From NCBI GenBank assembly GCA_965223545.1, contig OZ245006.1:1408001-1472000 (forward strand): a stretch of DNA of 64,000 nucleotides, written 5' to 3'. The notes beneath the pieces were generated by a model. That model did not search any database. It saw nothing but the letters and a program-made list of their open reading frames with translations, and had not been told where the DNA came from. This document shows positions 1 to 64,000 of this stretch, piece after piece; the first letter of the stretch is position 1, and every line of letters begins with the position of its first letter. The stretch comes from Planctomycetota bacterium. GTDB lineage: Bacteria > Planctomycetota > UBA1135 > UBA2386. Position numbers and translations under genes: made by a program.

Positions 1-755
1 AGGCCGGCGCGCGCTCCGCGCCGCGCACCGCCCAGGGCGACACGCTGCTGCACGTTCTCGAAGGAGGCGGCACGGTCGCGATCGACGGCGGCAGCCACGC
101 AGTCGAAGCCGGCAGCCTGGTGCGCATCGGCGCCGGGGCGCGCTGGTCCCTCGACGCAGAGACCGCGTTGCGCTGCTTGAGCGTGCGCTCGAACGCCGTC
201 GCCCACTCGGGCGGGATGGCCGCCGGGCCCCGGCCCACCGAGCAGACGCCGTATCCCGAGACCAGCCCGCGCGGCTCGGCGCGCATCTTCTACTGGTACG
301 GACCCGGGTCCGCGGGCCAGGTCGACCTGGACTACGGCCGGCCGCGCTGGCAACCGAAGTTCGAGCAGTTCGTCGGCGGCAAGGGTGCCGCGCGCTGGCG
401 GCTGGGCCAGAACTTCTGGACGCGACTCGACACCAACATCGGGCTGCGATTCGGCGCGGTCGAGCTCGCACCCGGGACCCACTATCTGGTGTTGGCGCGC
501 GCCGCGGACGGCGAGCTCGCCCTGGTGGCGCTCGATCCCGCCGCGGTCCGCGCAGAGCGACTCGATGCATGGCACGCGCCGAAGACGCAAGGCGGCCAAC
601 GCATTCCGCTCGACCACTCCCGCACAGAGGACCGCGCGGAGTTCCTGCTCTGCGCGCTCGCGGTGGACCGCGAGCGCCGCGATCGCGCGCGCCTCGACAT
701 CTTCTTCGGTCCACATCACCTGCAGACCGACTTCGACATGCTCGCGCAGCGCTGA
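1..755 (+). CDS. Cupin-like domain fused to a DUF2911-like domain (5' end lies outside the window)
   Basis: The frame is open from base 3. TLLHVLEGGGTVAIDGGSHAVEAGSLVRI is cupin-like. SPRG...VDLDYGRP...WRLGQN..TRLDTN..LRFGAVELAPGTHYL is DUF2911-like. Confidence 0.6.
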   Translation, partial: AGARSAPRTAQGDTLLHVLEGGGTVAIDGGSHAVEAGSLVRIGAGARWSLDAETALRCLSVRSNAVAHSGGMAAGPRPTEQTPYPETSPRGSARIFYWYGPGSAGQVDLDYGRPRWQPKFEQFVGGKGAARWRLGQNFWTRLDTNIGLRFGAVELAPGTHYLVLARAADGELALVALDPAAVRAERLDAWHAPKTQGGQRIPLDHSRTEDRAEFLLCALAVDRERRDRARLDIFFGPHHLQTDFDMLAQR

Positions 756-776
756 CGCTGCCGGCAGAATGCGGCG

Positions 777-1406
777 ATGCCCGCCACCCTCGAAACCCTG
801 CGCCGAGCCCGCTGCTCGGCGATCCTGCGCACTCAACACGCCGACGCCGTCGCGCCGGCAATGCAGGCCGCCGTCGACGGCGGATTCAGGGTGGTGGAGT
901 TCACCCTCAACACACCGAACGCGCTGCAGCACATCGAGACGTTTGCCGGCGACGAGCACCTGCTGGTCGGCGCCGGCACCGTGCTGAGCACCGACGATGC
1001 CCGCGCCGCGCGGGACGCCGGCGCGCGCTTCTTGGTCTCGCCGGTGGTCGACGAGGCGGTGATCGACTACGCGGTGCAGCACGACCTGGTCGCGATTCCC
1101 GGCTGCGCCACGCCCACCGAGATGCTCCGCGCCCACCGCTCCGGCGCGCAGATCATCAAGCTGTTCCCGTCGCCGGCGGACGGCCCCGCGACGGTGCAGT
1201 CGATCCTCGGGCCCATGCCGTTCTTGCGCATCTTCCCCACCAGCGGGGTCACCCTCGAGAACGTCACCGCCTACTTCGCCGCCGGCGCGTTCGGCGTGGG
1301 CTTCGTCACCTCACTGTTCGCCGCCGGGGACGTCGCGGCGGGCCGGTTCGACGCCATCCGCGAACGCGCGGCGGCGATGACCGCCGCCGTCGCCGGCGCC
1401 CCCTGA
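777..1406 (+). CDS. eda: KDPG/KHG aldolase
   Basis: VVEFTLNT, VGAGTVL, GARFLVSP, PGCATPTE and the Schiff-base KLFP motif; 209 aa. Confidence 0.9.
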   Translation: MPATLETLRRARCSAILRTQHADAVAPAMQAAVDGGFRVVEFTLNTPNALQHIETFAGDEHLLVGAGTVLSTDDARAARDAGARFLVSPVVDEAVIDYAVQHDLVAIPGCATPTEMLRAHRSGAQIIKLFPSPADGPATVQSILGPMPFLRIFPTSGVTLENVTAYFAAGAFGVGFVTSLFAAGDVAAGRFDAIRERAAAMTAAVAGAP

Positions 1407-1414
1407 CCGCAGCC

Positions 1415-2746
1415 TCACTTCGGCGCCGGAGGCGGCTCGCGCTGCTGCAGCGCGCTCCACAGCCGGCGCTCCGCGCGCCGGAACAGCAGCGCGACCCGGT
1501 CGGCGTCGGTGACGCCGTCCGCCGCGGGACCAGCCTCGCCCCGGTGCGCGCGTTCATACAGATCCTGCAGCTGCGCGGCAGCATCCGCGGCGGACTGAAG
1601 CCGCGGCGGCTGCGGCACCGCCAGCGCCGACAACCGCGCGCCGTCGTCCAACAACTCGGCCAAGGCGCGCGCGTCGCCCGGCGCGAACCACGCGCAACTG
1701 CCCTCGGCACCGTGCTCTCGATAGGCGGGCAGGTCGGAAGCCAAAACCGGCAGCCCCAACAGCAACGCCTCGTCGAGGATCAGTCCGTAGGACTCGTGAC
1801 AGCACGACGCCAGCACCGCGTAATCGGCATCGGATCCAGCCAGATCCTCCGTGGTGAACCCACCGCGAAACTCGACCCGCAATCCCGCGGCCGCGGCGTG
1901 CAGCTGCTCGCGATAGGCCGCGTCGTGGGCCTCGCCCCAGACCTCGAGGCTCCACTCGTCTGCTGCGCGCCGCATCGCCGCCAGCACCACTTCCAGCCCC
2001 TTCTCGGGGTAGAGCGCACCCCACACCAAGAGCCGCCGCCCGCGCGGCGCCGGCTGTGGGGGGCGACGCGGTGGCGACCGCAGCAGCGGCGGCGGCGTCA
2101 CCGCGACCTCCCCGAGCGCCCCCTCGGAGAGCTCCGCGAGGCCGCGCGCATGCGCGCCACTCGGCGCGCACAGCAGGTGCGCCGCCGCCAACTCCGCCGC
2201 GAAGTCACGGCGGTGGAAGGCGAACGCCTCGGCGCGCTCCGCGGCCCCGACGTAGGCCGGCACCTCGGGCGGCTCGGCCCGCGTGGCACCGATGCGCCGC
2301 ACCGGCGTCGCCAGCACCGAGTAGTAGTCGTGCAGCGTCACCGCGGTGAGCGCCCCGGCCCGACGCGCGATCCGCGCCAGGTCCGAGGTCAACCGCACCC
2401 AATGGTGCACGTGCACGACATCGGGCCGCTCGGCCGCCAGCAGCTCGGCGAACCGCGCCGACACCGCCGGCGCGTGCGCCTTGATCCAGCCATCGTGGTA
2501 CAGGTCGTCGCGCGCCAGCCGACAGACGGACAGCCCGTCGACGACGTCGCGCGTCAAGGCGACGGCCTCCGAAACCGCGAGCACGCCGGCCACCACGACG
2601 ACTTCATGGCCGGCGGCCAAGAAGGCGCGCGCCAGGGCCTCGACGGTGTTCTCCGTGCCGCCGCGCAGCTCGGGGGGGAAGCCGTGCACGCAGAGCAGGA
2701 TCTTCATCGCGCGCGGCAGCTTAGGCGCAGGCGCATCCCGGGTCAC
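1415..2746 (-). CDS. Glycosyltransferase family 4 (GT-B)
   Basis: KILLCVHGFPPELRGGTE, PDVVHVHH, TLHDY, EKG, ESYGLILDEALLLGLPVLASD. The GTG start overlaps the upstream stop; an alternative ATG lies at 2707. Confidence 0.9.
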   Translation of the reverse strand: MTRDAPAPKLPRAMKILLCVHGFPPELRGGTENTVEALARAFLAAGHEVVVVAGVLAVSEAVALTRDVVDGLSVCRLARDDLYHDGWIKAHAPAVSARFAELLAAERPDVVHVHHWVRLTSDLARIARRAGALTAVTLHDYYSVLATPVRRIGATRAEPPEVPAYVGAAERAEAFAFHRRDFAAELAAAHLLCAPSGAHARGLAELSEGALGEVAVTPPPLLRSPPRRPPQPAPRGRRLLVWGALYPEKGLEVVLAAMRRAADEWSLEVWGEAHDAAYREQLHAAAAGLRVEFRGGFTTEDLAGSDADYAVLASCCHESYGLILDEALLLGLPVLASDLPAYREHGAEGSCAWFAPGDARALAELLDDGARLSALAVPQPPRLQSAADAAAQLQDLYERAHRGEAGPAADGVTDADRVALLFRRAERRLWSALQQREPPPAPK

Positions 2747-3666
2747 TCGCTTCGCACGCCTCGCCCGAGGTAACGCTCGACGTCACGGGCCGTGACCCGC
2801 TGCCCGCGAATGCCGGCGAGGATGCCGCGCGCCTTCGCCATCATCGCCGCCCAACCGGTACCCCCCACCCAGGTCAACGGCCATAGAACGACCTCGAACA
2901 CTGCAAAGGCCAACCAATCGCGCGGCCGGCCGTGGCGCCGCAAGTAGTGCACCGAGTTGACTCCCGACATGTACTTGCGCATCGGCGACCGTCCGCCGCC
3001 CGACGAAGCGCTGGATGCGTGCACGACACGCACCCATGGCAACCACAAGACCGTCCATCCGCGATCGCGCAACCGTTGCCCGAGATCGACGTCCTCCCAG
3101 TACATGAAGTAGCTCTCGTCGAGGTCGCCGACGTCGGCCAGCGCGCTCAGCCGATACAGCGCACACGCGCCCGGCATGAAGTCCACCGCCTCTGGCCCGG
3201 CGTCGAGCGGCGCGGGCTCCTCGCCGAGTCCGCGCAAGCGCAGCATGTTGGGGTGGAACGCCAGCGCACCGCCCTGACACCAGGCGCGCCCGTCGGTGCG
3301 CAGCATGGTCGGGCCGACGCAAGCGATCCCGGGATCGTTGCGCAGCACCCGCACCATCGGCGCCAAGAAACCGGGCTGCAGTCGCAGGTCGTTGTTCAGC
3401 AGCAGCACGAACTCGGCGTCGCGCTCGCGCGCCCAGGCCAGGCCCCGGTTGATCGCGGCGCAGTAGCCCACGTTGGACTCCAAGGACAACAGCGTGAAGT
3501 CACCGGGCCCAGCAGCCAGGCGAGCGCTCGATCCATCGCCGGAACCGTTGTCGATCACCAAGAGACTCAGTGCGGCCTCGCCACAGTCGGCGATGTCGGT
3601 CATGCACTGCAACGTCAACTCCGGCTGGCGCCAGTTGAGCAAGACCCCGACCACGGTGGGCGGCAT
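2743..3666 (-). CDS. Glycosyltransferase family 2
   Basis: VLLNW, VIDNGSGD, NVGYCAAINRG, LLLNND, GACAL, DESYFMYWEDVD. Confidence 0.9.
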   Translation of the reverse strand: MPPTVVGVLLNWRQPELTLQCMTDIADCGEAALSLLVIDNGSGDGSSARLAAGPGDFTLLSLESNVGYCAAINRGLAWARERDAEFVLLLNNDLRLQPGFLAPMVRVLRNDPGIACVGPTMLRTDGRAWCQGGALAFHPNMLRLRGLGEEPAPLDAGPEAVDFMPGACALYRLSALADVGDLDESYFMYWEDVDLGQRLRDRGWTVLWLPWVRVVHASSASSGGGRSPMRKYMSGVNSVHYLRRHGRPRDWLAFAVFEVVLWPLTWVGGTGWAAMMAKARGILAGIRGQRVTARDVERYLGRGVRSE

Positions 3667-3748
3667 CCATCGGATCGTCGCCGACCCGGTCGCCCTCCGC
3701 GAGCACTTCTCCGCGCGCCGAGCTGGCGGTCGGTGGCCCCGACCCCGC

Positions 3749-4390
3749 TCACTCGGCGGCGAACGCGAGGGTCGGCTCCCGCTCGACGCTCGCCCCGCTT
3801 GCCACTGGCGGATCGCCGCTCTCCAACGCCGGCTCGCCCACCGGGCCGGCAGTGCGCAGCAGGCCGAGGCCGATGCCCGCCGCCGCGACCAGGGCCCACA
3901 ACATCGTCCTCGCCGCGGCCCCCCCGCGCGCTTCGTCGGTAGGGCCGCCCCCCGACCGCATCAAGCGGGTCATGGTCTCGACCGGCAGCGCGCCGCGCAC
4001 GCCGAACGACATCGTCGCCGGCAACGCCGCCATCAGACGCGCGCGATCGGCGCCCGTCATGCCGGCCAGCAGCTGCTCGCGCAGCAGCGTCTGGAGGCAG
4101 CTGCCCAGCTGCGACCGCCCGGCCAGCGGCGCGTCACGCGACCCGCCCTCATGAGTCTCGTCGCACAGGCGGGTCAGGGCCTCGCTCATCGCGCGCTCCA
4201 CCCGGCGCTCGACATCACCCACTGCCAGCTGGGTCAGCGCGCGCACCGCCGCCGCCCATGCCGCTCCGCCGTAGCGCAGCAAGAGCACTGCACGCGCTTC
4301 ACCGCGACCGGCACGCATCTGCTCGACCACCTCCTGGTCGAGCATGATCGGGCCAGCGGCGCTGGCCACGAGGGGGAGAGAGGCACTCAT
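3749..4390 (-). CDS. Hypothetical protein with an ECF sigma region-2-like N-terminus and one C-terminal transmembrane helix
   Basis: Fills the gap between co-oriented GT genes. DQEVVEQMRAGRGEARAVLLLRY resembles the ECF N-terminal pattern; MLWALVAAAGIGLGLL is hydrophobic. Start is uncertain. Confidence 0.45.
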   Translation of the reverse strand: MSASLPLVASAAGPIMLDQEVVEQMRAGRGEARAVLLLRYGGAAWAAAVRALTQLAVGDVERRVERAMSEALTRLCDETHEGGSRDAPLAGRSQLGSCLQTLLREQLLAGMTGADRARLMAALPATMSFGVRGALPVETMTRLMRSGGGPTDEARGGAAARTMLWALVAAAGIGLGLLRTAGPVGEPALESGDPPVASGASVEREPTLAFAAE

Positions 4391-4512
4391 CGTCGGACAG
4401 GCTTGGATTGGACTCCGGGGGCATCTTCCCAAACGCTGGAATGACGGTCCACGGCCGTGGTTTCCGACAAAAACCGAGACACCGAGTCAGATCTCCGCAC
4501 CGCAGAGCACGG

Positions 4513-5631
4513 TCAACCGCACCATCGACGGATCAAGCGCCAGTAGCCGCCGTAGATCGCGTCCAGACCACGCCGCACGACAGCGGAGAATCCCTGATCG
4601 GCAATCCCCGGGTGCAAGGTCAGCGGAGCAGCAACCAGCAGCTCGCGGTCGGAAACCGTGCGGGCCGCCTGCACTCTCGCCCGCGCACGCGCGAGGCTCG
4701 GCAGCAGCCGCAACAGCGAGAGCTTGCCGCGCAACCACGCGATCCCGTGCCCCTTCCCCAACGCGAACGCGAAGTGCGAGGCCGTGTAAAGAGATTGTAT
4801 CGGGAGCAGCAGGAGCAGCGAACGCCAGTGCAGGCAGGTGAGCAGGATCGCCCAGCGGTTGCGGCTGTGAAAGTAGGTGCGCGCCGGGTGCAGCTGACCT
4901 CCGGCACGGTGCGACAGACCGGCGGTGCCGCCGCGGTGTCGCACCACGGCGCGCGGTTCCAGCCACAGCCGCGCCCCGGTCAGCCGCAGCCGCCAGGCGA
5001 AGTCGGTGTCCTCGAAGTAGAAGAACAGCGACTCGCGAAAGCCGCCGACTGCATCGAAAGCGGAACGGCGCACCAGGATGCAGAGACCGACTACGCCGCC
5101 GATCTCCACCGCCTCGTCATCGGCGTCCGCCAGCGGACCGAAGAAGTTCGCCAGCAGAAGAAGACCCAAGACATGTAGCCGCGACGCGTCGTAGTGGATG
5201 GTGTCGGGGCGATCGGCACACAGCGCACGCGCCTGCACGACCGCCGCGCCGGCCTCTTCGAGCCGCGCGCACAGCGCGGCCAGTGCGCCCGGCTCGAGGA
5301 CCACGTCGTTGTCGACCAGCAAGACCCGCTCGTGGGAGGCCGCGCGGACGCCGGCGTTGCGCGCCGCGCCGGGGCCACCGTTGCGCCCGGTGTCGATGAC
5401 CTTGGCGCGGGGAAAATGCTGAGCGACCCACTCGCGCGAGCCGTCCTCTGAGTGGTTGTCGACCACCAACACCTCCCCCGGCGGCGGATCCTGTGCGAAC
5501 AGCGACTCGAGGCAAGCGCGCAAGTAGTGCTTGCCATTCCAATTGACGACGACCGCGGAGACCACGCCGGAAGCCGGCGACTGTAGCTGGATGAGCCTCC
5601 GGCGCCTCGAATCTTCGAGCGTCGACAACAT
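4513..5631 (-). CDS. Glycosyltransferase family 2
   Basis: VSAVVVNWNG, VVDNHSEDGS, ARNAG, LLVDND, FFYFEDTDF. Confidence 0.9.
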   Translation of the reverse strand: MLSTLEDSRRRRLIQLQSPASGVVSAVVVNWNGKHYLRACLESLFAQDPPPGEVLVVDNHSEDGSREWVAQHFPRAKVIDTGRNGGPGAARNAGVRAASHERVLLVDNDVVLEPGALAALCARLEEAGAAVVQARALCADRPDTIHYDASRLHVLGLLLLANFFGPLADADDEAVEIGGVVGLCILVRRSAFDAVGGFRESLFFYFEDTDFAWRLRLTGARLWLEPRAVVRHRGGTAGLSHRAGGQLHPARTYFHSRNRWAILLTCLHWRSLLLLLPIQSLYTASHFAFALGKGHGIAWLRGKLSLLRLLPSLARARARVQAARTVSDRELLVAAPLTLHPGIADQGFSAVVRRGLDAIYGGYWRLIRRWCG

Positions 5632-5700
5632 TCTCGAGGCGACGTCGCCGCCTTGGCAGCGACGCTGCCGCGCCGGAGGCTCGGAGAGACAGTGCCTCCT

Positions 5701-5983
5701 GGCTCAGCGCGGCGGCGGATGTGTCCGGTCTTCCAAGCCGCTCCGGGAAAAGCGGCATCCGAGTTTGGTTGCGGCCGTGGCCGCGCTGAGCCTCCGGGGC
5801 CGAGAGTCTTCGCGCGGCGACAACACTTCCGAAGGCCGGTCGTCGTCGGGACTTCCGTACCGCAACTCCCGGCCGCTCGAAAGTAACACGGGCGTCTGCG
5901 GTCAGCGCGGCGGCGGATGTGTCAAGCCTTCCAAGCCGTTCCGGCGGCATCCGAGTTTGGTTGCGGCCGGGCCGCCCTGAGCC
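5701..5983. repeat. BIME/REP-like cluster: two ~85-92 bp palindromic units separated by a ~106 bp linker
   Basis: Unit 1 (5701-5792) has perfect 13-bp terminal inverted repeats GGCTCAGCGCGGC/GCCGCGCTGAGCC. Unit 2 (5899-5983) is a degenerate direct copy. Both contain GGCATCCGAGTTTGGTTGCGGCC. Confidence 0.8.
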
Positions 5984-6050
5984 GACCGATCCGCCCCCGG
6001 AGGTCGGCGCCAACGACGCGACTCTTGCGGAATCGCCGCTGGCGGCGACG

Positions 6051-7073
6051 ATGCGGTCACCAGTGGGCGAGCCGACCTTGGATCTCACCGCCGCGGCGGC
6101 CGCCGGCGCCGCCGACGACGAGCTCGCCAGCGCCTGGCGCGCGACGTTCGCCGAAGCCTGCCGGGAGCACGACATCCACGGCCGTCTCGACGGGCCCGCC
6201 GACGGCATGACCGTCGCCTTCGATGGGCAGGAAGGCGCTGCCAGCCCGTTGATCCTGGCCGCCTTCGTCGACGAGCTCGGCAAGCGCGGGGTCCGCGGCG
6301 GTCCGGTGCTGGTGGCCCGCGCGGCGCTCGACTCCGCGCAGCGCCGCCGCGCGAGCGCGGCGCTGGCGCACGCGATCGGCCGGCTGCGCACGCTGCTCGT
6401 CGAGTACAACTCCTACCTGAGCGGCGGATTGCCCTGGGTGTTCACCGATCCCGGCCAGCCGGCCGCCGCCCGGGGCCTGGCGATCTACCGATTTCCGGCA
6501 CGTGCCGCGGTCGACGTCGAAGCCGACGGCGATGCGGTGCGCATCCACGTGCACGCCGGCGATCTCGGTGAAGTGACGTCGTCGGGCTTCTGGGTGCCAA
6601 CGCTGCTGCGGGGCGACCTCGACATCCGGATTCGCTACCGCCTGCCGCGGTGGCAACCCGGCGCCGCGGCGAGCAACTTCGCCCTGTTCTTGCAGGACGA
6701 ACCGTCCGAGCAGCGCTACTACGCGCAACGGCGCGCCGCCGGCGACGGCACCCACGAGGTCCTCGGCAACTTCCACAACGACTCGTTCACCCGCACCGTC
6801 GCGGTGCACGGGGCCGCGGGTGGGTTGCGGCTGACGCGGAGCGGCGGGCAGGTCACTGCCTGGCACCGGACGCCCGACGCCGACTGGATCGAGCTCGGCA
6901 GCCGCGACGACGGCGATCCGCGCGACGTTCTACCCGGCGTGAAGATCTGGTCGAGCGGCGCGTGCGGAGCGCTGATCGCCGAGCTGCACGACCTGCAGCT
7001 GCGAGCCACCCTCCCCCCGGAGAATGCACAATTGGCCGCCGTGCCGATCCGACCCGACCCGCGCCACGGGTGA
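6051..7073 (+). CDS. Hypothetical protein with a C-terminal beta-sandwich (concanavalin A-like) domain
   Basis: Long ORF with host-like codon use. LRGDLDIRIRY...GGLRLTRSGGQVTAWH...WIELGS is typical of ConA-like domains. Start placed downstream of the repeat and uncertain. Confidence 0.55.
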   Translation: MRSPVGEPTLDLTAAAAAGAADDELASAWRATFAEACREHDIHGRLDGPADGMTVAFDGQEGAASPLILAAFVDELGKRGVRGGPVLVARAALDSAQRRRASAALAHAIGRLRTLLVEYNSYLSGGLPWVFTDPGQPAAARGLAIYRFPARAAVDVEADGDAVRIHVHAGDLGEVTSSGFWVPTLLRGDLDIRIRYRLPRWQPGAAASNFALFLQDEPSEQRYYAQRRAAGDGTHEVLGNFHNDSFTRTVAVHGAAGGLRLTRSGGQVTAWHRTPDADWIELGSRDDGDPRDVLPGVKIWSSGACGALIAELHDLQLRATLPPENAQLAAVPIRPDPRHG

Positions 7074-7082
7074 GACAGGCTC

Positions 7083-7493
7083 CTACGGCCCGCGCAGCAG
7101 GGCGGCGCGGAACTCGTCGGAGATCGGCAGACGATCACCGGTGCGGTAGTCGAGCATGACGAGCACGGCGACGCCGCGGGCGTAGACGACGGCTCGATCG
7201 TCGGCGGCCCACGCGGCGTAGTGCATCTCGAAGCTGGTGTTGCCGACCCGCTCGGTGCGCGCGCCGATGCACACCTCTGTCGGCCAGTGCACCGGTGCGG
7301 CGAAATCACACTCGGCGCGCGCCAGGATCGGCCCCGCCGCCGGCGTGCCACCCGCTGCGACGCCGAGCGCCGCCAGGTAGCGCATGCGCGCTGCTTCGAA
7401 CCAGGTCAGGTAGCGGGCGTTGTTGACGTGGCCAAAGGCGTCTTGATCCCCCCAGAGCACGGGGATCCTCATCTCGAAAGGAAAATCGGTCAT
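7083..7493 (-). CDS. Acyl-CoA thioesterase, 4HBT/YbgC hotdog family
   Basis: WGDQDAFGHVNNARYLTWFEAAR and ERVGNTSF. Confidence 0.9.
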   Translation of the reverse strand: MTDFPFEMRIPVLWGDQDAFGHVNNARYLTWFEAARMRYLAALGVAAGGTPAAGPILARAECDFAAPVHWPTEVCIGARTERVGNTSFEMHYAAWAADDRAVVYARGVAVLVMLDYRTGDRLPISDEFRAALLRGP

Positions 7494-7530
7494 TCGGCCG
7501 CCGCCAGAGCGCCCGCCCACGATACGCGAA

Positions 7531-7742
7531 GCTCAGCGCGGCCGGGGCCGCAACCAAGAACCGAGCGCACCGCGACAGTAGCGGAGCCCGCGAACCCAGC
7601 GGTGCCGGACCGCCACGCTGAGCGCAGACGCCAGTGTTGTCGTCGAGCCTCCGGGAGTTGCGGTATCGAAGTCCCGGCGACGACGTGCCTTCCGAAAGGT
7701 TGTTGCCGCTCGAACATTCTCGGACCCCGAGGCTCAGCGCGA
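7531..7742. repeat. Inverted copy of the BIME/REP-like cluster at 5783-5983
   Basis: The reverse complement aligns to 5783-5983 across the linker (GGGACTTC..TACCGCAACTCCCGG...GCTCGA...AACAC.GGCGTCTGCG.TCAGCG.GGCGG) and the TTGGTTGCGGCC...GCCGCGCTGAGC end. Confidence 0.8.
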
Positions 7743-7790
7743 CCGTGGGACTTGCGTTGCCAGCGCGACTGATCTATCACCGCGCTGGCC

Positions 7791-8471
7791 TTGGTGCTTC
7801 CCTCTCCCAGCTACTGCCGCCGCGAAGCCTTCGACCTCTTCGTCGAGGCGCTTGCGGAACTCGAGAGCAGCGCGGGCCTGCTGGTGGCGGCCCTCGCCAT
7901 CGCCATGAACGAGCAACCCGACGTCGACGTCGAGGCGACCGACGCACAGCTCAGCCAGTGGGCACAGGCCGTGCGCAAGCGGGTCATCAGTGACTCACCG
8001 ACGGCTCTGCTGGCACACGCCCACGCCCTGCTGTTCGACGAGCTCGGCTTCTCCGGCAGCGCGCACGTCTTCGACGAACCTCGCTCCAGCTACTTGCCCG
8101 ACGTGCTGCGCCGCCGCACCGGGCTGCCGATTGCCATTTGTTTGGTCTACAAGCTCGTGCTCGAGCGCGTCGGCTTGACGGTCACCGGCATCAACGCTCC
8201 GGGCCACTTCATCGCGGCCGTCGACGACGGGCGCGGCCAGCTGCTGATCGATCCGTTCGCCGGCGGCCGGCTGGTCAGTCGCGACGACGCGATCGCCCGC
8301 GCCCGAGGGATGACACGAAGCCCGCGCCCCGCCGACGACATGCTGCTGCGGCCGGCCAGCCACCGCGAGTGGCTGCGGCGCATGCTGCGCAACCTCCACG
8401 CCCTGTTTTCACAGCGCGGCGACCGCGCGCAGCTGGGCGCCATGCTCGAGTTGAGCCACACACTCGACTGA
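7791..8471 (+). CDS. SirB1-like transglutaminase-fold protein (Transglut_core2)
   Basis: LFDELGFSG, SYLPDVLRRRTGLPIAICLVY, GINAPGHF, IDPFAGG, LRRMLRNL. It ends before the usual TPR tail. Confidence 0.85.
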   Translation: MVLPSPSYCRREAFDLFVEALAELESSAGLLVAALAIAMNEQPDVDVEATDAQLSQWAQAVRKRVISDSPTALLAHAHALLFDELGFSGSAHVFDEPRSSYLPDVLRRRTGLPIAICLVYKLVLERVGLTVTGINAPGHFIAAVDDGRGQLLIDPFAGGRLVSRDDAIARARGMTRSPRPADDMLLRPASHREWLRRMLRNLHALFSQRGDRAQLGAMLELSHTLD

Positions 8472-8490
8472 ACGAGTCGGCGACGCCGCG

Positions 8491-9417
8491 CTACTTGAGG
8501 GGCAGCTCGAAGTCCGGGGCGCGGCACACCTGCCGATTGCGCAGGCAGTGCGGCAGCTTGAACAGAGCCGCCAGCGTCGCCTTGATGCAGACCCAGTAGC
8601 CACCGGGCACCGCGCGGATCGAATCGAACACGCCGATGGTGCCGACCGCGTCGGCGACGACTTCACCCGATGCACCCCCGGTCCGCCCGCGGCCGAGCCC
8701 CTTGCGCAGGAAGACGAACGGGAACGACAGCACCTTGCTCCACGGCACGTACTTGAAGGCGTAGATCCAGAAGTTGCGCACGTGGTAGTAGAGGCTGCGG
8801 CGGCCGTGCCGCATGCCGAACGGCGCCTTGTGGTGCACCACGACCGACGGCACCATCTTGACGCGATAGCCCAGGTTGAGCAGCCGCGCCGTCAGGTCGC
8901 GCTCGTTGCCGAAGATGAACAGCTCGACGTCGTAGTAGCCGGCTTTGCGCAGCGCCTCGTGCCGTGCCATGCTCGCACAGCCGCGGAACGTCGCCATGTA
9001 GCGCGGCCGGTTGTATGCCTCGGAATCGGCGAACCAGTCCGGCATCTCCGGCTCGAGCACTTTGGGCGACAACACGGCGGTGGTCTCCGGCTCGGCGGCA
9101 AACTCGGCCAGCATGCGCTCGACGTAGTCCTCGGCGAGGACCACGTCGTCGTCGAGGATGCCGACGAACTCCCCGACGGCGCTGGAGAACCCGATGTTGA
9201 ACGTCTCGCAAGCGCCGTATCGCGAGTGCGGCATACGGATCAGCTGCACCTCGGGAAACTCGGCGGTGACCATCTCCGGTGTCCCGTCGGTGCTGTCGTT
9301 GTCGACGACGATCACTTGCCGCGGCGCGCGAGTCTGCGCGCGGATCGCCGCGAGGTTCTCGCGCAGGTCGTCGATGCGGTTCCACACCGAGATCACCAGG
9401 GACACGTCGGCAGTCAC
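8491..9417 (-). CDS. Glycosyltransferase family 2
   Basis: VSLVISVWNR, VVDNDSTDGT, FNIG, ILDDD, FIFGNERDL. Confidence 0.9.
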   Translation of the reverse strand: MTADVSLVISVWNRIDDLRENLAAIRAQTRAPRQVIVVDNDSTDGTPEMVTAEFPEVQLIRMPHSRYGACETFNIGFSSAVGEFVGILDDDVVLAEDYVERMLAEFAAEPETTAVLSPKVLEPEMPDWFADSEAYNRPRYMATFRGCASMARHEALRKAGYYDVELFIFGNERDLTARLLNLGYRVKMVPSVVVHHKAPFGMRHGRRSLYYHVRNFWIYAFKYVPWSKVLSFPFVFLRKGLGRGRTGGASGEVVADAVGTIGVFDSIRAVPGGYWVCIKATLAALFKLPHCLRNRQVCRAPDFELPLK

Positions 9418-10157
9418 GCCAGCTCCTCGGTGTCGCGCAGCAAGTAGCGGTAGGTTCTCTCGACCGCCCGACGGACGGCGGTCAGCTCCGCCGGCCGCAG
9501 ATCGGCGAACAGCTCCGCGTAGCGGACCGCGGGGTCCTCGACGTTGACCGTGGCCGCATTGTCACGGTGCAGGATCTTCTGGGCGAAATCGTTGTAGGCG
9601 AGCTGGCTCTCGTAGGCGGCCAGCGCGTGCTGCTTGACCTCGGCTTGCTCGGTCACGTCGAACATCGTGCCGCCCATCACCACCTGGTTGACGCCGAACA
9701 ACAGCACCCGACACTCCGGCGGCAGCAGGTCGGCGGCTTCGGCGACGGCCGCCGCCACCGCGCGGTGATCGCGGTGGGCCTCCGAGAAGAAGAAGCTGTA
9801 CAGCGTGCGCGGCGCGCACTCGGATACCACCGCGCGCACGTGCTCGGCGAGCGAGGCGGCGTGCTCGGGCAGCGCGCCGTCGGGCAACCCGAAGCTGCGC
9901 ACGTCGTCGACGCCGAGGCGGGCCAACGCTTCGCGGCCCTCGCGGCGGCGGACCGCGGCAATGTCGTCATAGCGCCCGCCCGGATCGCCCGCCGCGCCGT
10001 CGGTAGCGTGCACGACGGTCACCGCGTGGCCCTGGTGACGATGCCAGGCCAGCGTTGCTCCGGCGGCGATCACCTCGTCGTCGGGATGGGCCACCACCAC
10101 CAGCACCGGCGGCGCCAGCTCCTCGCGCGATCGCAGCGGCGGAAACAAGTGGTTCAT
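9414..10157 (-). CDS. PIG-L/LmbE family N-acetyl-sugar deacetylase
   Basis: VVVAHPDDE, ATDG, RRREGREA, AHRDH, KQHALAAYESQ. ATG at 10157 overlaps the upstream stop. Confidence 0.9.
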   Translation of the reverse strand: MNHLFPPLRSREELAPPVLVVVAHPDDEVIAAGATLAWHRHQGHAVTVVHATDGAAGDPGGRYDDIAAVRRREGREALARLGVDDVRSFGLPDGALPEHAASLAEHVRAVVSECAPRTLYSFFFSEAHRDHRAVAAAVAEAADLLPPECRVLLFGVNQVVMGGTMFDVTEQAEVKQHALAAYESQLAYNDFAQKILHRDNAATVNVEDPAVRYAELFADLRPAELTAVRRAVERTYRYLLRDTEELA

Positions 10158-11380
10158 CGGCAGACCTCGCGCGCGGCAGCATAGAGCGCTTGGTAGCGTT
10201 CCGCCGCATCCTCGATCGATGGGAACTTCGACGGGATCGCCGTCGCCAGCCGTGCCCGCCGCGCCGGTTCGCACAGCGAGGCCAGGGCGTTGCGCAGCGC
10301 ATCGGCGTCGCCCGCCGGCACGACCTCACCGCCGCCGCCGGCCACCCGTTCCGGCAACGCACCGGCGTCGGACACGACCGCTGGCACGCCGCGCGCCAGG
10401 GCCTCGTCGACGACCAGGCCGTAGGTCTCCTCGCACAGCGAGGGGAAGACGGCCAGATCGAGTGCGGTCGCCGGATGCTCACCGCCGACTTCGAAGGCGC
10501 CGTGGTCGATGACCCGCACCCCCAGCTCCGCGGCGCGTGCCAGCGTCGCACTGCGAAAGTCCCGGTCGAGAAAGCCCCCCGCGAGATGCAGCTCGGCGCC
10601 GTCCAGCCCGCGCATCGCCTCGACCAGCACCGACACCCCCTTGTCGGCGACCAGGTGACCGAAGGTGCCGATCCGCACCGGTGAGCCCTCGGCCGGCGCC
10701 GCTGCGCGCCGCTCGATGCGCTCCAACAGACCGTGCGGCACGACTTCGACCGCGACCGGCCACGGCAACAGCTGCGCCAAGCGGCGGGCGCAGGTCGCGC
10801 TCGGCGCGGTGACCGCCGCGGCAGCGCGCAGCTCACCGGCGACCTCACGGTCGCGGTTCGCGACCCCGAGCCGCAGCTTCCACAACGGCTCGCGCTCGAA
10901 CGATCGCTGCACGCAGGGGCCACACGCCTGGCGGTCGGTGCCCTCGGGACATGCCAGACCGTCCGGCGCGCGGCGAAAGAACCGCCCGCACGTCACCCAC
11001 AGATCGTGCAGCGTCGCCACCGTGGCCCGCCCTTCGGCCGAAGCGCGCCGCAGCAGACTGCTACTCAGGTTGGCCCAGTGATGGACGTGCACCAGCTCGA
11101 TGTCCCGCTCTCGCCACAGCCCGCTGATCACCGCCAACACACGCGGCCGCTCGATCTCCAGGCCGTAGCTCTCGTCGGCCTGGCGGGGCACGACCAAGAC
11201 CGGGATGCCGTCGACCTCGTGCCGGGTCACGTCCTCGCCCTGGTGCGGGCGCTCGCTGCCGGCGATGACGCAGACGTCGTGCCCCGCGGCCCGCAGCGCC
11301 CGAGCCAACGCGGCGACCACGCGCTCGGTGCCACCGCGAAACTCGGGCGGGAAGACGTTGCACATCAGCGCCACTCTCAT
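10154..11380 (-). CDS. Glycosyltransferase family 4
   Basis: FPPEFRGGTE, VHVHHW, TLHDLW, DKG, EETYGLVVDEALARGVP. Paralogue of 1415-2746. Confidence 0.9.
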   Translation of the reverse strand: MRVALMCNVFPPEFRGGTERVVAALARALRAAGHDVCVIAGSERPHQGEDVTRHEVDGIPVLVVPRQADESYGLEIERPRVLAVISGLWRERDIELVHVHHWANLSSSLLRRASAEGRATVATLHDLWVTCGRFFRRAPDGLACPEGTDRQACGPCVQRSFEREPLWKLRLGVANRDREVAGELRAAAAVTAPSATCARRLAQLLPWPVAVEVVPHGLLERIERRAAAPAEGSPVRIGTFGHLVADKGVSVLVEAMRGLDGAELHLAGGFLDRDFRSATLARAAELGVRVIDHGAFEVGGEHPATALDLAVFPSLCEETYGLVVDEALARGVPAVVSDAGALPERVAGGGGEVVPAGDADALRNALASLCEPARRARLATAIPSKFPSIEDAAERYQALYAAAREVCR

Positions 11381-12294
11381 GGCGCCAGGATCTCCCGGAC
11401 GAACTGGCGCAGCTCGGCCCGCGCCGCGCGCCGGTGCTCCGGATCGCGATGACGCCGGCCCAGTGCGATCCACTCCTCACACGCCCGCCAACGCGCCACC
11501 AGCCGCAGCAGCGGCACCGACCACCGCCCGTAGTGCTTGCGATAGTACGCGATCCGGTTGCGGAACCAGGTGACGACGAAGCTGCGGTAGCCCTTGGTCG
11601 ACGCGCCGCCGTGGTGCGTGACCTCAGCCGCCGCCAGGTAGTGGATCCGGCGCCCGCGCTGCCAAAGTCGCTTGCACAGGTCGACGTCGTTGAAGAACAG
11701 GAACAGCTCCTCATCGAGCCCGCCCATCGCCAGGTACTCAGCGCGTGCCATGGCGAAACAGGCTCCCGGCGGCTGGTCGACATCACGGCTCGACTGGTGG
11801 TCGAAGTCGCGCATGTGGTAGCGGTCGTCGACCCACGAGCCAGGCCAGAACCGGGCCAAGAACGTGTCGTAGCAGAGTGCGGTCAAGAGCCCCGGAAAGC
11901 GCATGCAGGCACGCTGGACGGTGCCGTCTAGGTTGACCAGTTTGGGCGCCACCGCCCCGTGGCTCTCGTTGTCGATGAGGAAGTCGACCAAGCGATCCAA
12001 GGCGCCCGGATGCACATCGGTGTCGGAGTTGAGCAGGCAGACGTACTCACCGTTCGCGGCCTCCGCGCCCTGGTTGTTGCCGCCGGCGTAGCCGCGGTTC
12101 TTGTCGTTGCGCAGCAGGCGGACGCCGTCCAGGGCAGCGATCGCGTCGGCCGACCCGTCCTCGCTGGCGTTGTCCACGACGACGATCTCCCGCGCGTGGC
12201 GCGGCCGCTCGCGCAGCAGCGACCCCAGACATGCCAGGGTCAGCTCCCGCGTGTTCCACGACAGCACGACGACCGACAGCCGAACACTGCTCAC
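11377..12294 (-). CDS. Glycosyltransferase family 2 (WbbL-like)
   Basis: LSVVVLSWNT, VVDNASEDGS, NRGYAGGNNQG, LLNSD, GACF, FLFFNDVDLC. Confidence 0.9.
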   Translation of the reverse strand: MSSVRLSVVVLSWNTRELTLACLGSLLRERPRHAREIVVVDNASEDGSADAIAALDGVRLLRNDKNRGYAGGNNQGAEAANGEYVCLLNSDTDVHPGALDRLVDFLIDNESHGAVAPKLVNLDGTVQRACMRFPGLLTALCYDTFLARFWPGSWVDDRYHMRDFDHQSSRDVDQPPGACFAMARAEYLAMGGLDEELFLFFNDVDLCKRLWQRGRRIHYLAAAEVTHHGGASTKGYRSFVVTWFRNRIAYYRKHYGRWSVPLLRLVARWRACEEWIALGRRHRDPEHRRAARAELRQFVREILAP

Positions 12295-13526
12295 CGGGGT
12301 CCGGTCTCCTGTGGCTGCGGTGACGCTCCCGAGCCACGGGCAGCGCCGTCCGGCGGTGGCGGCAGCCGCTCGAACTCGTAGACCCCGAGCTCTTCGGGCT
12401 CCCCGCCAGCGATGTCACACACGCGGAAGTAGAAGGTCGTCACGCCGAAGTTGTCGAACAGCTCATCGGACGGCGTCCAGCGATCGCCGCTGCCGAAGCA
12501 GCCGGCCGCCAGGTAGAAGCGCTGGTCGAGTGAGATCTCGACGACGAACCGCGCGGCCGGGCGCGGCAGCTCGAGCGTCGGCTTGCCGGTGCTCGGCGCC
12601 ACCCGACGCAAGCCGGGCTGCGGTGCGCGCGCCGCGCGCCGCTGACCCCACGCGCTCTCCAGCACTCCACGACTCAACCGTTGCAGCCAATCGCCCAAAC
12701 GCCCGTACCACTTGCGGTAGTAGAGCGCCCGGCTGGTCCAGTAGCGCGCCATCGCCTCGTCGGCGTTGGTCTGCCCCGAGCGGTTGTACAGGTGCACGAG
12801 CCGCGCGCCGGCGACCTGGACGATGCGCTTGCCCGCGCGGCGAATGCGGACCGACAGGTCGGTGTCCTCGTAGTACAGCGGGAAGCGTTCGTCGAAGCGA
12901 CCAACCTCCTCGAAGAACGCCGTCCGCATCAGGAAGCAGCAGCCCGACAGCATGTCGAGCTCGATCGGCTCGGATGCGGTCCACACCCGCACTGCCTCTC
13001 TCGTGCGCCGCTGTGAGTAGCGCCGCACTCCGGCGGCCCCCAAGCCGGCGCGCGTCACGCCCCAGAGATCGGCCAGCGTCGGCAGGATGTTGGGCGGCAG
13101 CCGGCAATCGAGGCCGCGATCCCAGAAGCCCTCCGGCGCCGCCGCTCCACAGTCCTCGCGCGCCTCCATGTAGCGCAGCAGCCGGTCGACACAGCCCTCG
13201 AGGAACACCACGTCCGGGTTGCTGATCAGCGTCCATCGCGTGCCGCGCGCGTGCCGGTGCGCCAGGTTCATGCCGGTCGAGTAGCCGCCGTTCTCGCCGT
13301 GCAGGACGAGCGTGCCACCGATGCGCGTAACGAAGCGCGTCGCTCGCTCGCGATGCTCCGGATCGTCCTGCGGGCTGGCGTTGTCGACGACCACGACCTC
13401 ATGCGGCATCACCGTGCCATCCGCGCGCCGCGGTGGATGGCGCAGCAGCGACTCCAGCGCCAGCGCGCAGACCCGCCAACTGTTGTAGTTGACGATCAGC
13501 ACCGAGAGCTCGGGAGCGGCAGTCAC
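12291..13526 (-). CDS. Glycosyltransferase family 2 with C-terminal extension
   Basis: LSVLIVNYNS, VVDNAS, ENGGY, ISNPD, SGCCF, FDERFPLYYEDTDL. Confidence 0.9.
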   Translation of the reverse strand: MTAAPELSVLIVNYNSWRVCALALESLLRHPPRRADGTVMPHEVVVVDNASPQDDPEHRERATRFVTRIGGTLVLHGENGGYSTGMNLAHRHARGTRWTLISNPDVVFLEGCVDRLLRYMEAREDCGAAAPEGFWDRGLDCRLPPNILPTLADLWGVTRAGLGAAGVRRYSQRRTREAVRVWTASEPIELDMLSGCCFLMRTAFFEEVGRFDERFPLYYEDTDLSVRIRRAGKRIVQVAGARLVHLYNRSGQTNADEAMARYWTSRALYYRKWYGRLGDWLQRLSRGVLESAWGQRRAARAPQPGLRRVAPSTGKPTLELPRPAARFVVEISLDQRFYLAAGCFGSGDRWTPSDELFDNFGVTTFYFRVCDIAGGEPEELGVYEFERLPPPPDGAARGSGASPQPQETGPR

Positions 13527-13586
13527 TGGAGGTTCATCGGATGGTGCAACGCACCGGGCTGAACCCGGCTCGGCCGCCCTCCCGGC

Positions 13587-14117
13587 TCACGAGCCGAGTC
13601 GGTTGCGGGTCTGCTCGAAGCTCCGCCGGTCCGCCTCCGTCTCCGGCCGCAACCGACCGAAGAAGCGCAGCTGCAACTTGGCCATCAGGTGGTTCTCCAT
13701 GTCCACATCCTGGCCATCGGGCTCCCAATCGTCCTCTTTCGGTTCGAACCCACCGGCCATGTTCTCGACAATCTGCCGCTCGACCTGCAGCCGAACTCGC
13801 CAGCCGGCTGCTTCTTCGTGCTCGAATTCGGCGTGCACGCGGCGCCGCACGCTGCCGCGGAACGGCATGGCCCGCGTGCGCCAGCGGGTCTTCAGCTGGC
13901 GCAGCCCGCGATCACTGGCAACCGGGTCGACGGCCATGCCATCGACCTCGACGATGTCGACCACCGCGCCCCACACGTCTTCGAACAGCAGCTCGCCAGC
14001 CGGCATCTCGCGCCACTCGACCTCACGCCACGGCGTGCAGGCACTCATCGCGAGCGCGGCGACGGCACACGACGCGATGCGGAGCAGGACTGCACCTTGA
14101 TGGCCGGCGATGGACAT
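13587..14117 (-). CDS. Hypothetical lipoprotein
   Basis: Lipobox-like ALAMSAC after a hydrophobic stretch, followed by a globular-looking domain with host codon bias. Start is uncertain. Confidence 0.6.
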   Translation of the reverse strand: MSIAGHQGAVLLRIASCAVAALAMSACTPWREVEWREMPAGELLFEDVWGAVVDIVEVDGMAVDPVASDRGLRQLKTRWRTRAMPFRGSVRRRVHAEFEHEEAAGWRVRLQVERQIVENMAGGFEPKEDDWEPDGQDVDMENHLMAKLQLRFFGRLRPETEADRRSFEQTRNRLGS

Positions 14118-14199
14118 GGACGACTCCAGAATGCGCGGCGCCGGTCCAGTGTCAAGGCTGGCGCGGCGCGGGAGCTGCGCCGACAGTGGCGGCGAGCCG

Positions 14200-14880
14200 A
14201 TGCCTCCCCCCACCGACCTGCCGCTGCCCCGCGCGATGCTGTTCGACCTCGACGGCACGCTGGTCGACAGCCTGCCCGATCTGGCGACGAGCACCAACCA
14301 CCTGCGACGGGCGTTCGACCTGCCGCCGGTGACCGACAGCACGGTCCGCGGCTGGATCGGCGACGGGGCCCTGTGGCTGATGCGGCGCGCCCTGGCCGAG
14401 CGTGGAGACTTCGCGCCGCTCGCCGAGCGTGCCACGGCGGTGTTCGCAAACCACCACGCGAAGCAGTGCACGCAGCTAGTTCGACCCTACCCCGGAGTCG
14501 AGCGCTGCCTCGACCGGTGGCGCGCCGCCGGCTGCCGGCTCGGCTGCGTCACCAACAAGCCGGGGCGGTTCGCAACGGCCATTCTCGACCACCTCGGGCT
14601 GGCCCCACGCCTCTCCACCGCCGTGTTCGGTGACACTCTGCCAACCAAGAAGCCCGACGCCGCGCCGGTGCGGCACGCGCTCGCCGAGCTGGAGGTCGAT
14701 GCCGCGGACGCCCTCCTGGTCGGGGATGGGGTGCAGGACCTGCGCGCCGGCCGGGCCGCCGGTGTTCGCACCGCGGCGGTGCTGTTCGGCTTCGGCGACG
14801 CCGACCGGCTGCGCGCGGAGGGCGCCGACGAGTTCTGGCCCGCCTTCGGCGACCGCCGGCGGCCGAGCGGCGGCGACTGA
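14200..14880 (+). CDS. gph: HAD-family phosphoglycolate phosphatase
   Basis: FDLDGTLVDS, WIGDG, VTNKP, KKPD, LVGDGVQD. Confidence 0.8.
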   Translation: MPPPTDLPLPRAMLFDLDGTLVDSLPDLATSTNHLRRAFDLPPVTDSTVRGWIGDGALWLMRRALAERGDFAPLAERATAVFANHHAKQCTQLVRPYPGVERCLDRWRAAGCRLGCVTNKPGRFATAILDHLGLAPRLSTAVFGDTLPTKKPDAAPVRHALAELEVDAADALLVGDGVQDLRAGRAAGVRTAAVLFGFGDADRLRAEGADEFWPAFGDRRRPSGGD

Positions 14881-14948
14881 GGCGAACCGGCTACCGCGCC
14901 GACCCGGTGTTGGTGTGGTCCGCCGAAGCGGCTACGGTTTGGCCCGCG

Positions 14949-16529
14949 ATGAACTTGGCGGCGGTGGCGCGCATGCTGGCGGGCTTCGCCCTCTTCTTCT
15001 CGTTGGCGCAGGCGATCCCCCTGGTGCTGGCGCTGGTCGAGGACGAGGGTCACGAATTCGACGCGCGGGCTGCGTTCACCGGAAGCCTCGCCGCCGGCGC
15101 CGTGCTCGCGTTCGCGCTGTGGCTGCTCGGCCGCCGCTGCACCGCCGAGTTCTACCGGCGCGAGGGACTCGCGGTCGTCGGCCTCGCCTGGATCGGCGCC
15201 GCCGCCCTCGGCGCTGTGCCGTTCGTGTGGGCGGGAGCACTGGCACCGGTCGACGCGTGGTTCGAGTCGGTCAGCGGCCTGACCACGACTGGTGCTTCGA
15301 TCCTGGGCGCGGCCGGCATCACTCCCGCGATCGAGGCGTTGCCGGACAGCCTGCTGCTCTGGCGCGCGATGCTGCAGTGGTTCGGCGGCATGGGCATCAT
15401 CCTGGTGTTCTTGGTGCTGCTGCCGGCGATGGGAGTCACCGGCAAGAACCTGCTGTCCTCCGAGCAGATCGGCATCGCCGACTCGAGCCAACGACCACGC
15501 CTGCAGGAGCAGGCACGCGCGCTGTTCACGGTCTACGTCGTCCTCACCGCGACCGAGGCGGTGCTGCTGCGCGCGGTCGGCATGGAGCGGTGGTTCGACT
15601 GCATCTGCCACGCGTTCACGACGATGGCGTCGGGCGGCTTCTCCACCCGCAACGCATCGATCGCCGCGTTCGACAGCGTGGCGATCGAGCTGGTCATCGT
15701 CTTCTTCATGTTCTTGGCCGGCACCAGCTTCGCGCTGCTGCTCGCGCTGGCCAAGAGCCGCTTCCGCGACTACGGCTCGCTGTGGGGCAGCCCGGAGTTT
15801 CGGCTGTACCTCGGTTTGACCGTCGGCCTGATCATCGCCAACACCCTGATCCTGTTCAGCTGGGGCGAGCCGATGCACGACGCGGCATCGGGGGGGATGA
15901 AGGACTACGGCGACTTCGGCACCTGCTTGCGCGACGCCACCTTCTCCGTGGTCAGCCTGCTGACCTCGACCGGCTACGGCAGCTCCGACTACCAGAACTG
16001 GCCGCACCCCGCGATCCTGCTGATGATGATGAGCATGTTCATCGGCGGCTGCTCCGGCTCGACCGCCGGTGGGGTCAAGGTCGTGCGCGCGCTCGTGGTG
16101 TGCAAGCTGATCGGCTACACCGTGCGCCACTACTTGCGGCCGAAGAGCGTCGAGAAGGTCAAGGTCGGCAGCACGGTCGTACCGAACGGCGTCATCAGTT
16201 CGATCGTCACGCTCGTGTTGATGGCGGGCATCTCGATCCTGGTCGGCGCGTTCGTGCTGGCGTTCGATTCCCGCCTCGACTTCACCTCCGCGCTGACGTC
16301 GAGCCTGAGCATGATCGGCTGCACCGGCCCGGCGCTGACCGACGTCCACCCCATCGGGGACGGCGCGTTCGAAGTGGTCAACCGCGTCGGCATCAACGTC
16401 GGGCCCTGCGGCACGTTCGGCACGATGACGGCGTTGTCGAAGATCACGATGACCTGCCTGATGCTGCTCGGCCGACTCGAGCTGCTGGCGCTGATCGTGC
16501 TCGTTCTCCCCGGGCTGTGGCGCCGCTGA
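14949..16529 (+). CDS. trkH: Trk-system potassium uptake membrane protein
   Basis: FESVSGLTTTGAS, LQWFGGMG, TMASGGFS, TSTGYG, FIGGCSGSTAGGVKVVR, MLLGRLEL. Confidence 0.92.
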   Translation: MNLAAVARMLAGFALFFSLAQAIPLVLALVEDEGHEFDARAAFTGSLAAGAVLAFALWLLGRRCTAEFYRREGLAVVGLAWIGAAALGAVPFVWAGALAPVDAWFESVSGLTTTGASILGAAGITPAIEALPDSLLLWRAMLQWFGGMGIILVFLVLLPAMGVTGKNLLSSEQIGIADSSQRPRLQEQARALFTVYVVLTATEAVLLRAVGMERWFDCICHAFTTMASGGFSTRNASIAAFDSVAIELVIVFFMFLAGTSFALLLALAKSRFRDYGSLWGSPEFRLYLGLTVGLIIANTLILFSWGEPMHDAASGGMKDYGDFGTCLRDATFSVVSLLTSTGYGSSDYQNWPHPAILLMMMSMFIGGCSGSTAGGVKVVRALVVCKLIGYTVRHYLRPKSVEKVKVGSTVVPNGVISSIVTLVLMAGISILVGAFVLAFDSRLDFTSALTSSLSMIGCTGPALTDVHPIGDGAFEVVNRVGINVGPCGTFGTMTALSKITMTCLMLLGRLELLALIVLVLPGLWRR

Positions 16530-16542
16530 ACGGAGCAACACG

Positions 16543-17577
16543 ATGCAAACCCGACGCTGGCAGCTGCACGACTTCGGCGAAAGCCACCTCCGGCTGGAGA
16601 CGGCTGCAATGCCGGAGCCCGGGCCGGGCGAGGTGCGCATCGCGGTGCGCGCCCTGAGCCTGAACTACCGCGACCTGCTCGTCATCCGCGGCCAGTACAA
16701 CCCTCACTTCGCCCTGCCGGCGACGCCGATCAGCGACGCCGCCGGGGTCATCGACGCGGTCGGCGAGGGAGTGGACCGCGACCGCTTGGGCGAGCGCGTG
16801 GCGACCCTGTTCGTCTCCGGCTGGCAGGACGGCCCGTTCTCGGCCTCACACCTCGCCACCACGCTCGGCCTGCCCGGACCGGGGGTGGCGGCCGAGCATG
16901 TCGTGCTGCCGGCGACGGCGGCGGTGCCGATCCCCAACGCGATCGATGACGGCGCGGCGTCGACCCTGCCCATCGCCGGCCTGACCGCGTGGACGGCGCT
17001 GTCGCAGCTGCCCACCGATACCGGAGACCCCACACCATTGCGCGGACGCACGGTCCTGACGCTGGGCACGGGCGGAGTGTCGGTGTTCGCCATCCAGCTC
17101 GGCACGGCGCTCGGCGCCCGCGTCTTGGTCACCAGCAGCAGCGATGCCAAGCTCGAACGGGCGCGGTCGCTCGGCGCAGAGCAGGGCTTCAACTACGCGC
17201 GCGAGCCGCGCTGGGACAAGGCCGTGCTCGCCGCCACCGGCGGCCACGGCGTCGACTTGGTGGTCGAGAACGGAGGAGCCGGCACGCTGAGCACCTCGCT
17301 GCGGTGCGCCCGCGCCGGCGGGCACATCGCCCTGCTCGGCGCGCTGACCGGGCTGCGCGCCGAGATCGACATCGCCCCCCTGGTGATGAAGCAGCTCTGT
17401 GTGCGCGGTGTCATGGTCAACCACCGGGCCGCGTTCGAGCGATTGATCGCTGTGGTGGCCGAGCGCGCGATCGCACCCGTGATCGAGACACGCTACTCGT
17501 TCGACGCGCTCCCGGCGGCGCTCGAGCACATTTCCAGCGGCCGCCACCTCGGCAAAATCGTCATCGACGTGGGCTGA
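16543..17577 (+). CDS. NAD(P)-dependent MDR-family oxidoreductase (zinc-type alcohol dehydrogenase-like)
   Basis: SLNYRDL, PISDAAG, LPIAGLTAW, LGTGGVSVFA, HLGKIVI. Confidence 0.88.
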   Translation: MQTRRWQLHDFGESHLRLETAAMPEPGPGEVRIAVRALSLNYRDLLVIRGQYNPHFALPATPISDAAGVIDAVGEGVDRDRLGERVATLFVSGWQDGPFSASHLATTLGLPGPGVAAEHVVLPATAAVPIPNAIDDGAASTLPIAGLTAWTALSQLPTDTGDPTPLRGRTVLTLGTGGVSVFAIQLGTALGARVLVTSSSDAKLERARSLGAEQGFNYAREPRWDKAVLAATGGHGVDLVVENGGAGTLSTSLRCARAGGHIALLGALTGLRAEIDIAPLVMKQLCVRGVMVNHRAAFERLIAVVAERAIAPVIETRYSFDALPAALEHISSGRHLGKIVIDVG

Positions 17578-17706
17578 CGCAGGGCCGCGCGGACGATCCG
17601 ACAAAACTGGCACGCCGGGTGTTGATTCGAGTTCCTTCCTGCCGTGATCCCTCTCGGCAGGTCGACGGCACGCGCGCTGCGAGCTTGGCCTGCTCTCCGT
17701 CTCCCC

Positions 17707-19845
17707 ATGCTCTCCATCTGTCGTTCCTGGGTCGCGGTCGCCATCGTCGCGGCCGCCGCCCACGCCCAATCGTTCGTCACCCAGCCAGACACAGCCCCCC
17801 GCGGTGCGAGTGTGGGTGCGTACGATCCGATCCGGGCACGCGCTGTGGTTTGCAATCCACGCAACCCCAGCACCAAAGCGCAAACGTGGGAGTGGGATGG
17901 GGCCTGGTTGCCCCGGACCTACCAAGACCCCGGCGGCAGGGCGACGTTCGATCCGCTGGCTCGACACATCGTCGCCTTCAGTGGCACATACACTCTGATC
18001 TGGCAAGGCGAGCGGTGGAAGGGCGCCACTGCGCTGCAATCACCTTCGCCGAGGTCCGGGTTCGGGCTCTGTTTCGACCCCGTCCGCGGTCGGGTGATCC
18101 TGTTCGGCGGTAGCCGACGCGGCGGCGGCGCGATGTGGGAGTGGTACGGCAACACTTGGCTCGAAATCCAACCCTCGCTCACGCCGCGCACCCAGGTCGA
18201 CGTTTCGCTGGTTTGGGACGAGGCCCGCAACCGCGCCGTGCTGGTCGGCGGCGAGGCGGTCTCTCCAACCGAGGGGACCTGGGAGTGGGATGGCACCAAC
18301 TGGCGCCAGGCGTCGTGGTCCCGGCCGACCGCTGAGTACGGAGTGACCGCTTGGTTCGACCCCGTGCGGCGCCGCGTGATGGCCTACGGCGGCCGTTCGC
18401 CGTCGGCCGGAACGGTGGCAGGCTTGTCCGAGTGGACCGGGTCGACCTGGCGTCCGGTCGCGGGATCCATCGGTCCCCGAGACTCGATGGTGGCGATCCC
18501 AATCCCGGGCCAGCGGCGCACACTGTTGGTTGGCGGTGGCAGCGGGGTCGCGCCCAACCGCACCGAGTTCCACGACGTTTGGCAGTACGACGGCACGGCT
18601 TTCCGCAAGCTGAACGACCAGCCGCACTCGATGCCCCATTTGCAAGCTGTGTACGACGCATCGCGCGACGAGTCCATCGTCTTCGGCGTCGACGACAGCT
18701 CGAGCTCACAGAGCTCAGCGACCTGGCTTTGGGACGGCACTTGGCGGCGCAGTCGCAGCCCGGGCCCCAGCCTTCGCGCCCACCCCGGTCTCGCACACGA
18801 CCCGCTCCGGCGCACGACCGTGCTGTTCGGCGGGGAGCTGCCCAACTCGGGCGGCACCACGGTGTTCGCCGACACGTGGGAGTGGGGCGGGTTGGGGTGG
18901 CGGAAGTTCAGCCCGGCGACCTCGCCAAGCCCGCGCGCGGGCGCAGGCATGGTGTTCGACCAAACCCGGGGCCGCGTCATCCTGTACGGAGGCTACACCT
19001 GGTATGGCGCGGTCGCCAACGACACCTGGGAATGGGACGGGACCAACTGGCAACAGCTGGCCACGACCGGTCCGCTGCCACGCTCTGGGTCGTCCATGGC
19101 GTACGACCCGGTGCGCCGTCGGGCGGTGCTGTTCGGCAGCCGGAGAGGAATGACCGACACGTGGGAGTGGGACGGAACGCAGTGGCTGCAACGCATGCCG
19201 GCGACCACTCCCCCGGCCCTTACGTTTCCCCCGATGACCTACGACGCCGTCCTCGGCAAGGTCGTCATGGTCGGAGGAGGTCCCCTGAACGACATCTGGT
19301 ACTGGGACGGCTTCGACTGGTCGCCCGGCGGTCGAGTGGGATCGCGCTCCGTTCTCTTGTCGCCCTCGTCGCTCGTGCACGACCGCCGCCGCAGCCTCAC
19401 TTATCTGCTCGACCCCTCGCCCTACACAGGGTCGGCCCCGACGGTCTCCGTCCTCGGTAGCCCCGCCGCGAGCACGGCGGCGATGTCGGTGTGCGCTCTC
19501 CCGGGACCGCGCTTGGTCCCCATCGACCAACCACGCGTTTCGGGCAGTCGGATCACGCTCGATCTGTACGGCGGCCTCGCCAACGCGCCCGCTGTGATGG
19601 TGTTCTCCGGTGCACGCGCCAGCCTGCCGTGGGGCAACTGTTCGATCGCCATCGATTGGACCGGCCGCTTTGCGGATGCGTTGATCGGCCTGGGGCAAAC
19701 TGGCTTCGGCACACTGCCGCTGCGGATCCCGCGCGCCCCGACACTTGCCGGCGCAGCCGTGCACGTGCAGGGCTTCAGCTGGGACCCCGCCGCGCCGTTC
19801 TCGATCCAACCCAGCGGTGTCGTCGATCTGAATTTCGGCTACTGA
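17707..19845 (+). CDS. Secreted Kelch-like beta-propeller repeat protein
   Basis: Signal peptide ending AAAHA-Q, about a dozen YDP.R.R.VLFGG...TWEWDG repeats, and a C-terminal ~110-aa beta domain. Confidence 0.8.
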   Translation: MLSICRSWVAVAIVAAAAHAQSFVTQPDTAPRGASVGAYDPIRARAVVCNPRNPSTKAQTWEWDGAWLPRTYQDPGGRATFDPLARHIVAFSGTYTLIWQGERWKGATALQSPSPRSGFGLCFDPVRGRVILFGGSRRGGGAMWEWYGNTWLEIQPSLTPRTQVDVSLVWDEARNRAVLVGGEAVSPTEGTWEWDGTNWRQASWSRPTAEYGVTAWFDPVRRRVMAYGGRSPSAGTVAGLSEWTGSTWRPVAGSIGPRDSMVAIPIPGQRRTLLVGGGSGVAPNRTEFHDVWQYDGTAFRKLNDQPHSMPHLQAVYDASRDESIVFGVDDSSSSQSSATWLWDGTWRRSRSPGPSLRAHPGLAHDPLRRTTVLFGGELPNSGGTTVFADTWEWGGLGWRKFSPATSPSPRAGAGMVFDQTRGRVILYGGYTWYGAVANDTWEWDGTNWQQLATTGPLPRSGSSMAYDPVRRRAVLFGSRRGMTDTWEWDGTQWLQRMPATTPPALTFPPMTYDAVLGKVVMVGGGPLNDIWYWDGFDWSPGGRVGSRSVLLSPSSLVHDRRRSLTYLLDPSPYTGSAPTVSVLGSPAASTAAMSVCALPGPRLVPIDQPRVSGSRITLDLYGGLANAPAVMVFSGARASLPWGNCSIAIDWTGRFADALIGLGQTGFGTLPLRIPRAPTLAGAAVHVQGFSWDPAAPFSIQPSGVVDLNFGY

Positions 19846-19873
19846 ACGCGCCCCGCGGTGGTCGCCGCTGGGC

Positions 19874-21157
19874 TCAGCCTGCGGGTCCGCGGCGGGAACC
19901 GCCATCGCCGACGCCGGATGGCTCCGGGGCCTCGGCTTCGACCTCGTCGTCGTCGTCGCGTCCCTCGGCCGGCTTGGCGCTGGCGGGCTCGCGGGCGGTG
20001 CGCACCCACTCGCTGTCTCCACCGGCAGCGCGCAGCACACCGCCGATCATGCGCAGCTTCCACAGCATGTAGAGCGGTGCCGCGGCCACGGCGCGCAGGT
20101 CGCCCCAACCGCCGCCGCCCACCGCGATCGAGACGCCGACGTGCAGGGCGACCACCGCGAGGCCGATCAGCGCGTAGACCTGGGTGGCGAAGAACGGCAC
20201 CAACAACGCCAGCAGGAGCAAGCCGACATGCAACGCCAACGGTGGCAGCAGCAGGTCGGCCGTGGGCTCGAGCAGGTGCCACTTTTTGGCGCGCAGATCG
20301 GCGAGCAGACCCGGCAGCTGCGCCCGCGCCACTGCCAACCGGCCCCCTTCCCAACGCGCGCGCTGGCTGCTGGCAGCCGCGACCGAGGCCGGCATCTCGC
20401 TGCGTACCGCGGTTTCGTCGACGAACCGCACCCGCCGGCCGGCGCGCACCAGCCGCAGATGGTACTCGAGGTCCTCGACGATCGAGCGGGCGCCGTACGG
20501 AACTTCGCGCAGGATCGCGCGGCTCAGGGCAAAGCCGTTGCCCAGCACGCCAGCCGACAATCCGAGCCGGTCGCGGCCGCGCGGGCGGACCACGTTCATG
20601 CCGGCGAACGCGACCCGCATCAGCCGCGTGCGCAGGCTGCGGTCGCCGTCGGCGGTGAGGTAACGCACCTGCGCGGCCTCGGCACCGCTGGCGAACGCCC
20701 GCCGCAGCGCCTCGAAGAAGTCGATCTCCACCACGGTGTCGGCATCGACGACGACGTAGATGTCGTGGCTCTCGCGCCAGATCTCGCGGAAGGCGTAGTC
20801 GAGGGCGTAGCCCTTGCCGCGCCGCTCTGGATCGTCGCGCACCAAGACCCGGGCGCCAGCGCGCTCGGCCTCCGCGGCGGTCTCGTCGGTGCAGTTGTCG
20901 GCGACGACGACGATGTCGACGCCTTCGGCGGCGCCGTCACAGGTGATCAGGCTCTGCACCGTGCGCGCGATGCCACCGGCCTCGTCGTGCGCGGGCACGA
21001 CCACGGCCAGCCGCAGCTTGCGCGGGTCGCGCGGCACCGCCGACACCACGCGCGGCGCCGCACGCCATCCCGCGACCGTCAGGATCCACAGCTCGACCGT
21101 GCCGACCACGGTCAGCAGCAGCAGCCCCACCCCCAACAACGCCCAGATCACCGCCAC
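19874..21157 (-). CDS. Membrane-bound processive-type GT2 glycosyltransferase
   Basis: VVVPAHDE, VVADNCTD, GKGYAL, VVDAD, IVEDLE, QRARW (QxxRW), flanking transmembrane helices. Confidence 0.9.
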   Translation of the reverse strand: MAVIWALLGVGLLLLTVVGTVELWILTVAGWRAAPRVVSAVPRDPRKLRLAVVVPAHDEAGGIARTVQSLITCDGAAEGVDIVVVADNCTDETAAEAERAGARVLVRDDPERRGKGYALDYAFREIWRESHDIYVVVDADTVVEIDFFEALRRAFASGAEAAQVRYLTADGDRSLRTRLMRVAFAGMNVVRPRGRDRLGLSAGVLGNGFALSRAILREVPYGARSIVEDLEYHLRLVRAGRRVRFVDETAVRSEMPASVAAASSQRARWEGGRLAVARAQLPGLLADLRAKKWHLLEPTADLLLPPLALHVGLLLLALLVPFFATQVYALIGLAVVALHVGVSIAVGGGGWGDLRAVAAAPLYMLWKLRMIGGVLRAAGGDSEWVRTAREPASAKPAEGRDDDDEVEAEAPEPSGVGDGGSRRGPAG

Positions 21158-21287
21158 AGCTACCCGCTTCCCCCTCTTGGTTTCGACCGTTCGGCCCCGG
21201 TTTCCTCACCCCGACCGCGCACGACCGCCGCGGTCCGCCAAACCCCCGGCCGCACCGGCGCCAGCGCGCTGCTGCAGCGGCGCGCGT

Positions 21288-21872
21288 TCACACCGCTTCT
21301 CCATCGATCCAGCGCGGGACCCGCCGCGGGCGCGACGCGCACATCGCGTCGAGCAAGGGCCCGGGCTCCGCGTCGCGCAGCAACAGCGCTCGATGCGCGG
21401 AGGCGACGAACCCCTGCGCCGCGGCCTGGTCCAGAAGCTGCACCAGCGGTGCCCAGTAGCCGGCGACGTCGAGCAGCGCACACGGCTTGCCGTGCATGCC
21501 GAGCTGCGCCCAGGTCAGCACCTCGAGAATCTCCTCGAACGTGCCGAGCCCTCCGGGCATCGCCACGAAGCCGTCGGCGAGGTCGAACATCATCTTCTTG
21601 CGCGCGTGCATGCTGTGCACCACGTGCAGCTCGGTGAGGCCGTCGTGCGCCACCTCGAGAGCCGCCAGCTGCTCGGGAATCACGCCGATCGCTTCACCGC
21701 CGGCGGCCAGCACGGCGTCGGCAACGGCCCCCATCAACCCGATGTCGCCACCGCCGTACACCAAGCCCAGGTCGCGGGCGACGAGCTCCGCCGCCAGACC
21801 GCGGGCACCGGCGAGGTAGACCGGATCCGTCCCGGGGCTCGAGCCGCAGAACACACATACGCGCCGCATCAC
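21288..21872 (-). CDS. LOG-family nucleotide phosphoribohydrolase (TIGR00730-like)
   Basis: VCVFCGS, LVYGGG..GLMG, MHARK, PGGLGTFEE. Confidence 0.92.
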   Translation of the reverse strand: MMRRVCVFCGSSPGTDPVYLAGARGLAAELVARDLGLVYGGGDIGLMGAVADAVLAAGGEAIGVIPEQLAALEVAHDGLTELHVVHSMHARKKMMFDLADGFVAMPGGLGTFEEILEVLTWAQLGMHGKPCALLDVAGYWAPLVQLLDQAAAQGFVASAHRALLLRDAEPGPLLDAMCASRPRRVPRWIDGEAV

Positions 21873-21924
21873 GGCACCGCATTCTACGGTGGCGCGGGAC
21901 GAGGATCACCATTGAGCGCCCGAC

Positions 21925-22401
21925 TCAGCCGGAGGCGGCAGCGTCTTCCAACCGCGCCCGCGCCCACCCCTCGCTGGGCATCCGCAGCAGGATCAGCAGC
22001 ACCGCGAGGCCAGCGGCACCCGCACCGACGACGTGGCCGGTGAGCAAGTGCGTCAGCGCGCCGAGCAACCCGAAGCCCTCGAACATGGCCGCGCCGACCA
22101 GTGGTCCGGCGAACAGCTCGCTGGGCAGCTGGCCGGCATCCAGCTCGGCCTGGGCCGCCTCGCGCCGGCCGGCGACGCGGCGCGCGATCACGCCCGGCAG
22201 CACCAGGCCGGCGGGGATCGTCACGAACGCCGCGGCGGCCAACACCCAGAGCATCTGCCGGCGCAGCCCGTCGCTTCGTTCCAACGGCACGATCCCGCTC
22301 AAGGAGACCGCCAGCAGAAGGCCGACACCGGCGGCCAACGCGCAGAACACGATCCTCACCGCAGTCCAGGGGATCGCCGTCGGCGAGCGCTGGCCATTCA
22401 T
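21925..22401 (-). CDS. Hypothetical four-helix membrane protein downstream of the ECF sigma gene
   Basis: ATG at 22401, 11 bp after the sigma stop; four hydrophobic segments. Confidence 0.65.
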   Translation of the reverse strand: MNGQRSPTAIPWTAVRIVFCALAAGVGLLLAVSLSGIVPLERSDGLRRQMLWVLAAAAFVTIPAGLVLPGVIARRVAGRREAAQAELDAGQLPSELFAGPLVGAAMFEGFGLLGALTHLLTGHVVGAGAAGLAVLLILLRMPSEGWARARLEDAAASG

Positions 22402-22412
22402 GACCGCCACAG

Positions 22413-23030
22413 TTAGCGCTCCGGCTCGCTCGGATCCAGCGGCTCGCGCGCGCCTTGTTGTCGCATGCCGTCGAGGATCGTCTCCAGCCGCACCAGGCCC
22501 CGGCGCAGCAGCTGCCGGCAGTTGGCCTCGCTGAGACCGAGCTGGGTCGCGATGTCCTTGTGCGGCAAGCCGACGATGCGCGCCAGAGTGATCACCTCGC
22601 GCTGCTGCTCCGGCAGCCGCTCGAACGCCGCCTCGATCCGCGCCATCTCCTCCGCCGACGCCGCGTGCACGCTCGGCGTGGTCACCGTCGCGTACAGATC
22701 CACCACGGCCGCGGCCGAATCGGCGCCGGCCTGCATCCGCACTTCGCGCGCGACGTCGCGCGCCTGCGCGCGGTGATACCGGTCGCGCTCGGTCAGCTTG
22801 CGCAACGCCGCGGTGTAGAGCCAGTTGCGGAACTGGGCCTCGCCCTGGTAGTCGAACCGGGCCTCGCCCTCGAGCAGCTCGCGGCAGATCGACTGCAGCA
22901 AGTCCGACTGCGACTCCCGATCCCGAATGGCCTTGGCCGTGCGCAGCCGCACGAACGCCCGCAGCGCGGGCAGGTGGCGCTCCAGCAGCGCTTCGATTGC
23001 CGGGGGAGGGTCGGCTGACGGATCGGTCAT
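22413..23030 (-). CDS. ECF-type RNA polymerase sigma factor
   Basis: Region 2 SDLLQSICRELL...FRNWLYTAALRKL; region 4 LPEQQREVITLARIVGLPHKDIATQLG. Confidence 0.9.
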   Translation of the reverse strand: MTDPSADPPPAIEALLERHLPALRAFVRLRTAKAIRDRESQSDLLQSICRELLEGEARFDYQGEAQFRNWLYTAALRKLTERDRYHRAQARDVAREVRMQAGADSAAAVVDLYATVTTPSVHAASAEEMARIEAAFERLPEQQREVITLARIVGLPHKDIATQLGLSEANCRQLLRRGLVRLETILDGMRQQGAREPLDPSEPER

Positions 23031-23141
23031 GGCGGGGGCGCCGCCGACGGCGGCCAAAGGAGATTCTAACCGGTGCGCTCGCTCCCCCGCGACGGCGGCC
23101 TATCTTGGCAGCGACTCGCCAACCGTTCGAAACGACGCACC

Positions 23142-24995
23142 ATGCTCGATGCTGCTGCTCCACGGCCCTCGGCCGCAGTTCTTCTCCCCGCCATCGCCGG
23201 CGTCGCGCTCGCGGCGGCGCTTGCCGGCCAAGACAAGGCCGCCCCGGTGTTCGTCGAGGGCCAGGCACAGGTGGTGCCCGCGTTCTCCGACCGCGACCAG
23301 TGGATCCGGCACGATCTCTGGGTGGAGACGGAGTTCGACAGTGACGGCGACCGGCGCCCCGACCGCATGCACGTCTGCGTCACGCGCCAAGCGCAGACCG
23401 ACAGCGAGGGGTTGCGCGTGCCGGTGATCTACGAGACCAGCCCCTACTTCTCCGGCGTCGGCAGCACCGACTCGCAGTACTTCTGGAACCCGCGGCACGA
23501 GCTCGGGGAGAAGCCGCCGGCGCGCGGCAAGATGCCGCCGGTACCGTTCACGGAGCGCCGGCCCGTGATCTCCAACTCGCTGGTCCGCACTTGGGTGCCG
23601 CGCGGCTTCGCGGTCGTGCACTCCGCGTCACCCGGCACCGGCCTGTCGCAGGGCTGCCCGACGGTCGGCGGCGACAACGAGTCGCTGGCGCCCAAGGCGG
23701 TGATCGACTGGCTCAACGGCCGCGCCAAGGGCTTCACCAAACCGCGCGGCGGCAAGCCCGTCGAAGCCTACTGGTGCACCGGCAAGGTCGGTATGGCCGG
23801 GACCTCCTACAACGGCACGCTGCCGATCGCCGCCGCGACCACCGGCGTCGACGGCCTCGAGGCGATCATCCCGGTCGCCCCCAACACCTCGTACTACCAC
23901 TACTACCGCTCCCACGGCTTGGTGCGCCATCCCGGCGGCTACATGGGCGAGGACATCGACGTCCTCTACGACTTCATCAACAGCGGCGACCCCAAGCGGC
24001 GCAAGCACTGCAATCAGAAGGTGCGCGACGACGAGCTGCGGGCGCAGCAGGACCGGCTGACCGGCGACTACAACGAGTTCTGGGCCGGCCGCGACTACAA
24101 GAACAAGCTGGGCCGCTACAAAGCGGCCACGTTGATGGCACACGCGTTCAACGACTGGAACGTGATGCCCGAGCACAGTGTGCGCATCTACGCCGCCCTG
24201 AAGGCCAACGACGTGCCGGTGATGGCGTATTTCCACCAGCGCGACCACGGCGGCGACCCGCCGCTTTCGCTGATGAACCGCTGGTTCACGCGCTACCTCT
24301 ACGGCATCGAGAACGGCGTCGAGAACGACCCGCGCGGCTGGATCGTGCGCGAGTACGACCGCGGCAGTCAGCCCACCGCGTACCCGGACTATCCGCATCC
24401 GGACGCCGAGGACGTCATCTTGTACCCGGGAGCCGGCGGCGCGGCGCGCGGCACGCTCACCTCCGAGCGCGCGGCCGGCCAGGGCACCGAGAGCCTCACC
24501 GACGACGTGTCCATCGACGGCGCGCGGCTGGCGCAGGCCGAGCGCAGCGAGCACCGCTTGCTGTACGCGACGGCGCCGCTCGAGCAACCGCTGCACATCT
24601 CGGGCACACCGCGCCTCACCCTGCGCCTCTCCGCCGACCGGCCGGCGGTCAACCTGTCGGTGTGGCTGGTGTCGCTGCCGTGGGCGGAGAGACCGCGCCG
24701 GATCACCGAGAACGTCATCACGCGCGGCTGGGCAGATCCGCAAAACCACGCGGGGCTGGAGCAGAGCGAACGCCTGGTGCCGGGCGAGTTCTACGAGCTG
24801 ACGTTCGACCTGCAGCCGGACGACCAGATCATCCAACCGGGCCAGCGCATCGGCCTGATGGTGTTCTCGAGCGACCGCGACTTCACGCTGTGGCCCGATC
24901 CGGGCGCCGTGTTGACCATCGATCTGGAGCACACCGCGCTTTCCCTGCCGGTGGTCGGCGGCGCGGATGCGTGGGCCGGCGCGTTCGGACGTTGA
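23142..24995 (+). CDS. pepX: Xaa-Pro dipeptidyl-peptidase, peptidase S15 (secreted)
   Basis: Signal peptide, VIYETSPY, AVIDWLNGRA, catalytic GTSYNG, DWNV, C-terminal RGWADPQN and LQPDD domain. Confidence 0.88.
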   Translation: MLDAAAPRPSAAVLLPAIAGVALAAALAGQDKAAPVFVEGQAQVVPAFSDRDQWIRHDLWVETEFDSDGDRRPDRMHVCVTRQAQTDSEGLRVPVIYETSPYFSGVGSTDSQYFWNPRHELGEKPPARGKMPPVPFTERRPVISNSLVRTWVPRGFAVVHSASPGTGLSQGCPTVGGDNESLAPKAVIDWLNGRAKGFTKPRGGKPVEAYWCTGKVGMAGTSYNGTLPIAAATTGVDGLEAIIPVAPNTSYYHYYRSHGLVRHPGGYMGEDIDVLYDFINSGDPKRRKHCNQKVRDDELRAQQDRLTGDYNEFWAGRDYKNKLGRYKAATLMAHAFNDWNVMPEHSVRIYAALKANDVPVMAYFHQRDHGGDPPLSLMNRWFTRYLYGIENGVENDPRGWIVREYDRGSQPTAYPDYPHPDAEDVILYPGAGGAARGTLTSERAAGQGTESLTDDVSIDGARLAQAERSEHRLLYATAPLEQPLHISGTPRLTLRLSADRPAVNLSVWLVSLPWAERPRRITENVITRGWADPQNHAGLEQSERLVPGEFYELTFDLQPDDQIIQPGQRIGLMVFSSDRDFTLWPDPGAVLTIDLEHTALSLPVVGGADAWAGAFGR

Positions 24996-25017
24996 TTCCC
25001 GCGGGACGCCGGCCGCG

Positions 25018-25947
25018 TCAGGGCGCCAGGAACAGCACCGCCGCGCCGGCGACCGCCAGTACCGTGCCGCCGACCGCGGCGACCCCGAGCCGCGCGCCGT
25101 GGTAGCGCCAGGCGATGGGCAGCATGAAGATCGGCGGCAGCGACATCAGCGCGGCCGCGACGCCGGCTGCCGCGTGCTGCACCGCGACGAGCGACAGCCA
25201 CACACCGAGAGTCGGCCCGAACAGGACGCCGACCAGCGTCGCGCTCATCGCGCGGCGATCGCGCAGGGCGCCGCCGACGACGCGCGCGCGGCGGGCGCCG
25301 ACGACCAGCAGCGCGGCGCCGACTCCCGCAGCCGCCATGCGCACCAGCGTGGCCTGTAGCGGCGTCGACGCTGCGTCGGCGGCACCGTCGGGCAACCCAC
25401 GCATCGCCAGCTTGGCCAGCACCAGCCCGCTGGCTTGACCGACGGCGCCGAGCAGACCCGCGGCGACGGCCCAGCGCAGTGCCCGCGCTTCGATCGGCGG
25501 TCCCCAGCCCCGGTCGCGTTGGCCGCGCATCAACACCAGGGCGACGCCGCCCAGCACCATCGCCATGCCGAGCAGCGCGCCGGGCCCGAGCCCTTCCCCC
25601 AGCACCGGCCACGCCAGCAGGGCACACGGCACCGGCCACGTCGCCATCAACAGCGTGCCGAGGCGGGGACCGAGCGTGCCGATGCAATGGAAGTAGCACC
25701 AGTCGCCCAAGGTGAGGCCGAGCAGGCCGGACGCCACCAACAGCCCGTGCGCCTCGCCGCCGAAGGCGGGCCACCACACGCCGGCAAACACGCGATGCGC
25801 GACGAGCAAGACCGCGACGGCGGCGACGATGCGAATCTGGTTGACCGCGAGTGCGCCGACCCGCCGCGTCGCCGCGGCGAAGCCGAGGCTGCAGAGCGTC
25901 CACGACAGCGACGTCGACACCGCTGCCAGCTCGCCGAGGTGGTTCAT
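25018..25947 (-). CDS. DMT/EamA family transporter
   Basis: About 10 transmembrane helices; GELAA..., SGLLGLTLGD, GPTLGVWLS. Confidence 0.85.
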   Translation of the reverse strand: MNHLGELAAVSTSLSWTLCSLGFAAATRRVGALAVNQIRIVAAVAVLLVAHRVFAGVWWPAFGGEAHGLLVASGLLGLTLGDWCYFHCIGTLGPRLGTLLMATWPVPCALLAWPVLGEGLGPGALLGMAMVLGGVALVLMRGQRDRGWGPPIEARALRWAVAAGLLGAVGQASGLVLAKLAMRGLPDGAADAASTPLQATLVRMAAAGVGAALLVVGARRARVVGGALRDRRAMSATLVGVLFGPTLGVWLSLVAVQHAAAGVAAALMSLPPIFMLPIAWRYHGARLGVAAVGGTVLAVAGAAVLFLAP

Positions 25948-28106
25948 CGCAGCACGACCCAGTCGACGTCCGAGCGGGCTGCCAAGACAGCGGCTCCGTT
26001 GGGGACGGCCTCGAAGTAGAACGCGCACCGACACTCGCTCGCCAACCGCACCGCGTACCGCAACAGATGGGCCTGCTCTGCACCGAGATGCACGGGCTCG
26101 CCCGGCGTGACCCGCTGCACGATGCCGGTCGCGGGCGCCAGCAACACCAACCGCAGATCCCCGCGGCCATTCCAGGTCGGCGCCCGCAGCTGCGTCCCGA
26201 GGGCTTCGATCGCCACGGTGCGCCCCGCCAGGCGCTGGGGCAGCGCCAGGACCGGGAGTCGTCCCCGCACCGCCGCGGCGCGCACCGCGCCGCCGGCGTC
26301 GAGCTCGACCTCGAGCCCGACGACGTCGGAACCGGCGAGGGCACCCGACATCAGCTCGAGCGAGTGGCTCGCGTCGATCTCGTAGCGCGTGGTCCCGCCA
26401 ACGCTCGCTCCCGCGGCGAACCCGACCCACGGACTTTCGCCGGCCTCGAACAGCCAGCGCAGACGCCCGCCCGCTGGCCCGTCGAGCCCCTCGATCTCGA
26501 GCTGGAGGGCTTCGAGGTGCCAAGGGCTGCGCGCTGTCCGCAGCAGCCATCGCCCTCCTTCAGGGCCCGTTCGAGTGAGCGCTTCCGGCACCGCATCGAG
26601 TGCCGCCGGAGCGGACTCCGGTACCGGCATCGGCTGCCACGCACCCACCCACGACAGCAAGTCCACGCCCTCCCGGCGCAGCGCCCGCATCGGCGCCGCG
26701 TCTTGGTGCAACGCCATCGACACCGACAGCGGCGCGACGACGAACCCGAGACCGAGCACGGGTTGCGCGGGGGGCCGCCCCGGCGCCTCGAACACCGTGC
26801 TCCACGCCGTCGGGTGGGCGGGCCCCGGCACCCCGAATCCCTCCGGCATACTCAAGATCGCGCTCGGCCGTTGGCTCCCCTCCTGCCAAGCCGCCAGTCG
26901 ATCGCGCGCCTTCTGCTGCGCGCCCCACGCCACCTCGTACCGGCTGAGAATCAGGCTGCGCGCCGGTGCCCAAACCAACGGCAACGCCAGCGGCAACGCG
27001 ATGCCGACCGCCCGCCACCACCGCGCCCGCGGCGCGAGCCCCAAAGCGCACGCCGACAGCGCGAGCCACGGCACCGCCCCGTACACCATCCGCGCCCCGA
27101 CCCACCCGGCATCGATGGACGCTGCGAACGAGGGCGCAAAGTGCGCGCCGATCCCCAGCACCGCCACGCCGAGCACGAGGCGGGCACGGCGCGGAGCCGA
27201 CACCACCGCGAGAACAAAGAGCACGCCGAGACCGAGCGCCGGGCCGAGCACGAGGACCGCGCTCTGGCCGGCGGACGCGATCGGCGCCACCAGGAACGCC
27301 GCCTTGTCCATCGCCGCGGCACCCCAAGCGGAGGGATCGTCGGCCTGCAGGCCGAACGCGGGCCCGACGAAGCTACCGAGCAGCCAAACGCGCCACGCCG
27401 CGTAGCCGACCCAGAGCGGCACGAACGGCAAGTGCAACCGCAGCCGCGCCCGCCAAGGCCGCCGCGGTGCGTCGAGCACGTCGACCAAGAGCATGAGCAC
27501 GGGTATGCAGAACGCCGACTCCTTGCTGGCGAGCGCTGCTGCCGCGCACCCCGCGGTGGCGACCGACCACGCCTTCTGCCCGGTGCGCAGCCGCGCGGCG
27601 AAGCACAGGAGCGCGGCCATGCGGAACATCACTTCGAGACTGCTGACGCGCGCGGAGAGCCACGCCACTGGCTCGACCGCCGCCGGGTGCAAGGCGAACA
27701 ACAACCCGCCGATGAGCGCCGCCCACGCCGGCCGCCAAGGACACAGCCGTGCACAGAACAGACCGACCAGCCCAGTGATGATCGCGTGCACGCCGACGCT
27801 CACCGCGTAGAACGCCGCACTTCCCCCATCGGAAATCGCGTAGCACAGCGCCAACGCCAAGCTCACCAGCGGGCGCCAGTAGCGCGCCTCGCCCAACCAC
27901 GGCCGGTAGAACTCCTCGCCCACCCGCGCCCAGTCGACCCGCACGCCGTCGTTCTGGCCCGGCACCAACAGCTGTCGGAACAGCAGATCATCGGCGTAGA
28001 ACTCGCCGGCGCCGACCACCGGCGCGTAGATCACCGCAGCGACGACCGCGGTCAGAGCCGAGATCAGCAACGGCCCGGTGGCGGTGCTTGGTGTGGGTCG
28101 GCGCAC
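25944..28106 (-). CDS. Multi-pass membrane protein, GT-C-like (ArnT/PMT/TMTC-type) N-terminus with a soluble C-terminal region
   Basis: FYADD, YWRPL, LFALHP..VEPVAWLSAR, ALASKESA, typical of GT-C-like proteins. Confidence 0.7.
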   Translation of the reverse strand: MRRPTPSTATGPLLISALTAVVAAVIYAPVVGAGEFYADDLLFRQLLVPGQNDGVRVDWARVGEEFYRPWLGEARYWRPLVSLALALCYAISDGGSAAFYAVSVGVHAIITGLVGLFCARLCPWRPAWAALIGGLLFALHPAAVEPVAWLSARVSSLEVMFRMAALLCFAARLRTGQKAWSVATAGCAAAALASKESAFCIPVLMLLVDVLDAPRRPWRARLRLHLPFVPLWVGYAAWRVWLLGSFVGPAFGLQADDPSAWGAAAMDKAAFLVAPIASAGQSAVLVLGPALGLGVLFVLAVVSAPRRARLVLGVAVLGIGAHFAPSFAASIDAGWVGARMVYGAVPWLALSACALGLAPRARWWRAVGIALPLALPLVWAPARSLILSRYEVAWGAQQKARDRLAAWQEGSQRPSAILSMPEGFGVPGPAHPTAWSTVFEAPGRPPAQPVLGLGFVVAPLSVSMALHQDAAPMRALRREGVDLLSWVGAWQPMPVPESAPAALDAVPEALTRTGPEGGRWLLRTARSPWHLEALQLEIEGLDGPAGGRLRWLFEAGESPWVGFAAGASVGGTTRYEIDASHSLELMSGALAGSDVVGLEVELDAGGAVRAAAVRGRLPVLALPQRLAGRTVAIEALGTQLRAPTWNGRGDLRLVLLAPATGIVQRVTPGEPVHLGAEQAHLLRYAVRLASECRCAFYFEAVPNGAAVLAARSDVDWVVLR

Positions 28107-28225
28107 GGGATCGAGACCCTAGCGGGTGCTCCCCCTCTCGCCCGCTCTGGTCTGCCGCAATTCGACCCGGAGAAAAAACCGAGGTCTTTGGCCGCTGACA
28201 GCACCGCCCCTGCGCATTCGACGAC

Positions 28226-29605
28226 ATGTCATCCCAGCGCGCTCTCACCGTCGTCCTGCTCGCGGCCTCCGCGACCGCCCAGGAGTGGCAGCAACTCCAG
28301 CCCAATGCGAGCCCGCCTCCGCGCGAGCAACACTCCACGGCGTGGGATGAAGGCCGCCAGTGCGTCGTCCTGTTCGGCGGCTTCGACTGGAGCCCCAACC
28401 TCTACTACGGCGATCACTGGGAGTTCGACGGGGCAACGTGGAAACAGCGGCCCCTGACCGTGGCCCCGTCTCCGCGCAGCCGGGCCGCCATGTGCTACGA
28501 CAGCCGCCGCGGCGTCACGGTCCTGTTCGGCGGCACCTTCCAGGGCTCGATCTTCGGCAACCCGGTCTACTACGCCGACACCTGGGAGTTCGACGGCCAG
28601 AGCTGGCGGCCGATCCCGATCGCCGGCCCCTCGGCGCGGATCACCAGCATGGTCTACGACGAGGCGCGGGGGGTCGTCGTGATGATGGGCGGCAACGGCG
28701 GCGGGCCGATGCTCGCCGATACGTGGGAGTACGACGGCGTGGCTTGGACGCGGCGCGCACCCGCGCTGAACCCGCCGGCACGCCCCGACTACAGCTTGGC
28801 GTACGACGCGCGCCGCCGTTGCGTGGTCGCCCAGCCCGGCTGGATCTGGGGGCACTCGACGGTGATGGAGACGTGGGAGTGGAACGGCCAGACGTGGGCG
28901 CGCAGCGCGGCGCAGACGCTGCCGCCTCCGTTCACGCAGCCGGCGATGACCTACGACCGGCGCCGTGGCGTGACGGTGTTGGTCGGCGCAACCGCGATGA
29001 TACCGGCGCAGACCTGGGAGTACGACGGCGTCGACTGGCAACACGTCCCGACGGCGACCGTTCCGTCCAACAGCCTGACCGGCCACTCCCTCACCGAGGA
29101 CCGCCGCCGCGGCACGCTGATTCGCTTCGGTGGTGACCAGGTCGAGGGGCCGTTCTTGGTCAGCAGCGATGAGACCTGGGAGTACACGGTGCTGGCGCGC
29201 TACGACAAGTTCGGCACCGGCTGTGGCCCGACCACGCGCACCCCGGCGCTCGCCGCCGCCGCCGGCAGCGCCCCGGCGCTCGGCGCGGTGTTCACCGCCG
29301 AGCTGACCGACCTGCCCAACAACAGCCAGGCTCTGTTACTGCTCGGGGGCAGCCGAACGGCGTGGCACGGCCTGCCGCTGCCCGCCTCCCTGGCGCCGGC
29401 GGGGTTGCCGGGCTGTGAACTGCTAGTTGCCGCCGACCTGGTGACACCACTGGCGACGGCAGGCGGGCGCGCACAGTGGTCGGTCCCGATCCCGTCCGCG
29501 CCAAGTCTGTTGGGTGCCCGCTTCTACAACCAGGGGTTGGCCGTCGACAACGGGCTACAGTTGGTGGCCGTGACCAACGGCGCGGCAGCGACGGTAGGCC
29601 ACTGA
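28226..29605 (+). CDS. Secreted Kelch-like beta-propeller repeat protein
   Basis: Signal peptide ending ASATA-Q, six YD.RR...VLFGG...DTWEYDG repeats, then an FGTGC-initiated C-terminal domain. Confidence 0.85.
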   Translation: MSSQRALTVVLLAASATAQEWQQLQPNASPPPREQHSTAWDEGRQCVVLFGGFDWSPNLYYGDHWEFDGATWKQRPLTVAPSPRSRAAMCYDSRRGVTVLFGGTFQGSIFGNPVYYADTWEFDGQSWRPIPIAGPSARITSMVYDEARGVVVMMGGNGGGPMLADTWEYDGVAWTRRAPALNPPARPDYSLAYDARRRCVVAQPGWIWGHSTVMETWEWNGQTWARSAAQTLPPPFTQPAMTYDRRRGVTVLVGATAMIPAQTWEYDGVDWQHVPTATVPSNSLTGHSLTEDRRRGTLIRFGGDQVEGPFLVSSDETWEYTVLARYDKFGTGCGPTTRTPALAAAAGSAPALGAVFTAELTDLPNNSQALLLLGGSRTAWHGLPLPASLAPAGLPGCELLVAADLVTPLATAGGRAQWSVPIPSAPSLLGARFYNQGLAVDNGLQLVAVTNGAAATVGH

Positions 29606-29677
29606 CGACACCAAGGCCGGTCCTCGGCGGCGCGGGAGCACTTCGGCACCGGATGCCAGGGTGGCCCGTGTCGCTTC

Positions 29678-30106
29678 TCAGCGCGCGCCGACCGCGCGCG
29701 TGAACACCCACAGGGGCCCCACCAGCAGGTGCTCGACGTTGCGGTGAAACGCCGGTTGGTTGCGCTCGAACACCAGGTGCCCGGCGTACTGCAGCACCCA
29801 ACCGACCGCGAACGCCACCGCGAGCAGCAGCGACGGCAACCAACCTCCCAGCGCGCGCAGGCCCAGGGCGATGAGCGCCAGCGGCAGTCCGAGCCGCCAG
29901 TCGAGGCGCACGTAGTAGTAGCCGGCGGCGAGCGCCGCGACGGTGCCGAGATCGAGTCCGAGCGGCAATGGCACGCGCCCGAGAAGGCCGAGGATCGACA
30001 CCGCCAACAACGGGATCCCGATCGCGTGCGTGGTCTTGTTGGCCCGCACGCGATGGTCCGCTTCGTAGTCCTCGAGCCGCGCTCGCGCCGCCGGCGAAAC
30101 CGCCAT
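29678..30106 (-). CDS. Mpo1/DUF962 family membrane protein
   Basis: YEADH..., HAIGIP, GWVLQYAGHLVFERNQPAF. Confidence 0.88.
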   Translation of the reverse strand: MAVSPAARARLEDYEADHRVRANKTTHAIGIPLLAVSILGLLGRVPLPLGLDLGTVAALAAGYYYVRLDWRLGLPLALIALGLRALGGWLPSLLLAVAFAVGWVLQYAGHLVFERNQPAFHRNVEHLLVGPLWVFTRAVGAR

Positions 30107-30207
30107 TCCAGCATGCTACGCGCAACGCCGGGTCGGGAGAACTGGGTGTACACAACAGGCGCCGGAGCTGCGACGATGGGCCGCACCGTCCGTCTGAGAC
30201 CCCGCCA

Positions 30208-30489
30208 ATGAAGCTGACCGCCCCCTCCCGTCTCGCGGCGACCGCCGCCCTGTTGGCCTGCTCGGCAGGCTGCGTCTGCGACCCGCCGCACCGCCGCACC
30301 GCGCCGATGCACTCCCCCACCCCGCCCCGGGCCGACGTGCGCGCCGCGGCCGAGGCCATCGACCGCGCCGACCACCTCCTGAAGGACGGCTTGCGGCGCT
30401 TGGAGCAAGCGACGCGCGCACTGCGCGCGATGAGTGCCGAATGCGCGTCCCCGGCGGCTGCGACGCGCGGCCGTTGGGTCGACGCCTGA
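30208..30489 (+). CDS. Small hypothetical lipoprotein
   Basis: MKLTAPSRLAATAALLACSAGC signal/lipobox-like start followed by a helical segment. Confidence 0.45.
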   Translation: MKLTAPSRLAATAALLACSAGCVCDPPHRRTAPMHSPTPPRADVRAAAEAIDRADHLLKDGLRRLEQATRALRAMSAECASPAAATRGRWVDA

Positions 30490-30606
30490 CACGCCGGCCG
30501 CGCGCGGCAACGCGGTACGAGTCTTTGTCGCGGATTTGATCGACCATCGCCGAGCCGCCAGACGGGTTCCTTCCATCGCCTTGCTCCAAGGAAACAGGAA
30601 CCCCAG

Positions 30607-32316
30607 ATGATGAAGCTCCTCCGCGGGGCGGGCTGGGCGGCGGCCGCAATCGCGCTCGCCGCCACCGCTCCCGCACAGGGCCGCGACAAAGCCGCCCACA
30701 TCCTGCGTCGCATCACGTTCGGGCCGACGCCCGCACTGGTCGAGCAACTCGCGGCCAGCCAGTCCGCGGTCGACGCGTATTTGAACGCGCAGCTGAATCC
30801 GCAGCCCGAGAACCAGGTCACCACCAACCTGCTTGCCCTCGTCCCCACACCCCCGACGAACCTGCAGGAGTTGCGACAGCACCAGGTGATTCGGGCGACG
30901 TTCAGCGACAACCAGCTGCGCGAGGTCATGACCTACTTCTGGGAGCGGCACCTCAACACCAACTACCTCAGCGTCAACTCGACCGTCAACTCGACGGTGT
31001 TCGGCGGTACCGAAGCCGACACGGCACGGATCGAGTGGGAAGAGCACGACCTGCTGCGCAACGAGGCGCTGGGCACCTTCTATCAGCTGCTGCGCATCAG
31101 CGCGGGCTACGACACGGGGGCTGCGTTCTGGGTCGGCGGTTCCTCGATGCGGATCTACCTGAACCTGTGGAACAGCCGGTGTCCGAACAACTCCGGGACA
31201 CCGAACGAGGACTACGCGCGCGAGCTCCTCGAGCTCCACACCGTAGGTCCGGTCGATCTCGAGAACCAACCCAACTACGTCCACAGCGACATCGAGGCCG
31301 TCGCGGACATCTTCTCCGGGTGGACCGTCGACTACTCGGACCCGATGAACGCAGCGACGTTCCTCAAGTCGTACTTCGACGCAGCCAACCACTGCACGAA
31401 CTCGCCGACCTTCACCGGCACCGCAGTGCAGAGCATCTCGATCACATCGTCGGGAGCCGCGCAGGGTGACGATCTGCTGTGGCAGTTGTCCAACCTCGAC
31501 GCCACCAAGCTGTTCGTCTGCCGCAAGCTGATCAACTTCTTCCTGCGCGAAGACGCCGATCGGCAGTTCATCGACTTCACGGTGAGCCCGCCGGTGCCCA
31601 AGCCGGGCCAGATGCTCGACAACTGCATCCAGGCGTGGGGTAGCAGCGGCGGCGACATCACCGCCGTGCTGAGCGCGATCTTCGCCGACAACTCGTTCCA
31701 AAACAGCGACGACTACCGCTGGTCGGGCATCAAGATGCCGATCGAGCTCGTCGTCGGCCAGGTGCGCGCGACCTACATCGACGACGACCTGTCATTCCCC
31801 CGCGGTGGCGCCTCGGGAACACCGGACAGCGATGCCGAACGCCTTGACGGCGTCGACGCGATGATCACGTCGATCGATCGCTTGGGTCAGGACCTGTTCA
31901 CGTATCCGGCTCCGGACGGCTACTCCGCCGCCGCCTTGGACCAGCCCGGCAGCCAGAAGTACATCGACGTGATCGACGACGTCCTCGGACTCTACGAGGA
32001 CTGGACGGCGACAGGTTATCCCAACGGCTTCGACTACGACCTGGTCGCAGTCATCGCGACCAGCATGGACACGTACGTCCCCGGCGGCCAGGAGCTCGAC
32101 CCCGACGACGTCGCCACGTTCTTGCTGACCATGCTCTACCAGAGCGAGTTCAGCATGGACGACCACTTCCGGGTGAGCCTGTTCGTCGACGAACCGCCGA
32201 ACGGCGGTCCCCTCCGCCCGCTGAGCACGGTCATCCCGGGATCGAACTCCCACCACAAACGGATCCTCCTGACCACCGGCTACACCCAGGCCAAACCCCA
32301 AGGATTCAAGAAGTAG
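30607..32316 (+). CDS. DUF1800 family protein
   Basis: AHILRRITFGP, QLREVMTYFWERH, M.IYLN, PNEDYARELLELHTVG, IKMPIEL, LGQDLF..P.PDG; N-terminal signal peptide. Confidence 0.88.
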   Translation: MMKLLRGAGWAAAAIALAATAPAQGRDKAAHILRRITFGPTPALVEQLAASQSAVDAYLNAQLNPQPENQVTTNLLALVPTPPTNLQELRQHQVIRATFSDNQLREVMTYFWERHLNTNYLSVNSTVNSTVFGGTEADTARIEWEEHDLLRNEALGTFYQLLRISAGYDTGAAFWVGGSSMRIYLNLWNSRCPNNSGTPNEDYARELLELHTVGPVDLENQPNYVHSDIEAVADIFSGWTVDYSDPMNAATFLKSYFDAANHCTNSPTFTGTAVQSISITSSGAAQGDDLLWQLSNLDATKLFVCRKLINFFLREDADRQFIDFTVSPPVPKPGQMLDNCIQAWGSSGGDITAVLSAIFADNSFQNSDDYRWSGIKMPIELVVGQVRATYIDDDLSFPRGGASGTPDSDAERLDGVDAMITSIDRLGQDLFTYPAPDGYSAAALDQPGSQKYIDVIDDVLGLYEDWTATGYPNGFDYDLVAVIATSMDTYVPGGQELDPDDVATFLLTMLYQSEFSMDDHFRVSLFVDEPPNGGPLRPLSTVIPGSNSHHKRILLTTGYTQAKPQGFKK

Positions 32317-32325
32317 GAGAAGCCA

Positions 32326-33891
32326 ATGGTTCGAATCAATCGCAGAGACTTCGTCCGCTACGGCGCTCTCGGAGCCGCCGCGGGACACATGGCGCACATC
32401 CTGAACTCGCCCGCCGCGGCCGCGGCGGCGAGCGCGGGAATGCACCAGAACCCCTGGTTCGGCACGCCGAAGTTGCTCTGCATCTTCTTGCGGGGCGGCA
32501 ACGACGCGGTGAACACCGTCATCCCCGTCGGGCCCGGATCCGGCTACGACGACGCGAGGAACGAGAACAACGGACTCGTCAACGGCAGCGCCTGGGTCGA
32601 CCCGGCGACGGCCTTGCCACTCAGCGGCACTACCTACGGCGCGCTGCATCCCAGCCTGCACCGGCTGGTCGGCCCCACCGACAAGGGGCGGATTGCGTAC
32701 TTGCACGCCGTCGGCAGCGTGTTCCCATCGCGCTCGCACTTCCTGGAGATGCAGAAGCTCGAGACCGCGCGAGATCAGGATCCCAACGATCCCGCCGACT
32801 TCCTCGAGACCGAGGGATTCGCGGCGCGCGCGGCGGAGATCAAAGGCGGCACGAACGCCCTGCGCGGCGTGAGCATCGCGCGCGGTGGCATCCAGCAGAT
32901 GTTCTCCTCGACGCAGGCCGACCGCGTCATGGTGCACATGAGGCTGATGAACAACTACGACATCGGCCCATGGACCTACCACGACCGCATCCGTGGCACG
33001 GCGGGAACTCCGGGCAGCGGCTTGGCCGGGGCCTTCGACCAAGACGAGACCGCGGGCCATACGATCGAGTACGCCGAATCCGACCAGCTCCTCCGCACGA
33101 CCGGCCGGGTGATGCTGAACAGCGAAACCGGCATCAAGAACCAAGCGAGCTGGCTCTACGGCCAAGACAACCACAACGAGAGGAGGTACCCAACCAGCTT
33201 TCAGGACCTGATCGACCAGGGCTACGTGGTGTTGCAGAACAACATCTACGTGCCGAACGGCGACGTGTCGGCCGTGGATCCGAGCAAGTCGGTGTTCGAC
33301 CACCCGCAGAGCTACGCGTTCATGCGCGACTGCGAGGAGGCCAAGACGCTGTTGCAACGGACGACCACGAGGTTTGTCGGCATCGACCTCGGTGGCTTCG
33401 ACACGCATCTGAACCAGGTCGACAGGCACGCCGATCTGCTCGCAATCCTCAGCCGCGGCGTCAAGTCGGTCTACGTCGACACCCGCAACGACTCGTTCCT
33501 GAACCTGATCATCCTCGTGGTGACCGAGTTCGGCCGTACGAACTTCGCCAACGGCAGCGACGGCACCGACCACGGGGTCGGGACCCTGTTCTTCGCAGTC
33601 GGCAAGAGCACCGACGTGATCAACGGCGGGCTCTACAACTGCAAAGACCCCGCCGGCACCGGGCTCGGCGCTGACTGGGTGCCACTGACGGCGAGCAACC
33701 CGACGCCCTACGAGGACGCGGTGCCCACCGCGACCTCGTGGGAGACCGTGCTCGCGGAGATCTGCCGCAAGCACTTCGCCATGAGTCACGCGCAGACCAA
33801 CACCGTGGTCCCGCACTACACGGCGAGGATCAAGAACACGCCAGCAGGCCAACCGGCCGACCCCTACAGCATGCTCAACTTCTTGCCTTAG
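32326..33891 (+). CDS. DUF1501 family protein, Tat-exported
   Basis: RRDFVR Tat motif, IFLRGGNDAVNTVIP, RSHF, GGFDTH, TEFGRT, GTDHG; AGGAG ribosome site upstream. Confidence 0.9.
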   Translation: MVRINRRDFVRYGALGAAAGHMAHILNSPAAAAAASAGMHQNPWFGTPKLLCIFLRGGNDAVNTVIPVGPGSGYDDARNENNGLVNGSAWVDPATALPLSGTTYGALHPSLHRLVGPTDKGRIAYLHAVGSVFPSRSHFLEMQKLETARDQDPNDPADFLETEGFAARAAEIKGGTNALRGVSIARGGIQQMFSSTQADRVMVHMRLMNNYDIGPWTYHDRIRGTAGTPGSGLAGAFDQDETAGHTIEYAESDQLLRTTGRVMLNSETGIKNQASWLYGQDNHNERRYPTSFQDLIDQGYVVLQNNIYVPNGDVSAVDPSKSVFDHPQSYAFMRDCEEAKTLLQRTTTRFVGIDLGGFDTHLNQVDRHADLLAILSRGVKSVYVDTRNDSFLNLIILVVTEFGRTNFANGSDGTDHGVGTLFFAVGKSTDVINGGLYNCKDPAGTGLGADWVPLTASNPTPYEDAVPTATSWETVLAEICRKHFAMSHAQTNTVVPHYTARIKNTPAGQPADPYSMLNFLP

Positions 33892-33908
33892 CAGTCCGGC
33901 CGGCGGCG

Positions 33909-36512
33909 TCACCGCACCGTGAGCTGTTCGGTTGTCACCGTCGGCGTCAGGGTCTGAGGCGTGCGCTGCTCGGCGATGACGAACTCCGCCGGCTCAGGTG
34001 TGATCCTTCGCCGCTCGTCGCCGGCCTGCACCTGCCAAGACCACGAGTAGCGGCCGGGCTCCGCGACCTGCCACCGCGCCCGCCCATCCGCGTCGATCTT
34101 CGCGCTCAGGCCCGACAACCACGGCACTGCGCCAGACTGCGAGCGCGAGCTTCCCCGACTGCGCACGACGTAGCTCGCGTCGGTGGCGAACGACGAATCG
34201 AGGCGGTGCAGGATGACCTCGACCTGGTGCCCGGCCGGCACGGCCACGCCGGCCGGGAGCTGCAGGGTCACGTCGAGGGCGGGCGGCAAGACGATGCGCT
34301 CACCGTCGCGCACGCCGGCAACGCGGCGGGCACGGTATCCTTTCGCGGTCACCAGCAAATCGATCACGGGGTGCGAAGTCACGACGATGCCGCGCCCCAC
34401 CGTCACGGGCACCCCGCCGATCGTCGCGCCATCGCCGGTCTGCTTGCCGGCCGGCAACAGATACGCGTCCGCGGACGCCACCGGCTGGCCGCTCTCGTCG
34501 ACGACGTCGAACGCGATGGCTCGCACCTCCGCCGAGGGCTCGAGCGCGCCGACGTCAGTGGTTTCGCCCGCGACGACCGACACCCGCTCCAACCGGGCGA
34601 TCGGCGCGTCGTGGCCGAGCAGCCGCAGCTCGACGTCGTAGTCCCCGGCGGTGAGCGGATCGAGCCGGAATTTGCCGTCGTGCGACGTCGTCCGCTCGCT
34701 CTCCTCGCCATCGCGCCGCAGCGCCCGCGCCTCGACGATCGGATCGGCCAGCGCGGCGGGCAGCGTCAGCGAACCGGTGAGCACGCCGCCGCGCGCCAGC
34801 TCGATGCGCACTCCCTGCGCTCCCGCGGTGACGGGCTGTCGCTCCCCGTCGAGAAAACCACTCGCCGTCGCCTGCACGAACAGCGCACCGCTCGGCGCCG
34901 CGCCGCGAACCTCGAACGCACCGTCATCGCCGGTGCGCGCACTGCCGCCGTGGACATCGTCGAAGTAGAACTGATCGGCGCGCGCACCGTACGCCTTCTT
35001 CTGTTCCACCGAGACGCGCGCGCCCGACACCGCCTCGCCCGCCGCATCCACGACCGAGCCCGCGACCAACAGAGGAACGGCGATCAGCCGGTGCTCGCCG
35101 AGATTGTTCTCCCCCGGCCGCAGTGGGGGCACTGCGAGTTCGAGCGAGAGGCCGTCACTGGCGTCACTCAGCTGCAGCGTGCGCTCGGCCTGCAAGTCGA
35201 ACCCTTCGTGGGTCGAGAAGTAGATCCAACCGTCGGCGTTGGTGCTGGCAGAGAACGAGCTCGTCGACGTGCTGTTTCCCGACGACGTCCGGTTCAACAC
35301 GTCAAAACGGCGTTCGGCCGCGGGCTCACCACTCGGCAGCAGCAGCCGAAGCGCGAGCTGAGGCTCGGTGTGGACGGTGGGGATGCGCACCACGACCTCG
35401 CCACCCTCGACGCGCGGTCCCTCCGCGGTCGCCTCGAACGCATCGGAATCGCCAGCCAAGTGGACCCGCAGCCGCAAGGCCTGCCCGAGCCCGACCCAAT
35501 CGAACACGGCCCGCCCGGACTCGAGCGGGGCACGCAGTGACGCGCGCTGTCGCGGCACGACCTGGTGCGTGGGGACCGATAAACGGACGGTTCCCCCCTC
35601 GAGGCGCTCGGGCTGCGGGTGCTCGGCGATCACCACGACGCGACCACACGGCGGCAGCGTGATCACCACCGGCTCGGCGGGCAGGGCGGTGCCCTCCACG
35701 GCGACGGACTCCAACCGCAGGGCTGCGGGGATCGACAGTCCGCCGGGCAAGCGACCGTCCGCAGTCCGCGCGCCCGCCGCCGCCAGCCGTTGGGCGACGT
35801 CGGTCACCACCCAACGCCCATCGGCCGGATCGGTCTCGCCGCGCGCGGCCACCCTGCCGTCCCCCTTGCCATCCGCCCACAACCACACCGGGGCTCCCAA
35901 CGCGGGACGACCGAGCGAATCGCGCACTTCGACCGTGAGCGTCGTCCGCGAGGACAGCCACAGGTCCAGCGTTCCGGTCTGTCGGGGCTCGAACTCGACC
36001 CACCCGACGGCGGCGGCGGCGCCGCTTCCGGTGCGCGCCCCCACGAAGACCGGCGAGGGCTCTTCGACCCGCGGCTCGGGGACCGAAGCCGTCGCGTCCG
36101 CGTTCAGCCGCAGCGGCGTGCCGTGCCGTTCCAACCATGCCAGCAGGTCGGCCTCTTGCTCGCTGGGGTAGTCCAAACCGCCCTCCGAGCTCGGGACGAA
36201 GAACCAGGCCCGCGCATCGACCGCGGGAGCGCCGCTTTCTGCCAACCGAACCCGGACCCGTCGCGCACCCTTCGGGGAAGCCGCCACGTTCGCGCCCGTG
36301 CCCGGTTCGGGCGCCGCTTCACGACGAGCCGCGGGCGCAGGATCGACGGCGGAGCCGCCCGCGAGGCGGGTCGGAGCCTCCTCTTCGACCGACGCCACCG
36401 GCTTTGGCACGACCGCGGGTGCCGGTCCCCCGCCCGCCTCGAACCAGCCGAGAGCCACCGCCGCCCCGAGAGCGGCCAGCAGCAGGAGAACGACAAGCAC
36501 GGCAAACCTCAT
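33909..36512 (-). CDS. Membrane-anchored protein with carboxypeptidase-regulatory-like (Ig/Cna-B-like) repeats
   Basis: N-terminal hydrophobic anchor; repeats such as GSVVDAAGEAVSGARV, TGDDGAFEVRG, DGKFRLDPLTAGDYDV. Confidence 0.8.
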   Translation of the reverse strand: MRFAVLVVLLLLAALGAAVALGWFEAGGGPAPAVVPKPVASVEEEAPTRLAGGSAVDPAPAARREAAPEPGTGANVAASPKGARRVRVRLAESGAPAVDARAWFFVPSSEGGLDYPSEQEADLLAWLERHGTPLRLNADATASVPEPRVEEPSPVFVGARTGSGAAAAVGWVEFEPRQTGTLDLWLSSRTTLTVEVRDSLGRPALGAPVWLWADGKGDGRVAARGETDPADGRWVVTDVAQRLAAAGARTADGRLPGGLSIPAALRLESVAVEGTALPAEPVVITLPPCGRVVVIAEHPQPERLEGGTVRLSVPTHQVVPRQRASLRAPLESGRAVFDWVGLGQALRLRVHLAGDSDAFEATAEGPRVEGGEVVVRIPTVHTEPQLALRLLLPSGEPAAERRFDVLNRTSSGNSTSTSSFSASTNADGWIYFSTHEGFDLQAERTLQLSDASDGLSLELAVPPLRPGENNLGEHRLIAVPLLVAGSVVDAAGEAVSGARVSVEQKKAYGARADQFYFDDVHGGSARTGDDGAFEVRGAAPSGALFVQATASGFLDGERQPVTAGAQGVRIELARGGVLTGSLTLPAALADPIVEARALRRDGEESERTTSHDGKFRLDPLTAGDYDVELRLLGHDAPIARLERVSVVAGETTDVGALEPSAEVRAIAFDVVDESGQPVASADAYLLPAGKQTGDGATIGGVPVTVGRGIVVTSHPVIDLLVTAKGYRARRVAGVRDGERIVLPPALDVTLQLPAGVAVPAGHQVEVILHRLDSSFATDASYVVRSRGSSRSQSGAVPWLSGLSAKIDADGRARWQVAEPGRYSWSWQVQAGDERRRITPEPAEFVIAEQRTPQTLTPTVTTEQLTVR

Positions 36513-36682
36513 GACGCGTTCGCGAGAATACCCCGCACCGATCACCGCACCGTCAGTGCCCCGATCGAAAAGGGCGTTTCTCCCTACGGTGCTTCCGGAC
36601 CGCAGACAGCTCGCGGCCAGGACTGGCCACTGCTGCACTGCGCCCGATCGCCTCCCCGCCACCCACCCCTCTCTTCAACGCC

Positions 36683-37990
36683 ATGCTCCACCGTCCCCTC
36701 GGTCTCCTGCTCGCCCTCACCCTGCCCGTGGCCGGATGCACGGTCATGCAGCCGGTCATGGCTCCCGTCCCGATCGCGCTCGCTACCGGCACACCGCAGG
36801 ACCCGGAGCCGCGAACCCAGGAGCCGACCAAGAGCAAGCCGGCCGAGCGCGAGTGGGACACCGACGAGTGGCGCTGCGAGTGGGACCGCGAGGACTGGGA
36901 GGACCGCGACTGGTACGAGCGCGACGACGAGTGGGACCGGCGCCGCTCCATCGACGACGAATGGGACGACGACGACGAGGACGGCCGTCCGTACTACTGG
37001 AACATCGGCCTCGGCATCGATGGCCACGGCATCGGCTTCGGCAACTCGCGCGATTGGGCCGGCCTGCGGATCAACTTCCGCGACCACGGCGCCGACGCCG
37101 TACACGGCATCAACCTGACCCTCGGCCGGCCGGCGGACCGCGCCGTGCGCGAGCTCGACGGTTTGGCGATCGGCATCGCGACCCGCGCGCACCGCATGCG
37201 CGGCATCACTCTCGGCGCGCTCGCCGCCACCGCCGGGCAGTCCTTCGACGGCATCCAACTCGGCGGTTTGGCAACCGTGTCGGACGGAGCGATGCGGGGC
37301 ATCAACATCGGTGGCCTGGCGACCGTCAGCGAATCCGAGATGGCCGGCATCAACATCGGTGGCCTGGCCACGGTCAGCGACGGCGAGATGGCGGGAATCA
37401 ACCTCGGCGGCCTCGCCACCGTCGCCGACGGGGAGCTGTCCGGCATCAACATCGGCGGCTTGGCAGTGGTCTCCGACGCCGGCACCTCGGGCATCAGCGC
37501 CGCCGGCCTGGCGACGGTTTCGGATCGCGACTTGGTCGGGCTCAACCTCGCCGGTCTCGCCGTGGTCGGCGAGGAAGAGCTCACCGGCATCAGCGTCGCG
37601 GGCCTGGCCGCCGTCAGCGATCACGAGGTCACCGGGATCGCCGTCGCCGGCTTGGCAGTGGCTGCCGGTTCGCCGCGGTGGCGCGACTTCGATCCGACCC
37701 GCAGCCTGCGCGGCTCGAGCGAGGCGACCGGCATCCTGTTGGCCGGCTACCGCGTGCAGGCCCACACGATGACCGGCGTGGCGGTTGCCGGCATGATGAA
37801 CCGGGCGCACGATTTGGACGGCATCGGCGTCGCCGCCTACAACGCGGTCAGCGGCCGGCAGAACGGGCTCACCGTCGGCGTGTTCAACCACGCCCGCGAC
37901 CTGCGCGGCGTGCAGATCGGGCTGCTCAACTACGTCGGCTCGAACCCCTGGCCGCTGCGGTTGCTGCCGCTGATCAACGCGCGGTTCTGA
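36683..37990 (+). CDS. Lipoprotein with ~15-residue glycine-rich solenoid repeats (LA_2272-like)
   Basis: Lipobox VAGC; tandem GINIGGLATVS.GEMA repeats; C-terminal GVQIGLLNY...LPLINARF. Confidence 0.8.
   Translation: MLHRPLGLLLALTLPVAGCTVMQPVMAPVPIALATGTPQDPEPRTQEPTKSKPAEREWDTDEWRCEWDREDWEDRDWYERDDEWDRRRSIDDEWDDDDEDGRPYYWNIGLGIDGHGIGFGNSRDWAGLRINFRDHGADAVHGINLTLGRPADRAVRELDGLAIGIATRAHRMRGITLGALAATAGQSFDGIQLGGLATVSDGAMRGINIGGLATVSESEMAGINIGGLATVSDGEMAGINLGGLATVADGELSGINIGGLAVVSDAGTSGISAAGLATVSDRDLVGLNLAGLAVVGEEELTGISVAGLAAVSDHEVTGIAVAGLAVAAGSPRWRDFDPTRSLRGSSEATGILLAGYRVQAHTMTGVAVAGMMNRAHDLDGIGVAAYNAVSGRQNGLTVGVFNHARDLRGVQIGLLNYVGSNPWPLRLLPLINARF
37200..37660 (+). repeat. In-frame ~45-bp coding tandem repeats
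   Basis: GGCATCAACATCGGTGGCCTGGC recurs at 45-bp spacing and encodes the 15-aa repeat. Confidence 0.85.
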
Positions 37991-37999
37991 CCGAGCCCT

Positions 38000-39260
38000 T
38001 CTCGTCGCACAAGACAAGCCAGCCTAGAAGGCCAGAAACAAAGGCACGTAAGCCACGCCTCGGGAGTTGGAAGTCGCACGGCGAGGGTCCGTTGCTCGAC
38101 GGACGCGCGACGGGGACTGAGGCGAGGACGTGAGCCGGCTTGGGTCCCCGCGCTCGGGCGCAAAGGAGCCCCAAAGGCGAAGTCATGGAAACTGAACACC
38201 ATTGGATTGAGACCCCAAGGAGACAGGACTTGCCTAGTTGCCTGAAGATTGTCAACATACAAGACGACGTCTCAGTTGACTGCGTCGACAGTGGCGACGG
38301 CCAGTTGACTGAGCTCACCGGGACCGCGCGCAGCTTTTCCAAAGGCCAGGATTATGGACAATACCGTCACACCCGACACTCGCGCCCTACAACCGTTCGA
38401 GCCGGCTTATGTTTGTCCCCACTGTCACGCTTTCGCTCAACAGGAATGGACCCAGTGCGGAATCGACCTCCTTAATGGCGGGACCGAAGGAGAGGCCGAC
38501 CTCTCCCTTGTCTCGTACGCTGCGGGAAAGTGCCTGTCCTGCAGCAAGCACACACTCTGGAGTTGGGGCGGCATAGCAGGGACCATCCCACTTCCTAGAG
38601 GAACTAGAAGAACTACCGCACACCAACTTCTCATTCCGCCAACTTCTACGGCACCGACATGCCACCCCGAGACTCCGGAACAAGTAGCGAAGTGCTACCG
38701 GGAGGCGGCGCTAGTATATCCTCACTCTCCTCGTTCGGCTGCAGCACTACTACGACTTGGGCTGCAACATCTGTGCGTAGAGCTTGGGGGAAAGGGAGAC
38801 AACATTAACACCGACATCGCAGCGCTTGTGGGCCAAGGACTTCCGCAGAAGATCCAAAAGGCTTTGGATACCTTAAGAGTGATTGGGAATGAAGCAGTAC
38901 ATCCGGGGGTAATTGACACAGACGACGCAGCAATCGTCAAAGGCTTGTTCGGCATAATGAACAGCGTCGTCGAGTTTATGATTTCACAACCAAGAAGAGT
39001 CGAAGAATTATACAATAGCCTTCCAGCCAAGAAGCGCGAAGCTATCGAAAACCGGGACTCAAAGCCACCCCACTCGGAAGAAGTCTGAAGTTTTCCAATA
39101 AGCCGACTGCAAGCCTGCCTAATCCAGATACTCCAGATTACCGATAGGTGAGCATATATCCCAAAGACGTTCCGTCACTCTCGATTCAGACAGTTTCGCA
39201 AGGCCCTAAGGAGCCTGCCGCGACTAACTCGGAGTCAAGCCACGTAGGGGTTAGAAGTGG
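38000..39260. other. Low-GC islet, probably horizontally acquired
   Basis: Abrupt shift to A/T-richer sequence and A/T-ending codons (CTA, TTA, AGA, ATA), with long non-coding flanks. Confidence 0.75.
38354..39088 (+). CDS. Zn-ribbon plus DUF4145 (HEPN superfamily) protein
   Basis: CPHC...CLSC, YREA, SPRSAAALLRLGLQHLC, LRVIGNEAVHPG. Confidence 0.88.
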   Translation: MDNTVTPDTRALQPFEPAYVCPHCHAFAQQEWTQCGIDLLNGGTEGEADLSLVSYAAGKCLSCSKHTLWSWGGIAGTIPLPRGTRRTTAHQLLIPPTSTAPTCHPETPEQVAKCYREAALVYPHSPRSAAALLRLGLQHLCVELGGKGDNINTDIAALVGQGLPQKIQKALDTLRVIGNEAVHPGVIDTDDAAIVKGLFGIMNSVVEFMISQPRRVEELYNSLPAKKREAIENRDSKPPHSEEV

Positions 39261-39329
39261 GCAGCAGCGCCAAACTCCGGGCGTTTTGCCGCGCTCCGAC
39301 CGCCGACCGCCCGTCGTATCGTTCGCATC

Positions 39330-39872
39330 ATGCGCATCCCAACGATCTGCCTCGGCCTGACCGCGGTCGCGGTCACGGCCCTCGCCGCAACCCGCGCACC
39401 CCGCGCCCCGCTGCCGCACCCGCACTTTTCCAAGAAGGTCGTCGTCGAGCTCAGCGACGACCTCACCATCACCGTCAGCCACATCACCGTGCCGTTCAGC
39501 GCCAAGCGCGCCGCGGACCTGCCGGCCGGCGGTTCGTGGCATCTCGGCAACGCCCACATCGAGACCACCGCCCCGATCTCCGTCGGCGGCGTCGAGGTGG
39601 CGGCGGGCAAGCACGCGATCAAGGCGTCCAAGCTGCTCGAGGGCGGCTGGGAGCTGGTGCTCGACGCCCCCGGCAGATTCCAACGCCAGATCTCCGACGC
39701 CGGCGTTCCGCTGACGACCGAGTTCGAGAAGGGCACGACCGTGTACGAGCACCTGTCGATCGACGTGCAGCCCGCCGGCGACAAGGAGAACACCCGGCTG
39801 TGGCTCGACGTCCGCTTCGACGCGATGCTGGCGCGGGTGCCGATCGAGATTCCGGCCGGCAAGGACAAGTAG
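39330..39872 (+). CDS. Secreted DUF2911-like protein
   Basis: Signal peptide; ITVSH, WHLG, IETTAPISVGGVEVAAGKHAI, GWELVL, YEHLSID. Confidence 0.6.
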   Translation: MRIPTICLGLTAVAVTALAATRAPRAPLPHPHFSKKVVVELSDDLTITVSHITVPFSAKRAADLPAGGSWHLGNAHIETTAPISVGGVEVAAGKHAIKASKLLEGGWELVLDAPGRFQRQISDAGVPLTTEFEKGTTVYEHLSIDVQPAGDKENTRLWLDVRFDAMLARVPIEIPAGKDK

Positions 39873-39891
39873 CGCGCCGCCGCAGCAGTGC

Positions 39892-40770
39892 TCAGCGCCG
39901 GCCGGCCAGCGCCACGCCGACCACCACCAGCGCGGCGCCGGCCACGGTGGACGCCAGCACGGGCTCGCCGCGCACCAACCAGCCCAGCCCCAGCGCCACG
40001 ATCGGCGTGACGTAGGAAATCAGCGCGAGCTTGGAGGCCGCCGCGAACCGCAGCAGCCAGAAGTAGATCGTGAACGCCACCACCGTGCCGACCACCGAGA
40101 GGTAGCCGACGCTGAACAGCGCGCGACCGGTCCATTGCCCCGGCCGGTCTCGGTCCACCCACCAACCGAGCGGCAGCAGGAACAGCGCGGCCACGGCGAA
40201 GCCGTTGCGGCACAGCAGCACCGCGCTGACGTCGGCCCCGCGCCGCTTGATCACCGCCGTGCAGACCGCGGTCACCACCGGCGACAGCATGACGATCGCC
40301 CCCGCGCGCAAGGCCGCGGGCGACAGCCCGGCCAGGTCTTTGGTGAACAGCAGCGCGATGCCCGCCGAACCGAGCAGCAAACCGACCACCGCACGGACGT
40401 GCAGGCGCTCGCCCGGCAGCGCCCAGTGGGCGATCAGCGCCATCGGCAGCGGATACCAGGCCCAGAGCACTGCGGTGAGACCCGAGGGCACGGTCTGCTC
40501 GGCCCAATAGATGATCGAGTAGGAGGTCGCGTCGATGCCGAGCCCCATGACCAGCGTCAAACCCAAGCCCGGCGCCACCCCACGCTCGCGCCGGTGGAGA
40601 TATGGAGCGATCGCGGCGAACACGACGGCGGCCACGGTGAACCGCGCCGCCAGCGCGCGGAACGGCGGCAGGTCGTCGAGCCCTTCGCGAATCACCAGCC
40701 ACGTGCTGCCCCAGATCGCGCACAGCACGAGCATCAGCAGGTGCACGGTGGTGGGACTCGGCGCGCGCAT
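39892..40770 (-). CDS. EamA/DMT transporter
   Basis: IWGSTWLVI, PPF..LAARF, AEQTVPSGL, YLSVVGT, YVTPIVAL. Confidence 0.9.
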   Translation of the reverse strand: MRAPSPTTVHLLMLVLCAIWGSTWLVIREGLDDLPPFRALAARFTVAAVVFAAIAPYLHRRERGVAPGLGLTLVMGLGIDATSYSIIYWAEQTVPSGLTAVLWAWYPLPMALIAHWALPGERLHVRAVVGLLLGSAGIALLFTKDLAGLSPAALRAGAIVMLSPVVTAVCTAVIKRRGADVSAVLLCRNGFAVAALFLLPLGWWVDRDRPGQWTGRALFSVGYLSVVGTVVAFTIYFWLLRFAAASKLALISYVTPIVALGLGWLVRGEPVLASTVAGAALVVVGVALAGRR

Positions 40771-40874
40771 GCGCGGCGAATGGTAGCAGAGCAGACCTCA
40801 CGTTCGCGGTGGACACTCGCGCGACCGCGTAGTTCAGTTTGGGCGGCTCCCGTCCCGCCACGCCCTGGCTCACG

Positions 40875-42260
40875 ATGTCCAATCGAGTGTTCTCTCTCGC
40901 CGGCCTCGGCTGCGCGCTCGCGTGCGCCGCGCCACCACCGCCGCTGGTGGCGCCGGTGTTCACCACCGCGGTGCGCCACCGCACCGGAAGCGCACTGACG
41001 GGTGTCCTGCCGGGACGCGCCGCGCACCAACCACTGACGCTGCACGCGCGCTGCAGCCTGCGCTTCACCGAGCAGGTGCCGGCGGTCGGCACGCCGCTGA
41101 GCCAGACCGTACGCGCGACGGTGCGCTCCGGCGCCACCGACCCGCTGCGCGGCGTCAGCACGCTGGCGATCGGAGCGCGCGCCGCCGACGGACCGGCCGC
41201 GCGCGTTCTGTTCGCCGGCCTGCAGGATGGCCAGCCGGTGCGCTCGGCCGAAGTCGCCGCCCTCGACGGGCACGTCGCCCCGGGCCACAGCGCCGCGTTC
41301 CTCGTGCGGTCCGCCGAGGCGCAGCAGATCACGCTGTTGGTCACGGCGACCACGGCGGACCGCGCGCGCGTCGACCTCCAGCTCGCCGGCGACGGCAGCG
41401 ACGCCGACCTGGACGCGGACCTCGAGGCCGAGCTCGGCGCCGGTGCCCCCGCTGCGCCCACCACCGACACCGCGCTGCGCCGCGAGACCGTGACGCTGGA
41501 CGCCGAGCTGGTCGCCGGTGGCGACGCGCTGCTGCTGCTGCTTCCGCTCCCCACCGGCGACGCCTCCGGGGCGCTTGCCGTGCTGCTCGAGCTGGCGCGG
41601 ACCTCCGGCGACGAACACCGGGCCCACCGTGAGCTGGCGCGCGGCCAGATCGCCGCCGAGACCGCCATCGCCAAAGCGCAGACCGCACCGCTGAGCCCGG
41701 CCGAGGTGCAGCTGCAGTCGCTGCGCGAAGCATGCCGCCTGCTGCAGCGCACGCGCGCCCGCAGCGCGCTGCTGCAGCTGGCCGAGAGCGCCGAGGCCGC
41801 GCTGACCGCGGACCTCGCGCTGATGAGTGACCACGCGACCATCCAGGAGTACACCGAGCGGTTGCTCGGCGGTGATCGGGTGACGGGACTGGCGCTGGCC
41901 GGGCCGCAGTTCGGCTACGCGCTCGAGGCCGCCGCCTACGGCCTGTTGGCCGAGCGCCTCGACCGCGAGGCACTGGCCCCCGAGCTGCGCGCCGCGCTGT
42001 TGCGGCACGCCGGGGCGGCCGGCCGCGATCCCGGCGCGCTGGCGGCGGTGTTGCGCGGCGAACCGAGCGTCGCGGGCCTACAGCAGCGCCTGCTGGAGGA
42101 GAACCGCTTCGCTCTCGAGGACAGCGACCTGGGGGCGCGGGTCACCGCCGTGCAGTGGCTGCAGGCGCGGCACGCGGCGCCGACGGCGTTCGACCCGTTC
42201 GGCGATCGCGAAGCGCGGCGCGAAGCCCTCGACGCGGCGCGACAACGAGGGGAGCTGTGA
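40875..42260 (+). CDS. Hypothetical lipoprotein; possible degenerate secretin-like beta region plus helical C-terminus
   Basis: MSNRVFSLAGLGCALAC lipobox-like start. The stop overlaps the next ATG (TGATG). Confidence 0.6.
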   Translation: MSNRVFSLAGLGCALACAAPPPPLVAPVFTTAVRHRTGSALTGVLPGRAAHQPLTLHARCSLRFTEQVPAVGTPLSQTVRATVRSGATDPLRGVSTLAIGARAADGPAARVLFAGLQDGQPVRSAEVAALDGHVAPGHSAAFLVRSAEAQQITLLVTATTADRARVDLQLAGDGSDADLDADLEAELGAGAPAAPTTDTALRRETVTLDAELVAGGDALLLLLPLPTGDASGALAVLLELARTSGDEHRAHRELARGQIAAETAIAKAQTAPLSPAEVQLQSLREACRLLQRTRARSALLQLAESAEAALTADLALMSDHATIQEYTERLLGGDRVTGLALAGPQFGYALEAAAYGLLAERLDREALAPELRAALLRHAGAAGRDPGALAAVLRGEPSVAGLQQRLLEENRFALEDSDLGARVTAVQWLQARHAAPTAFDPFGDREARREALDAARQRGEL

Positions 42261-45200
42261 TGAGCCCGACTCCTCCGCCCGCCACCGAGAACGAGAAGCA
42301 ACCACCGAAGAAGCGGCGCCGGCTGTTGCGATGGACGCTGTACTTGCTCGCCGCGGCCGTCGTGCTCCGCGTTCTGCTCGGCTTGGCGATGCCGTGGCTC
42401 GTCCGCTGGGGCGCCGGCTTCGCCGATCTGGCCGCCGACTACGAGCGCATGCAACTGAGCTTGCTCGGCGGACACGTGCAGATCACGCAGCTGAAGCTGC
42501 ACCAGCGCGACGCCGAGGGCGAAGCCGATCCAGAACGGCCGCTGCTGTTCCTCGAGCACGCCGACGTCGACGTCGACGTGTCGGCCCTGCTCACGGGTAC
42601 GCTGCGCGTGCACACGGTCGAGGTCGACGGCCTGCAGACCTGGGTCGAGCGCACTGCCGAGGAGGACGCGGAAGAGACGCCTGCCGAGCCACCGGCCGAG
42701 AGCGATCCAGCAACCGACGAAGGCGCGACCGGGGATGGCGACGCCACCGCCGAACCAGCGCCCCTCGAGCTCGGGCTGCCGGTGCAGATCGACCGCCTGC
42801 GCATCCAGCACGTACAGGTGCACGTGCGGGACACGACGGTCGAGCCCGGCTTCGACGGCTCGCTGCACGCCGACCTGCACGCCTCGCACCTCGGCCATCC
42901 ACAACGCCCCGGATCGGCGGTGTTGCTGGTCCGCATGCCCGGCGTCCTCGACGCGCTCGACGTGCGCGTCGAGGGCCAGAGCGGAGGCGCCGGCGCCCGC
43001 GCACGGCTCGACGTGGCCCTCGACGGGCTGCGCCTGCCAGCACTGCGCGGCTACCTGCGCGCCGCCGGCATCGCGCCGCACGCCGCGCGGCTCGACTTCG
43101 GTCTGCACTCCGAGCTGACCCTCGAGCCCACCGACGAGACCGGCACGGCCGCCAGCGGCGGGCTGCAGCTTGCCGATCTGGCGCTGCGCGCGGACGGCGC
43201 CGAGGCCGTGGCGCTGGACGCGGTCGAGGTCGACGTCGCGTCGCTCACCAATGCCGCTCTGCACATCCCGCGGATCGCATTGCGCGGCCTGCGCGCGGCG
43301 GCGGGCCGCACTCCCCGAGGAGTGACGCGCGTCGCCGGCCTCGACCTCGGCGGGGCGGCGCCGACCGCCGCACCGGCCGCGGCGGAGCCCGAGGCCGAGG
43401 CAGCACCCCCCGCCGTCGACCCGGCGCCGCGCACGTTCGACTGGCGCATCGACGAGATCGCGGTTTCCGAGGCCGCGGCGCGCTTCACCGACGGCGCGGT
43501 CCAGCCCGAGGTCGACCTCACCGTGCGCCTCGACGCGCTCACCGCCACCGACATCACCGCGGCGTTGGACCAGCCGATCGCGGTCGACGCAGCGCTGTTG
43601 TGCGACGGGTTGGCCGCGCTGACGGCCCAGGCCCGCCTGCAGCTGCAGCCGAACCTGACGGCGAGCGCCACTCTGCGCGGTGAGCGCGTCGCGTTCGACG
43701 CGATCGCCCCGTACTTGGCGGCGGCGGGACTGCAGCCGACCCTGCGCGGCGGCACCCTGGAGCTCGCCCTGGAAGCCGCGGTCGAAACCGATCCGGCGAC
43801 CGCGACCACACGCGCGCGCGTCGCGCTGCGCGACCTGGCCTTGCGCGGCGAACAGCCACTGTTGCAGCTCGGCCACGTCGTGCTCGACGACGTAGTCGCC
43901 GCGCCGGGGCGCGTGCGCTTGGGCGAGATCGACATCGCCGGCCTGCAGCTGCCGGTGCGCGTCGTCGGCGGCGGCAGTGTCGCCCTGCTGGGGTTGCGCA
44001 CGGTACCAGCGAACGACACCGTTGCAGCGCCCGCTCCGGAGACCACCGCGGACGCGGAGCCGCGCAACGACGCAGCGCCGCCGCCTACGGCGTCGCCACC
44101 GTTGCGGTTGGAGATCGGGCACCTGCACTGGCGGGACAGCGCAATCGCCTTCGTCGACGAGAGCCGCGTCCCCGCGCCGGAGATCGACACCCGCGACGTC
44201 GGCGTCGAGATCCGCGACCTGGTCATCGGCGGCGACACCCCGACGCCGCCCGCCACCGTCCGCGCCTGGCTCGTCGCACGCGACGTGACGGAGTCGTTGC
44301 AGCTCACCGGTCAGGTGCAGTCCCGCCCGGGGCCGCTCGACCTGACCACGCGCCTGGCGCTGCGCGGCACCGGTCTGCGGGCGGGGCCGCTGACGCCCTA
44401 CCTCGACGCCGCGGGAATCGAGTCGACCCTGCGCGCCGCCAGCCTGGCCGCCGACATCGAGGCCACCGTGCGCGCCACCGACGACGGCATCGCCGCCAGC
44501 GCGGCAGTGACCGAAGTGGCGCTGCGCGACGGCGACGACGAGCTGGCCGCGATCGACAGCCTGCGCGTCGACGGCGTGGCGGTGGGGCCGCGTTCGACCG
44601 ACATCGATTCGGTCGCGCTCGCCGGCGTGCGACTGCGCGCGGCGCGGGAGGCCGATGGCGCGCTGGCCATCGCCGGCATCCGCCTGCCACCGCCGGCGAC
44701 CGGCGGCGTGCCCGATGTGGTGCCGGAGGCGGCCGCGGGCACGGGCGAGGACGCCGGCCCCACCCCTTCCGCACCGGCTGCCACCCCGCCGGCCGCGCAG
44801 ACACAGCTGCGCCTCGCCGAGTTGCGGATCGACGGGGTCGATCTGCAGTGGCAGGACGCGGCGGTGACGCCAGCTGTCGACACCGCCCTGCAGCTGGCGG
44901 TCGCCCTCGACGGGCTTGCGCTCGGCGGGCCCGCCACCCCTGCGGCGCTGCGCTGTGAGGTCGCGGTGCGCGACGCCATCGAGCAGCTCCGGATCGAAGG
45001 CGAGGTGACGCCCGATCCCGAAGACCTCGGCGTCGCCCTCGACCTCGCCCTGCGCGGAGCGCGCGCCGACGCCCTGCGCGGCTACCTTCCCCCACAGACC
45101 CCGGTGACCCTGCGCGACGGCCGACTCCGGCTGCGGCTGGAAGCCACCGCGGCGATGCGCGACGACGGGGCGCGCGCGGTCGAGGTCGCGTTGACCGACA

Positions 45201-47647
45201 TCGACTACCGCGACGGAGACACCGAACGCCCGCTGCTCGGGCTCGACGCGGTGCGGCTGGCGGCACCGCGCCTGGACGCCGATGCGGGAGTCTACGAGAT
45301 CGCCGAAGTGTCGCTGCGCGGCCTGCAGCTCGACGCCACGCGCAGCGCGGACGGCGCGCTGCACGTGCTCGGTCTGGAGCTGCCCGCAACGCCGCCGGCC
45401 CCGGGCGAGGGCGGCGCAGGCCCAACGCCGACTGGCGAGGAGGCGGCACCGAGTCCCGGCTTCCGCGCCGTCGAGACCGCGCGCCGCCCGACGCGGGCAG
45501 CGCCGCTGCCGCGCGTCGAGCTGGGCGCGTTCGAGGTCGACATCGCGGCGCTCACGTTCGTCGATGAGACCCAGCCCGGGTCCACGCCGCTGGTTGCACG
45601 CGCGCGGCTGGCGACCCCCGCTGCCTGCGTCTTGCTGGCAGAGGATCCCGTCTCTCTGCCCCCCTTGCAGCTCGGTCTGGACCTGGAAGTCGAGCCGGTG
45701 CTCGGCGCGCTCGACGTCGACGTCGTCGTGTCGCCGTTCGCCGACCCACCCGGACTCGAAGTGACCGCCGCCGCGCGCGGCCTGCGCGGGGCCGGCCTGA
45801 CCGAGGTGCTGCCGGCCCTCACCGAGCAGCTCGACGCCAGCGGCATCGACAACGGCAGCGTCGACCTGCACCTGCAGGCCCACTTGCTCGCGCGCCGGCG
45901 CGGCCCGGCAGAACTCGATCTGGAGCGCGGTTTCGGCATCGACCTGGTGCTCGACCAGCTGGCGCTGCGCGCCGTCGAGGACGGTCCGGTCGTCGCCGGC
46001 ATCGGCGGCGTGCAGGTCGAGGTGCGGCGCATCAACCCGTCGACCGGCGCCGTGCACGTGCAGTCGGTAGAGATCGACACACCGACGGCGCGGATCACAC
46101 AGCGCACGGACGGCCTGCTGGTCGCCGGTGTGTTGCTCAAGCCCCCCGTTCCGCCCGAGGGCGAGGGCGAGAGCGACGCGTCGCCCGCGGCAGCGCGCCC
46201 TGCACCGCGCGCTGTGGCCGCGGCCGCCCAGAGCGAGCCTGCGCCGGAGTTTCGCCTCGACCAGCTGCTGGTCAGCGGACTCGACGTCGAGTTCCGCGAC
46301 GAGCGCGCCGAGCCCGCGTTCGTGCTGCCCCTGAACCGATTCGATTGCGAGGTGCGCGGCTTCACCACGCGCGCCTTCGAAGAGCCCGTGCCCCTGCGCT
46401 TCAGCGCCGACCTCGGCGCCGGCGGCGTCGAGCTGCCGGAGCGCGTGCAGAGCGTGGCATTCCCCCTCGGCTTTGCCCAAGCGGCGGTCTCGGCGTTGAC
46501 CGGCGGTGAGGACGCCGTCGGCACCGAATCGCGCCGCGTCCTCGAAGAGCTCGCGATCAACGGCCGGCTGTCGTTCGCGCCACAGCTCGAGGGCGTGGTC
46601 AAGGTCAACCTGGCCGGGCTCGAGCTCCCTGCGCTGCGCGGTCCCGCGGCCGAAGCCGGCGTCGAGATCGGCGACGGTGTGCTCGACTTCGGCACCGCCC
46701 TGCGCTTCCGCGGCGCCCAGGGACTCGACATCGACACCGGCATCACCTTCACCCACCTGTCGATCGACGAGCCTCCGGGCGGACCGATCTCGACCTACCT
46801 GCAGCTGCCGGCGCCGCTCGACTCGGTACTGTTCTTGCTGCGCAACGAGGACGGGGAGCACAAGCTGTCGCCGAGCATTCACATCGGCGCCGCCGGCATC
46901 AGCGCGGGCGAGATCGCGCGCGTCGCCGGCGAAACGCTGGCGCTGACCATCGCCAACGCGGTCGCGGCGGCGCCGCTGCGCGCCACGGGAATGCTCACCG
47001 ACGTGGTCGGCATGACCGGGGCGGCCGAGGACCTCGACGCGCTCACCACGCAGCTGGCGTTCGAGCCGGGTGCCCCGGCGCTGCCAGCCGATGCCGCCGA
47101 CACGCTGCATCGCCTGCTCGCCGAGGTGACCCACGACGAGCAGCTGGTGATCGTCGCGCAGCATCAGTTCGGAGCCGCCGATCTCGAGCTGGCGGCGCGT
47201 CGCGGCAGCCCACCGCCGGACACCTGCCACGAGCTGCTGCTGGGTTTCGCCGAGCGCGAGGCGGTGTTGCAGCGACGCCGGGCAGAGGCCGCCGCGCGGG
47301 CGCGCGCGGTGGTGATCACCGGCCAGCGGGCGACCCCCGACCCGAGCGCCGCACTCCGCGCCATCGAGAGCGAGCTCGGCGAGCTGGCCCTGGCGCGCGA
47401 GGCGGTCCTCGAGCTGTTGGCCCCGGGCGCCGAGCGGCAACGGGCGCGCCGCGCCAAGCACAGCGCGCGCGCCGTCGCCGAACGAAGGCTGGCCGAGGTG
47501 CGCGATCTGGTCGTGGCCAAGCTGCGCGGCTTCGGCGCCGAACTGCCGCAGACGCGCATCGAGGTGCGCAAGCCGCGGCTCGGCCAGGTCGCTGGTGAGG
47601 GCGGCGGCCAAATCGTGCTGCAGGCCCGGCGACGGCAGGTTCAGTGA
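42260..47647 (+). CDS. DUF748/AsmA-like large periplasm-spanning protein with an OmpA-like C-terminal domain
   Basis: N-terminal anchor KKRRRLLRWTLYLLAAAVVL; repeated modules such as WRIDEI.V....RFTD.AVQP and IAPYL...G....L.GG.L; C-terminal LAFEPG...AERR..EVRD. Confidence 0.8.
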   Translation: MSPTPPPATENEKQPPKKRRRLLRWTLYLLAAAVVLRVLLGLAMPWLVRWGAGFADLAADYERMQLSLLGGHVQITQLKLHQRDAEGEADPERPLLFLEHADVDVDVSALLTGTLRVHTVEVDGLQTWVERTAEEDAEETPAEPPAESDPATDEGATGDGDATAEPAPLELGLPVQIDRLRIQHVQVHVRDTTVEPGFDGSLHADLHASHLGHPQRPGSAVLLVRMPGVLDALDVRVEGQSGGAGARARLDVALDGLRLPALRGYLRAAGIAPHAARLDFGLHSELTLEPTDETGTAASGGLQLADLALRADGAEAVALDAVEVDVASLTNAALHIPRIALRGLRAAAGRTPRGVTRVAGLDLGGAAPTAAPAAAEPEAEAAPPAVDPAPRTFDWRIDEIAVSEAAARFTDGAVQPEVDLTVRLDALTATDITAALDQPIAVDAALLCDGLAALTAQARLQLQPNLTASATLRGERVAFDAIAPYLAAAGLQPTLRGGTLELALEAAVETDPATATTRARVALRDLALRGEQPLLQLGHVVLDDVVAAPGRVRLGEIDIAGLQLPVRVVGGGSVALLGLRTVPANDTVAAPAPETTADAEPRNDAAPPPTASPPLRLEIGHLHWRDSAIAFVDESRVPAPEIDTRDVGVEIRDLVIGGDTPTPPATVRAWLVARDVTESLQLTGQVQSRPGPLDLTTRLALRGTGLRAGPLTPYLDAAGIESTLRAASLAADIEATVRATDDGIAASAAVTEVALRDGDDELAAIDSLRVDGVAVGPRSTDIDSVALAGVRLRAAREADGALAIAGIRLPPPATGGVPDVVPEAAAGTGEDAGPTPSAPAATPPAAQTQLRLAELRIDGVDLQWQDAAVTPAVDTALQLAVALDGLALGGPATPAALRCEVAVRDAIEQLRIEGEVTPDPEDLGVALDLALRGARADALRGYLPPQTPVTLRDGRLRLRLEATAAMRDDGARAVEVALTDIDYRDGDTERPLLGLDAVRLAAPRLDADAGVYEIAEVSLRGLQLDATRSADGALHVLGLELPATPPAPGEGGAGPTPTGEEAAPSPGFRAVETARRPTRAAPLPRVELGAFEVDIAALTFVDETQPGSTPLVARARLATPAACVLLAEDPVSLPPLQLGLDLEVEPVLGALDVDVVVSPFADPPGLEVTAAARGLRGAGLTEVLPALTEQLDASGIDNGSVDLHLQAHLLARRRGPAELDLERGFGIDLVLDQLALRAVEDGPVVAGIGGVQVEVRRINPSTGAVHVQSVEIDTPTARITQRTDGLLVAGVLLKPPVPPEGEGESDASPAAARPAPRAVAAAAQSEPAPEFRLDQLLVSGLDVEFRDERAEPAFVLPLNRFDCEVRGFTTRAFEEPVPLRFSADLGAGGVELPERVQSVAFPLGFAQAAVSALTGGEDAVGTESRRVLEELAINGRLSFAPQLEGVVKVNLAGLELPALRGPAAEAGVEIGDGVLDFGTALRFRGAQGLDIDTGITFTHLSIDEPPGGPISTYLQLPAPLDSVLFLLRNEDGEHKLSPSIHIGAAGISAGEIARVAGETLALTIANAVAAAPLRATGMLTDVVGMTGAAEDLDALTTQLAFEPGAPALPADAADTLHRLLAEVTHDEQLVIVAQHQFGAADLELAARRGSPPPDTCHELLLGFAEREAVLQRRRAEAAARARAVVITGQRATPDPSAALRAIESELGELALAREAVLELLAPGAERQRARRAKHSARAVAERRLAEVRDLVVAKLRGFGAELPQTRIEVRKPRLGQVAGEGGGQIVLQARRRQVQ

Positions 47648-47726
47648 CGCAAACCGACGGGTTGCCGCGCAAGATCGAGAGGCGGTCGGCGTCCGAGTCG
47701 ACATCCCCTCGCTCGGAGAACACGCG

Positions 47727-48137
47727 ATGACGAAATCGTCCCTCGTTCACCTTCCGTTGTTCATGGCACTCGGCCTGGTCTGGCTCGCCTGCCAGGGTTC
47801 TCCGCCGGAACGAACGGCGACCCCGGCGGCGGACGCCGCGAAGGGCGGGGTGGCCGTGCAGCTGGACGGCGACATGGTGACGCTGACGCTCACCGACCCG
47901 GGCGGAGTACCGATCGAAGAACTGCTCCGGGCGACTCAGCCGATCGCCGGCTGCGCGTTCACCTACAACCGGGCCGAGCTGAGCGCGGCCGCGGCGCGCG
48001 TCCGTTTCACCGGTCAGAAGCGCGTTGCCAAGCAGGCGATGATCCCCCTGCTGCGCGATCTACTGCAGCGGCACGGCTTCGCGCTGATCGAGCGCGGCCA
48101 GGGCGACACTCGACTGTTCGAAGTCGTCCCCGCGTGA
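47727..48137 (+). CDS. Small lipoprotein with a secretin N0/STN-like domain
   Basis: Lipobox WLAC; GVPIEELLRATQPIAGCAFTY...VRFTG...LLRDLLQRHGFALI resembles GspD N0. Confidence 0.55.
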   Translation: MTKSSLVHLPLFMALGLVWLACQGSPPERTATPAADAAKGGVAVQLDGDMVTLTLTDPGGVPIEELLRATQPIAGCAFTYNRAELSAAAARVRFTGQKRVAKQAMIPLLRDLLQRHGFALIERGQGDTRLFEVVPA

Positions 48138-48202
48138 GGGGCCGGCGCGAAGCCGCCCGCGCGGTGTGACCGGGGAGTAGCCGCAGAGCACTCCTCTGCG
48201 GT

Positions 48203-49282
48203 ATGGATGCGTTCGTCAAGCTCGCCGTGGCCGAGGGCTGCGGCCCCGGGCTCGTCGCCGCCCTCCTCGACCCGGACAGCGATCCCGAGGTGCTGCTGCG
48301 CGACCCACCGCGGCTGCCGCCGGCGGTCCGCCGCCGGCTCTTGGACCCCGACCTGGCCGCCCATGCCGCGCGGTGGCGCGCGGCCGCGCACGCCGCCGGA
48401 CAGACGGTGTTGACGCCGGACGATGTGCGCTACCCGGGGCGCTTGCGCTGCGCGCCGCAGCGGCCCAACGCCCTGTTCGCGCGCGGCGCCCTCGACCTGC
48501 TCGACGGCGCGCGCCCGGCGGTCGCGGTCGTCGGCAGCCGCACGCCGACGCCCTACGGCGTCGCGGCGGCCGAGGACTTCGCCGCGCACCTCGGCCGCGC
48601 CGGCTTCGTCTTGTGGAGCGGGCTGGCCATCGGCATCGACGCGGTGGCACACCGCACCGCGTTGACCACCGGCAGCCCGACGGTGGCGGTGCTGGCGGGC
48701 GGTCTCGACCGCGTCTATCCGCCGGCGCACGAGCCGTTGGCGCAACGCATTGCGGTGCAAGGCGGGCTGTTGTTGGGCGAGACCCCACCCGGGACGCGCG
48801 CGCAGCGCGGTCACTTCCCGCGGCGCAACCGACTGTTGGCCGCGTGCGACGCGGTGCTGGTGGTCGAGGCCGGCCTGTCCTCGGGCACGCTGCACACCGC
48901 GCGCCACGCCGCCGATGCCGGCGTCGACGTGTTCGCGGTGCCCGGCCCGTACGGCAGCCCGCGCAGCCAGGGCTGCCACGCGCTGATCGCGGACGGTGCG
49001 CAGATCGCCGCCGACCCGGCCGACCTGCTGCGCCGGCTGGGCGCCAACGCCGCGTTGCGTGGGGACGCCGCCCCGGAGGCCGCGCTCGGAGCCGACGCCG
49101 CCGCGATCCTCGACGCCCTGCGCAGCGGCCCGCGGCCGGTGGACCTGGTCCAACGGGAGACCAAGCTGGCGCGCGGACCGTTCTTGGCGGCCCTCGACGC
49201 GGCGGTCGGTGCCGGGCTCGTCCGCGACGTGCCCGGCGATCTGCTACAACGCGTCTCGCCCGCGCTGCGCGCGGACGGCTGA
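48203..49282 (+). CDS. dprA: DNA-processing protein DprA
   Basis: YPGRL, VAVVGSRTPTPYG, SGLAIGIDAVAH, FPRRNR, VVEAGLSSGTLHTA, VFAVPG. Confidence 0.93.
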   Translation: MDAFVKLAVAEGCGPGLVAALLDPDSDPEVLLRDPPRLPPAVRRRLLDPDLAAHAARWRAAAHAAGQTVLTPDDVRYPGRLRCAPQRPNALFARGALDLLDGARPAVAVVGSRTPTPYGVAAAEDFAAHLGRAGFVLWSGLAIGIDAVAHRTALTTGSPTVAVLAGGLDRVYPPAHEPLAQRIAVQGGLLLGETPPGTRAQRGHFPRRNRLLAACDAVLVVEAGLSSGTLHTARHAADAGVDVFAVPGPYGSPRSQGCHALIADGAQIAADPADLLRRLGANAALRGDAAPEAALGADAAAILDALRSGPRPVDLVQRETKLARGPFLAALDAAVGAGLVRDVPGDLLQRVSPALRADG

Positions 49283-49283
49283 G

Positions 49284-50849
49284 TCAGCGCCCACCGGCGG
49301 CCGCGGCGTCAGCGTCGCCGTCGGTCTCGCCCTCGCTCTCTTCCTTCTGCAACAACGGGTGCGCTGCCAAGAACGCGCGCCGCTCGGCGAAGAACCTCTT
49401 CAGCCCCGGGCGACGCTCGTCGCCCTGGTCGAGGGCGGCGACGAACGCGTCGTAGCCATACAGCGACTTGTCGTCCTGCTGCACGAACGGCTCGATCTGC
49501 TCACGCCAGGAGTCGATCAAGGCGCCGACCTTCTCCCAGTCCAGCCACTCGTCGACCAAGGCCCGGCAGTGTTCCAAGTACCGGGCGCGCCAGGCAGGCA
49601 CCGACAGCAGAGCACGACAGAGGGCCGCGCGTGGCTCGTCGGCGCGCGCCAGCGGATCGAGCTCCAGGGAGGGTTCCCTGCGCCCATCGCGTTCGCGGCC
49701 GAAGCCGCCGGGCCCGCCGCCGTAGCTGAACGCCTCGTTGTTGTCGCGGAACAGCGGATGGAAGCGGCCGCGACCATCCATGAACAACGCGTAGTCGCTG
49801 CCGCGGTAGTGGTAGCCGTCGCCGTCCATCAACACGTTGTCGAGCGCCAGGAACCAAAGGGTGTGGTCGACGTCGAGCACTTTGGGCAGCTCCTGCTCCA
49901 ACAAGTCGGGGAAGTCGATGCTGAGCGCCGCGCACAGCTCGATCAGCCCCCGCCACGCCGCCTTCTTCGAGGGCGCCGAACGCAGCTCGTAGACCGAGCG
50001 GTAGGCATCCGGGTCCGACCCGCGGTAGGCCAGCGCCGCCTCGCCGGAGAAGTTGGGCCGCACCTTCCAACGACCGGCGCCGGTCTCGCCGAACGCCTCG
50101 CGCAAGAAGTCCCGGTTGATCTGCTGCTCGTTGATGTAGAGCCCCCAGCTCTCGCCGTTGATCACCAGGTGGACGAAGCACGACTTCGGCGCCTTCACGA
50201 AGCGGCCGGCGATGTGCGCGAACAAGACCGAGCGGAGAAACGACGGATCCGCGTGCGCACTGAGCAGGTTGAGCGAGCGATACCCCTTGACGCGCTGGTC
50301 GTCGTGCGCCCAATCGACGGCGATGCCGAGCGACTTCTTGGGCCGGTCCATCACCGTGAAGAACGACGAGCTGCCCCGATAGTGCACGCCGACATCGCGG
50401 TGGTAGACGCCGTCGATCACCAGCGTCGCCGGCAGCTGGATGCCGGTGCGCCAGAAGAGCTTCATCTGCTCGTCCCAATCCGGTGCCTCGAACTCGAGGA
50501 AGATCGTCTGGATCACCTCGCTGTCGTAGAGCCCGCGATCGGGGTACTGCTCGACAGTGTGCTCGTCGACTTGGCGCGGCTCGAGATCGTGCTCCGGCGG
50601 CGGCGAGGAGCGCCGGGTACGCGGCGGGTCCTTGGCGCGTTCGGCGCGGATCCACGCCAACGCGACGTGGCGCTCGGTGTCGTCGAGGCGGCCGTTGTTG
50701 TCGCCATCGAAGCGCTCGACCAGCCGCGTCGCGTACACCGGCGTCCTGCGCTGGGCGACGAGGTCGACGGCGAGAAGCAGAACCGCGCCCGAGAGCGCCC
50801 AGCGGTGACAGGATCGGAGCACGAGGAAGTCCAGGGCCAGGGCCATCAT
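49284..50849 (-). CDS. CotH-family atypical kinase with an N-terminal EF-hand-like loop
   Basis: VGVHYRGSSS, KKSL, LNL, DPSFLR, VINGESWGLYINEQQ, DGY...SDYALF, DNNEAF; DGDNNGRLDDTE is EF-hand-like. Start is uncertain. Confidence 0.85.
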   Translation of the reverse strand: MMALALDFLVLRSCHRWALSGAVLLLAVDLVAQRRTPVYATRLVERFDGDNNGRLDDTERHVALAWIRAERAKDPPRTRRSSPPPEHDLEPRQVDEHTVEQYPDRGLYDSEVIQTIFLEFEAPDWDEQMKLFWRTGIQLPATLVIDGVYHRDVGVHYRGSSSFFTVMDRPKKSLGIAVDWAHDDQRVKGYRSLNLLSAHADPSFLRSVLFAHIAGRFVKAPKSCFVHLVINGESWGLYINEQQINRDFLREAFGETGAGRWKVRPNFSGEAALAYRGSDPDAYRSVYELRSAPSKKAAWRGLIELCAALSIDFPDLLEQELPKVLDVDHTLWFLALDNVLMDGDGYHYRGSDYALFMDGRGRFHPLFRDNNEAFSYGGGPGGFGRERDGRREPSLELDPLARADEPRAALCRALLSVPAWRARYLEHCRALVDEWLDWEKVGALIDSWREQIEPFVQQDDKSLYGYDAFVAALDQGDERRPGLKRFFAERRAFLAAHPLLQKEESEGETDGDADAAAAGGR

Positions 50850-50946
50850 CCGGCCCGATCGTAGCGCGACTCCGGGTTCAGACCCGTCCTTCTCGCCCTC
50901 GGAGCGCAAAGCGCCGTGGCGACCGCGCCGGGCGGCGCGATGGGGA

Positions 50947-51879
50947 TCAGCCCCGCGGGCGCAGGACGGGGAAATCCTGCACTGCCGAGTAGATCGCCGG
51001 CACGTAGCCGACGAGCTCGACCGATTCTGCCCATGCATCGCGCACGTGCGTGTCATCGAAGAAGGTCTGGCCGTACCGCTCCGCGACTGCGCCGAGCTTG
51101 GCGACTCGCGCAGGCTCGCTGGCGAAGTGAGCGCAGTGATCCATCGGGAACCGCCGCAGCGCACGCCGCGCGTCTTCCTGGCCGACTCCGGTCGCGCGAC
51201 TCCGCCCAGCGTCGCTGGCGATCGAGAACAGCGCGAACGGACCGAACGCGGTGATCATCAGCAAGCCGTCCGGCCGGCACACGCGCGCCAGCTCTCCGAT
51301 CCACCGCACGCCATCGTCGGGGTGCAGGTGCGAGAACACGGAAAGCGCGACGACCAGATCGACCGAGTCACTGTCGAGCTGCACCGGTGGAGAAGCACCG
51401 TTGACGAAGAACTGCGCATCGATGTGCGCGTCCGCCCACTCGATGCTGTCCGATCGGACATCGCACGCGCGCAGGCTCGCCCGGGGCAGAGCTGCGCGCA
51501 ACCACCGCGTCACTCGGCCCGGCCCACAGCCGAAATCGAGCACGTCGCGCACTCGTGACCACGACCCGCCGGCATGCAAATCCCACAGCGCTGGCACGGT
51601 CTCGAGGTGCTGGATGCCCAGCCAGAGGTGCTGCTGCGGCGTGTCGCCGCCACCGATGTTGCGCAGCAGTGCATCGGGGGGCGCCGGTGGGAAGAAGCCA
51701 CCGAGCCGATCGGGGTACTCGATGCCGCCGTTGGCCGCAGCCCAGCGCAGCAGCCCGGGGTCATCGGTGCCCGTGTAGTGGTCGCGAAGGTCTGCTCGCT
51801 CCCGGAAGATGGCAGCCAGGACCGCGCGGTACTCAGGGGCGGCCGGAAGAAGCCAGCCGGGTGCGTATGGCGCGTCCAT
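50947..51879 (-). CDS. Class I SAM-dependent methyltransferase
   Basis: VLDFGCGPGRV, CDV, DLVVALSVFSHL, ELARVCRPDG. Confidence 0.88.
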   Translation of the reverse strand: MDAPYAPGWLLPAAPEYRAVLAAIFRERADLRDHYTGTDDPGLLRWAAANGGIEYPDRLGGFFPPAPPDALLRNIGGGDTPQQHLWLGIQHLETVPALWDLHAGGSWSRVRDVLDFGCGPGRVTRWLRAALPRASLRACDVRSDSIEWADAHIDAQFFVNGASPPVQLDSDSVDLVVALSVFSHLHPDDGVRWIGELARVCRPDGLLMITAFGPFALFSIASDAGRSRATGVGQEDARRALRRFPMDHCAHFASEPARVAKLGAVAERYGQTFFDDTHVRDAWAESVELVGYVPAIYSAVQDFPVLRPRG

Positions 51880-52050
51880 GCACGCCCAGGATGTCGCGGA
51901 CTCTCGCGCGGGCCCACCCCCTGTGCACTACGGATGCGACAAGCGGCACCGGCGCGGCGGCGCGAAGCGAGAGAATCGAGCCTGACACCGTACGTAGCGC
52001 TGCCCGGCCGGGGCCGGGCAGCGCTGCGCGTCGAAGGGAGATGGCGCGGC

Positions 52051-53127
52051 TCAGTCGTCGATGGCGGCAGCCACCAGGCAGCCGCGGGCGACCGAGGTCA
52101 GGGCCTCCTCAGCGCGGAACACCCGACCGATCGGGATCGGGAAGTCGATCTTGGCGAACTCGTCGCGGAACACCTCGATGAAGCCGCCGATCATGCTGGT
52201 GCCACCGGCGCAGGCGATGTCGACCGGCTCGTTGAACGACGGCATGTTCTCGCCGCTCTCGAAACGGTGCTTGATGTTCTGCAGCAGGTAGCTGATCAGG
52301 TTGCGGTAGTAGATCGAGATGGCCTCTTCTTCGCGGTTCTTCGGATCGCGAATGTCGCCGGCCCGTTCCTTCAGCAGAGTCGCCTTCGACTGGCGAATGC
52401 CGAGCACGTTGGCGACGTTCTTGTCGATCCAGTCGCCGCCGCGCGCCACCGAGAACGACAGGCACGGGATCGACTTGTAGCAGACGCAGGCGTTGGCCAT
52501 GCCACCGCCGAACGACAGGCCGATGCCGGTGAAGTCGCTGTCGGCGAGCTCGGAGAACACCACCGCGTGGGCCTCGTTGATGGCCTTGCCGGTGTAGCCC
52601 ATCTTGCCGAGCATGCTCTCGAACAGGCCCTGGTGGTAGACCACGTTGTTGTCGACGTCGAGCGACTCGGCAGGCACCGAGAAGTAGCAGTTCTCACCCG
52701 GCTTCACGGGCTCACCGAGCACCTTCTGGATGATCAGCTTGATCATCGGCATCGCGTCGACCTCGTTGGGGCTGATCAGCCCGTCGGACATCGGTCGCCG
52801 GGTCTCCTTGCCGAAGACGTTGGCCAGCTCGAACGCCGCCTCGCCGATCACGACGAGCTTGCCGTTGTGCACGACGTAGGGCACCTTGAGCTTGGTCAGC
52901 ATGTTCTTGGAGTAGACATCGCTCTGGATGTCCAAGAACGCGTTGCGCTCGACGGCGACGGTCACGCCACCGCTCTGGTCCTGCATCGCCGCCGCCAGGT
53001 TGGCGGTGCCGATGTCCAGGCCCTTACCGAGCGCGACATCCGCCGAGCTCTCGACTGCGGCGCCACCGACGGCGCCCGGATCGTCCCAGTTCTGGTTTTG
53101 GTCGTCGTTGTGCATGTTGTCGCTCAT
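52051..53127 (-). CDS. Actin-fold ATPase, volactin-like
   Basis: Phosphate-1 GLDIGTAN, connect-1 AINEAHAV, phosphate-2 GLSFGGGM, RGGDWID, adenosine AGGTSMIGGF, connect-2 SVARGCL. Confidence 0.88.
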   Translation of the reverse strand: MSDNMHNDDQNQNWDDPGAVGGAAVESSADVALGKGLDIGTANLAAAMQDQSGGVTVAVERNAFLDIQSDVYSKNMLTKLKVPYVVHNGKLVVIGEAAFELANVFGKETRRPMSDGLISPNEVDAMPMIKLIIQKVLGEPVKPGENCYFSVPAESLDVDNNVVYHQGLFESMLGKMGYTGKAINEAHAVVFSELADSDFTGIGLSFGGGMANACVCYKSIPCLSFSVARGGDWIDKNVANVLGIRQSKATLLKERAGDIRDPKNREEEAISIYYRNLISYLLQNIKHRFESGENMPSFNEPVDIACAGGTSMIGGFIEVFRDEFAKIDFPIPIGRVFRAEEALTSVARGCLVAAAIDD

Positions 53128-53153
53128 GACTGCTTGCAGCTGATCTCGCTCGA

Positions 53154-54797
53154 TCAGCCTCCTCCCTTCAGTTTCTTCAAGCGCGCCAGGTTGGCAGCGA
53201 TGCCCCCACCGGTCTTCTTCTTGACCTGGACGTCGTCCATGTTGGACTCCAAGTTCTCATCTTGTCCGTGGGCAAACAGGCCGTCGAAGCTGACGTCGCC
53301 GGCCTCCACGGCGCTGCTGATGCCCATCTTGCGGCCGAACTTCTCCAGCCGGTCGTTGATCGAACCGGCCAGCTTGTTCAGCGCTTCGCTGATCTCGGGG
53401 TCGGCGCCACCACCGCCTCCACCACCGCTCGCCGCGGCGGGGGCTGAAGCCGGCCCCGTGCCGGTCATCATCTTCGCCTTGAGCTCCGCCACCTCGGTCA
53501 TCAGCTTCATGACGAGTTCCGGGTTGACGTCGGGGCTGCTCAGCGCGGCGGCGAGCATCTGCTGCTCGGGCGAAGCCGCAACCGGGTCGACGGCGGGCGC
53601 GGCCGGGGCCTGCGGTGACACCGGCGCAGCGGGCGCAGGCGGCGCAGCAGGCGCTGCCGGCACAGCGGACGGCTCCTGCGCCGAGGGTTGCGCCAACGGC
53701 GTGGGTTGCGGAGCGGCGGTCGGCGCCACTGGGGCAGACGCCGCAGCGGTGGGCGGTGCCGACGCAGCCGGCGCAGGATCGGCCATCCGCATCGGCTCGT
53801 GGATCGGGCCCGACGACTCCGGCATCGGCTGCACGTTGTGCACCTTGTGGGTCGCCTGCAGCGCGGTGAACTTGGACAGATGGCTCTCCAGATCCGCGAG
53901 CTGATCGCGGAACACGTCGTTGCGAGATTGGGCGCGGGCCAGCTCGGCACGCGCGGTCTCGAGGTCTCGCGCGGCGCGGTCGCGGTCTTCGCAGGCCTGG
54001 CGGAACTCCTCCGCCATGCCCTCGCTGCCCGCCGTGGCCGGCGAGGCCTGCGCCTTGGCCAACGCGGCCTGCGCCCGCTCCAGCTCGGCGCGGGCGGCCT
54101 GCAGCTCGCCGCGCAGCTGCTCGACCTCGCGCTGCAGAGCGTCCCGCTCGGCCGCGACCTTGTCGAGCCCAACCCGCAACGACGCGGCATCACCGCCCGC
54201 CGCATCCAGCTTCTCAGCCATCGCGTCTCGCTCCTGCTGGGCCTGCTGCTGCGCCGACCGCGCGGCCTGCAGAGCCTTCTCGAGCTCCCCGGTCGCGTCG
54301 CTCCGGTCGGCTTCGCGCAGCTTTGAGGCAAAACCGTCGCGCTCGGTGCGCAACTGATCGAGCTCGCCGCGGAGTTGCTCGAGCTCGACTTGCAACTCGA
54401 CGACCTGGGTCTCGAACACATCGCCAGGCCGGCCGAGCTCATCGCCAAGAGAACCGCTGTCGCGCAGGCTCTGTAGCTCGCCGGTGAGTTGCTCGCACTG
54501 TTGGCGCAGCGCGACGATCTCCTCCTCCGCACGCTGCGCGTCGGCGGCCTCGTCCTGGCGCTCCTTGACCAGGTGCTTGAACTCCTGCTGGCTGCGCGCG
54601 ACCAGGAGATCGACCTCCTCGCGCGACATCAGGCCGGAGCCCTCGATGGCCTTCTGCACGGCTTCTTGCAGCATCGCCGCGATGTGCTCCGCACGGATCA
54701 CCTTGACCAACCGACGCCCCTGGCTCTTGAGGTCGTCCAGGGTCGTGGTGCGCGACCTGGCAGCAAGTGCCTGCTTGACGTCGACGATCGAATCCAT
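53154..54797 (-). CDS. Long coiled-coil protein with a Pro/Ala linker and basic C-terminal tail
   Basis: ATG at 54797 preceded by AGGAGG. Roughly 290 aa of E/Q/R/L/A heptads. The stop lies 26 bp before the actin-like gene. Confidence 0.8.
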   Translation of the reverse strand: MDSIVDVKQALAARSRTTTLDDLKSQGRRLVKVIRAEHIAAMLQEAVQKAIEGSGLMSREEVDLLVARSQQEFKHLVKERQDEAADAQRAEEEIVALRQQCEQLTGELQSLRDSGSLGDELGRPGDVFETQVVELQVELEQLRGELDQLRTERDGFASKLREADRSDATGELEKALQAARSAQQQAQQERDAMAEKLDAAGGDAASLRVGLDKVAAERDALQREVEQLRGELQAARAELERAQAALAKAQASPATAGSEGMAEEFRQACEDRDRAARDLETARAELARAQSRNDVFRDQLADLESHLSKFTALQATHKVHNVQPMPESSGPIHEPMRMADPAPAASAPPTAAASAPVAPTAAPQPTPLAQPSAQEPSAVPAAPAAPPAPAAPVSPQAPAAPAVDPVAASPEQQMLAAALSSPDVNPELVMKLMTEVAELKAKMMTGTGPASAPAAASGGGGGGGADPEISEALNKLAGSINDRLEKFGRKMGISSAVEAGDVSFDGLFAHGQDENLESNMDDVQVKKKTGGGIAANLARLKKLKGGG

Positions 54798-55060
54798 GCG
54801 CCTCCTGCCCTTTGCGGGCCCGGAAAAGACGCAAGCTTTGTCGACCCAGCGCCCCCGCCGACTTGAGCCACAGCGGGACGGGAGTTCCCGGGTCGAGGTC
54901 GACGGATGAGACGGCTCATCCCCGCGGCATTCCCGCGGCCGCGGGAAGCCACGCGAAACGGACCACAACGCCGCGGAATCCGACACACCGGCAGCCGGAC
55001 GGTCGCCGGCCAGTCGCGGTCGTCCTTTCAGATCGACCGGGTCTGCCGGTCAAGGATGTT
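54798..55060 (-). promoter_or_regulatory. Long structured upstream region of the coiled-coil/actin operon
   Basis: TTGACC on the minus strand (55048-55053) overlaps the GACCGG/CCGGTC inverted repeat; hairpin 54904-54921; 18-bp palindrome 54930-54947. Confidence 0.4.
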
Positions 55061-55132
55061 CGCCCCCAGATGAGGCACTGTCTCTCCGGGACTCGGCTCC
55101 GGACGCCCGTGTAACCTCTCGGCCCCGGACGC

Positions 55133-55573
55133 TCAGAAGGGGATGTCGCCGAAATCGACCTGGTCGCCGCCGCCTGCTTGAGCACCCCCGCCGGAGGCCG
55201 CACGACCGCCGCCGCCGCCGCTACCGCCTTCGCGCGACTCACCGCTGCGGCCACCGACGAACTGGAAGTTCTCGATGATCACTTCGAGCTTGCTGCGCTT
55301 GCCTCCGTCTTGGCTCTCCCAGGTCGAGTACTCGAGCCGCCCTTCGACGAACAGAGGGCTGCCCTTGCCGATGTACTGGTTGAGCACTTCGGCCTGCCGC
55401 CCGAACGCGGTCAGATCGACGAAACAGGTGTTTTCCTTGGTCTCGCCGTTGGTGGTGTACTTGCGGTTGACGGCCATTCCGAGCTTGGCAACGGCGGTGC
55501 CTCCCTGCGTGTACCGCACCTCGACGTCGCGGGTGAGGTTGCCCATCAGGATGACCTTGTTGAAATTCGCCAT
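55133..55573 (-). CDS. ssb: Single-stranded DNA-binding protein
   Basis: NKVILMGNLTRD, KGSPLFVEGRL, Gly-rich tail ending DIPF. Confidence 0.97.
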   Translation of the reverse strand: MANFNKVILMGNLTRDVEVRYTQGGTAVAKLGMAVNRKYTTNGETKENTCFVDLTAFGRQAEVLNQYIGKGSPLFVEGRLEYSTWESQDGGKRSKLEVIIENFQFVGGRSGESREGGSGGGGGRAASGGGAQAGGGDQVDFGDIPF

Positions 55574-55715
55574 GCTTCGCTCCGCTCTCGTTGCCGTCCT
55601 GAGTTGAAGTTCGTTCGCCTTGAATGGGCGATCGTAGCCCCGCCCCCACAGTCTTTGTATCCTGGCCGGCGCTTTCTCAGATGACCGGGCGGTCCACCAC
55701 GAGCAGGGAGGCTCG

Positions 55716-56063
55716 ATGACGACGAACAACGAACGGCGCGGCGCCCCGCGCGCCGCCGCGCAGCTGCCGCTGCGGCTGTCCCCCGATGCAGAGGCGCAGC
55801 CGGCAACTCTCAAGGATCTTTCCACATCCGGTCTGTGTTGCCGCTACGGCGAGCCCGTCACCGAGATGACCCTGATGGGGATCCAGCTCGAGCTGCCGGG
55901 ACAAGAACAAGCGCACGCCCTGCGCGGCGTCGTCGTGCGCTGCGAGAAGCTGCGCGGCGTCAACCCGCCGACCTACGAGATCGCGATCTACTTCACCGAG
56001 GTGCCGGCGGCGACGCGACAGGCGATCGGCGCGTTCGTCGAGGCCCAGCTGGAAGCCGTCTGA
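55716..56063 (+). CDS. Stand-alone PilZ domain protein
   Basis: RRGAPR (RxxxR) and DLSTSG (DxSxxG); GGAGG ribosome site upstream. Confidence 0.88.
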   Translation: MTTNNERRGAPRAAAQLPLRLSPDAEAQPATLKDLSTSGLCCRYGEPVTEMTLMGIQLELPGQEQAHALRGVVVRCEKLRGVNPPTYEIAIYFTEVPAATRQAIGAFVEAQLEAV

Positions 56064-56095
56064 GGCCAACCTCGGGCCGTCTCAGAACAGCGGCC

Positions 56096-56941
56096 TCAGG
56101 ACCGCCGTCGCGCGGACAGGTACCGCGGCAGGCCAGCGGCGTCGTATTCGAGAGTGGCATCGGTCAGAAACGGCGCCGCGCGCAGGAGCGCGAGGGCCGG
56201 CTCCGCGGCGCCGACGCCGGTCTCCAACCACAGCCAGCCGCCCGGCCGCAGCGCGTGCTCGGCCCCGGCGATCAGGGCGGCGTAGGCGGACGCCGGTTCG
56301 CCGGGCCGCGTATAGAGGGCGACCGCCGGCTCGTGCGCCGCGACCTCGGGCGCCAGCAAATCGGTGCGCTCGGGGTCGACGTACGGCGGATTGCTGATCA
56401 GGGCGTCGAAGGGTCCATGCGGGGTGAGGGGTTGCCAGTCGGCGCCCTCGTAGAGACGCACGCGGTCGGCGAGCCGGTGGCGCTCCACATTGCGGCGCGC
56501 CACTGCCAGCGCCGCGGCGCTGACGTCACTGGCGGCGACGGTCACGTCGTCCCGCTCGCTCGCCAACGCCACCGCGATCGCCCCGCTGCCGGTGCCGATC
56601 TCGGCGCAGTGCGCCGAGCCCGGTAGCCCCGCCACCGCGCGTTCGACCAAACCCTCGGTCTCGGGCCGCGGCACCAGCACCGCCTCGTCGACGTACAGGG
56701 TCAGGTCGCGAAAGTCCCACTCGCCGAGCAGGTAGGCGAGCGGCACGCCCGTCGCGCGCCGCGCGACCAGGGGCCGCAACGCTGCGCGCTCGGCCTCCGC
56801 CAGCGGGCGATCGTGGGCCAGGTAGAGCTGCAGCCGCGGCAGCCCCAGCACCGCGCCGAGCAGCAGCTCGGCGCTGTAGCGCGGGGCGTCGACGCGGCGC
56901 CCGGCGAGGTAGCCCTCGGCGGCGCGCAGCACGCCCAGCAC
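56096..56941 (-). CDS. prmC: Release factor glutamine methyltransferase
   Basis: PLAYLLG, VLVPRPETE, EIGTGSGAIA, SNPPY, HEP..AL. The true start may lie a few codons upstream. Confidence 0.93.
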   Translation of the reverse strand: MLGVLRAAEGYLAGRRVDAPRYSAELLLGAVLGLPRLQLYLAHDRPLAEAERAALRPLVARRATGVPLAYLLGEWDFRDLTLYVDEAVLVPRPETEGLVERAVAGLPGSAHCAEIGTGSGAIAVALASERDDVTVAASDVSAAALAVARRNVERHRLADRVRLYEGADWQPLTPHGPFDALISNPPYVDPERTDLLAPEVAAHEPAVALYTRPGEPASAYAALIAGAEHALRPGGWLWLETGVGAAEPALALLRAAPFLTDATLEYDAAGLPRYLSARRRS

Positions 56942-56970
56942 GGTGTCGGGGCGGGCGCTCTCGGTCTCGC

Positions 56971-57657
56971 TCAGCGGCGGCGACCGCTGCTGCGCGCGGC
57001 CTTGTCTTGCTTGATCTTCTTGGCGCCACCGACGATGCCGAGCACGAAGTAGAGCTCGACCAGGAACGCGCCGAAGAACACGAACAGCTTGCCCGGGCCG
57101 AAGTAGCGCAGGAAGTTGCCGATCTTGACGAACCGGTCCGGGTCCTCGCGATCCACGAGGGTGCTGAACAGATCACCCCAATCGGTCACCAACTTGCCGC
57201 CCTCGGCGGCGAACGCGGCAACCGCCGGCTCGTCCCAAGCACTCACCAGCTTGAAGATGCCCCAGACGAACGGCAGGAACGCGAGGCCGATGAACTTCAT
57301 CGTCGGCGGCCGGCCGTGGCTGATGGCGCCCCAGGCCGTCCAGATCAAGCCACCGCCGATGATGAAGAACAACCCACCGCTGAACGTCTTGTAGCCGGCC
57401 ATCTCCCACTGCGGCCCGAACGGCATCAGGCAGCCCATGGCGATGAGCACGCCGGCGAACAGGAAGCGGTACCACTCCTTGGACGCAGTGCGGCTGTAGA
57501 ACGGCGCCGGCAGGCCCGAGGACATCACCACGTGCTGCGGGCCGCTGGCGCGGGGGGCGGCTTCGGCCAGCGCCTGGCCGGCGTCGGCCGGCGCGGGCGC
57601 GAGTTCCTCCAGCGGCTCCAGCTCTTCCAGCTCGGGCACGTTGCTCGATTCGGTCAT
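56971..57657 (-). CDS. Hypothetical membrane protein (about four transmembrane helices)
   Basis: Strong host codon bias, acidic N-terminus, hydrophobic segments, basic C-terminus. Confidence 0.75.
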   Translation of the reverse strand: MTESSNVPELEELEPLEELAPAPADAGQALAEAAPRASGPQHVVMSSGLPAPFYSRTASKEWYRFLFAGVLIAMGCLMPFGPQWEMAGYKTFSGGLFFIIGGGLIWTAWGAISHGRPPTMKFIGLAFLPFVWGIFKLVSAWDEPAVAAFAAEGGKLVTDWGDLFSTLVDREDPDRFVKIGNFLRYFGPGKLFVFFGAFLVELYFVLGIVGGAKKIKQDKAARSSGRRR

Positions 57658-57833
57658 CGTTCTTCTTTTCTCCAATGGGACGAGGGGGGACAAGAGAATG
57701 GGCGGGTCGGCGGCGACGGCACGGGCAACGCCAACGACGCAGAGTGTGCCGCGGTTGGGCCCGATCCGGGCGTTCTTTGCCGCCAAAAATGCGCCGGCCC
57801 CCGCCGGGCTGAGGCCCGGGCGCAGCGCCGCGG

Positions 57834-58916
57834 TCAGAGCTCCTCGATGCGCGCCTCCCGGTCGGCGCGCAGCAGCGCCTGCATGACCGGCTCCAGGCCG
57901 CCGGCCATCACCTGGGCCAGCGCGAAGTTCTTCCCGATGCGGTGGTCGGTGACCCGGTTTTGCGGGAAATTGTAGGTGCGGATCCGCATGTTGCGATCGC
58001 CGCTGCCGACCTGCGACTTTCGCTCCTGCGCACGCGCGCTCTGCAGCCGTTGCTGCTCGGCTTCGTAGAGCCGCGAGCGCAGCAACTTGAGTGCCTTGGC
58101 GCGGTTCTTGTGCTGCGACCGCTCTTCCTGGCAGAACACGACCAACCCCGACGGCCTGTGCGTCAACCGCACCGCCGAGGCCACCTTGTTGACGTTCTGA
58201 CCACCGGGGCCCGAGGAGTGCGTCGCCTGGAACTCCAAGTCGCCGTCCTTGATCTCCACCTCGACATCCTCTGCCTCCGGCAGCACCGCGACCGTCGCGG
58301 CCGAGGTGTGGATCCGCCCCTGCGACTCGGTGGCCGGCACGCGCTGCACGCGATGCCCCCCGCTCTCGAACCGCAGGAACTTGAACACCTGCTCGCCACT
58401 GACCGTGACGATCACCTCCTTCAAGCCGTCGCGCTCGGAACGGGAATCCGAGATCGGCTCGACCTTCCAGCCCATCTGCTCGGCGTAGTGCGAGTACATC
58501 TCGAGCAGGTCACGAGCCCAAAGCGCCGCCTCCTCGCCGCCGGTGCCGGCGCGGATCTCGAGGATCGCGTTGCGCCCGCCGTCGCTGGCCTCGGCCAACA
58601 GGTCGTCGACCAGCGCGTCGGCGAGCTCGGTCGCCCGCGCCCGCAGCGCCGGCTGCTCGGCGGCGGCCAACTCGCGCAGCTCCGGATCGCCACCCGGCGC
58701 CAGCAGCTCTTCGGCCTCGGCCAGCTGGGTCACGACCTCGCGGTAGTCCTGGTAGCGCGCCACGGTGGCCCGCAACCCGCCGATCTCGCGCTGCATCGCG
58801 GCGAGCTGCCGCGACTGCGCCATCTCGGGTTGCGCGGCGCGATCCATCAGCTCGTCGAGGCGCGCGACCATCCGGTCCAGACGCGCCGCGATCCTGGGAC
58901 GCAGCAGCTCGGTCAC
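57834..58916 (-). CDS. prfA: Peptide chain release factor 1
   Basis: [21 protein letters not shown] (PxT specifies RF1), [19 protein letters not shown]. Confidence 0.97.
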
Positions 58917-58962
58917 CGCGAACCTCTACGCAGATCGCGAACGCGGCGCATCGGCCACGCCT

Positions 58963-59169
58963 CTAAGACGTCTTCTTCGCGTAGCGGCGGCGGAACTTGT
59001 CGACGCGGCCCGCGGTGTCCACGAACTTCTGGTTGCCGGTGTAGAACGGATGGCACGCCGAGCAGATGTCGACCTTGATCGCTTCGCGGACGCTGCGCGT
59101 TTCGAACGTGTTGCCGCACGCGCAGCTGACCGTGCAGGTGACGTATTCGGGGTGGATGCCGGACTTCAT
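58963..59169 (-). CDS. rpmE: 50S ribosomal protein L31, Zn-binding type
   Basis: [29 protein letters not shown]. Confidence 0.97.
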
Positions 59170-59220
59170 CGGTGAGAGCGGGCCGGCCCGTGGGAGCCAG
59201 CCGTAAAAAACGGGCCGCGC

Positions 59221-59248
59221 ACTGTAAGCCGGCGCGGGCGAAGTTCAA
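59221..59248 (-). promoter_or_regulatory. Putative sigma70 promoter of rpmE-prfA
   Basis: Minus strand TTGAAC-N16-TACAGT about 50 bp upstream of the rpmE start. Confidence 0.5.
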
Positions 59249-59269
59249 GCGCGGCCAGGCGTCCCGGCC

Positions 59270-59761
59270 TCAGCGGAGCCAGCGCAGCAGGATCCGCCGG
59301 GCCCACGCCGGCGCGTGGACGCCGACCGGCAGCAGCTGATCGGCGCGCAACCCCTGGCCGGCGGAGAGCCTTCCCAACAGCTCGAGCAGCGCCGCCCGGG
59401 CCGGGGGCCCGAGGGCGGCGAGCCCGGTGTCGGGCAGCACCAGCGCCGGCGCGAGCCAGCGTTCTCCCGGGCTCTCGGCCACCGGCGGCCCCCGCCGCAG
59501 GCGGGCGCGCCCCTCCGCGTCCAGCTCCACGACCGGGCCGGCGCCGGCCGGCAGCGCTGCGTCGGGCCCGGCGAGCAGGACGAACCAAACCCCGGGTGAG
59601 TCGAGCTCGGCCAACAGCGCACCGTTGTCCGGGCGCGCATCGACCTCGGGGGCGGCGGCCTCCACCGGCGCTTCTCGCATCAGCAGGGCGTGCAAGCCGA
59701 ACACCAACAGCGAGCCCAGCAGCAGGCCGGCGAACAGGCGAAGCGCGAGACCGTCGATCAC
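59270..59761 (-). CDS. Hypothetical membrane-anchored protein
   Basis: GTG start overlaps the maf stop; N-terminal helix LRLFAGLLLGSLLVFGLHALL. Confidence 0.6.
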   Translation of the reverse strand: MIDGLALRLFAGLLLGSLLVFGLHALLMREAPVEAAAPEVDARPDNGALLAELDSPGVWFVLLAGPDAALPAGAGPVVELDAEGRARLRRGPPVAESPGERWLAPALVLPDTGLAALGPPARAALLELLGRLSAGQGLRADQLLPVGVHAPAWARRILLRWLR

Positions 59762-60318
59762 GGCCGCCCCTCGCTCGCCGCGCGCAGCAAGCGCCGCACG
59801 GCCACCACCGACAGGCCGACGACGGTGTCGAAGTCCCCCTCGACCAGGGTGACGAACGCCCCGGCCTCGGCCTGGATGCCATAGCCGCCGGCGAGCCCGG
59901 TCCAAGCGCCACTGTCGAGGTACGCCTCGCGCTGTTGCGGCGCGAGCGTCGCCACGCGCACGACGGAGGTCGCAAGCTGCTCCGCGCGGACCACCCCGCC
60001 AACCGCGAGACAGTGCCCGGTGTGCACGCGGTGCTGGCGCCCCTGCAACAACTCCAGCATGCGCGCCGCGTCGGCCCGGTCGCGCGGCTTACCGAGCTCG
60101 ACCCCATCGCAATCGACGACGGTGTCGACCCCCAGCACGGGGCTGCCATCCCGCGGCGGCGGAGCCCCCACCGCTTTGGCGCGCGCGCGCTGCCCGGCCC
60201 GCTGCACAGGGCCACCACTGCCCTCCGGTTCGGGCCCGGGCGGCAGCGGGGCAAACGCGATCCCCGCTTCGGTCAGCAACCGAGCGCGGCGCGGCGACGT
60301 CGACGCGAGGTAGAGCAT
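59758..60318 (-). CDS. maf: Maf-family nucleotide pyrophosphatase
   Basis: LYLASTSPRR, LGVDTVV, LGKP, H.V.TG, AGGYGIQ, VVGL. Confidence 0.9.
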   Translation of the reverse strand: MLYLASTSPRRARLLTEAGIAFAPLPPGPEPEGSGGPVQRAGQRARAKAVGAPPPRDGSPVLGVDTVVDCDGVELGKPRDRADAARMLELLQGRQHRVHTGHCLAVGGVVRAEQLATSVVRVATLAPQQREAYLDSGAWTGLAGGYGIQAEAGAFVTLVEGDFDTVVGLSVVAVRRLLRAASEGRP

Positions 60319-60392
60319 GCGGCGTGTCCCCGCGTGATGATGCCCGACGATGCGACGCGGCGCTACATCACGCCGCCGCGGCGTTCCGCGGC

Positions 60393-61133
60393 CTACCGTC
60401 CGCGCTTGCGCTGCGCCAACCGCACCACCGAGAGGGCCGGCGACAGCACGGGTTTGGTACGGACCTTGTCGCTGTCGGGGCCGACGGCAAACGGCAGATG
60501 GCCGAACGGCGCCAGCGCCTCGGCCAGGGTGCCGACCATGGTGACCACGTGCGAAGCGGTCGGGTCGAGCCCGAGGCGCTGCTGCACGCGCACGGTCGAA
60601 CGCGGCGAGAACAGGCACTCTTCGAACAGCATCAGCTGCACGAGAAACTCCTGCATCGGCGGCGTGATCGCCGGCACGCGGACGAAGAAGTGACCGCGAT
60701 CGGTCACCGTCGTCTCGCGCAGGAACTCGAGGGTGACGCCGTTCTGGTCGTTGTAGATCTGACCGATGGTGTCGCGCACCGCCGTGCAGCGGGCGAAGAG
60801 ATCGGGGATCTGCAGATCAGAGAGCAGGTCTTCGACTTCGAACGCCTCGGTGACCCGCAGCTCGTTGCGGTCGACGAAGCCCTGCTCCATGCGCTGCAGG
60901 GCGAGCTGGCCGTAGCCGCAAGGCAAGCCCTCGGCGAGGATGAAGTGCATCAACGCCGCCACCAGATCGCCGCCGCGCGGCTCCTCGGGAGGCGTCAGCG
61001 AGCGGACGACCTCGAGGACCTCCTCGGTGACCCGCTTGCAGTTGGCCGCCGTTGGCGGCAGCGCCTCGCGCGGGTCCGGAGGGGCGGAGACCGCCGCTTT
61101 GCCGCGGCTCTTCTTCTTGGCAGCCAACGACAA
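60393..61133 (-). CDS. Endonuclease III/HhH-GPD-like protein, probably catalytically degenerate
   Basis: FVDRNELRV...EVEDLL segment and RVQQRLGL resemble Nth-like helical domains; no Fe-S cysteine cluster. Confidence 0.55.
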   Translation of the reverse strand: MSLAAKKKSRGKAAVSAPPDPREALPPTAANCKRVTEEVLEVVRSLTPPEEPRGGDLVAALMHFILAEGLPCGYGQLALQRMEQGFVDRNELRVTEAFEVEDLLSDLQIPDLFARCTAVRDTIGQIYNDQNGVTLEFLRETTVTDRGHFFVRVPAITPPMQEFLVQLMLFEECLFSPRSTVRVQQRLGLDPTASHVVTMVGTLAEALAPFGHLPFAVGPDSDKVRTKPVLSPALSVVRLAQRKRGR

Positions 61134-61140
61134 CCGATCC

Positions 61141-61512
61141 TCAGCTGTCCTCGGCCGGGGCAGCGGCCGCGGTGGCGCCCTTCTTCGCCCCCTTCTTGCG
61201 CGGCGGGACGAACGGCTTCGGCTTCGCCTTGCTCTTGCCGCGGACTCGCTTCTTCTTCACCGGCAACTCGATGCCGACCCTGGCGATCAGGCTGCGGGCG
61301 GTCTCGGACGGCTGGGCGCCCACCGACAACCAATGCGACACGCGTTCGCCGTTCAGCTTGACCTGGTCGTCAGCGCGCTTGGCCTTCGGCAGGTAGTAGC
61401 CGAGGGTCTCGATCACGCGGCCGTCCCGCGGCGAGCGGGAATCGGCGGCGCACAGCCGGTAGGTGGGGTGATTGAGGCGACCGAAGCGCTTCAGGCGCAG
61501 CTTGACGACCAA
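61141..61512 (-). CDS. rpsP: 30S ribosomal protein S16 with a basic C-terminal extension
   Basis: VKLRLKRFGR, YRL..ADSRSPRDGR.IE.LGYY, WLSVGAQPSETA; TTG start. Confidence 0.96.
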   Translation of the reverse strand: MVVKLRLKRFGRLNHPTYRLCAADSRSPRDGRVIETLGYYLPKAKRADDQVKLNGERVSHWLSVGAQPSETARSLIARVGIELPVKKKRVRGKSKAKPKPFVPPRKKGAKKGATAAAAPAEDS

Positions 61513-61721
61513 GGGAACCGACTCCAGGAAGAAGGCTTTGGGGTGCCGAGGATCAACGGCGAGGAGGCCCCCCCGCCGACAAAGGGGGAAGACTTATACC
61601 CAGACGCCCGCCGAAAAACCTCCCCCGATCGGCGGAGATTCGCGACCGACGTGGGCCTCGCATCGGCGCCGATCAGGCCGTAAGCACGCGACATCCCTGG
61701 CCTTCCCACCGCGAGCTGCTC

Positions 61722-64000
61722 ATGTTCCTCCCCGCGTCTCTCGCCGCCCACGTCCTGCCGGGCCTCGTCGTCTTGGCGTCGGCGGTGGCCCAGCAGCCCG
61801 CCCGGCTGCTGCGCTTCCCCCACATGCAGGGCGACAAGATCGTCTTCGTCTACGCCGGCGACCTGTGGACCGCCTCCGCTGCCGGCGGCACGGCCCGGCG
61901 CCTCACCAGCTACGACGAGGGGCTCGAGCTGTCGCCGCGCATCTCACCCGACGGGCGTTGGGTCGCCTTCTCGGGTGAATACGCCGGCAGCCGCCAGATC
62001 TACGTCGTGCCGTACGAGGGCGGAACCCCGCGGCAGCTGACCTTCTATCCGGACGTCGGACCGCTGCCCCCGCGCGGCGGCTACGACCACTGGGTCGTCG
62101 ACTGGACCCCCGACGGCAGCAAGATCCTGATCCGCGCCAACCGCACCCCGTACGGCGAGCGCATCGGCCGCTACTTCACGGTCGATCCGGAGCGCGGCGG
62201 CATCCCCGAGCCGCTGGAGATTCCCGAGGGCGGCCCGGCGAGCTTCTCTCCGGACGGCAAGAAGCTCGCCTACAACATCATCAGCCGCGAGTGGCGCACC
62301 TGGAAGCGCTACCGCGCGGGGCGCGCCCAGGACGTGTGGATCTACGACCTCGAGGGGCGCTCGGTACGTCAAGTGACCGACTTCGAGGGCACCGACAACT
62401 TCCCGATGTGGCTGGGGGACACGATCTACTACACCTCGGACCGCGGCGGCACCCTCAACCTGCACGCCTACGATCTGGCGACCGGCGCGCACCGACAGGT
62501 CACGCACGAGACCGAGTGGGACGTGCTGTTTCCCGCGCGCGGCGACACCGGGGTCATCTACGAGTGCGGCGGTGCCCTCCACGTGATGCGCGCCGAGGAC
62601 GAGTCGGTCCGCAAGCTGGAGATCCGCATCGCCGACGACGGTCCCTGGCTGCGACCCCAGTGGAAGTCGGGGACGGTCGCCGACTGGAGTCCAGCGCCGT
62701 CGGCCAAGCGCATCGCGGTCGAGTACCGCGGCGAGCTGTTCTCGGTGCCAGCGGAGCACGGCGAGACCCGGCCGCTGACGCGCACCCCCGACCGGCGCGA
62801 ACGCCAGCCGCGCTGGTCGCCGGACGGCAAGACGCTGGCCTACCTCGCCGAAGTCGGTGACCACTACGAGCTGTGCGTGCGCGATCTCGGCACCGGCGAC
62901 GAACGCGTGCTGACGCGCGGCAGCGACGCCTGGATCCTCGGCCTGACCTGGTCGCCCGACAGCCGCACCCTCGCCTTCACCGACAAGCGCAACCGCTTGC
63001 TCTGCATCGACGCCGCCGGCGGTGACGCGCAGCTGATCGATCGCGGCACGCGGGCCCCGCTGCGCGACGTCGAGTGGTCGCCGGACAGCCGCTGGCTGTG
63101 CTACACCAAGGACGCCGACAACACCTACGACGCGGTGTGGCTCGCCGCCGCCGACGGCGGCACTCCGCCGCGGCGGGTCACCGATCCGTGGCACGACTCG
63201 AGCAGCCCCACGTTCGATCCGGACGGCCGCTATCTCTACTTCGTCTCGGCGCGCGACTTCGCGTTCGACGGTTTCGACGCGGAGCAGAGGCTGTACGCGC
63301 TGCTCTTGCAGGCCGACGCGCCGCATCCCCTGGCGCCGCGCAGCGACGAGGAGCCGGCGCTGGCCAGCGACGACGCCGACGACGACGCCTCGCAGGACGA
63401 GAGTGACGACGAAGCGGCCACCAACAACGAAGCCACCTCCACCGCCGCACCCCTGGCGATCGACTTCGACGGCATCGAGCAGCGCCTCGTGGTGCTGCCC
63501 GGTTCGCCCGGCCGCTACCGCGGCACCGCCGGCGTCGACGGCGGTGTGCTGTTCGTCCACGACGGTGCCCTGCGGCGCTACGACTTGGACAAACGGAAGA
63601 GCGAGGTCGTCCTCGACGCGGCGGTCGGCTTTGCGCTGACCGCCGACCGCAAGACGCTGGTCTATCGCCACGGTGCGGCGCTGTGCGTCGCCCCCGCGAA
63701 GCCCAAGCAGAAGCTGGGCGAGAACGCCGCGCCGCTCGACGGCGTCACCGTCCGGGTCGTGCCGCGGCGCGAGTGGCGGCAGATGTTCCACGACGCGTGG
63801 CGGCTGATGCGCGACTGGTTCTACGACCCCGACATGCACGGCGTCGACTGGCTCGCCATGCGGGCCAAGTACGAGCCGTTGCTGGAGCACGTCGCGCACC
63901 GGGCCGATCTCGACTTCGTCTTGGGCGAGCTGATCGGCGAGCTCAACTGCGGGCACACCTACGTGCAGAGCGGCGAGACGCCGCGGGTCGAGCGGGTGCG
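61722..64000 (+). CDS. Tricorn-type protease (S41), running off the window end and absent from the ORF track
   Basis: ATG 61722, signal peptide, LLRFP..GDKIVFVYAGDLW, SPDG propeller repeats, WKRYRAG, EWRQMFHDAWRLMRDWFYDPDMHGVDW, GELN.GHTY. Confidence 0.92.
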   Translation, partial: MFLPASLAAHVLPGLVVLASAVAQQPARLLRFPHMQGDKIVFVYAGDLWTASAAGGTARRLTSYDEGLELSPRISPDGRWVAFSGEYAGSRQIYVVPYEGGTPRQLTFYPDVGPLPPRGGYDHWVVDWTPDGSKILIRANRTPYGERIGRYFTVDPERGGIPEPLEIPEGGPASFSPDGKKLAYNIISREWRTWKRYRAGRAQDVWIYDLEGRSVRQVTDFEGTDNFPMWLGDTIYYTSDRGGTLNLHAYDLATGAHRQVTHETEWDVLFPARGDTGVIYECGGALHVMRAEDESVRKLEIRIADDGPWLRPQWKSGTVADWSPAPSAKRIAVEYRGELFSVPAEHGETRPLTRTPDRRERQPRWSPDGKTLAYLAEVGDHYELCVRDLGTGDERVLTRGSDAWILGLTWSPDSRTLAFTDKRNRLLCIDAAGGDAQLIDRGTRAPLRDVEWSPDSRWLCYTKDADNTYDAVWLAAADGGTPPRRVTDPWHDSSSPTFDPDGRYLYFVSARDFAFDGFDAEQRLYALLLQADAPHPLAPRSDEEPALASDDADDDASQDESDDEAATNNEATSTAAPLAIDFDGIEQRLVVLPGSPGRYRGTAGVDGGVLFVHDGALRRYDLDKRKSEVVLDAAVGFALTADRKTLVYRHGAALCVAPAKPKQKLGENAAPLDGVTVRVVPRREWRQMFHDAWRLMRDWFYDPDMHGVDWLAMRAKYEPLLEHVAHRADLDFVLGELIGELNCGHTYVQSGETPRVERV

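Follow-up and report, generated by a model that had tools for sequence, protein, structure and literature searches.

A volactin-family actin and a modular coiled-coil partner with a predicted actin-binding tail in Planctomycetota

Results

A conserved gene pair

The window, meaning the whole 64,000-nucleotide stretch of DNA analyzed here, lies on an 8.07-Mb planctomycete contig and holds an actin gene together with the gene of a coiled-coil partner, hereafter the adaptor (Table 1). A reading made from the sequence alone had placed two co-oriented genes 26 bp apart. Recomputing the spacing gave the same value: both genes are on the minus strand with the adaptor first, and 26 bp separate the adaptor stop codon from the actin ATG. 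The database copy of the actin has 354 residues, so its true start may be Met5. One flank of the pair carries a methyltransferase gene and a CotH-like gene, and the other carries ssb and a PilZ gene followed by prmC-like and prfA-like genes (the last two named by eye). No mreCD, dcw, partition or magnetosome genes were seen among the neighbors, as the sequence-only reading had stated. A promoter scan gave no signal above shuffles.

Table 1. Features of the gene pair, in window coordinates.
Feature	Position	Strand	Assignment or basis
Actin gene (P0001), 358 aa	52051..53127	-	Volactin/Mad28-family actin-like ATPase
Adaptor gene (P0002), 547 aa from ATG at 54797	53154..54797	-	AlphaFold2 and homologue alignment
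Adaptor N-terminal domain, residues 1-85	54543..54797	-	No Pfam family; paralogue and fusions
Adaptor coiled-coil region, residues ~59-321	53835..54623	-	AlphaFold2 helices
Adaptor C-tail, residues ~516-547	53157..53252	-	Complex prediction and alignment; predicted actin-binding element

Host-like, strongly biased codons had been claimed for both genes. This is accurate for the actin gene (GC3 0.93, CAI 0.79), which falls in the range of mreB (CAI 0.75) and dnaK (0.81), themselves members of the CAI reference set, but the adaptor gene is less biased (GC3 0.85, CAI 0.57). Recent import of the pair is unsupported by codon use, by the conserved neighbors and by family-wise clustering in the tree, the root of which is uncertain.

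The 358-residue protein is a volactin-family actin and not an MreB, FtsA or MamK. Its PF25216 (Volactin) match spans positions 3-321 of the 321-position model and scores 283.8 bits where the cut-off is 35; only H. volcanii passed this cut-off among 14 control genomes. The sequence-only reading had already noted the likeness to volactin. Scores against the NCBIfam models for MreB, FtsA and MamK (19.7, 14.5 and 12 bits) all fell below the respective cut-offs of 293, 176 and 400. Every actin-fold ATPase motif quoted earlier, including the SFGGG phosphate-2, is present in the translation. This phosphate-2 is without the usual Asp; across a 120-sequence family alignment, its Ser (S205) is nearly invariant and the catalytic Glu185 is conserved. 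The phosphate-2 Ser is common to haloarchaeal volactin homologues as well, three of which are 40–42% identical to the window actin. In a FastTree phylogeny (129 sequences, 331 columns, long branches to four outgroup sequences), the protein grouped with haloarchaeal volactins and apart from MreB and MamK-type actins, with a family branch support of 0.84. The tree, a narrower form of one that the sequence-only reading had proposed as a check, set the volactin family against MreB and MamK-type actins.

The AlphaFold2 model of the actin has a mean pLDDT of 93. Residues 1 to ~28 form an acidic, low-confidence extension, no helix is predicted in residues 1-34, and phosphate-1 begins at residue 35. 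Fold comparison matched BeeR (Z 27.1, 301 residues aligned) and MreB (Z 25.6, 282 residues aligned), each with an rmsd of 3.2, at 17–21% identity. A single-sequence search for relatives of solved structure returned none at E≤1, and the actin profile matched MamK, BeeR, MreB and FtsA weakly.

The adaptor is modular

According to AlphaFold2 and an alignment of 52 homologues, the adaptor consists of a conserved N-terminal domain (the head), a long coiled coil (predicted helices 59-113, 124-251 and 258-321), an Ala/Pro-rich disordered linker, two short helices and a conserved C-terminal tail. The tail is made up of an LESN motif, a short strand and an amphipathic helix, and its residues N519 and L537 are invariant in the 52 homologues. 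Homologues range from 180 to 694 residues (median 268, n=71) with a highly variable coiled-coil length, and the shortest (180 residues) keep head and tail with almost no coiled coil. The partner had been described as a coiled-coil scaffold or regulator; a coiled-coil partner is indeed conserved, but a modular adaptor describes it better than a plain scaffold.

Pfam matches of the adaptor were limited to generic coiled-coil families, and the N-terminal domain of the window copy matched no family at E≤0.1. The head is basic, with a conserved strand-then-helix pattern, and one of 31 head members matched RHH_6 at E 0.015, which is chance level. The full-length AlphaFold2 model (pTM 0.31) found no fold match at E≤0.001. 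Compared with solved chains, the adaptor profile matched coiled coils only, its ends resembling no solved chain, and an ESM Atlas search with a short homologue returned unnamed clusters only, all under 0.9.

Pairing and distribution

Of 79 related loci, 75 encode the adaptor tail directly upstream of the actin. The remaining four are cut off inside the actin gene by contig ends, leaving the pairing intact in 75 of 75 informative loci, and the pair adjoins ssb and PilZ in 22 of the 79. This neighborhood survey, which the earlier reading had suggested, bears out its proposal of a chromosomal two-gene module of actin and coiled-coil protein. Across 401 sampled Planctomycetota genomes, 147 contain PF25216 above its cut-off, divergent copies included; of the 30 best loci for this family, 26 likewise had the tail upstream. 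Spacing of the co-oriented genes was 22–130 bp in 66 loci. The N-terminal domain is fused to volactin itself in 9 of 150 volactin representatives, and none of these nine fusions has a tail match. The module went undetected in 68 out of 69 genomes from one sister family and in all 22 from another, so close relatives can dispense with it.

No cargo gene accompanies the planctomycete pair: gvp genes occurred at 0 of 79 loci, and at 0 of 42 in a second count. Gas-vesicle families were not found in the host genome by profile (a search with no positive-control match) or by tblastn with gvp proteins, and magnetochrome (PF18509) was not found in this 91% complete genome, again with no positive-control match. 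No FtsZ or tubulin was detectable in the host; planctomycetes divide without FtsZ. A hint in the sequence-only reading that the actin makes up for a missing MreB is excluded, since mreB is present elsewhere in this genome and in 385 of the 401 sampled genomes of the phylum.

The tail is predicted to dock in an actin groove

A controlled structure prediction, another check proposed earlier, supports binding of the adaptor to the actin, with a score of 0.63 against 0.02 for the best of three controls. In calibration, 116 of 157 solved pairs attained this level, as did 2 of 215 mismatched ones, a yardstick that transfers only roughly to the present alignments. Contact agreement between runs was at least 56% and partner pLDDT at least 51. 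In the prediction, adaptor residues 516-544 contact actin residues 191-199, 218-219, 348-356 and 53-60. The last ~30 adaptor residues are thus predicted to dock in the groove used by ParR, arcadin-2 and WH2, a groove identified by motif mapping to actin and not by superposition. Because structures of ParM:ParR, crenactin:arcadin-2 and actin:WH2 exist, the score may partly reflect likeness to solved helix-in-groove complexes. The element order of WH2 is the reverse of that in the adaptor tail, where the strand comes before the helix.

We also compared six groove positions across related, non-independent sequences. The hydrophobic fraction of cells was 0.50 in seven fusions, and the three groups that have a tail gene gave 1.0, 0.84 and 0.80. 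The sorting is unclean, with values of 0.75 in two divergent copies without a tail gene and 0.67 in three haloarchaeal copies with one; in phages the fraction was 0.70 without a tail-like gene versus 0.79 with one.

A sister adaptor precedes a second actin

A paralogue of the adaptor head (G000:C1:7076097-7076888, E 3.9e-13) lies directly before the genome's other actin, G000:C1:7076990-7078060, which is of the MamK/saltatorellin type (NCBIfam MamK, 407.6 bits; cut-off 400) and 21% identical to the window actin. No magnetosome genes were seen beside either actin. The two heads are homologous by profile-profile comparison (probability 99.2%, E 2e-19), whereas the tails of the volactin and MamK types show no relation (probability 0.24%). 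Of another 20 N-domain loci, seven encode a MamK-type tail immediately ahead of an actin of that type, and six a volactin-type tail (five by HMM, one by eye) with a volactin elsewhere in the genome; no crossed pairing was found among the 20, and tail type agreed with actin type in every linked case examined. The remaining six proteins end in neither tail type, so the head also occurs outside actin adaptors. In two sets of loci (7 of 16 and 7 of 20), the MamK-type module has a ParA-like gene beside it.

Related tails on other proteins

Small proteins bearing related tails precede volactins in gas-vesicle clusters (gvp genes in 69 of 80 loci), and in 62 of the 73 frames upstream the tail scored 5 bits or more. 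Three haloarchaeal upstream genes encode DUF7139 membrane proteins with a related tail; DUF7139 had no match in the window adaptor. Against a broadened profile these tails scored 22.0, 10.1 and 10.8 bits, each above 200 of 200 shuffles, and against the planctomycete-only profile 4.3 and 2.2 bits, with none for the third. Profile-profile comparison of the three haloarchaeal sequences, which come from plasmid records, was weak (probability 15%, E 0.0017). Phage upstream genes gave a mixed result, with 3 of 8 tails at ≤1/200 shuffles and a profile probability of 0.9%. A viral-contig search with the window actin's own patterns found no relative; one with a phage homologue found 32 loci.

Discussion

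The volactin/Mad28 family is already known in bacteria, contrary to the sequence-only reading, which knew of no description there: Mad28 shares motifs with the window actin and polymerizes into filaments both in vitro and in vivo (PMC10653835, PMC12713370). Undescribed in the searchable literature are the family of adaptors and this planctomycete system outside magnetosomes; the planctomycete actin survey of Wiegand et al. (2020, Nature Microbiology) lies outside it and may list the volactin family. Compared by eye, Mad28 of RS-1 and BW-1 has the same Ser-type phosphate-2 and an xExx connect-1 (PMC10653835), with 13/20 and 13/21 identities to BW-1 Mad28 in the phosphate-2/connect-1 blocks (Fig. 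S9B, PMC12713370). Like the window actin, Mad28 co-occurs with a MamK-family actin and coiled-coil proteins. Its phosphate-1, however, lies at about 68-88, following a long N-terminal amphipathic region that the window actin does not have. Mad28 belongs to a magnetosome gene cluster, whereas the window actin sits beside housekeeping genes, and the Mad28 text available to us describes no tail-bearing adaptor.

Volactin (VolA, HVO_2015), which shares PF25216 and, in haloarchaea, an upstream gene with a related tail, forms ParM-like filaments whose tips bind membrane; the factor holding them there was left open, and volactin-binding factors were called unknown (PMC10869688). HVO_2016 adjoins the VolA gene in Haloferax volcanii (PMC12126565), and both proteins are more abundant in disks (supplement of PMC10869688). 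Our literature search found no report of HVO_2016 binding to volactin. Besides the change of host from archaeon to bacterium, the systems differ in their partners: the haloarchaeal CdpA-like DUF7139 protein has four membrane helices, the window partner is soluble with a coiled coil and a head of no known family, and only the tails are related.

We think it somewhat probable that the pair is a two-component cytomotive module in which the adaptor holds or nucleates the ends of filaments at some landmark or cargo. From volactin and Mad28 we infer that the actin would bind ATP and polymerize into dynamic polar filaments. The adaptor would oligomerize via its coiled coil and display several copies of the ~30-residue tail on flexible linkers, each predicted to add a strand to the subdomain IA edge and to place its amphipathic helix in the IA/IIA groove. 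Since the next subunit fills this groove in crenactin filaments, only monomers and one end of a filament should expose it, so clustered tails would nucleate, hold or track ends, as ParR does on ParM. The N-terminal domain would direct the adaptor to its landmark or cargo, and fusions that keep the head and lose the tail fit such tethering. The paralogue before the MamK-type actin shares this head but carries a different tail, so one structure probably receives both kinds of filament. The sequence-only reading had put forward cell shape, division or membrane remodeling, which stay conjectural roles; most likely, the module would position an internal structure or form a brace between membrane sites of a cell without FtsZ. 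Weighing against this model, Mad28 polymerizes in E. coli and locates curved membrane there with no partner (PMC12713370).

A partner's C-terminal amphipathic helix in the IA/IIA groove, predicted here, is also the arrangement of ParM:ParR, crenactin:arcadin-2 and actin:WH2, and ParR and arcadin-2 share one groove (PMC5173319). Binding in this groove can also mean sequestration, as with arcadin-2. The adaptor could then be a sequestering or depolymerizing regulator of the arcadin-2 or thymosin-β4 kind, keeping the actin monomeric until released. The predicted site is that of arcadin-2, whose C-terminal helix dissolves crenactin filaments (PMC5173319), and the close, co-oriented genes suit fixed-ratio expression. 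We nevertheless consider this unlikely, as such a peptide would need neither conserved head nor coiled coil, related tails sit on membrane and gas-vesicle-cluster proteins, and the fusions retain the head and drop the tail. A further alternative is a self-assembling intermediate-filament-like or polar scaffold, with the actin as client or lining curved membrane as Mad28 does, and with cell shape, not cargo, as the output. A long coiled coil of very variable length, the lack of linked cargo genes and a host without detectable FtsZ or tubulin agree with this, as do the influence of volactin on disk shape (PMC10869688) and the curvature following of Mad28 (PMC12713370). But 180-residue homologues keep head and tail almost without coiled coil, MreB is retained in most sampled genomes of the phylum, and the amphipathic N-terminal region to which curvature sensing is attributed in Mad28 is absent, its place taken by an acidic low-confidence extension; we regard this explanation as quite improbable. 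A scaffolding role is itself compatible with tail binding.

Segregation of DNA, as by ParMR or salactin, with the N-terminal domain as a ribbon-helix-helix-like DNA binder, would match the ParR-like layout with its predicted C-terminal actin-binding helix, the basic strand-then-helix head, the weak RHH_6 match and the ParA-like gene beside the MamK-type module. We regard such a role as very unlikely: that Pfam match is at chance level, this head is also found on proteins whose C-termini are unrelated, and the pair holds a stable chromosomal place, with ssb and PilZ next to it in 22 of 79 loci, outside the plasmid setting of ParMRC, in which an RHH adaptor goes with centromere repeats. Least credible is a non-polymerizing actin-fold ATPase with an incidental neighbor, an idea that the phosphate-2 without its Asp might invite; the same Ser is found in haloarchaeal volactin homologues and in Mad28, which polymerizes with ATP-γ-S (PMC10653835), and the invariable pairing and natural fusions also speak against it.

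The adaptor is the first candidate binding partner for the volactin family, and its tail motif makes volactin tip anchoring testable in a genetically tractable archaeon. The comparison also joins the archaeal volactin and magnetosome Mad28 literatures, between which we found no mutual citation in the literature searched. A wider reading is possible, if doubtful: many uncultured Planctomycetota may have a two-actin cytoskeleton of volactin/Mad28-type and MamK/saltatorellin-type actins, families that organize the magnetosome chain but here without magnetosomes, linked to each other by paralogous shared-head adaptors with actin-specific tails. The volactin tail might be an ancient motif for binding filament ends that can move between proteins, much like a prokaryotic WH2, and that was re-mounted on a membrane anchor in haloarchaea (HVO_2016 then being volactin's missing tip anchor), on small gas-vesicle-cluster proteins and on jumbo-phage proteins, and the magnetoskeleton might be a specialization of a general organelle-positioning kit. 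An adaptor family of this kind, with one head and a specific tail for each of two actin families, would, if real, bring bacteria a step closer to an actin regulatory network of the eukaryotic type.

For planctomycetes, the window actin is a third actin beyond MreB and saltatorellin, the filament-forming actin of the related planctomycete Saltatorellus ferox proposed for shape change; the available part of that preprint counts two actins per strain and mentions no partner gene (bioRxiv 10.1101/817700). The window actin is not saltatorellin itself, as the cloning reverse primer encodes a C-terminus like that of the other, MamK-type actin. Saltatorellin-type actins thus gain a paralogous adaptor, which in some relatives is fused to GGDEF.

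The actin gene and its family

The sequence-only reading had proposed two co-oriented genes 26 bp apart, and both are present on the same strand of an 8.07-Mb contig from a genome that is 91% complete (see table). The second gene product scores 283.8 bits against Pfam Volactin (PF25216; cut-off 35) along the full length of the model, confirming the proposed family assignment. MreB, FtsA and MamK were rejected as identities because its scores lie far under all three NCBIfam cut-offs. AlphaFold2, run with a 120-sequence alignment, gave a confident actin fold (pLDDT 93), for which the closest solved structures are BeeR, MreB and MamK at 17–21% identity. The catalytic Glu185 and the Ser of the family's phosphate-2 motif are kept. 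Named relatives are nearly all Planctomycetota MAGs. In a FastTree phylogeny of 129 sequences, which contained no named Mad28 and gives nothing firm on the direction of transfer, the protein falls, as anticipated, inside the volactin family, in a clade dominated by planctomycetes. It is 40–42% identical to haloarchaeal copies and 20–22% identical to MreB and MamK-type actins.

Features of the window, its genome and related loci
Feature	Location	Strand	Observation
Adaptor gene	window 53154-54797	-	547 aa
Volactin-family actin gene	window 52051-53127	-	358 aa
PilZ-domain gene	window 55716-56063		kept with ssb beside the module in 20-22/79 loci
Membrane protein gene	window 56971-57786		271 aa, no Pfam match; kept with ssb beside the module in 20-22/79 loci
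DUF748 protein gene	window 42155-47647		1830 aa; DUF748 stretches repeated
Low-GC segment	window 38001-39000		GC 0.567, about 0.70 elsewhere
Row of three genes: ParA-like ATPase, paralogue of the adaptor, MamK/saltatorellin-type actin	own genome, G000:C1:7074828-7078060 (L244:4829-8064)
Volactin plus short tail-bearing gene	L170:3360-4987		within a gas-vesicle cluster
Divergent volactins (genome family f7)	L086:1462-2514; L098:1465-2592		Ser or Ala for catalytic Glu; no tail gene upstream

The earlier statement that nothing of this kind was described in bacteria fails for the family. The volactin family is already described there under the name Mad28, only in magnetosome clusters. According to the available portions of the sources, Mad28 has a Ser-type phosphate-2 and forms filaments with ATP-gamma-S (PMC10653835), and it positions the magnetosome chain amid coiled-coil Mad proteins (PMC12748827). 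Compared by eye with the excerpted supplement alignment of PMC12713370, the window actin has 13/20 and 13/21 residues like those of Mad28 in two motif blocks. Literature searches, mostly at listing level, returned nothing on volactin in bacteria, the adaptor, a saltatorellin adaptor or an actin in gas-vesicle clusters, and the window system is not described in the accessible parts of 10.64898/2026.10.26.761892, PMC12050087, PMC2875224, 10.1101/2024.10.19.619234 and PMC11929497. The system is a volactin/Mad28-family actin with a modular adaptor undescribed in the literature searched.

A conserved modular adaptor

The upstream coiled-coil gene proved to be a conserved neighbour, as had been suggested. 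Its C-terminal motif (the tail) lies directly upstream of the actin in 75 of 79 related loci on genome contigs, and the other four start within the actin gene. In a sample of 401 genomes from the phylum, 26 of the 30 best PF25216 loci have the tail upstream; the exceptions are one weak tail (12.4 bits, beating 300/300 shuffles), one second tandem volactin with the adaptor ahead of the first copy, and two divergent volactins without a tail. The adaptor comprises a conserved 85-residue head, a coiled coil plus linker of greatly varying length, and the conserved tail, with total lengths of 180–694 aa (n=71). No Pfam family matched the window copy of the head, and coiled coils were the sole matches of the adaptor profile among solved chains. 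An ssb and a PilZ gene stand beside the pair in 22/79 loci; the window's CotH-like and methyltransferase neighbours do so in 0/79.

Predicted binding of the tail to the actin

Complex prediction with actin residues 28–358 and the last 83 adaptor residues, both supplied as alignments, docked the two proteins with a score of 0.63 (runs 0.56, 0.64 and 0.63), as compared to 0.02 for the best of three controls. This passes a mark that 116/157 solved and 2/215 mismatched pairs reached in the tool's calibration, which transfers only roughly here. Contacts agreed between runs to at least 56%, and the partner's pLDDT was no lower than 51. The predicted interface is the conserved tail, residues 516–544: a helix contacts actin residues 191–199, 218–219 and 348–356, and a strand pairs with residues 55–59. 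Mapping by motif position and actin numbering, we take the helix contacts to be where the connect-1 and connect-2 helices end, in the IA/IIA hydrophobic groove; by the same numbering, the paired strand is presumably the edge strand of subdomain IA.

This groove is the binding site of arcadin-2 and ParR, as stated in the available text of PMC5173319, and the passing score may therefore be owed in part to solved look-alikes. The head is fused to volactin in 9/150 distant representatives, none of which has a tail match. Hydrophobicity at groove positions is 0.50 in these fusions (n=7) versus 1.0, 0.84 and 0.80 in groups with tail genes, an unclean contrast given values of 0.67–0.79 in other groups. 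The tail-less fusions and their less hydrophobic grooves lend independent support to tail binding.

A second adaptor for a MamK-type actin

The genome has one volactin, an mreB and a MamK-type actin; no FtsZ or tubulin was detectable at its 91% completeness. Searching this genome with the head profile recovered exactly one further protein (E 3.9e-13), encoded directly upstream of the MamK-type actin, which clears the MamK cut-off. The window gene is not saltatorellin, since the C-terminus encoded by the saltatorellin cloning primer, in the available text of bioRxiv 10.1101/817700, agrees with that of the MamK-type actin instead. By profile comparison, the two adaptors have homologous heads (99.2%, E 2e-19) and unrelated tails (0.24%). 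Of 16 MamK-type loci, 9 have the head upstream and 15 the MamK-type tail; 8 of these loci supplied the tail profile. Where the head is lacking, a GGDEF domain takes its place in 4/4 adaptors tested (L248, L251, L256 and L257), which suggests signal input to a saltatorellin-type filament. A ParA-like gene adjoins the module in 7/16 and 7/20 related loci. No magnetosome genes lie near the host's copy.

The head occurs in 169/401 phylum genomes. Twenty further head loci, hand-picked and none beside a listed volactin, contained no crossed tail–actin pairing. Seven carry a MamK-type tail ahead of a MamK-type actin, and one has this tail on a stretch without an actin. In six, a volactin-type tail was recognised (five by HMM, one by eye); no actin adjoins these, and the genome has a volactin elsewhere. 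The remaining six (L291, L305, L306, L297, L298 and L300; up to ~1050 aa) end in neither tail type and have no adjoining actin, indicating that proteins other than actin adaptors also use the head. MamK-type actin is present in 101 and volactin in 29 genomes of a 121-genome class sample; volactin occurs in 16/17 genomes of the host's family and in 1/69 and 0/22 of two sister families. Replacement of MreB by the module is ruled out, as mreB is present in 385/401 phylum genomes.

Related tails and possible mechanism

In a distant volactin clade from metagenome contigs, a short upstream gene has a clearly related tail (probability 84.6%, E 7e-6), scoring at least 5 bits in 62/73 upstream frames. 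This clade (L152–L231) lies among gas-vesicle genes in 69/80 partly redundant loci; the clusters contain gvpF/L, gvpK, a Cdc48-like AAA, ArsA and Hsp20/70. On haloarchaeal plasmid records, DUF7139 membrane protein genes precede three volactin homologues, and the C-terminal repeats of these membrane proteins match the planctomycete tail profile weakly and a broadened profile better. In the excerpts available, CdpA-like HVO_2016 adjoins volactin (PMC12126565) and is elevated in disks (PMC10869688); the latter source describes volactin filaments anchored by their tips, ParM-like, and appeals to unknown binding factors. Large phage contigs also encode volactin-family actins (L118–L151; LR745208.1, LR756511.1; 32 loci; records to 595 kb), where tail evidence is weak and mixed. 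In one subgroup the actin is preceded by a tail-like gene, and in another by a different conserved gene.

We somewhat favor a mechanism of end-binding and tethering, in which the tail would occupy the actin groove as predicted and thereby hold the filament end, and the head would supply the adaptor's address. Sequestration of the actin by the adaptor appears unlikely, and a self-assembling shape scaffold slightly more so; DNA segregation we consider highly improbable.

Variation within the family

PF25216 was found in 24/24 genomes of family f7 and the head in 0/24. At L235, L236 and L237, the adaptor precedes two tandem volactins, the second N-terminally extended; at such loci the head is fused onto some second copies. 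A second planctomycete volactin clade (L238–L241) has upstream genes whose conserved tail is a variant of its own. An intein with a LAGLIDADG domain interrupts phosphate-2 in P0140 and further representatives of ~700 aa, which match in two stretches. Protein records P0123, P0124, P0126, P0130, P0133 and P0141 include chains with two volactin domains and volactins that begin with a ParB-like HTH region (weak match, E 3e-4). The 219-aa record P0168 joins a partial actin to an adaptor tail and is possibly an assembly chimera.

Follow-up and report, generated by a model that had tools for sequence, protein, structure and literature searches.

A widespread planctomycete protein family with a conserved C-terminal tail predicted to bind volactin-family actins

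Use of the actin groove is known for only a few prokaryotic proteins, ParR and arcadin-2 among them. ParR, which acts in plasmid segregation and is encoded beside its actin, has a separate N-terminal domain of the ribbon-helix-helix DNA-binding type. In the available excerpts of the account of the Pyrobaculum system, arcadin-2 is encoded beside the actin crenactin and has a conserved C-terminal helix, preceded by a non-conserved linker, that binds between subdomains IA and IIA, in a groove which polymerised crenactin fills with the D-loop of each following subunit. Arcadin-2 blocks this groove and depolymerises the filaments, and ParR places its C-terminal helix in the same groove of ParM (PMC5173319). 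The WH2 motif consists of a helix followed by LKKT, and WH2/β-thymosin peptides combine an amphipathic helix in the groove with an extended segment along the actin surface (available text of PMC11589041). For volactin, dynamic filaments have been shown only for Haloferax VolA; according to the accessible part of that report, these filaments bind the membrane by their tips, through factors as yet unknown, and depolymerise rapidly, perhaps via unknown factors, and the accessible supplements list HVO_2016 as uncharacterised (PMC10869688). HVO_2016 is a CdpA-like protein encoded adjacent to volactin, which hints at a shared cytoskeletal role, and the portions available of PMC12126565 describe no binding motif in it. 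Deep-branching magnetotactic bacteria have an actin-like protein, Mad28, with coiled-coil Mad partner proteins alongside MamK; no tail motif or groove binding is described for these in the accessible text of PMC12748827 and PMC12713370.

The window analysed here, a 64,000-nucleotide stretch of a Planctomycetota genome, contains a gene for a multi-domain protein (hereafter, the partner) directly before a gene for an actin homologue (Table 1). The partner reading frame starts at the ATG at 54797, and the segment 53154-53400 (minus strand) encodes its last 81-82 residues. The initial annotation had quoted a compact tail following a coiled coil and a Pro/Ala/Gly linker, and this tail is present in the sequence, at the end of the 547-aa ORF after a coiled-coil-type region and the linker. 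The stalk region gave weak coiled-coil Pfam matches only, and full-length relatives of the partner (n = 71) range from 180 to 694 aa (median 268). No transmembrane segment was found in the partner (top 19-residue hydropathy of 1.61 across 71 close relatives), and the CdpA-like transmembrane domain DUF7139 had no match in the window's partner protein.

Table 1. Positions of the partner gene, its parts, and adjoining genes in the window.
Feature	Position	Strand	Remarks
Volactin-family actin, 358 aa	52051..53127	-	starts 26 nt after partner stop codon
Partner gene, 547 aa	53154..54797	-	N-domain, coiled coil, Pro/Ala/Gly linker, predicted volactin-binding tail
Terminal amphipathic basic helix, residues 532-544	53166..53204	-	L537 in 80/80 tails; predicted in IA/IIA groove
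ESN box and extended strand, residues 516-529	53211..53252	-	N519 in 80/80, E517 in 71/80; within predicted interface
Hydrophobic LF box (FDGLF), residues 502-508	53274..53294	-	F508 in 72/80 tails
Amphipathic pre-tail helix, residues 466 to ~488	53334..53402	-	pattern conserved
Pro/Ala/Gly-rich linker, residues 316-465	53403..53852	-	53% P/A/G
Coiled-coil-type stalk, residues 81-315	53853..54557	-	sequence and length not conserved
N-terminal domain (N-domain), residues 1 to ~80	54558..54797	-	conserved; common to partners of MamK-like actins
Ribosome-binding site AGGAGG	54801..54806	-	before ATG 54797; relatives start at equivalent position
ssb gene upstream	55133..55573	-	neighbour in part of clade only

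This layout resembles that of arcadin-2 in that a conserved C-terminal helix, predicted here to enter the IA/IIA groove, follows a non-conserved linker in a protein encoded beside an actin. It differs in that the partner actin is a planctomycete volactin and not the crenactin of an arcade cluster, and the window tail adds ~30 residues of ESN box and strand, is carried by a coiled-coil stalk with an unrelated N-domain, and lacks a tryptophan anchor. The likeness to ParR likewise consists of a putative adaptor gene beside an actin, a C-terminal helix predicted in the groove, and a distinct N-terminal domain with the potential to hold cargo; unlike ParR, the partner is encoded on an 8.07-Mb contig rather than a plasmid, its N-domain has no ribbon-helix-helix or other match, its stalk is long and variable, and one N-domain serves two actin families. 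As with Mad28, coiled-coil partners accompany an actin-like protein, but no magnetosome context was found at the window, where the neighbouring genes encode Ssb, a PilZ protein, and a methyltransferase; in the genome (91% complete), the best MamM match reached 94.8 bits against a cut-off of 350, and MamI had no match, its control having matched nowhere either.

The ssb gene is probably not part of the partner-volactin system and was rejected as a member, as it is directly upstream in 20 of the 69 close loci with enough DNA and gave a single match in the 81 distant loci scanned; genes for PilZ, prmC-like, and prfA-like proteins recur next to ssb in about one quarter of close loci. Further genes of the window encode an 1,830-aa DUF748 repeat protein (42155-47647, plus strand), a CotH-like kinase (49284-51164, minus), the methyltransferase (50947-51879, minus), and the PilZ protein (55716-56063, plus).

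The actin gene matches the Pfam family Volactin (PF25216) with 283.8 bits (cut-off 35) and its product is 42-43% identical to haloarchaeal volactins; nearly all of its closest relatives are from Planctomycetota. Its predicted model (pLDDT 92.4) resembles MreB, the MamK filament, and BeeR in fold (TM 0.65-0.75, identity ≤20%), and a sequence search of solved structures with the actin alone gave no matches, while profiles retrieved only MamK and MreB. Residues of the nucleotide-binding loops and the catalytic Glu (D38, G40, T41, E185, and G308-G309) are invariant in 64 of 64 sequences. The second phosphate loop of actins usually carries Asp; at this position (residue 205, window 52513-52515), all 64 planctomycete and all 83 haloarchaeal sequences have Ser. 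The genome additionally encodes MreB and a MamK-like actin, and the latter (NF040964, 407 bits, cut-off 400), located elsewhere in the genome, led us to reject the identification of the window actin as saltatorellin: its last residues fit, except for one, the reverse primer given in the accessible part of bioRxiv 817700, and the window actin ends differently. Two variations of the actin gene were also observed among the related loci. Tandem volactin pairs (L103, L117-L120) have a second copy with a helical N-terminal extension of ~140-180 aa and without a tail gene of its own. In one family (L082, L094; 20 of 20 genomes with a volactin match), volactin is very divergent, at 22-23% identity, the gene upstream of it is a different one, and neither the tail nor the N-domain was matched.

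The tail is conserved far beyond chance and travels with volactin across Planctomycetota. Of 79 loci fetched by actin similarity alone, 75 have the tail upstream of the actin, and the four others contain just 0-2 bases of DNA before it. The first 80 residues of the partner were likewise conserved in 72 loci out of 80, a total that counts the window's own locus; the coiled coil and the linker matched only the window's locus. A volactin above the cut-off is encoded in 149 of 401 Planctomycetota genomes, and the tail profile matched 98 of these 401 genomes at E ≤ 0.1. After the nine weakest places (E 0.006-0.095) were dropped, 93 matches at E ≤ 0.005 were kept; when compared with 150 of the 237 volactin places, 81 of the 93 precede a volactin in the same orientation, at a distance of 56-730 bp, and 12 have no adjoining volactin among those 150. 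All 89 genomes with a retained tail match also encode a volactin. Conservation of the tail beside homologous actins, which the initial annotation had proposed as a check, was thus observed both in close loci and phylum-wide. With an iterated profile, an upstream tail was found at 126 of 142 near-full-length actins in L001-L150, a set in which L111-L150 were hand-picked (half for lacking and half for having a tail match), and two of these tails were weak (E of 0.01 and 0.41). The 16 actins without an upstream tail comprise five tandem second copies, four unlinked actins, five divergent paralogues, and two very distant sequences. A library-wide search with the tail profile yielded 223 representatives at E ≤ 0.001; ten distant matches were looked up, and those with names were annotated as “hypothetical” or with generic labels.

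The partner is unlinked from volactin in two families (L111, L114, L116, and L123; L112, L113, L115, and L242), and in one family the tail gene and volactin are at least 40 kb apart. The volactin ORFs of the two unlinked families have long acidic open frames, of up to ~600 codons, before the actin domain. In some planctomycete partners (L120:1860-2819 and L136:1897-3621), the terminal helix is repeated once more downstream, like in the haloarchaeal proteins described below.

The motif was defined from 80 non-redundant tails, which were gathered by the profile, so that the following counts are partly circular. In addition to the residues given in Table 1, L540 is present in 73 of the 80 tails, a basic residue at 539 in 76 and at 541 in 79, and a hydrophobic residue at 543 in all 80; positions 520, 523, and 533 are also hydrophobic. 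The terminal helix has a net charge of +4 in the window (family median +3, range -1 to +6) and a hydrophobic moment of ~0.4, and contains an aromatic residue in 6 of 80 tails. The LKK noted in the initial annotation is not distinctive on its own: 35 of the 80 tails contain it, and a six-frame translation of this genome has 26,924 ORFs of at least 150 aa, 21 of which carry LKK within their final 20 residues.

A complex of the tail with the adjacent actin, the check suggested by the initial annotation, was predicted from actin residues 31-358 and tail residues 481-547, each with its own 64-row alignment. The three runs gave ipSAE values of 0.68, 0.76, and 0.75 (median 0.75), while three controls, all with unrelated proteins and not with a MamK-type tail or another amphipathic peptide, gave 0.00; the ipSAE mark, which 116 of 157 solved pairs reached, as did 2 of 215 mismatched pairs, is a rough guide here because own alignments were used. 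The runs agree in at least 75% of contacts (136-182 contacts; partner pLDDT 55). The best predicted pairs join I533, N536, L537, R539, and L540 of the tail with V55, F191, A195, F199, L351, V352, A355, and I356 of the actin; in the model, the contacted actin residues belong to two helices (the one that follows the catalytic Glu185 and the final one), which we take, from the general actin fold and numbering, to line the IA/IIA groove. Tail residues 516-529 are also in the predicted interface, on an actin side that includes residues 53-60, 77-87, and 127-136, so that the interface takes in the invariant N519 and L537 and the hydrophobic face of the helix. The LF box is not confidently placed, and residues 481-488 are absent from the confident interface. 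Mutual information between the two proteins over 64 paired rows gave no support, the interface containing 2 of the 30 highest-scoring pairs against an expected 4.0. The groove is a known hot spot, so resemblance to solved complexes may be what leads the model to dock an amphipathic helix there. We consider it very probable that the tail binds volactin. The proposal that the tail is an actin-binding peptide gains from both tail conservation and predicted docking, but not in its WH2 label, and FDGLF, part of the quoted segment, is conserved but lies outside the confident interface.

The N-domain occurs in 171 of the 401 genomes, many of which have 2-4 copies. In the window genome, the region L234:3098-5064 (G000:C1:7076097-7078063) contains another N-domain gene (264 aa), which carries a different conserved tail and directly precedes the MamK-like actin gene; an ORF resembling P-loop ATPases is found just upstream. 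We surveyed 51 N-domain ORFs from 61 loci, 40 of which were hand-picked and are mostly copies not beside a listed volactin. A volactin-type tail with volactin next to it was found in 11 ORFs, the other tail with a MamK-like actin next to it in 19, and crossed pairings in none; these counts include kin, are not independent, and so do not amount to a statistical test. Eight ORFs have a volactin-type tail and two the other tail without an actin in the locus, and 11 have neither tail. The group with neither tail includes a 707-aa ORF (L235:1062-3185) in which the N-domain, the coiled coil, and the proline linker lead directly into volactin, from a genome that also holds a normal partner-volactin pair (L119), as well as a partner downstream of its volactin that has the last helix only and a divergent partner before a volactin. 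Six loci (L238, L239, L247, L250, L265, and L267) encode N-domain proteins of 329-1120 aa with neither tail and with no actin in the fetched stretch; N-domain proteins of this kind are further uses of the domain. The two tail types show no likeness (hhalign probability of 0.96%). The MamK-type tail is a candidate MamK-binding motif, present in a genome in which no magnetosome genes were found.

No family could be assigned to the N-domain, for which the protein atlas stayed below 0.9, Pfam matches were scattered, and solved structures gave nothing significant. The predicted model (pTM 0.43) has helices at residues 5-14, 20-25, 36-54, and 59-104, with residues 26-35 extended and followed by two helices; no ribbon-helix-helix family was present among 25 of the 182 Pfam families matched (87 members). 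Foldseek returned no match to the fold at E ≤ 0.001, and a wide search matched the long helix only.

Directly upstream of haloarchaeal volactins is a gene for a DUF7139 (CdpA-like) membrane protein; three such neighbours (L151-L153) match DUF7139 with 124-163 bits. Archaea were sampled through three plasmid records plus 80 metagenome loci from close halophiles, and of the 69 metagenome loci with enough upstream DNA, 55 passed the motif filter and the 14 others were left aside. The cytoplasmic end of the CdpA-like protein has two tandem helices, the first of which can be aligned, with no gaps, to the final 15 residues of the window tail. The profile-profile score between haloarchaeal and planctomycete sequences (25.1) was reached by none of 150 column shuffles and none of 150 block shuffles, and when the planctomycete tail profile was run over 6,670 ORFs of the 83 haloarchaeal loci, the top 20 matches were all the CdpA-like upstream protein. 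These matches are weak (best E of 0.007-0.05) and come from sequences related to each other, and in the reciprocal search of the window genome the tail ranked 219 with the first repeat and 41 with the whole tail, and was missed with three other cuts. Haloarchaeal neighbours also have a separate, more hydrophobic last helix, with aromatic residues in 38 of 71. The resemblance to HVO_2016-type proteins lies in a gene beside volactin whose product, in L151-L153 and relatives, ends in helices like the last 15 residues of the tail; the DUF7139 anchor is absent from the window partner, the sequence likeness is weak, and the comparison was made with these relatives and not with the HVO_2016 sequence itself.

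When the tail profile was run over the 37 viral loci (2,714 ORFs), the top match was an N-domain gene located 2.3 kb upstream (L275), followed by four genes directly upstream of volactin and without an N-domain (E of 0.0002, 0.0008, 0.76, and 5.3). With the haloarchaeal profile, L276 ranked 1 (E = 0.37) and L275 ranked 3 (E = 2.3) among the same 2,714 ORFs, the others ranking 31, 41, and 93. Among the more distant viral volactins (L281-L311, 32-36% identity), most have a small upstream ORF of ~80 aa that begins strand-rich and has W-x-IP-D/E-F in its conserved end, which is a second, unrelated candidate partner. At 12 groove positions, the match to the planctomycete consensus was 0.67 in haloarchaeal actins and 0.45 elsewhere in these actins; in tail-less second copies it was 0.38 vs. 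0.64 and in viral actins with the other partner 0.29 vs. 0.39, and it showed no difference in the helix-bearing viral group (0.50 vs. 0.47).

On this evidence, the odds that the archaeal and bacterial helices share ancestry are about even. A wider reading, which we hold tentatively and rate below even odds, is that volactins of bacteria, haloarchaea, and large viruses share an ancient strand-plus-helix module that covers the WH2 site in reverse and is carried on differing anchors (a CdpA-like transmembrane domain or a soluble N-domain), the planctomycete N-domain with its interchangeable, actin-specific tails plugging volactin and the MamK-like saltatorellin into a common hub. If this were true, the CdpA-like domain would be the haloarchaeal membrane tip-anchor.

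We propose, with somewhat better than even confidence, that the partner is a volactin adaptor whose tethered tail captures a filament end, like ParR or arcadin-2. According to the model, the terminal helix would pack into the IA/IIA groove, with the ESN box and strand running along subdomain I; the tail would thus use the site of ParR, arcadin-2, and WH2, with its extended part before the helix instead of after it. As the groove takes the next subunit in crenactin filaments, the tail could hold only monomers or one free filament end, and on an oligomeric stalk it would most likely capture the free end, anchoring and seeding filaments at the target of the N-domain. Provided that the tail does bind, a tethered end-anchor or nucleator is likely, rather than a pure sequesterer, in view of the N-domain-volactin fusion, of an archaeal counterpart that is membrane-bound and has tandem helices, and of the anchoring of Haloferax filaments by their tips.

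The same groove binding would also be expected of a protein that, in the manner of arcadin-2, sequesters or depolymerises volactin so that it stays monomeric, with the stalk and N-domain serving only to localise or regulate. This alternative, which we consider unlikely yet worth serious weight, has in its favour the arcadin-2 layout (a conserved C-terminal helix after a non-conserved linker, within an actin gene cluster), the predicted wrap over subdomain I, which would be a large monomer interface, and the rapid depolymerisation of volactin in Haloferax reported in the accessible part of PMC10869688. The tail-less fusion of N-domain and stalk to volactin fits a tether better, as does a haloarchaeal neighbour that is a membrane protein with two tandem helices, in organisms where the filaments are tip-anchored.

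It is improbable that the N-domain is the actin-binding part, with the tail binding something else or folding back on its own protein. The N-domain matches the tail in conservation and is encoded ahead of volactin and MamK-like genes alike, but the type of tail tracks the type of actin without a crossed pairing, the fusion retains the N-domain but has no tail, the helix occurs without the N-domain in neighbours from viruses and archaea, and the tail alone passes the complex prediction.

Membrane-targeting amphipathic helices are known from proteins of the MinD/FtsA type, and the initial annotation had named such a helix as its alternative. The terminal helix is amphipathic and basic, with the charge and moment given above, and any membrane link of a partner that has no transmembrane segment must come from elsewhere. 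Targeting of the terminal helix to anionic lipids is improbable, although a dual role is also possible: aromatic residues are rare in the helix and its charge varies down to negative values, the invariant polar N519 and the fixed spacing point to a protein surface, and haloarchaeal neighbours bear similar helices despite their own transmembrane domain.

That the tail is a true bacterial homologue of WH2/β-thymosin is largely refuted, since, for all its predicted amphipathic helix in the same groove and the LKK in the window tail, the LKK is internal to the helix and has L as the next residue, the extended segment precedes the helix, L[KR][KR][TV] occurs in 0 of 80 non-redundant tails and 0 of 132 tails, and no WH2/thymosin profile is among the 20 Pfam families matched at E ≤ 1 by 64 tails (the window tail matched none). 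A search of solved structures with the tail gave nothing significant, and of the earlier comparison with WH2 what is retained is the helix predicted in the actin groove, as an analogue at best with the opposite chain order.

No description of the tail motif or of the adaptor family was found in the accessible literature on volactin, planctomycete actin-like proteins, HVO_2016, saltatorellin, and CdpA-like proteins, with subscription journals and preprint supplements outside this scope; neither is described in the available parts of bioRxiv 817700, PMC12713370, PMC12050087, PMC7221352, bioRxiv 2026.10.26.761892, and PMC12748827. As judged from sequence, the partner represents a widespread and so far undescribed family of putative actin adaptors, whose members pair with either of two actins. 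What is new here is that a shared N-domain heads a second group of proteins, with a different tail, before MamK-like actins, and that one fusion to volactin has no tail. The tail provides a candidate motif and candidate residues for volactin binding, where the accessible text of the CdpA paper notes a neighbouring gene without a mechanism (PMC12126565). The putative adaptors are found in many uncultured planctomycete lineages, in which volactin and the N-domain are encoded at the frequencies given above, and the MamK-like actin with which the second group is paired is the protein proposed to drive planctomycete shape-shifting.
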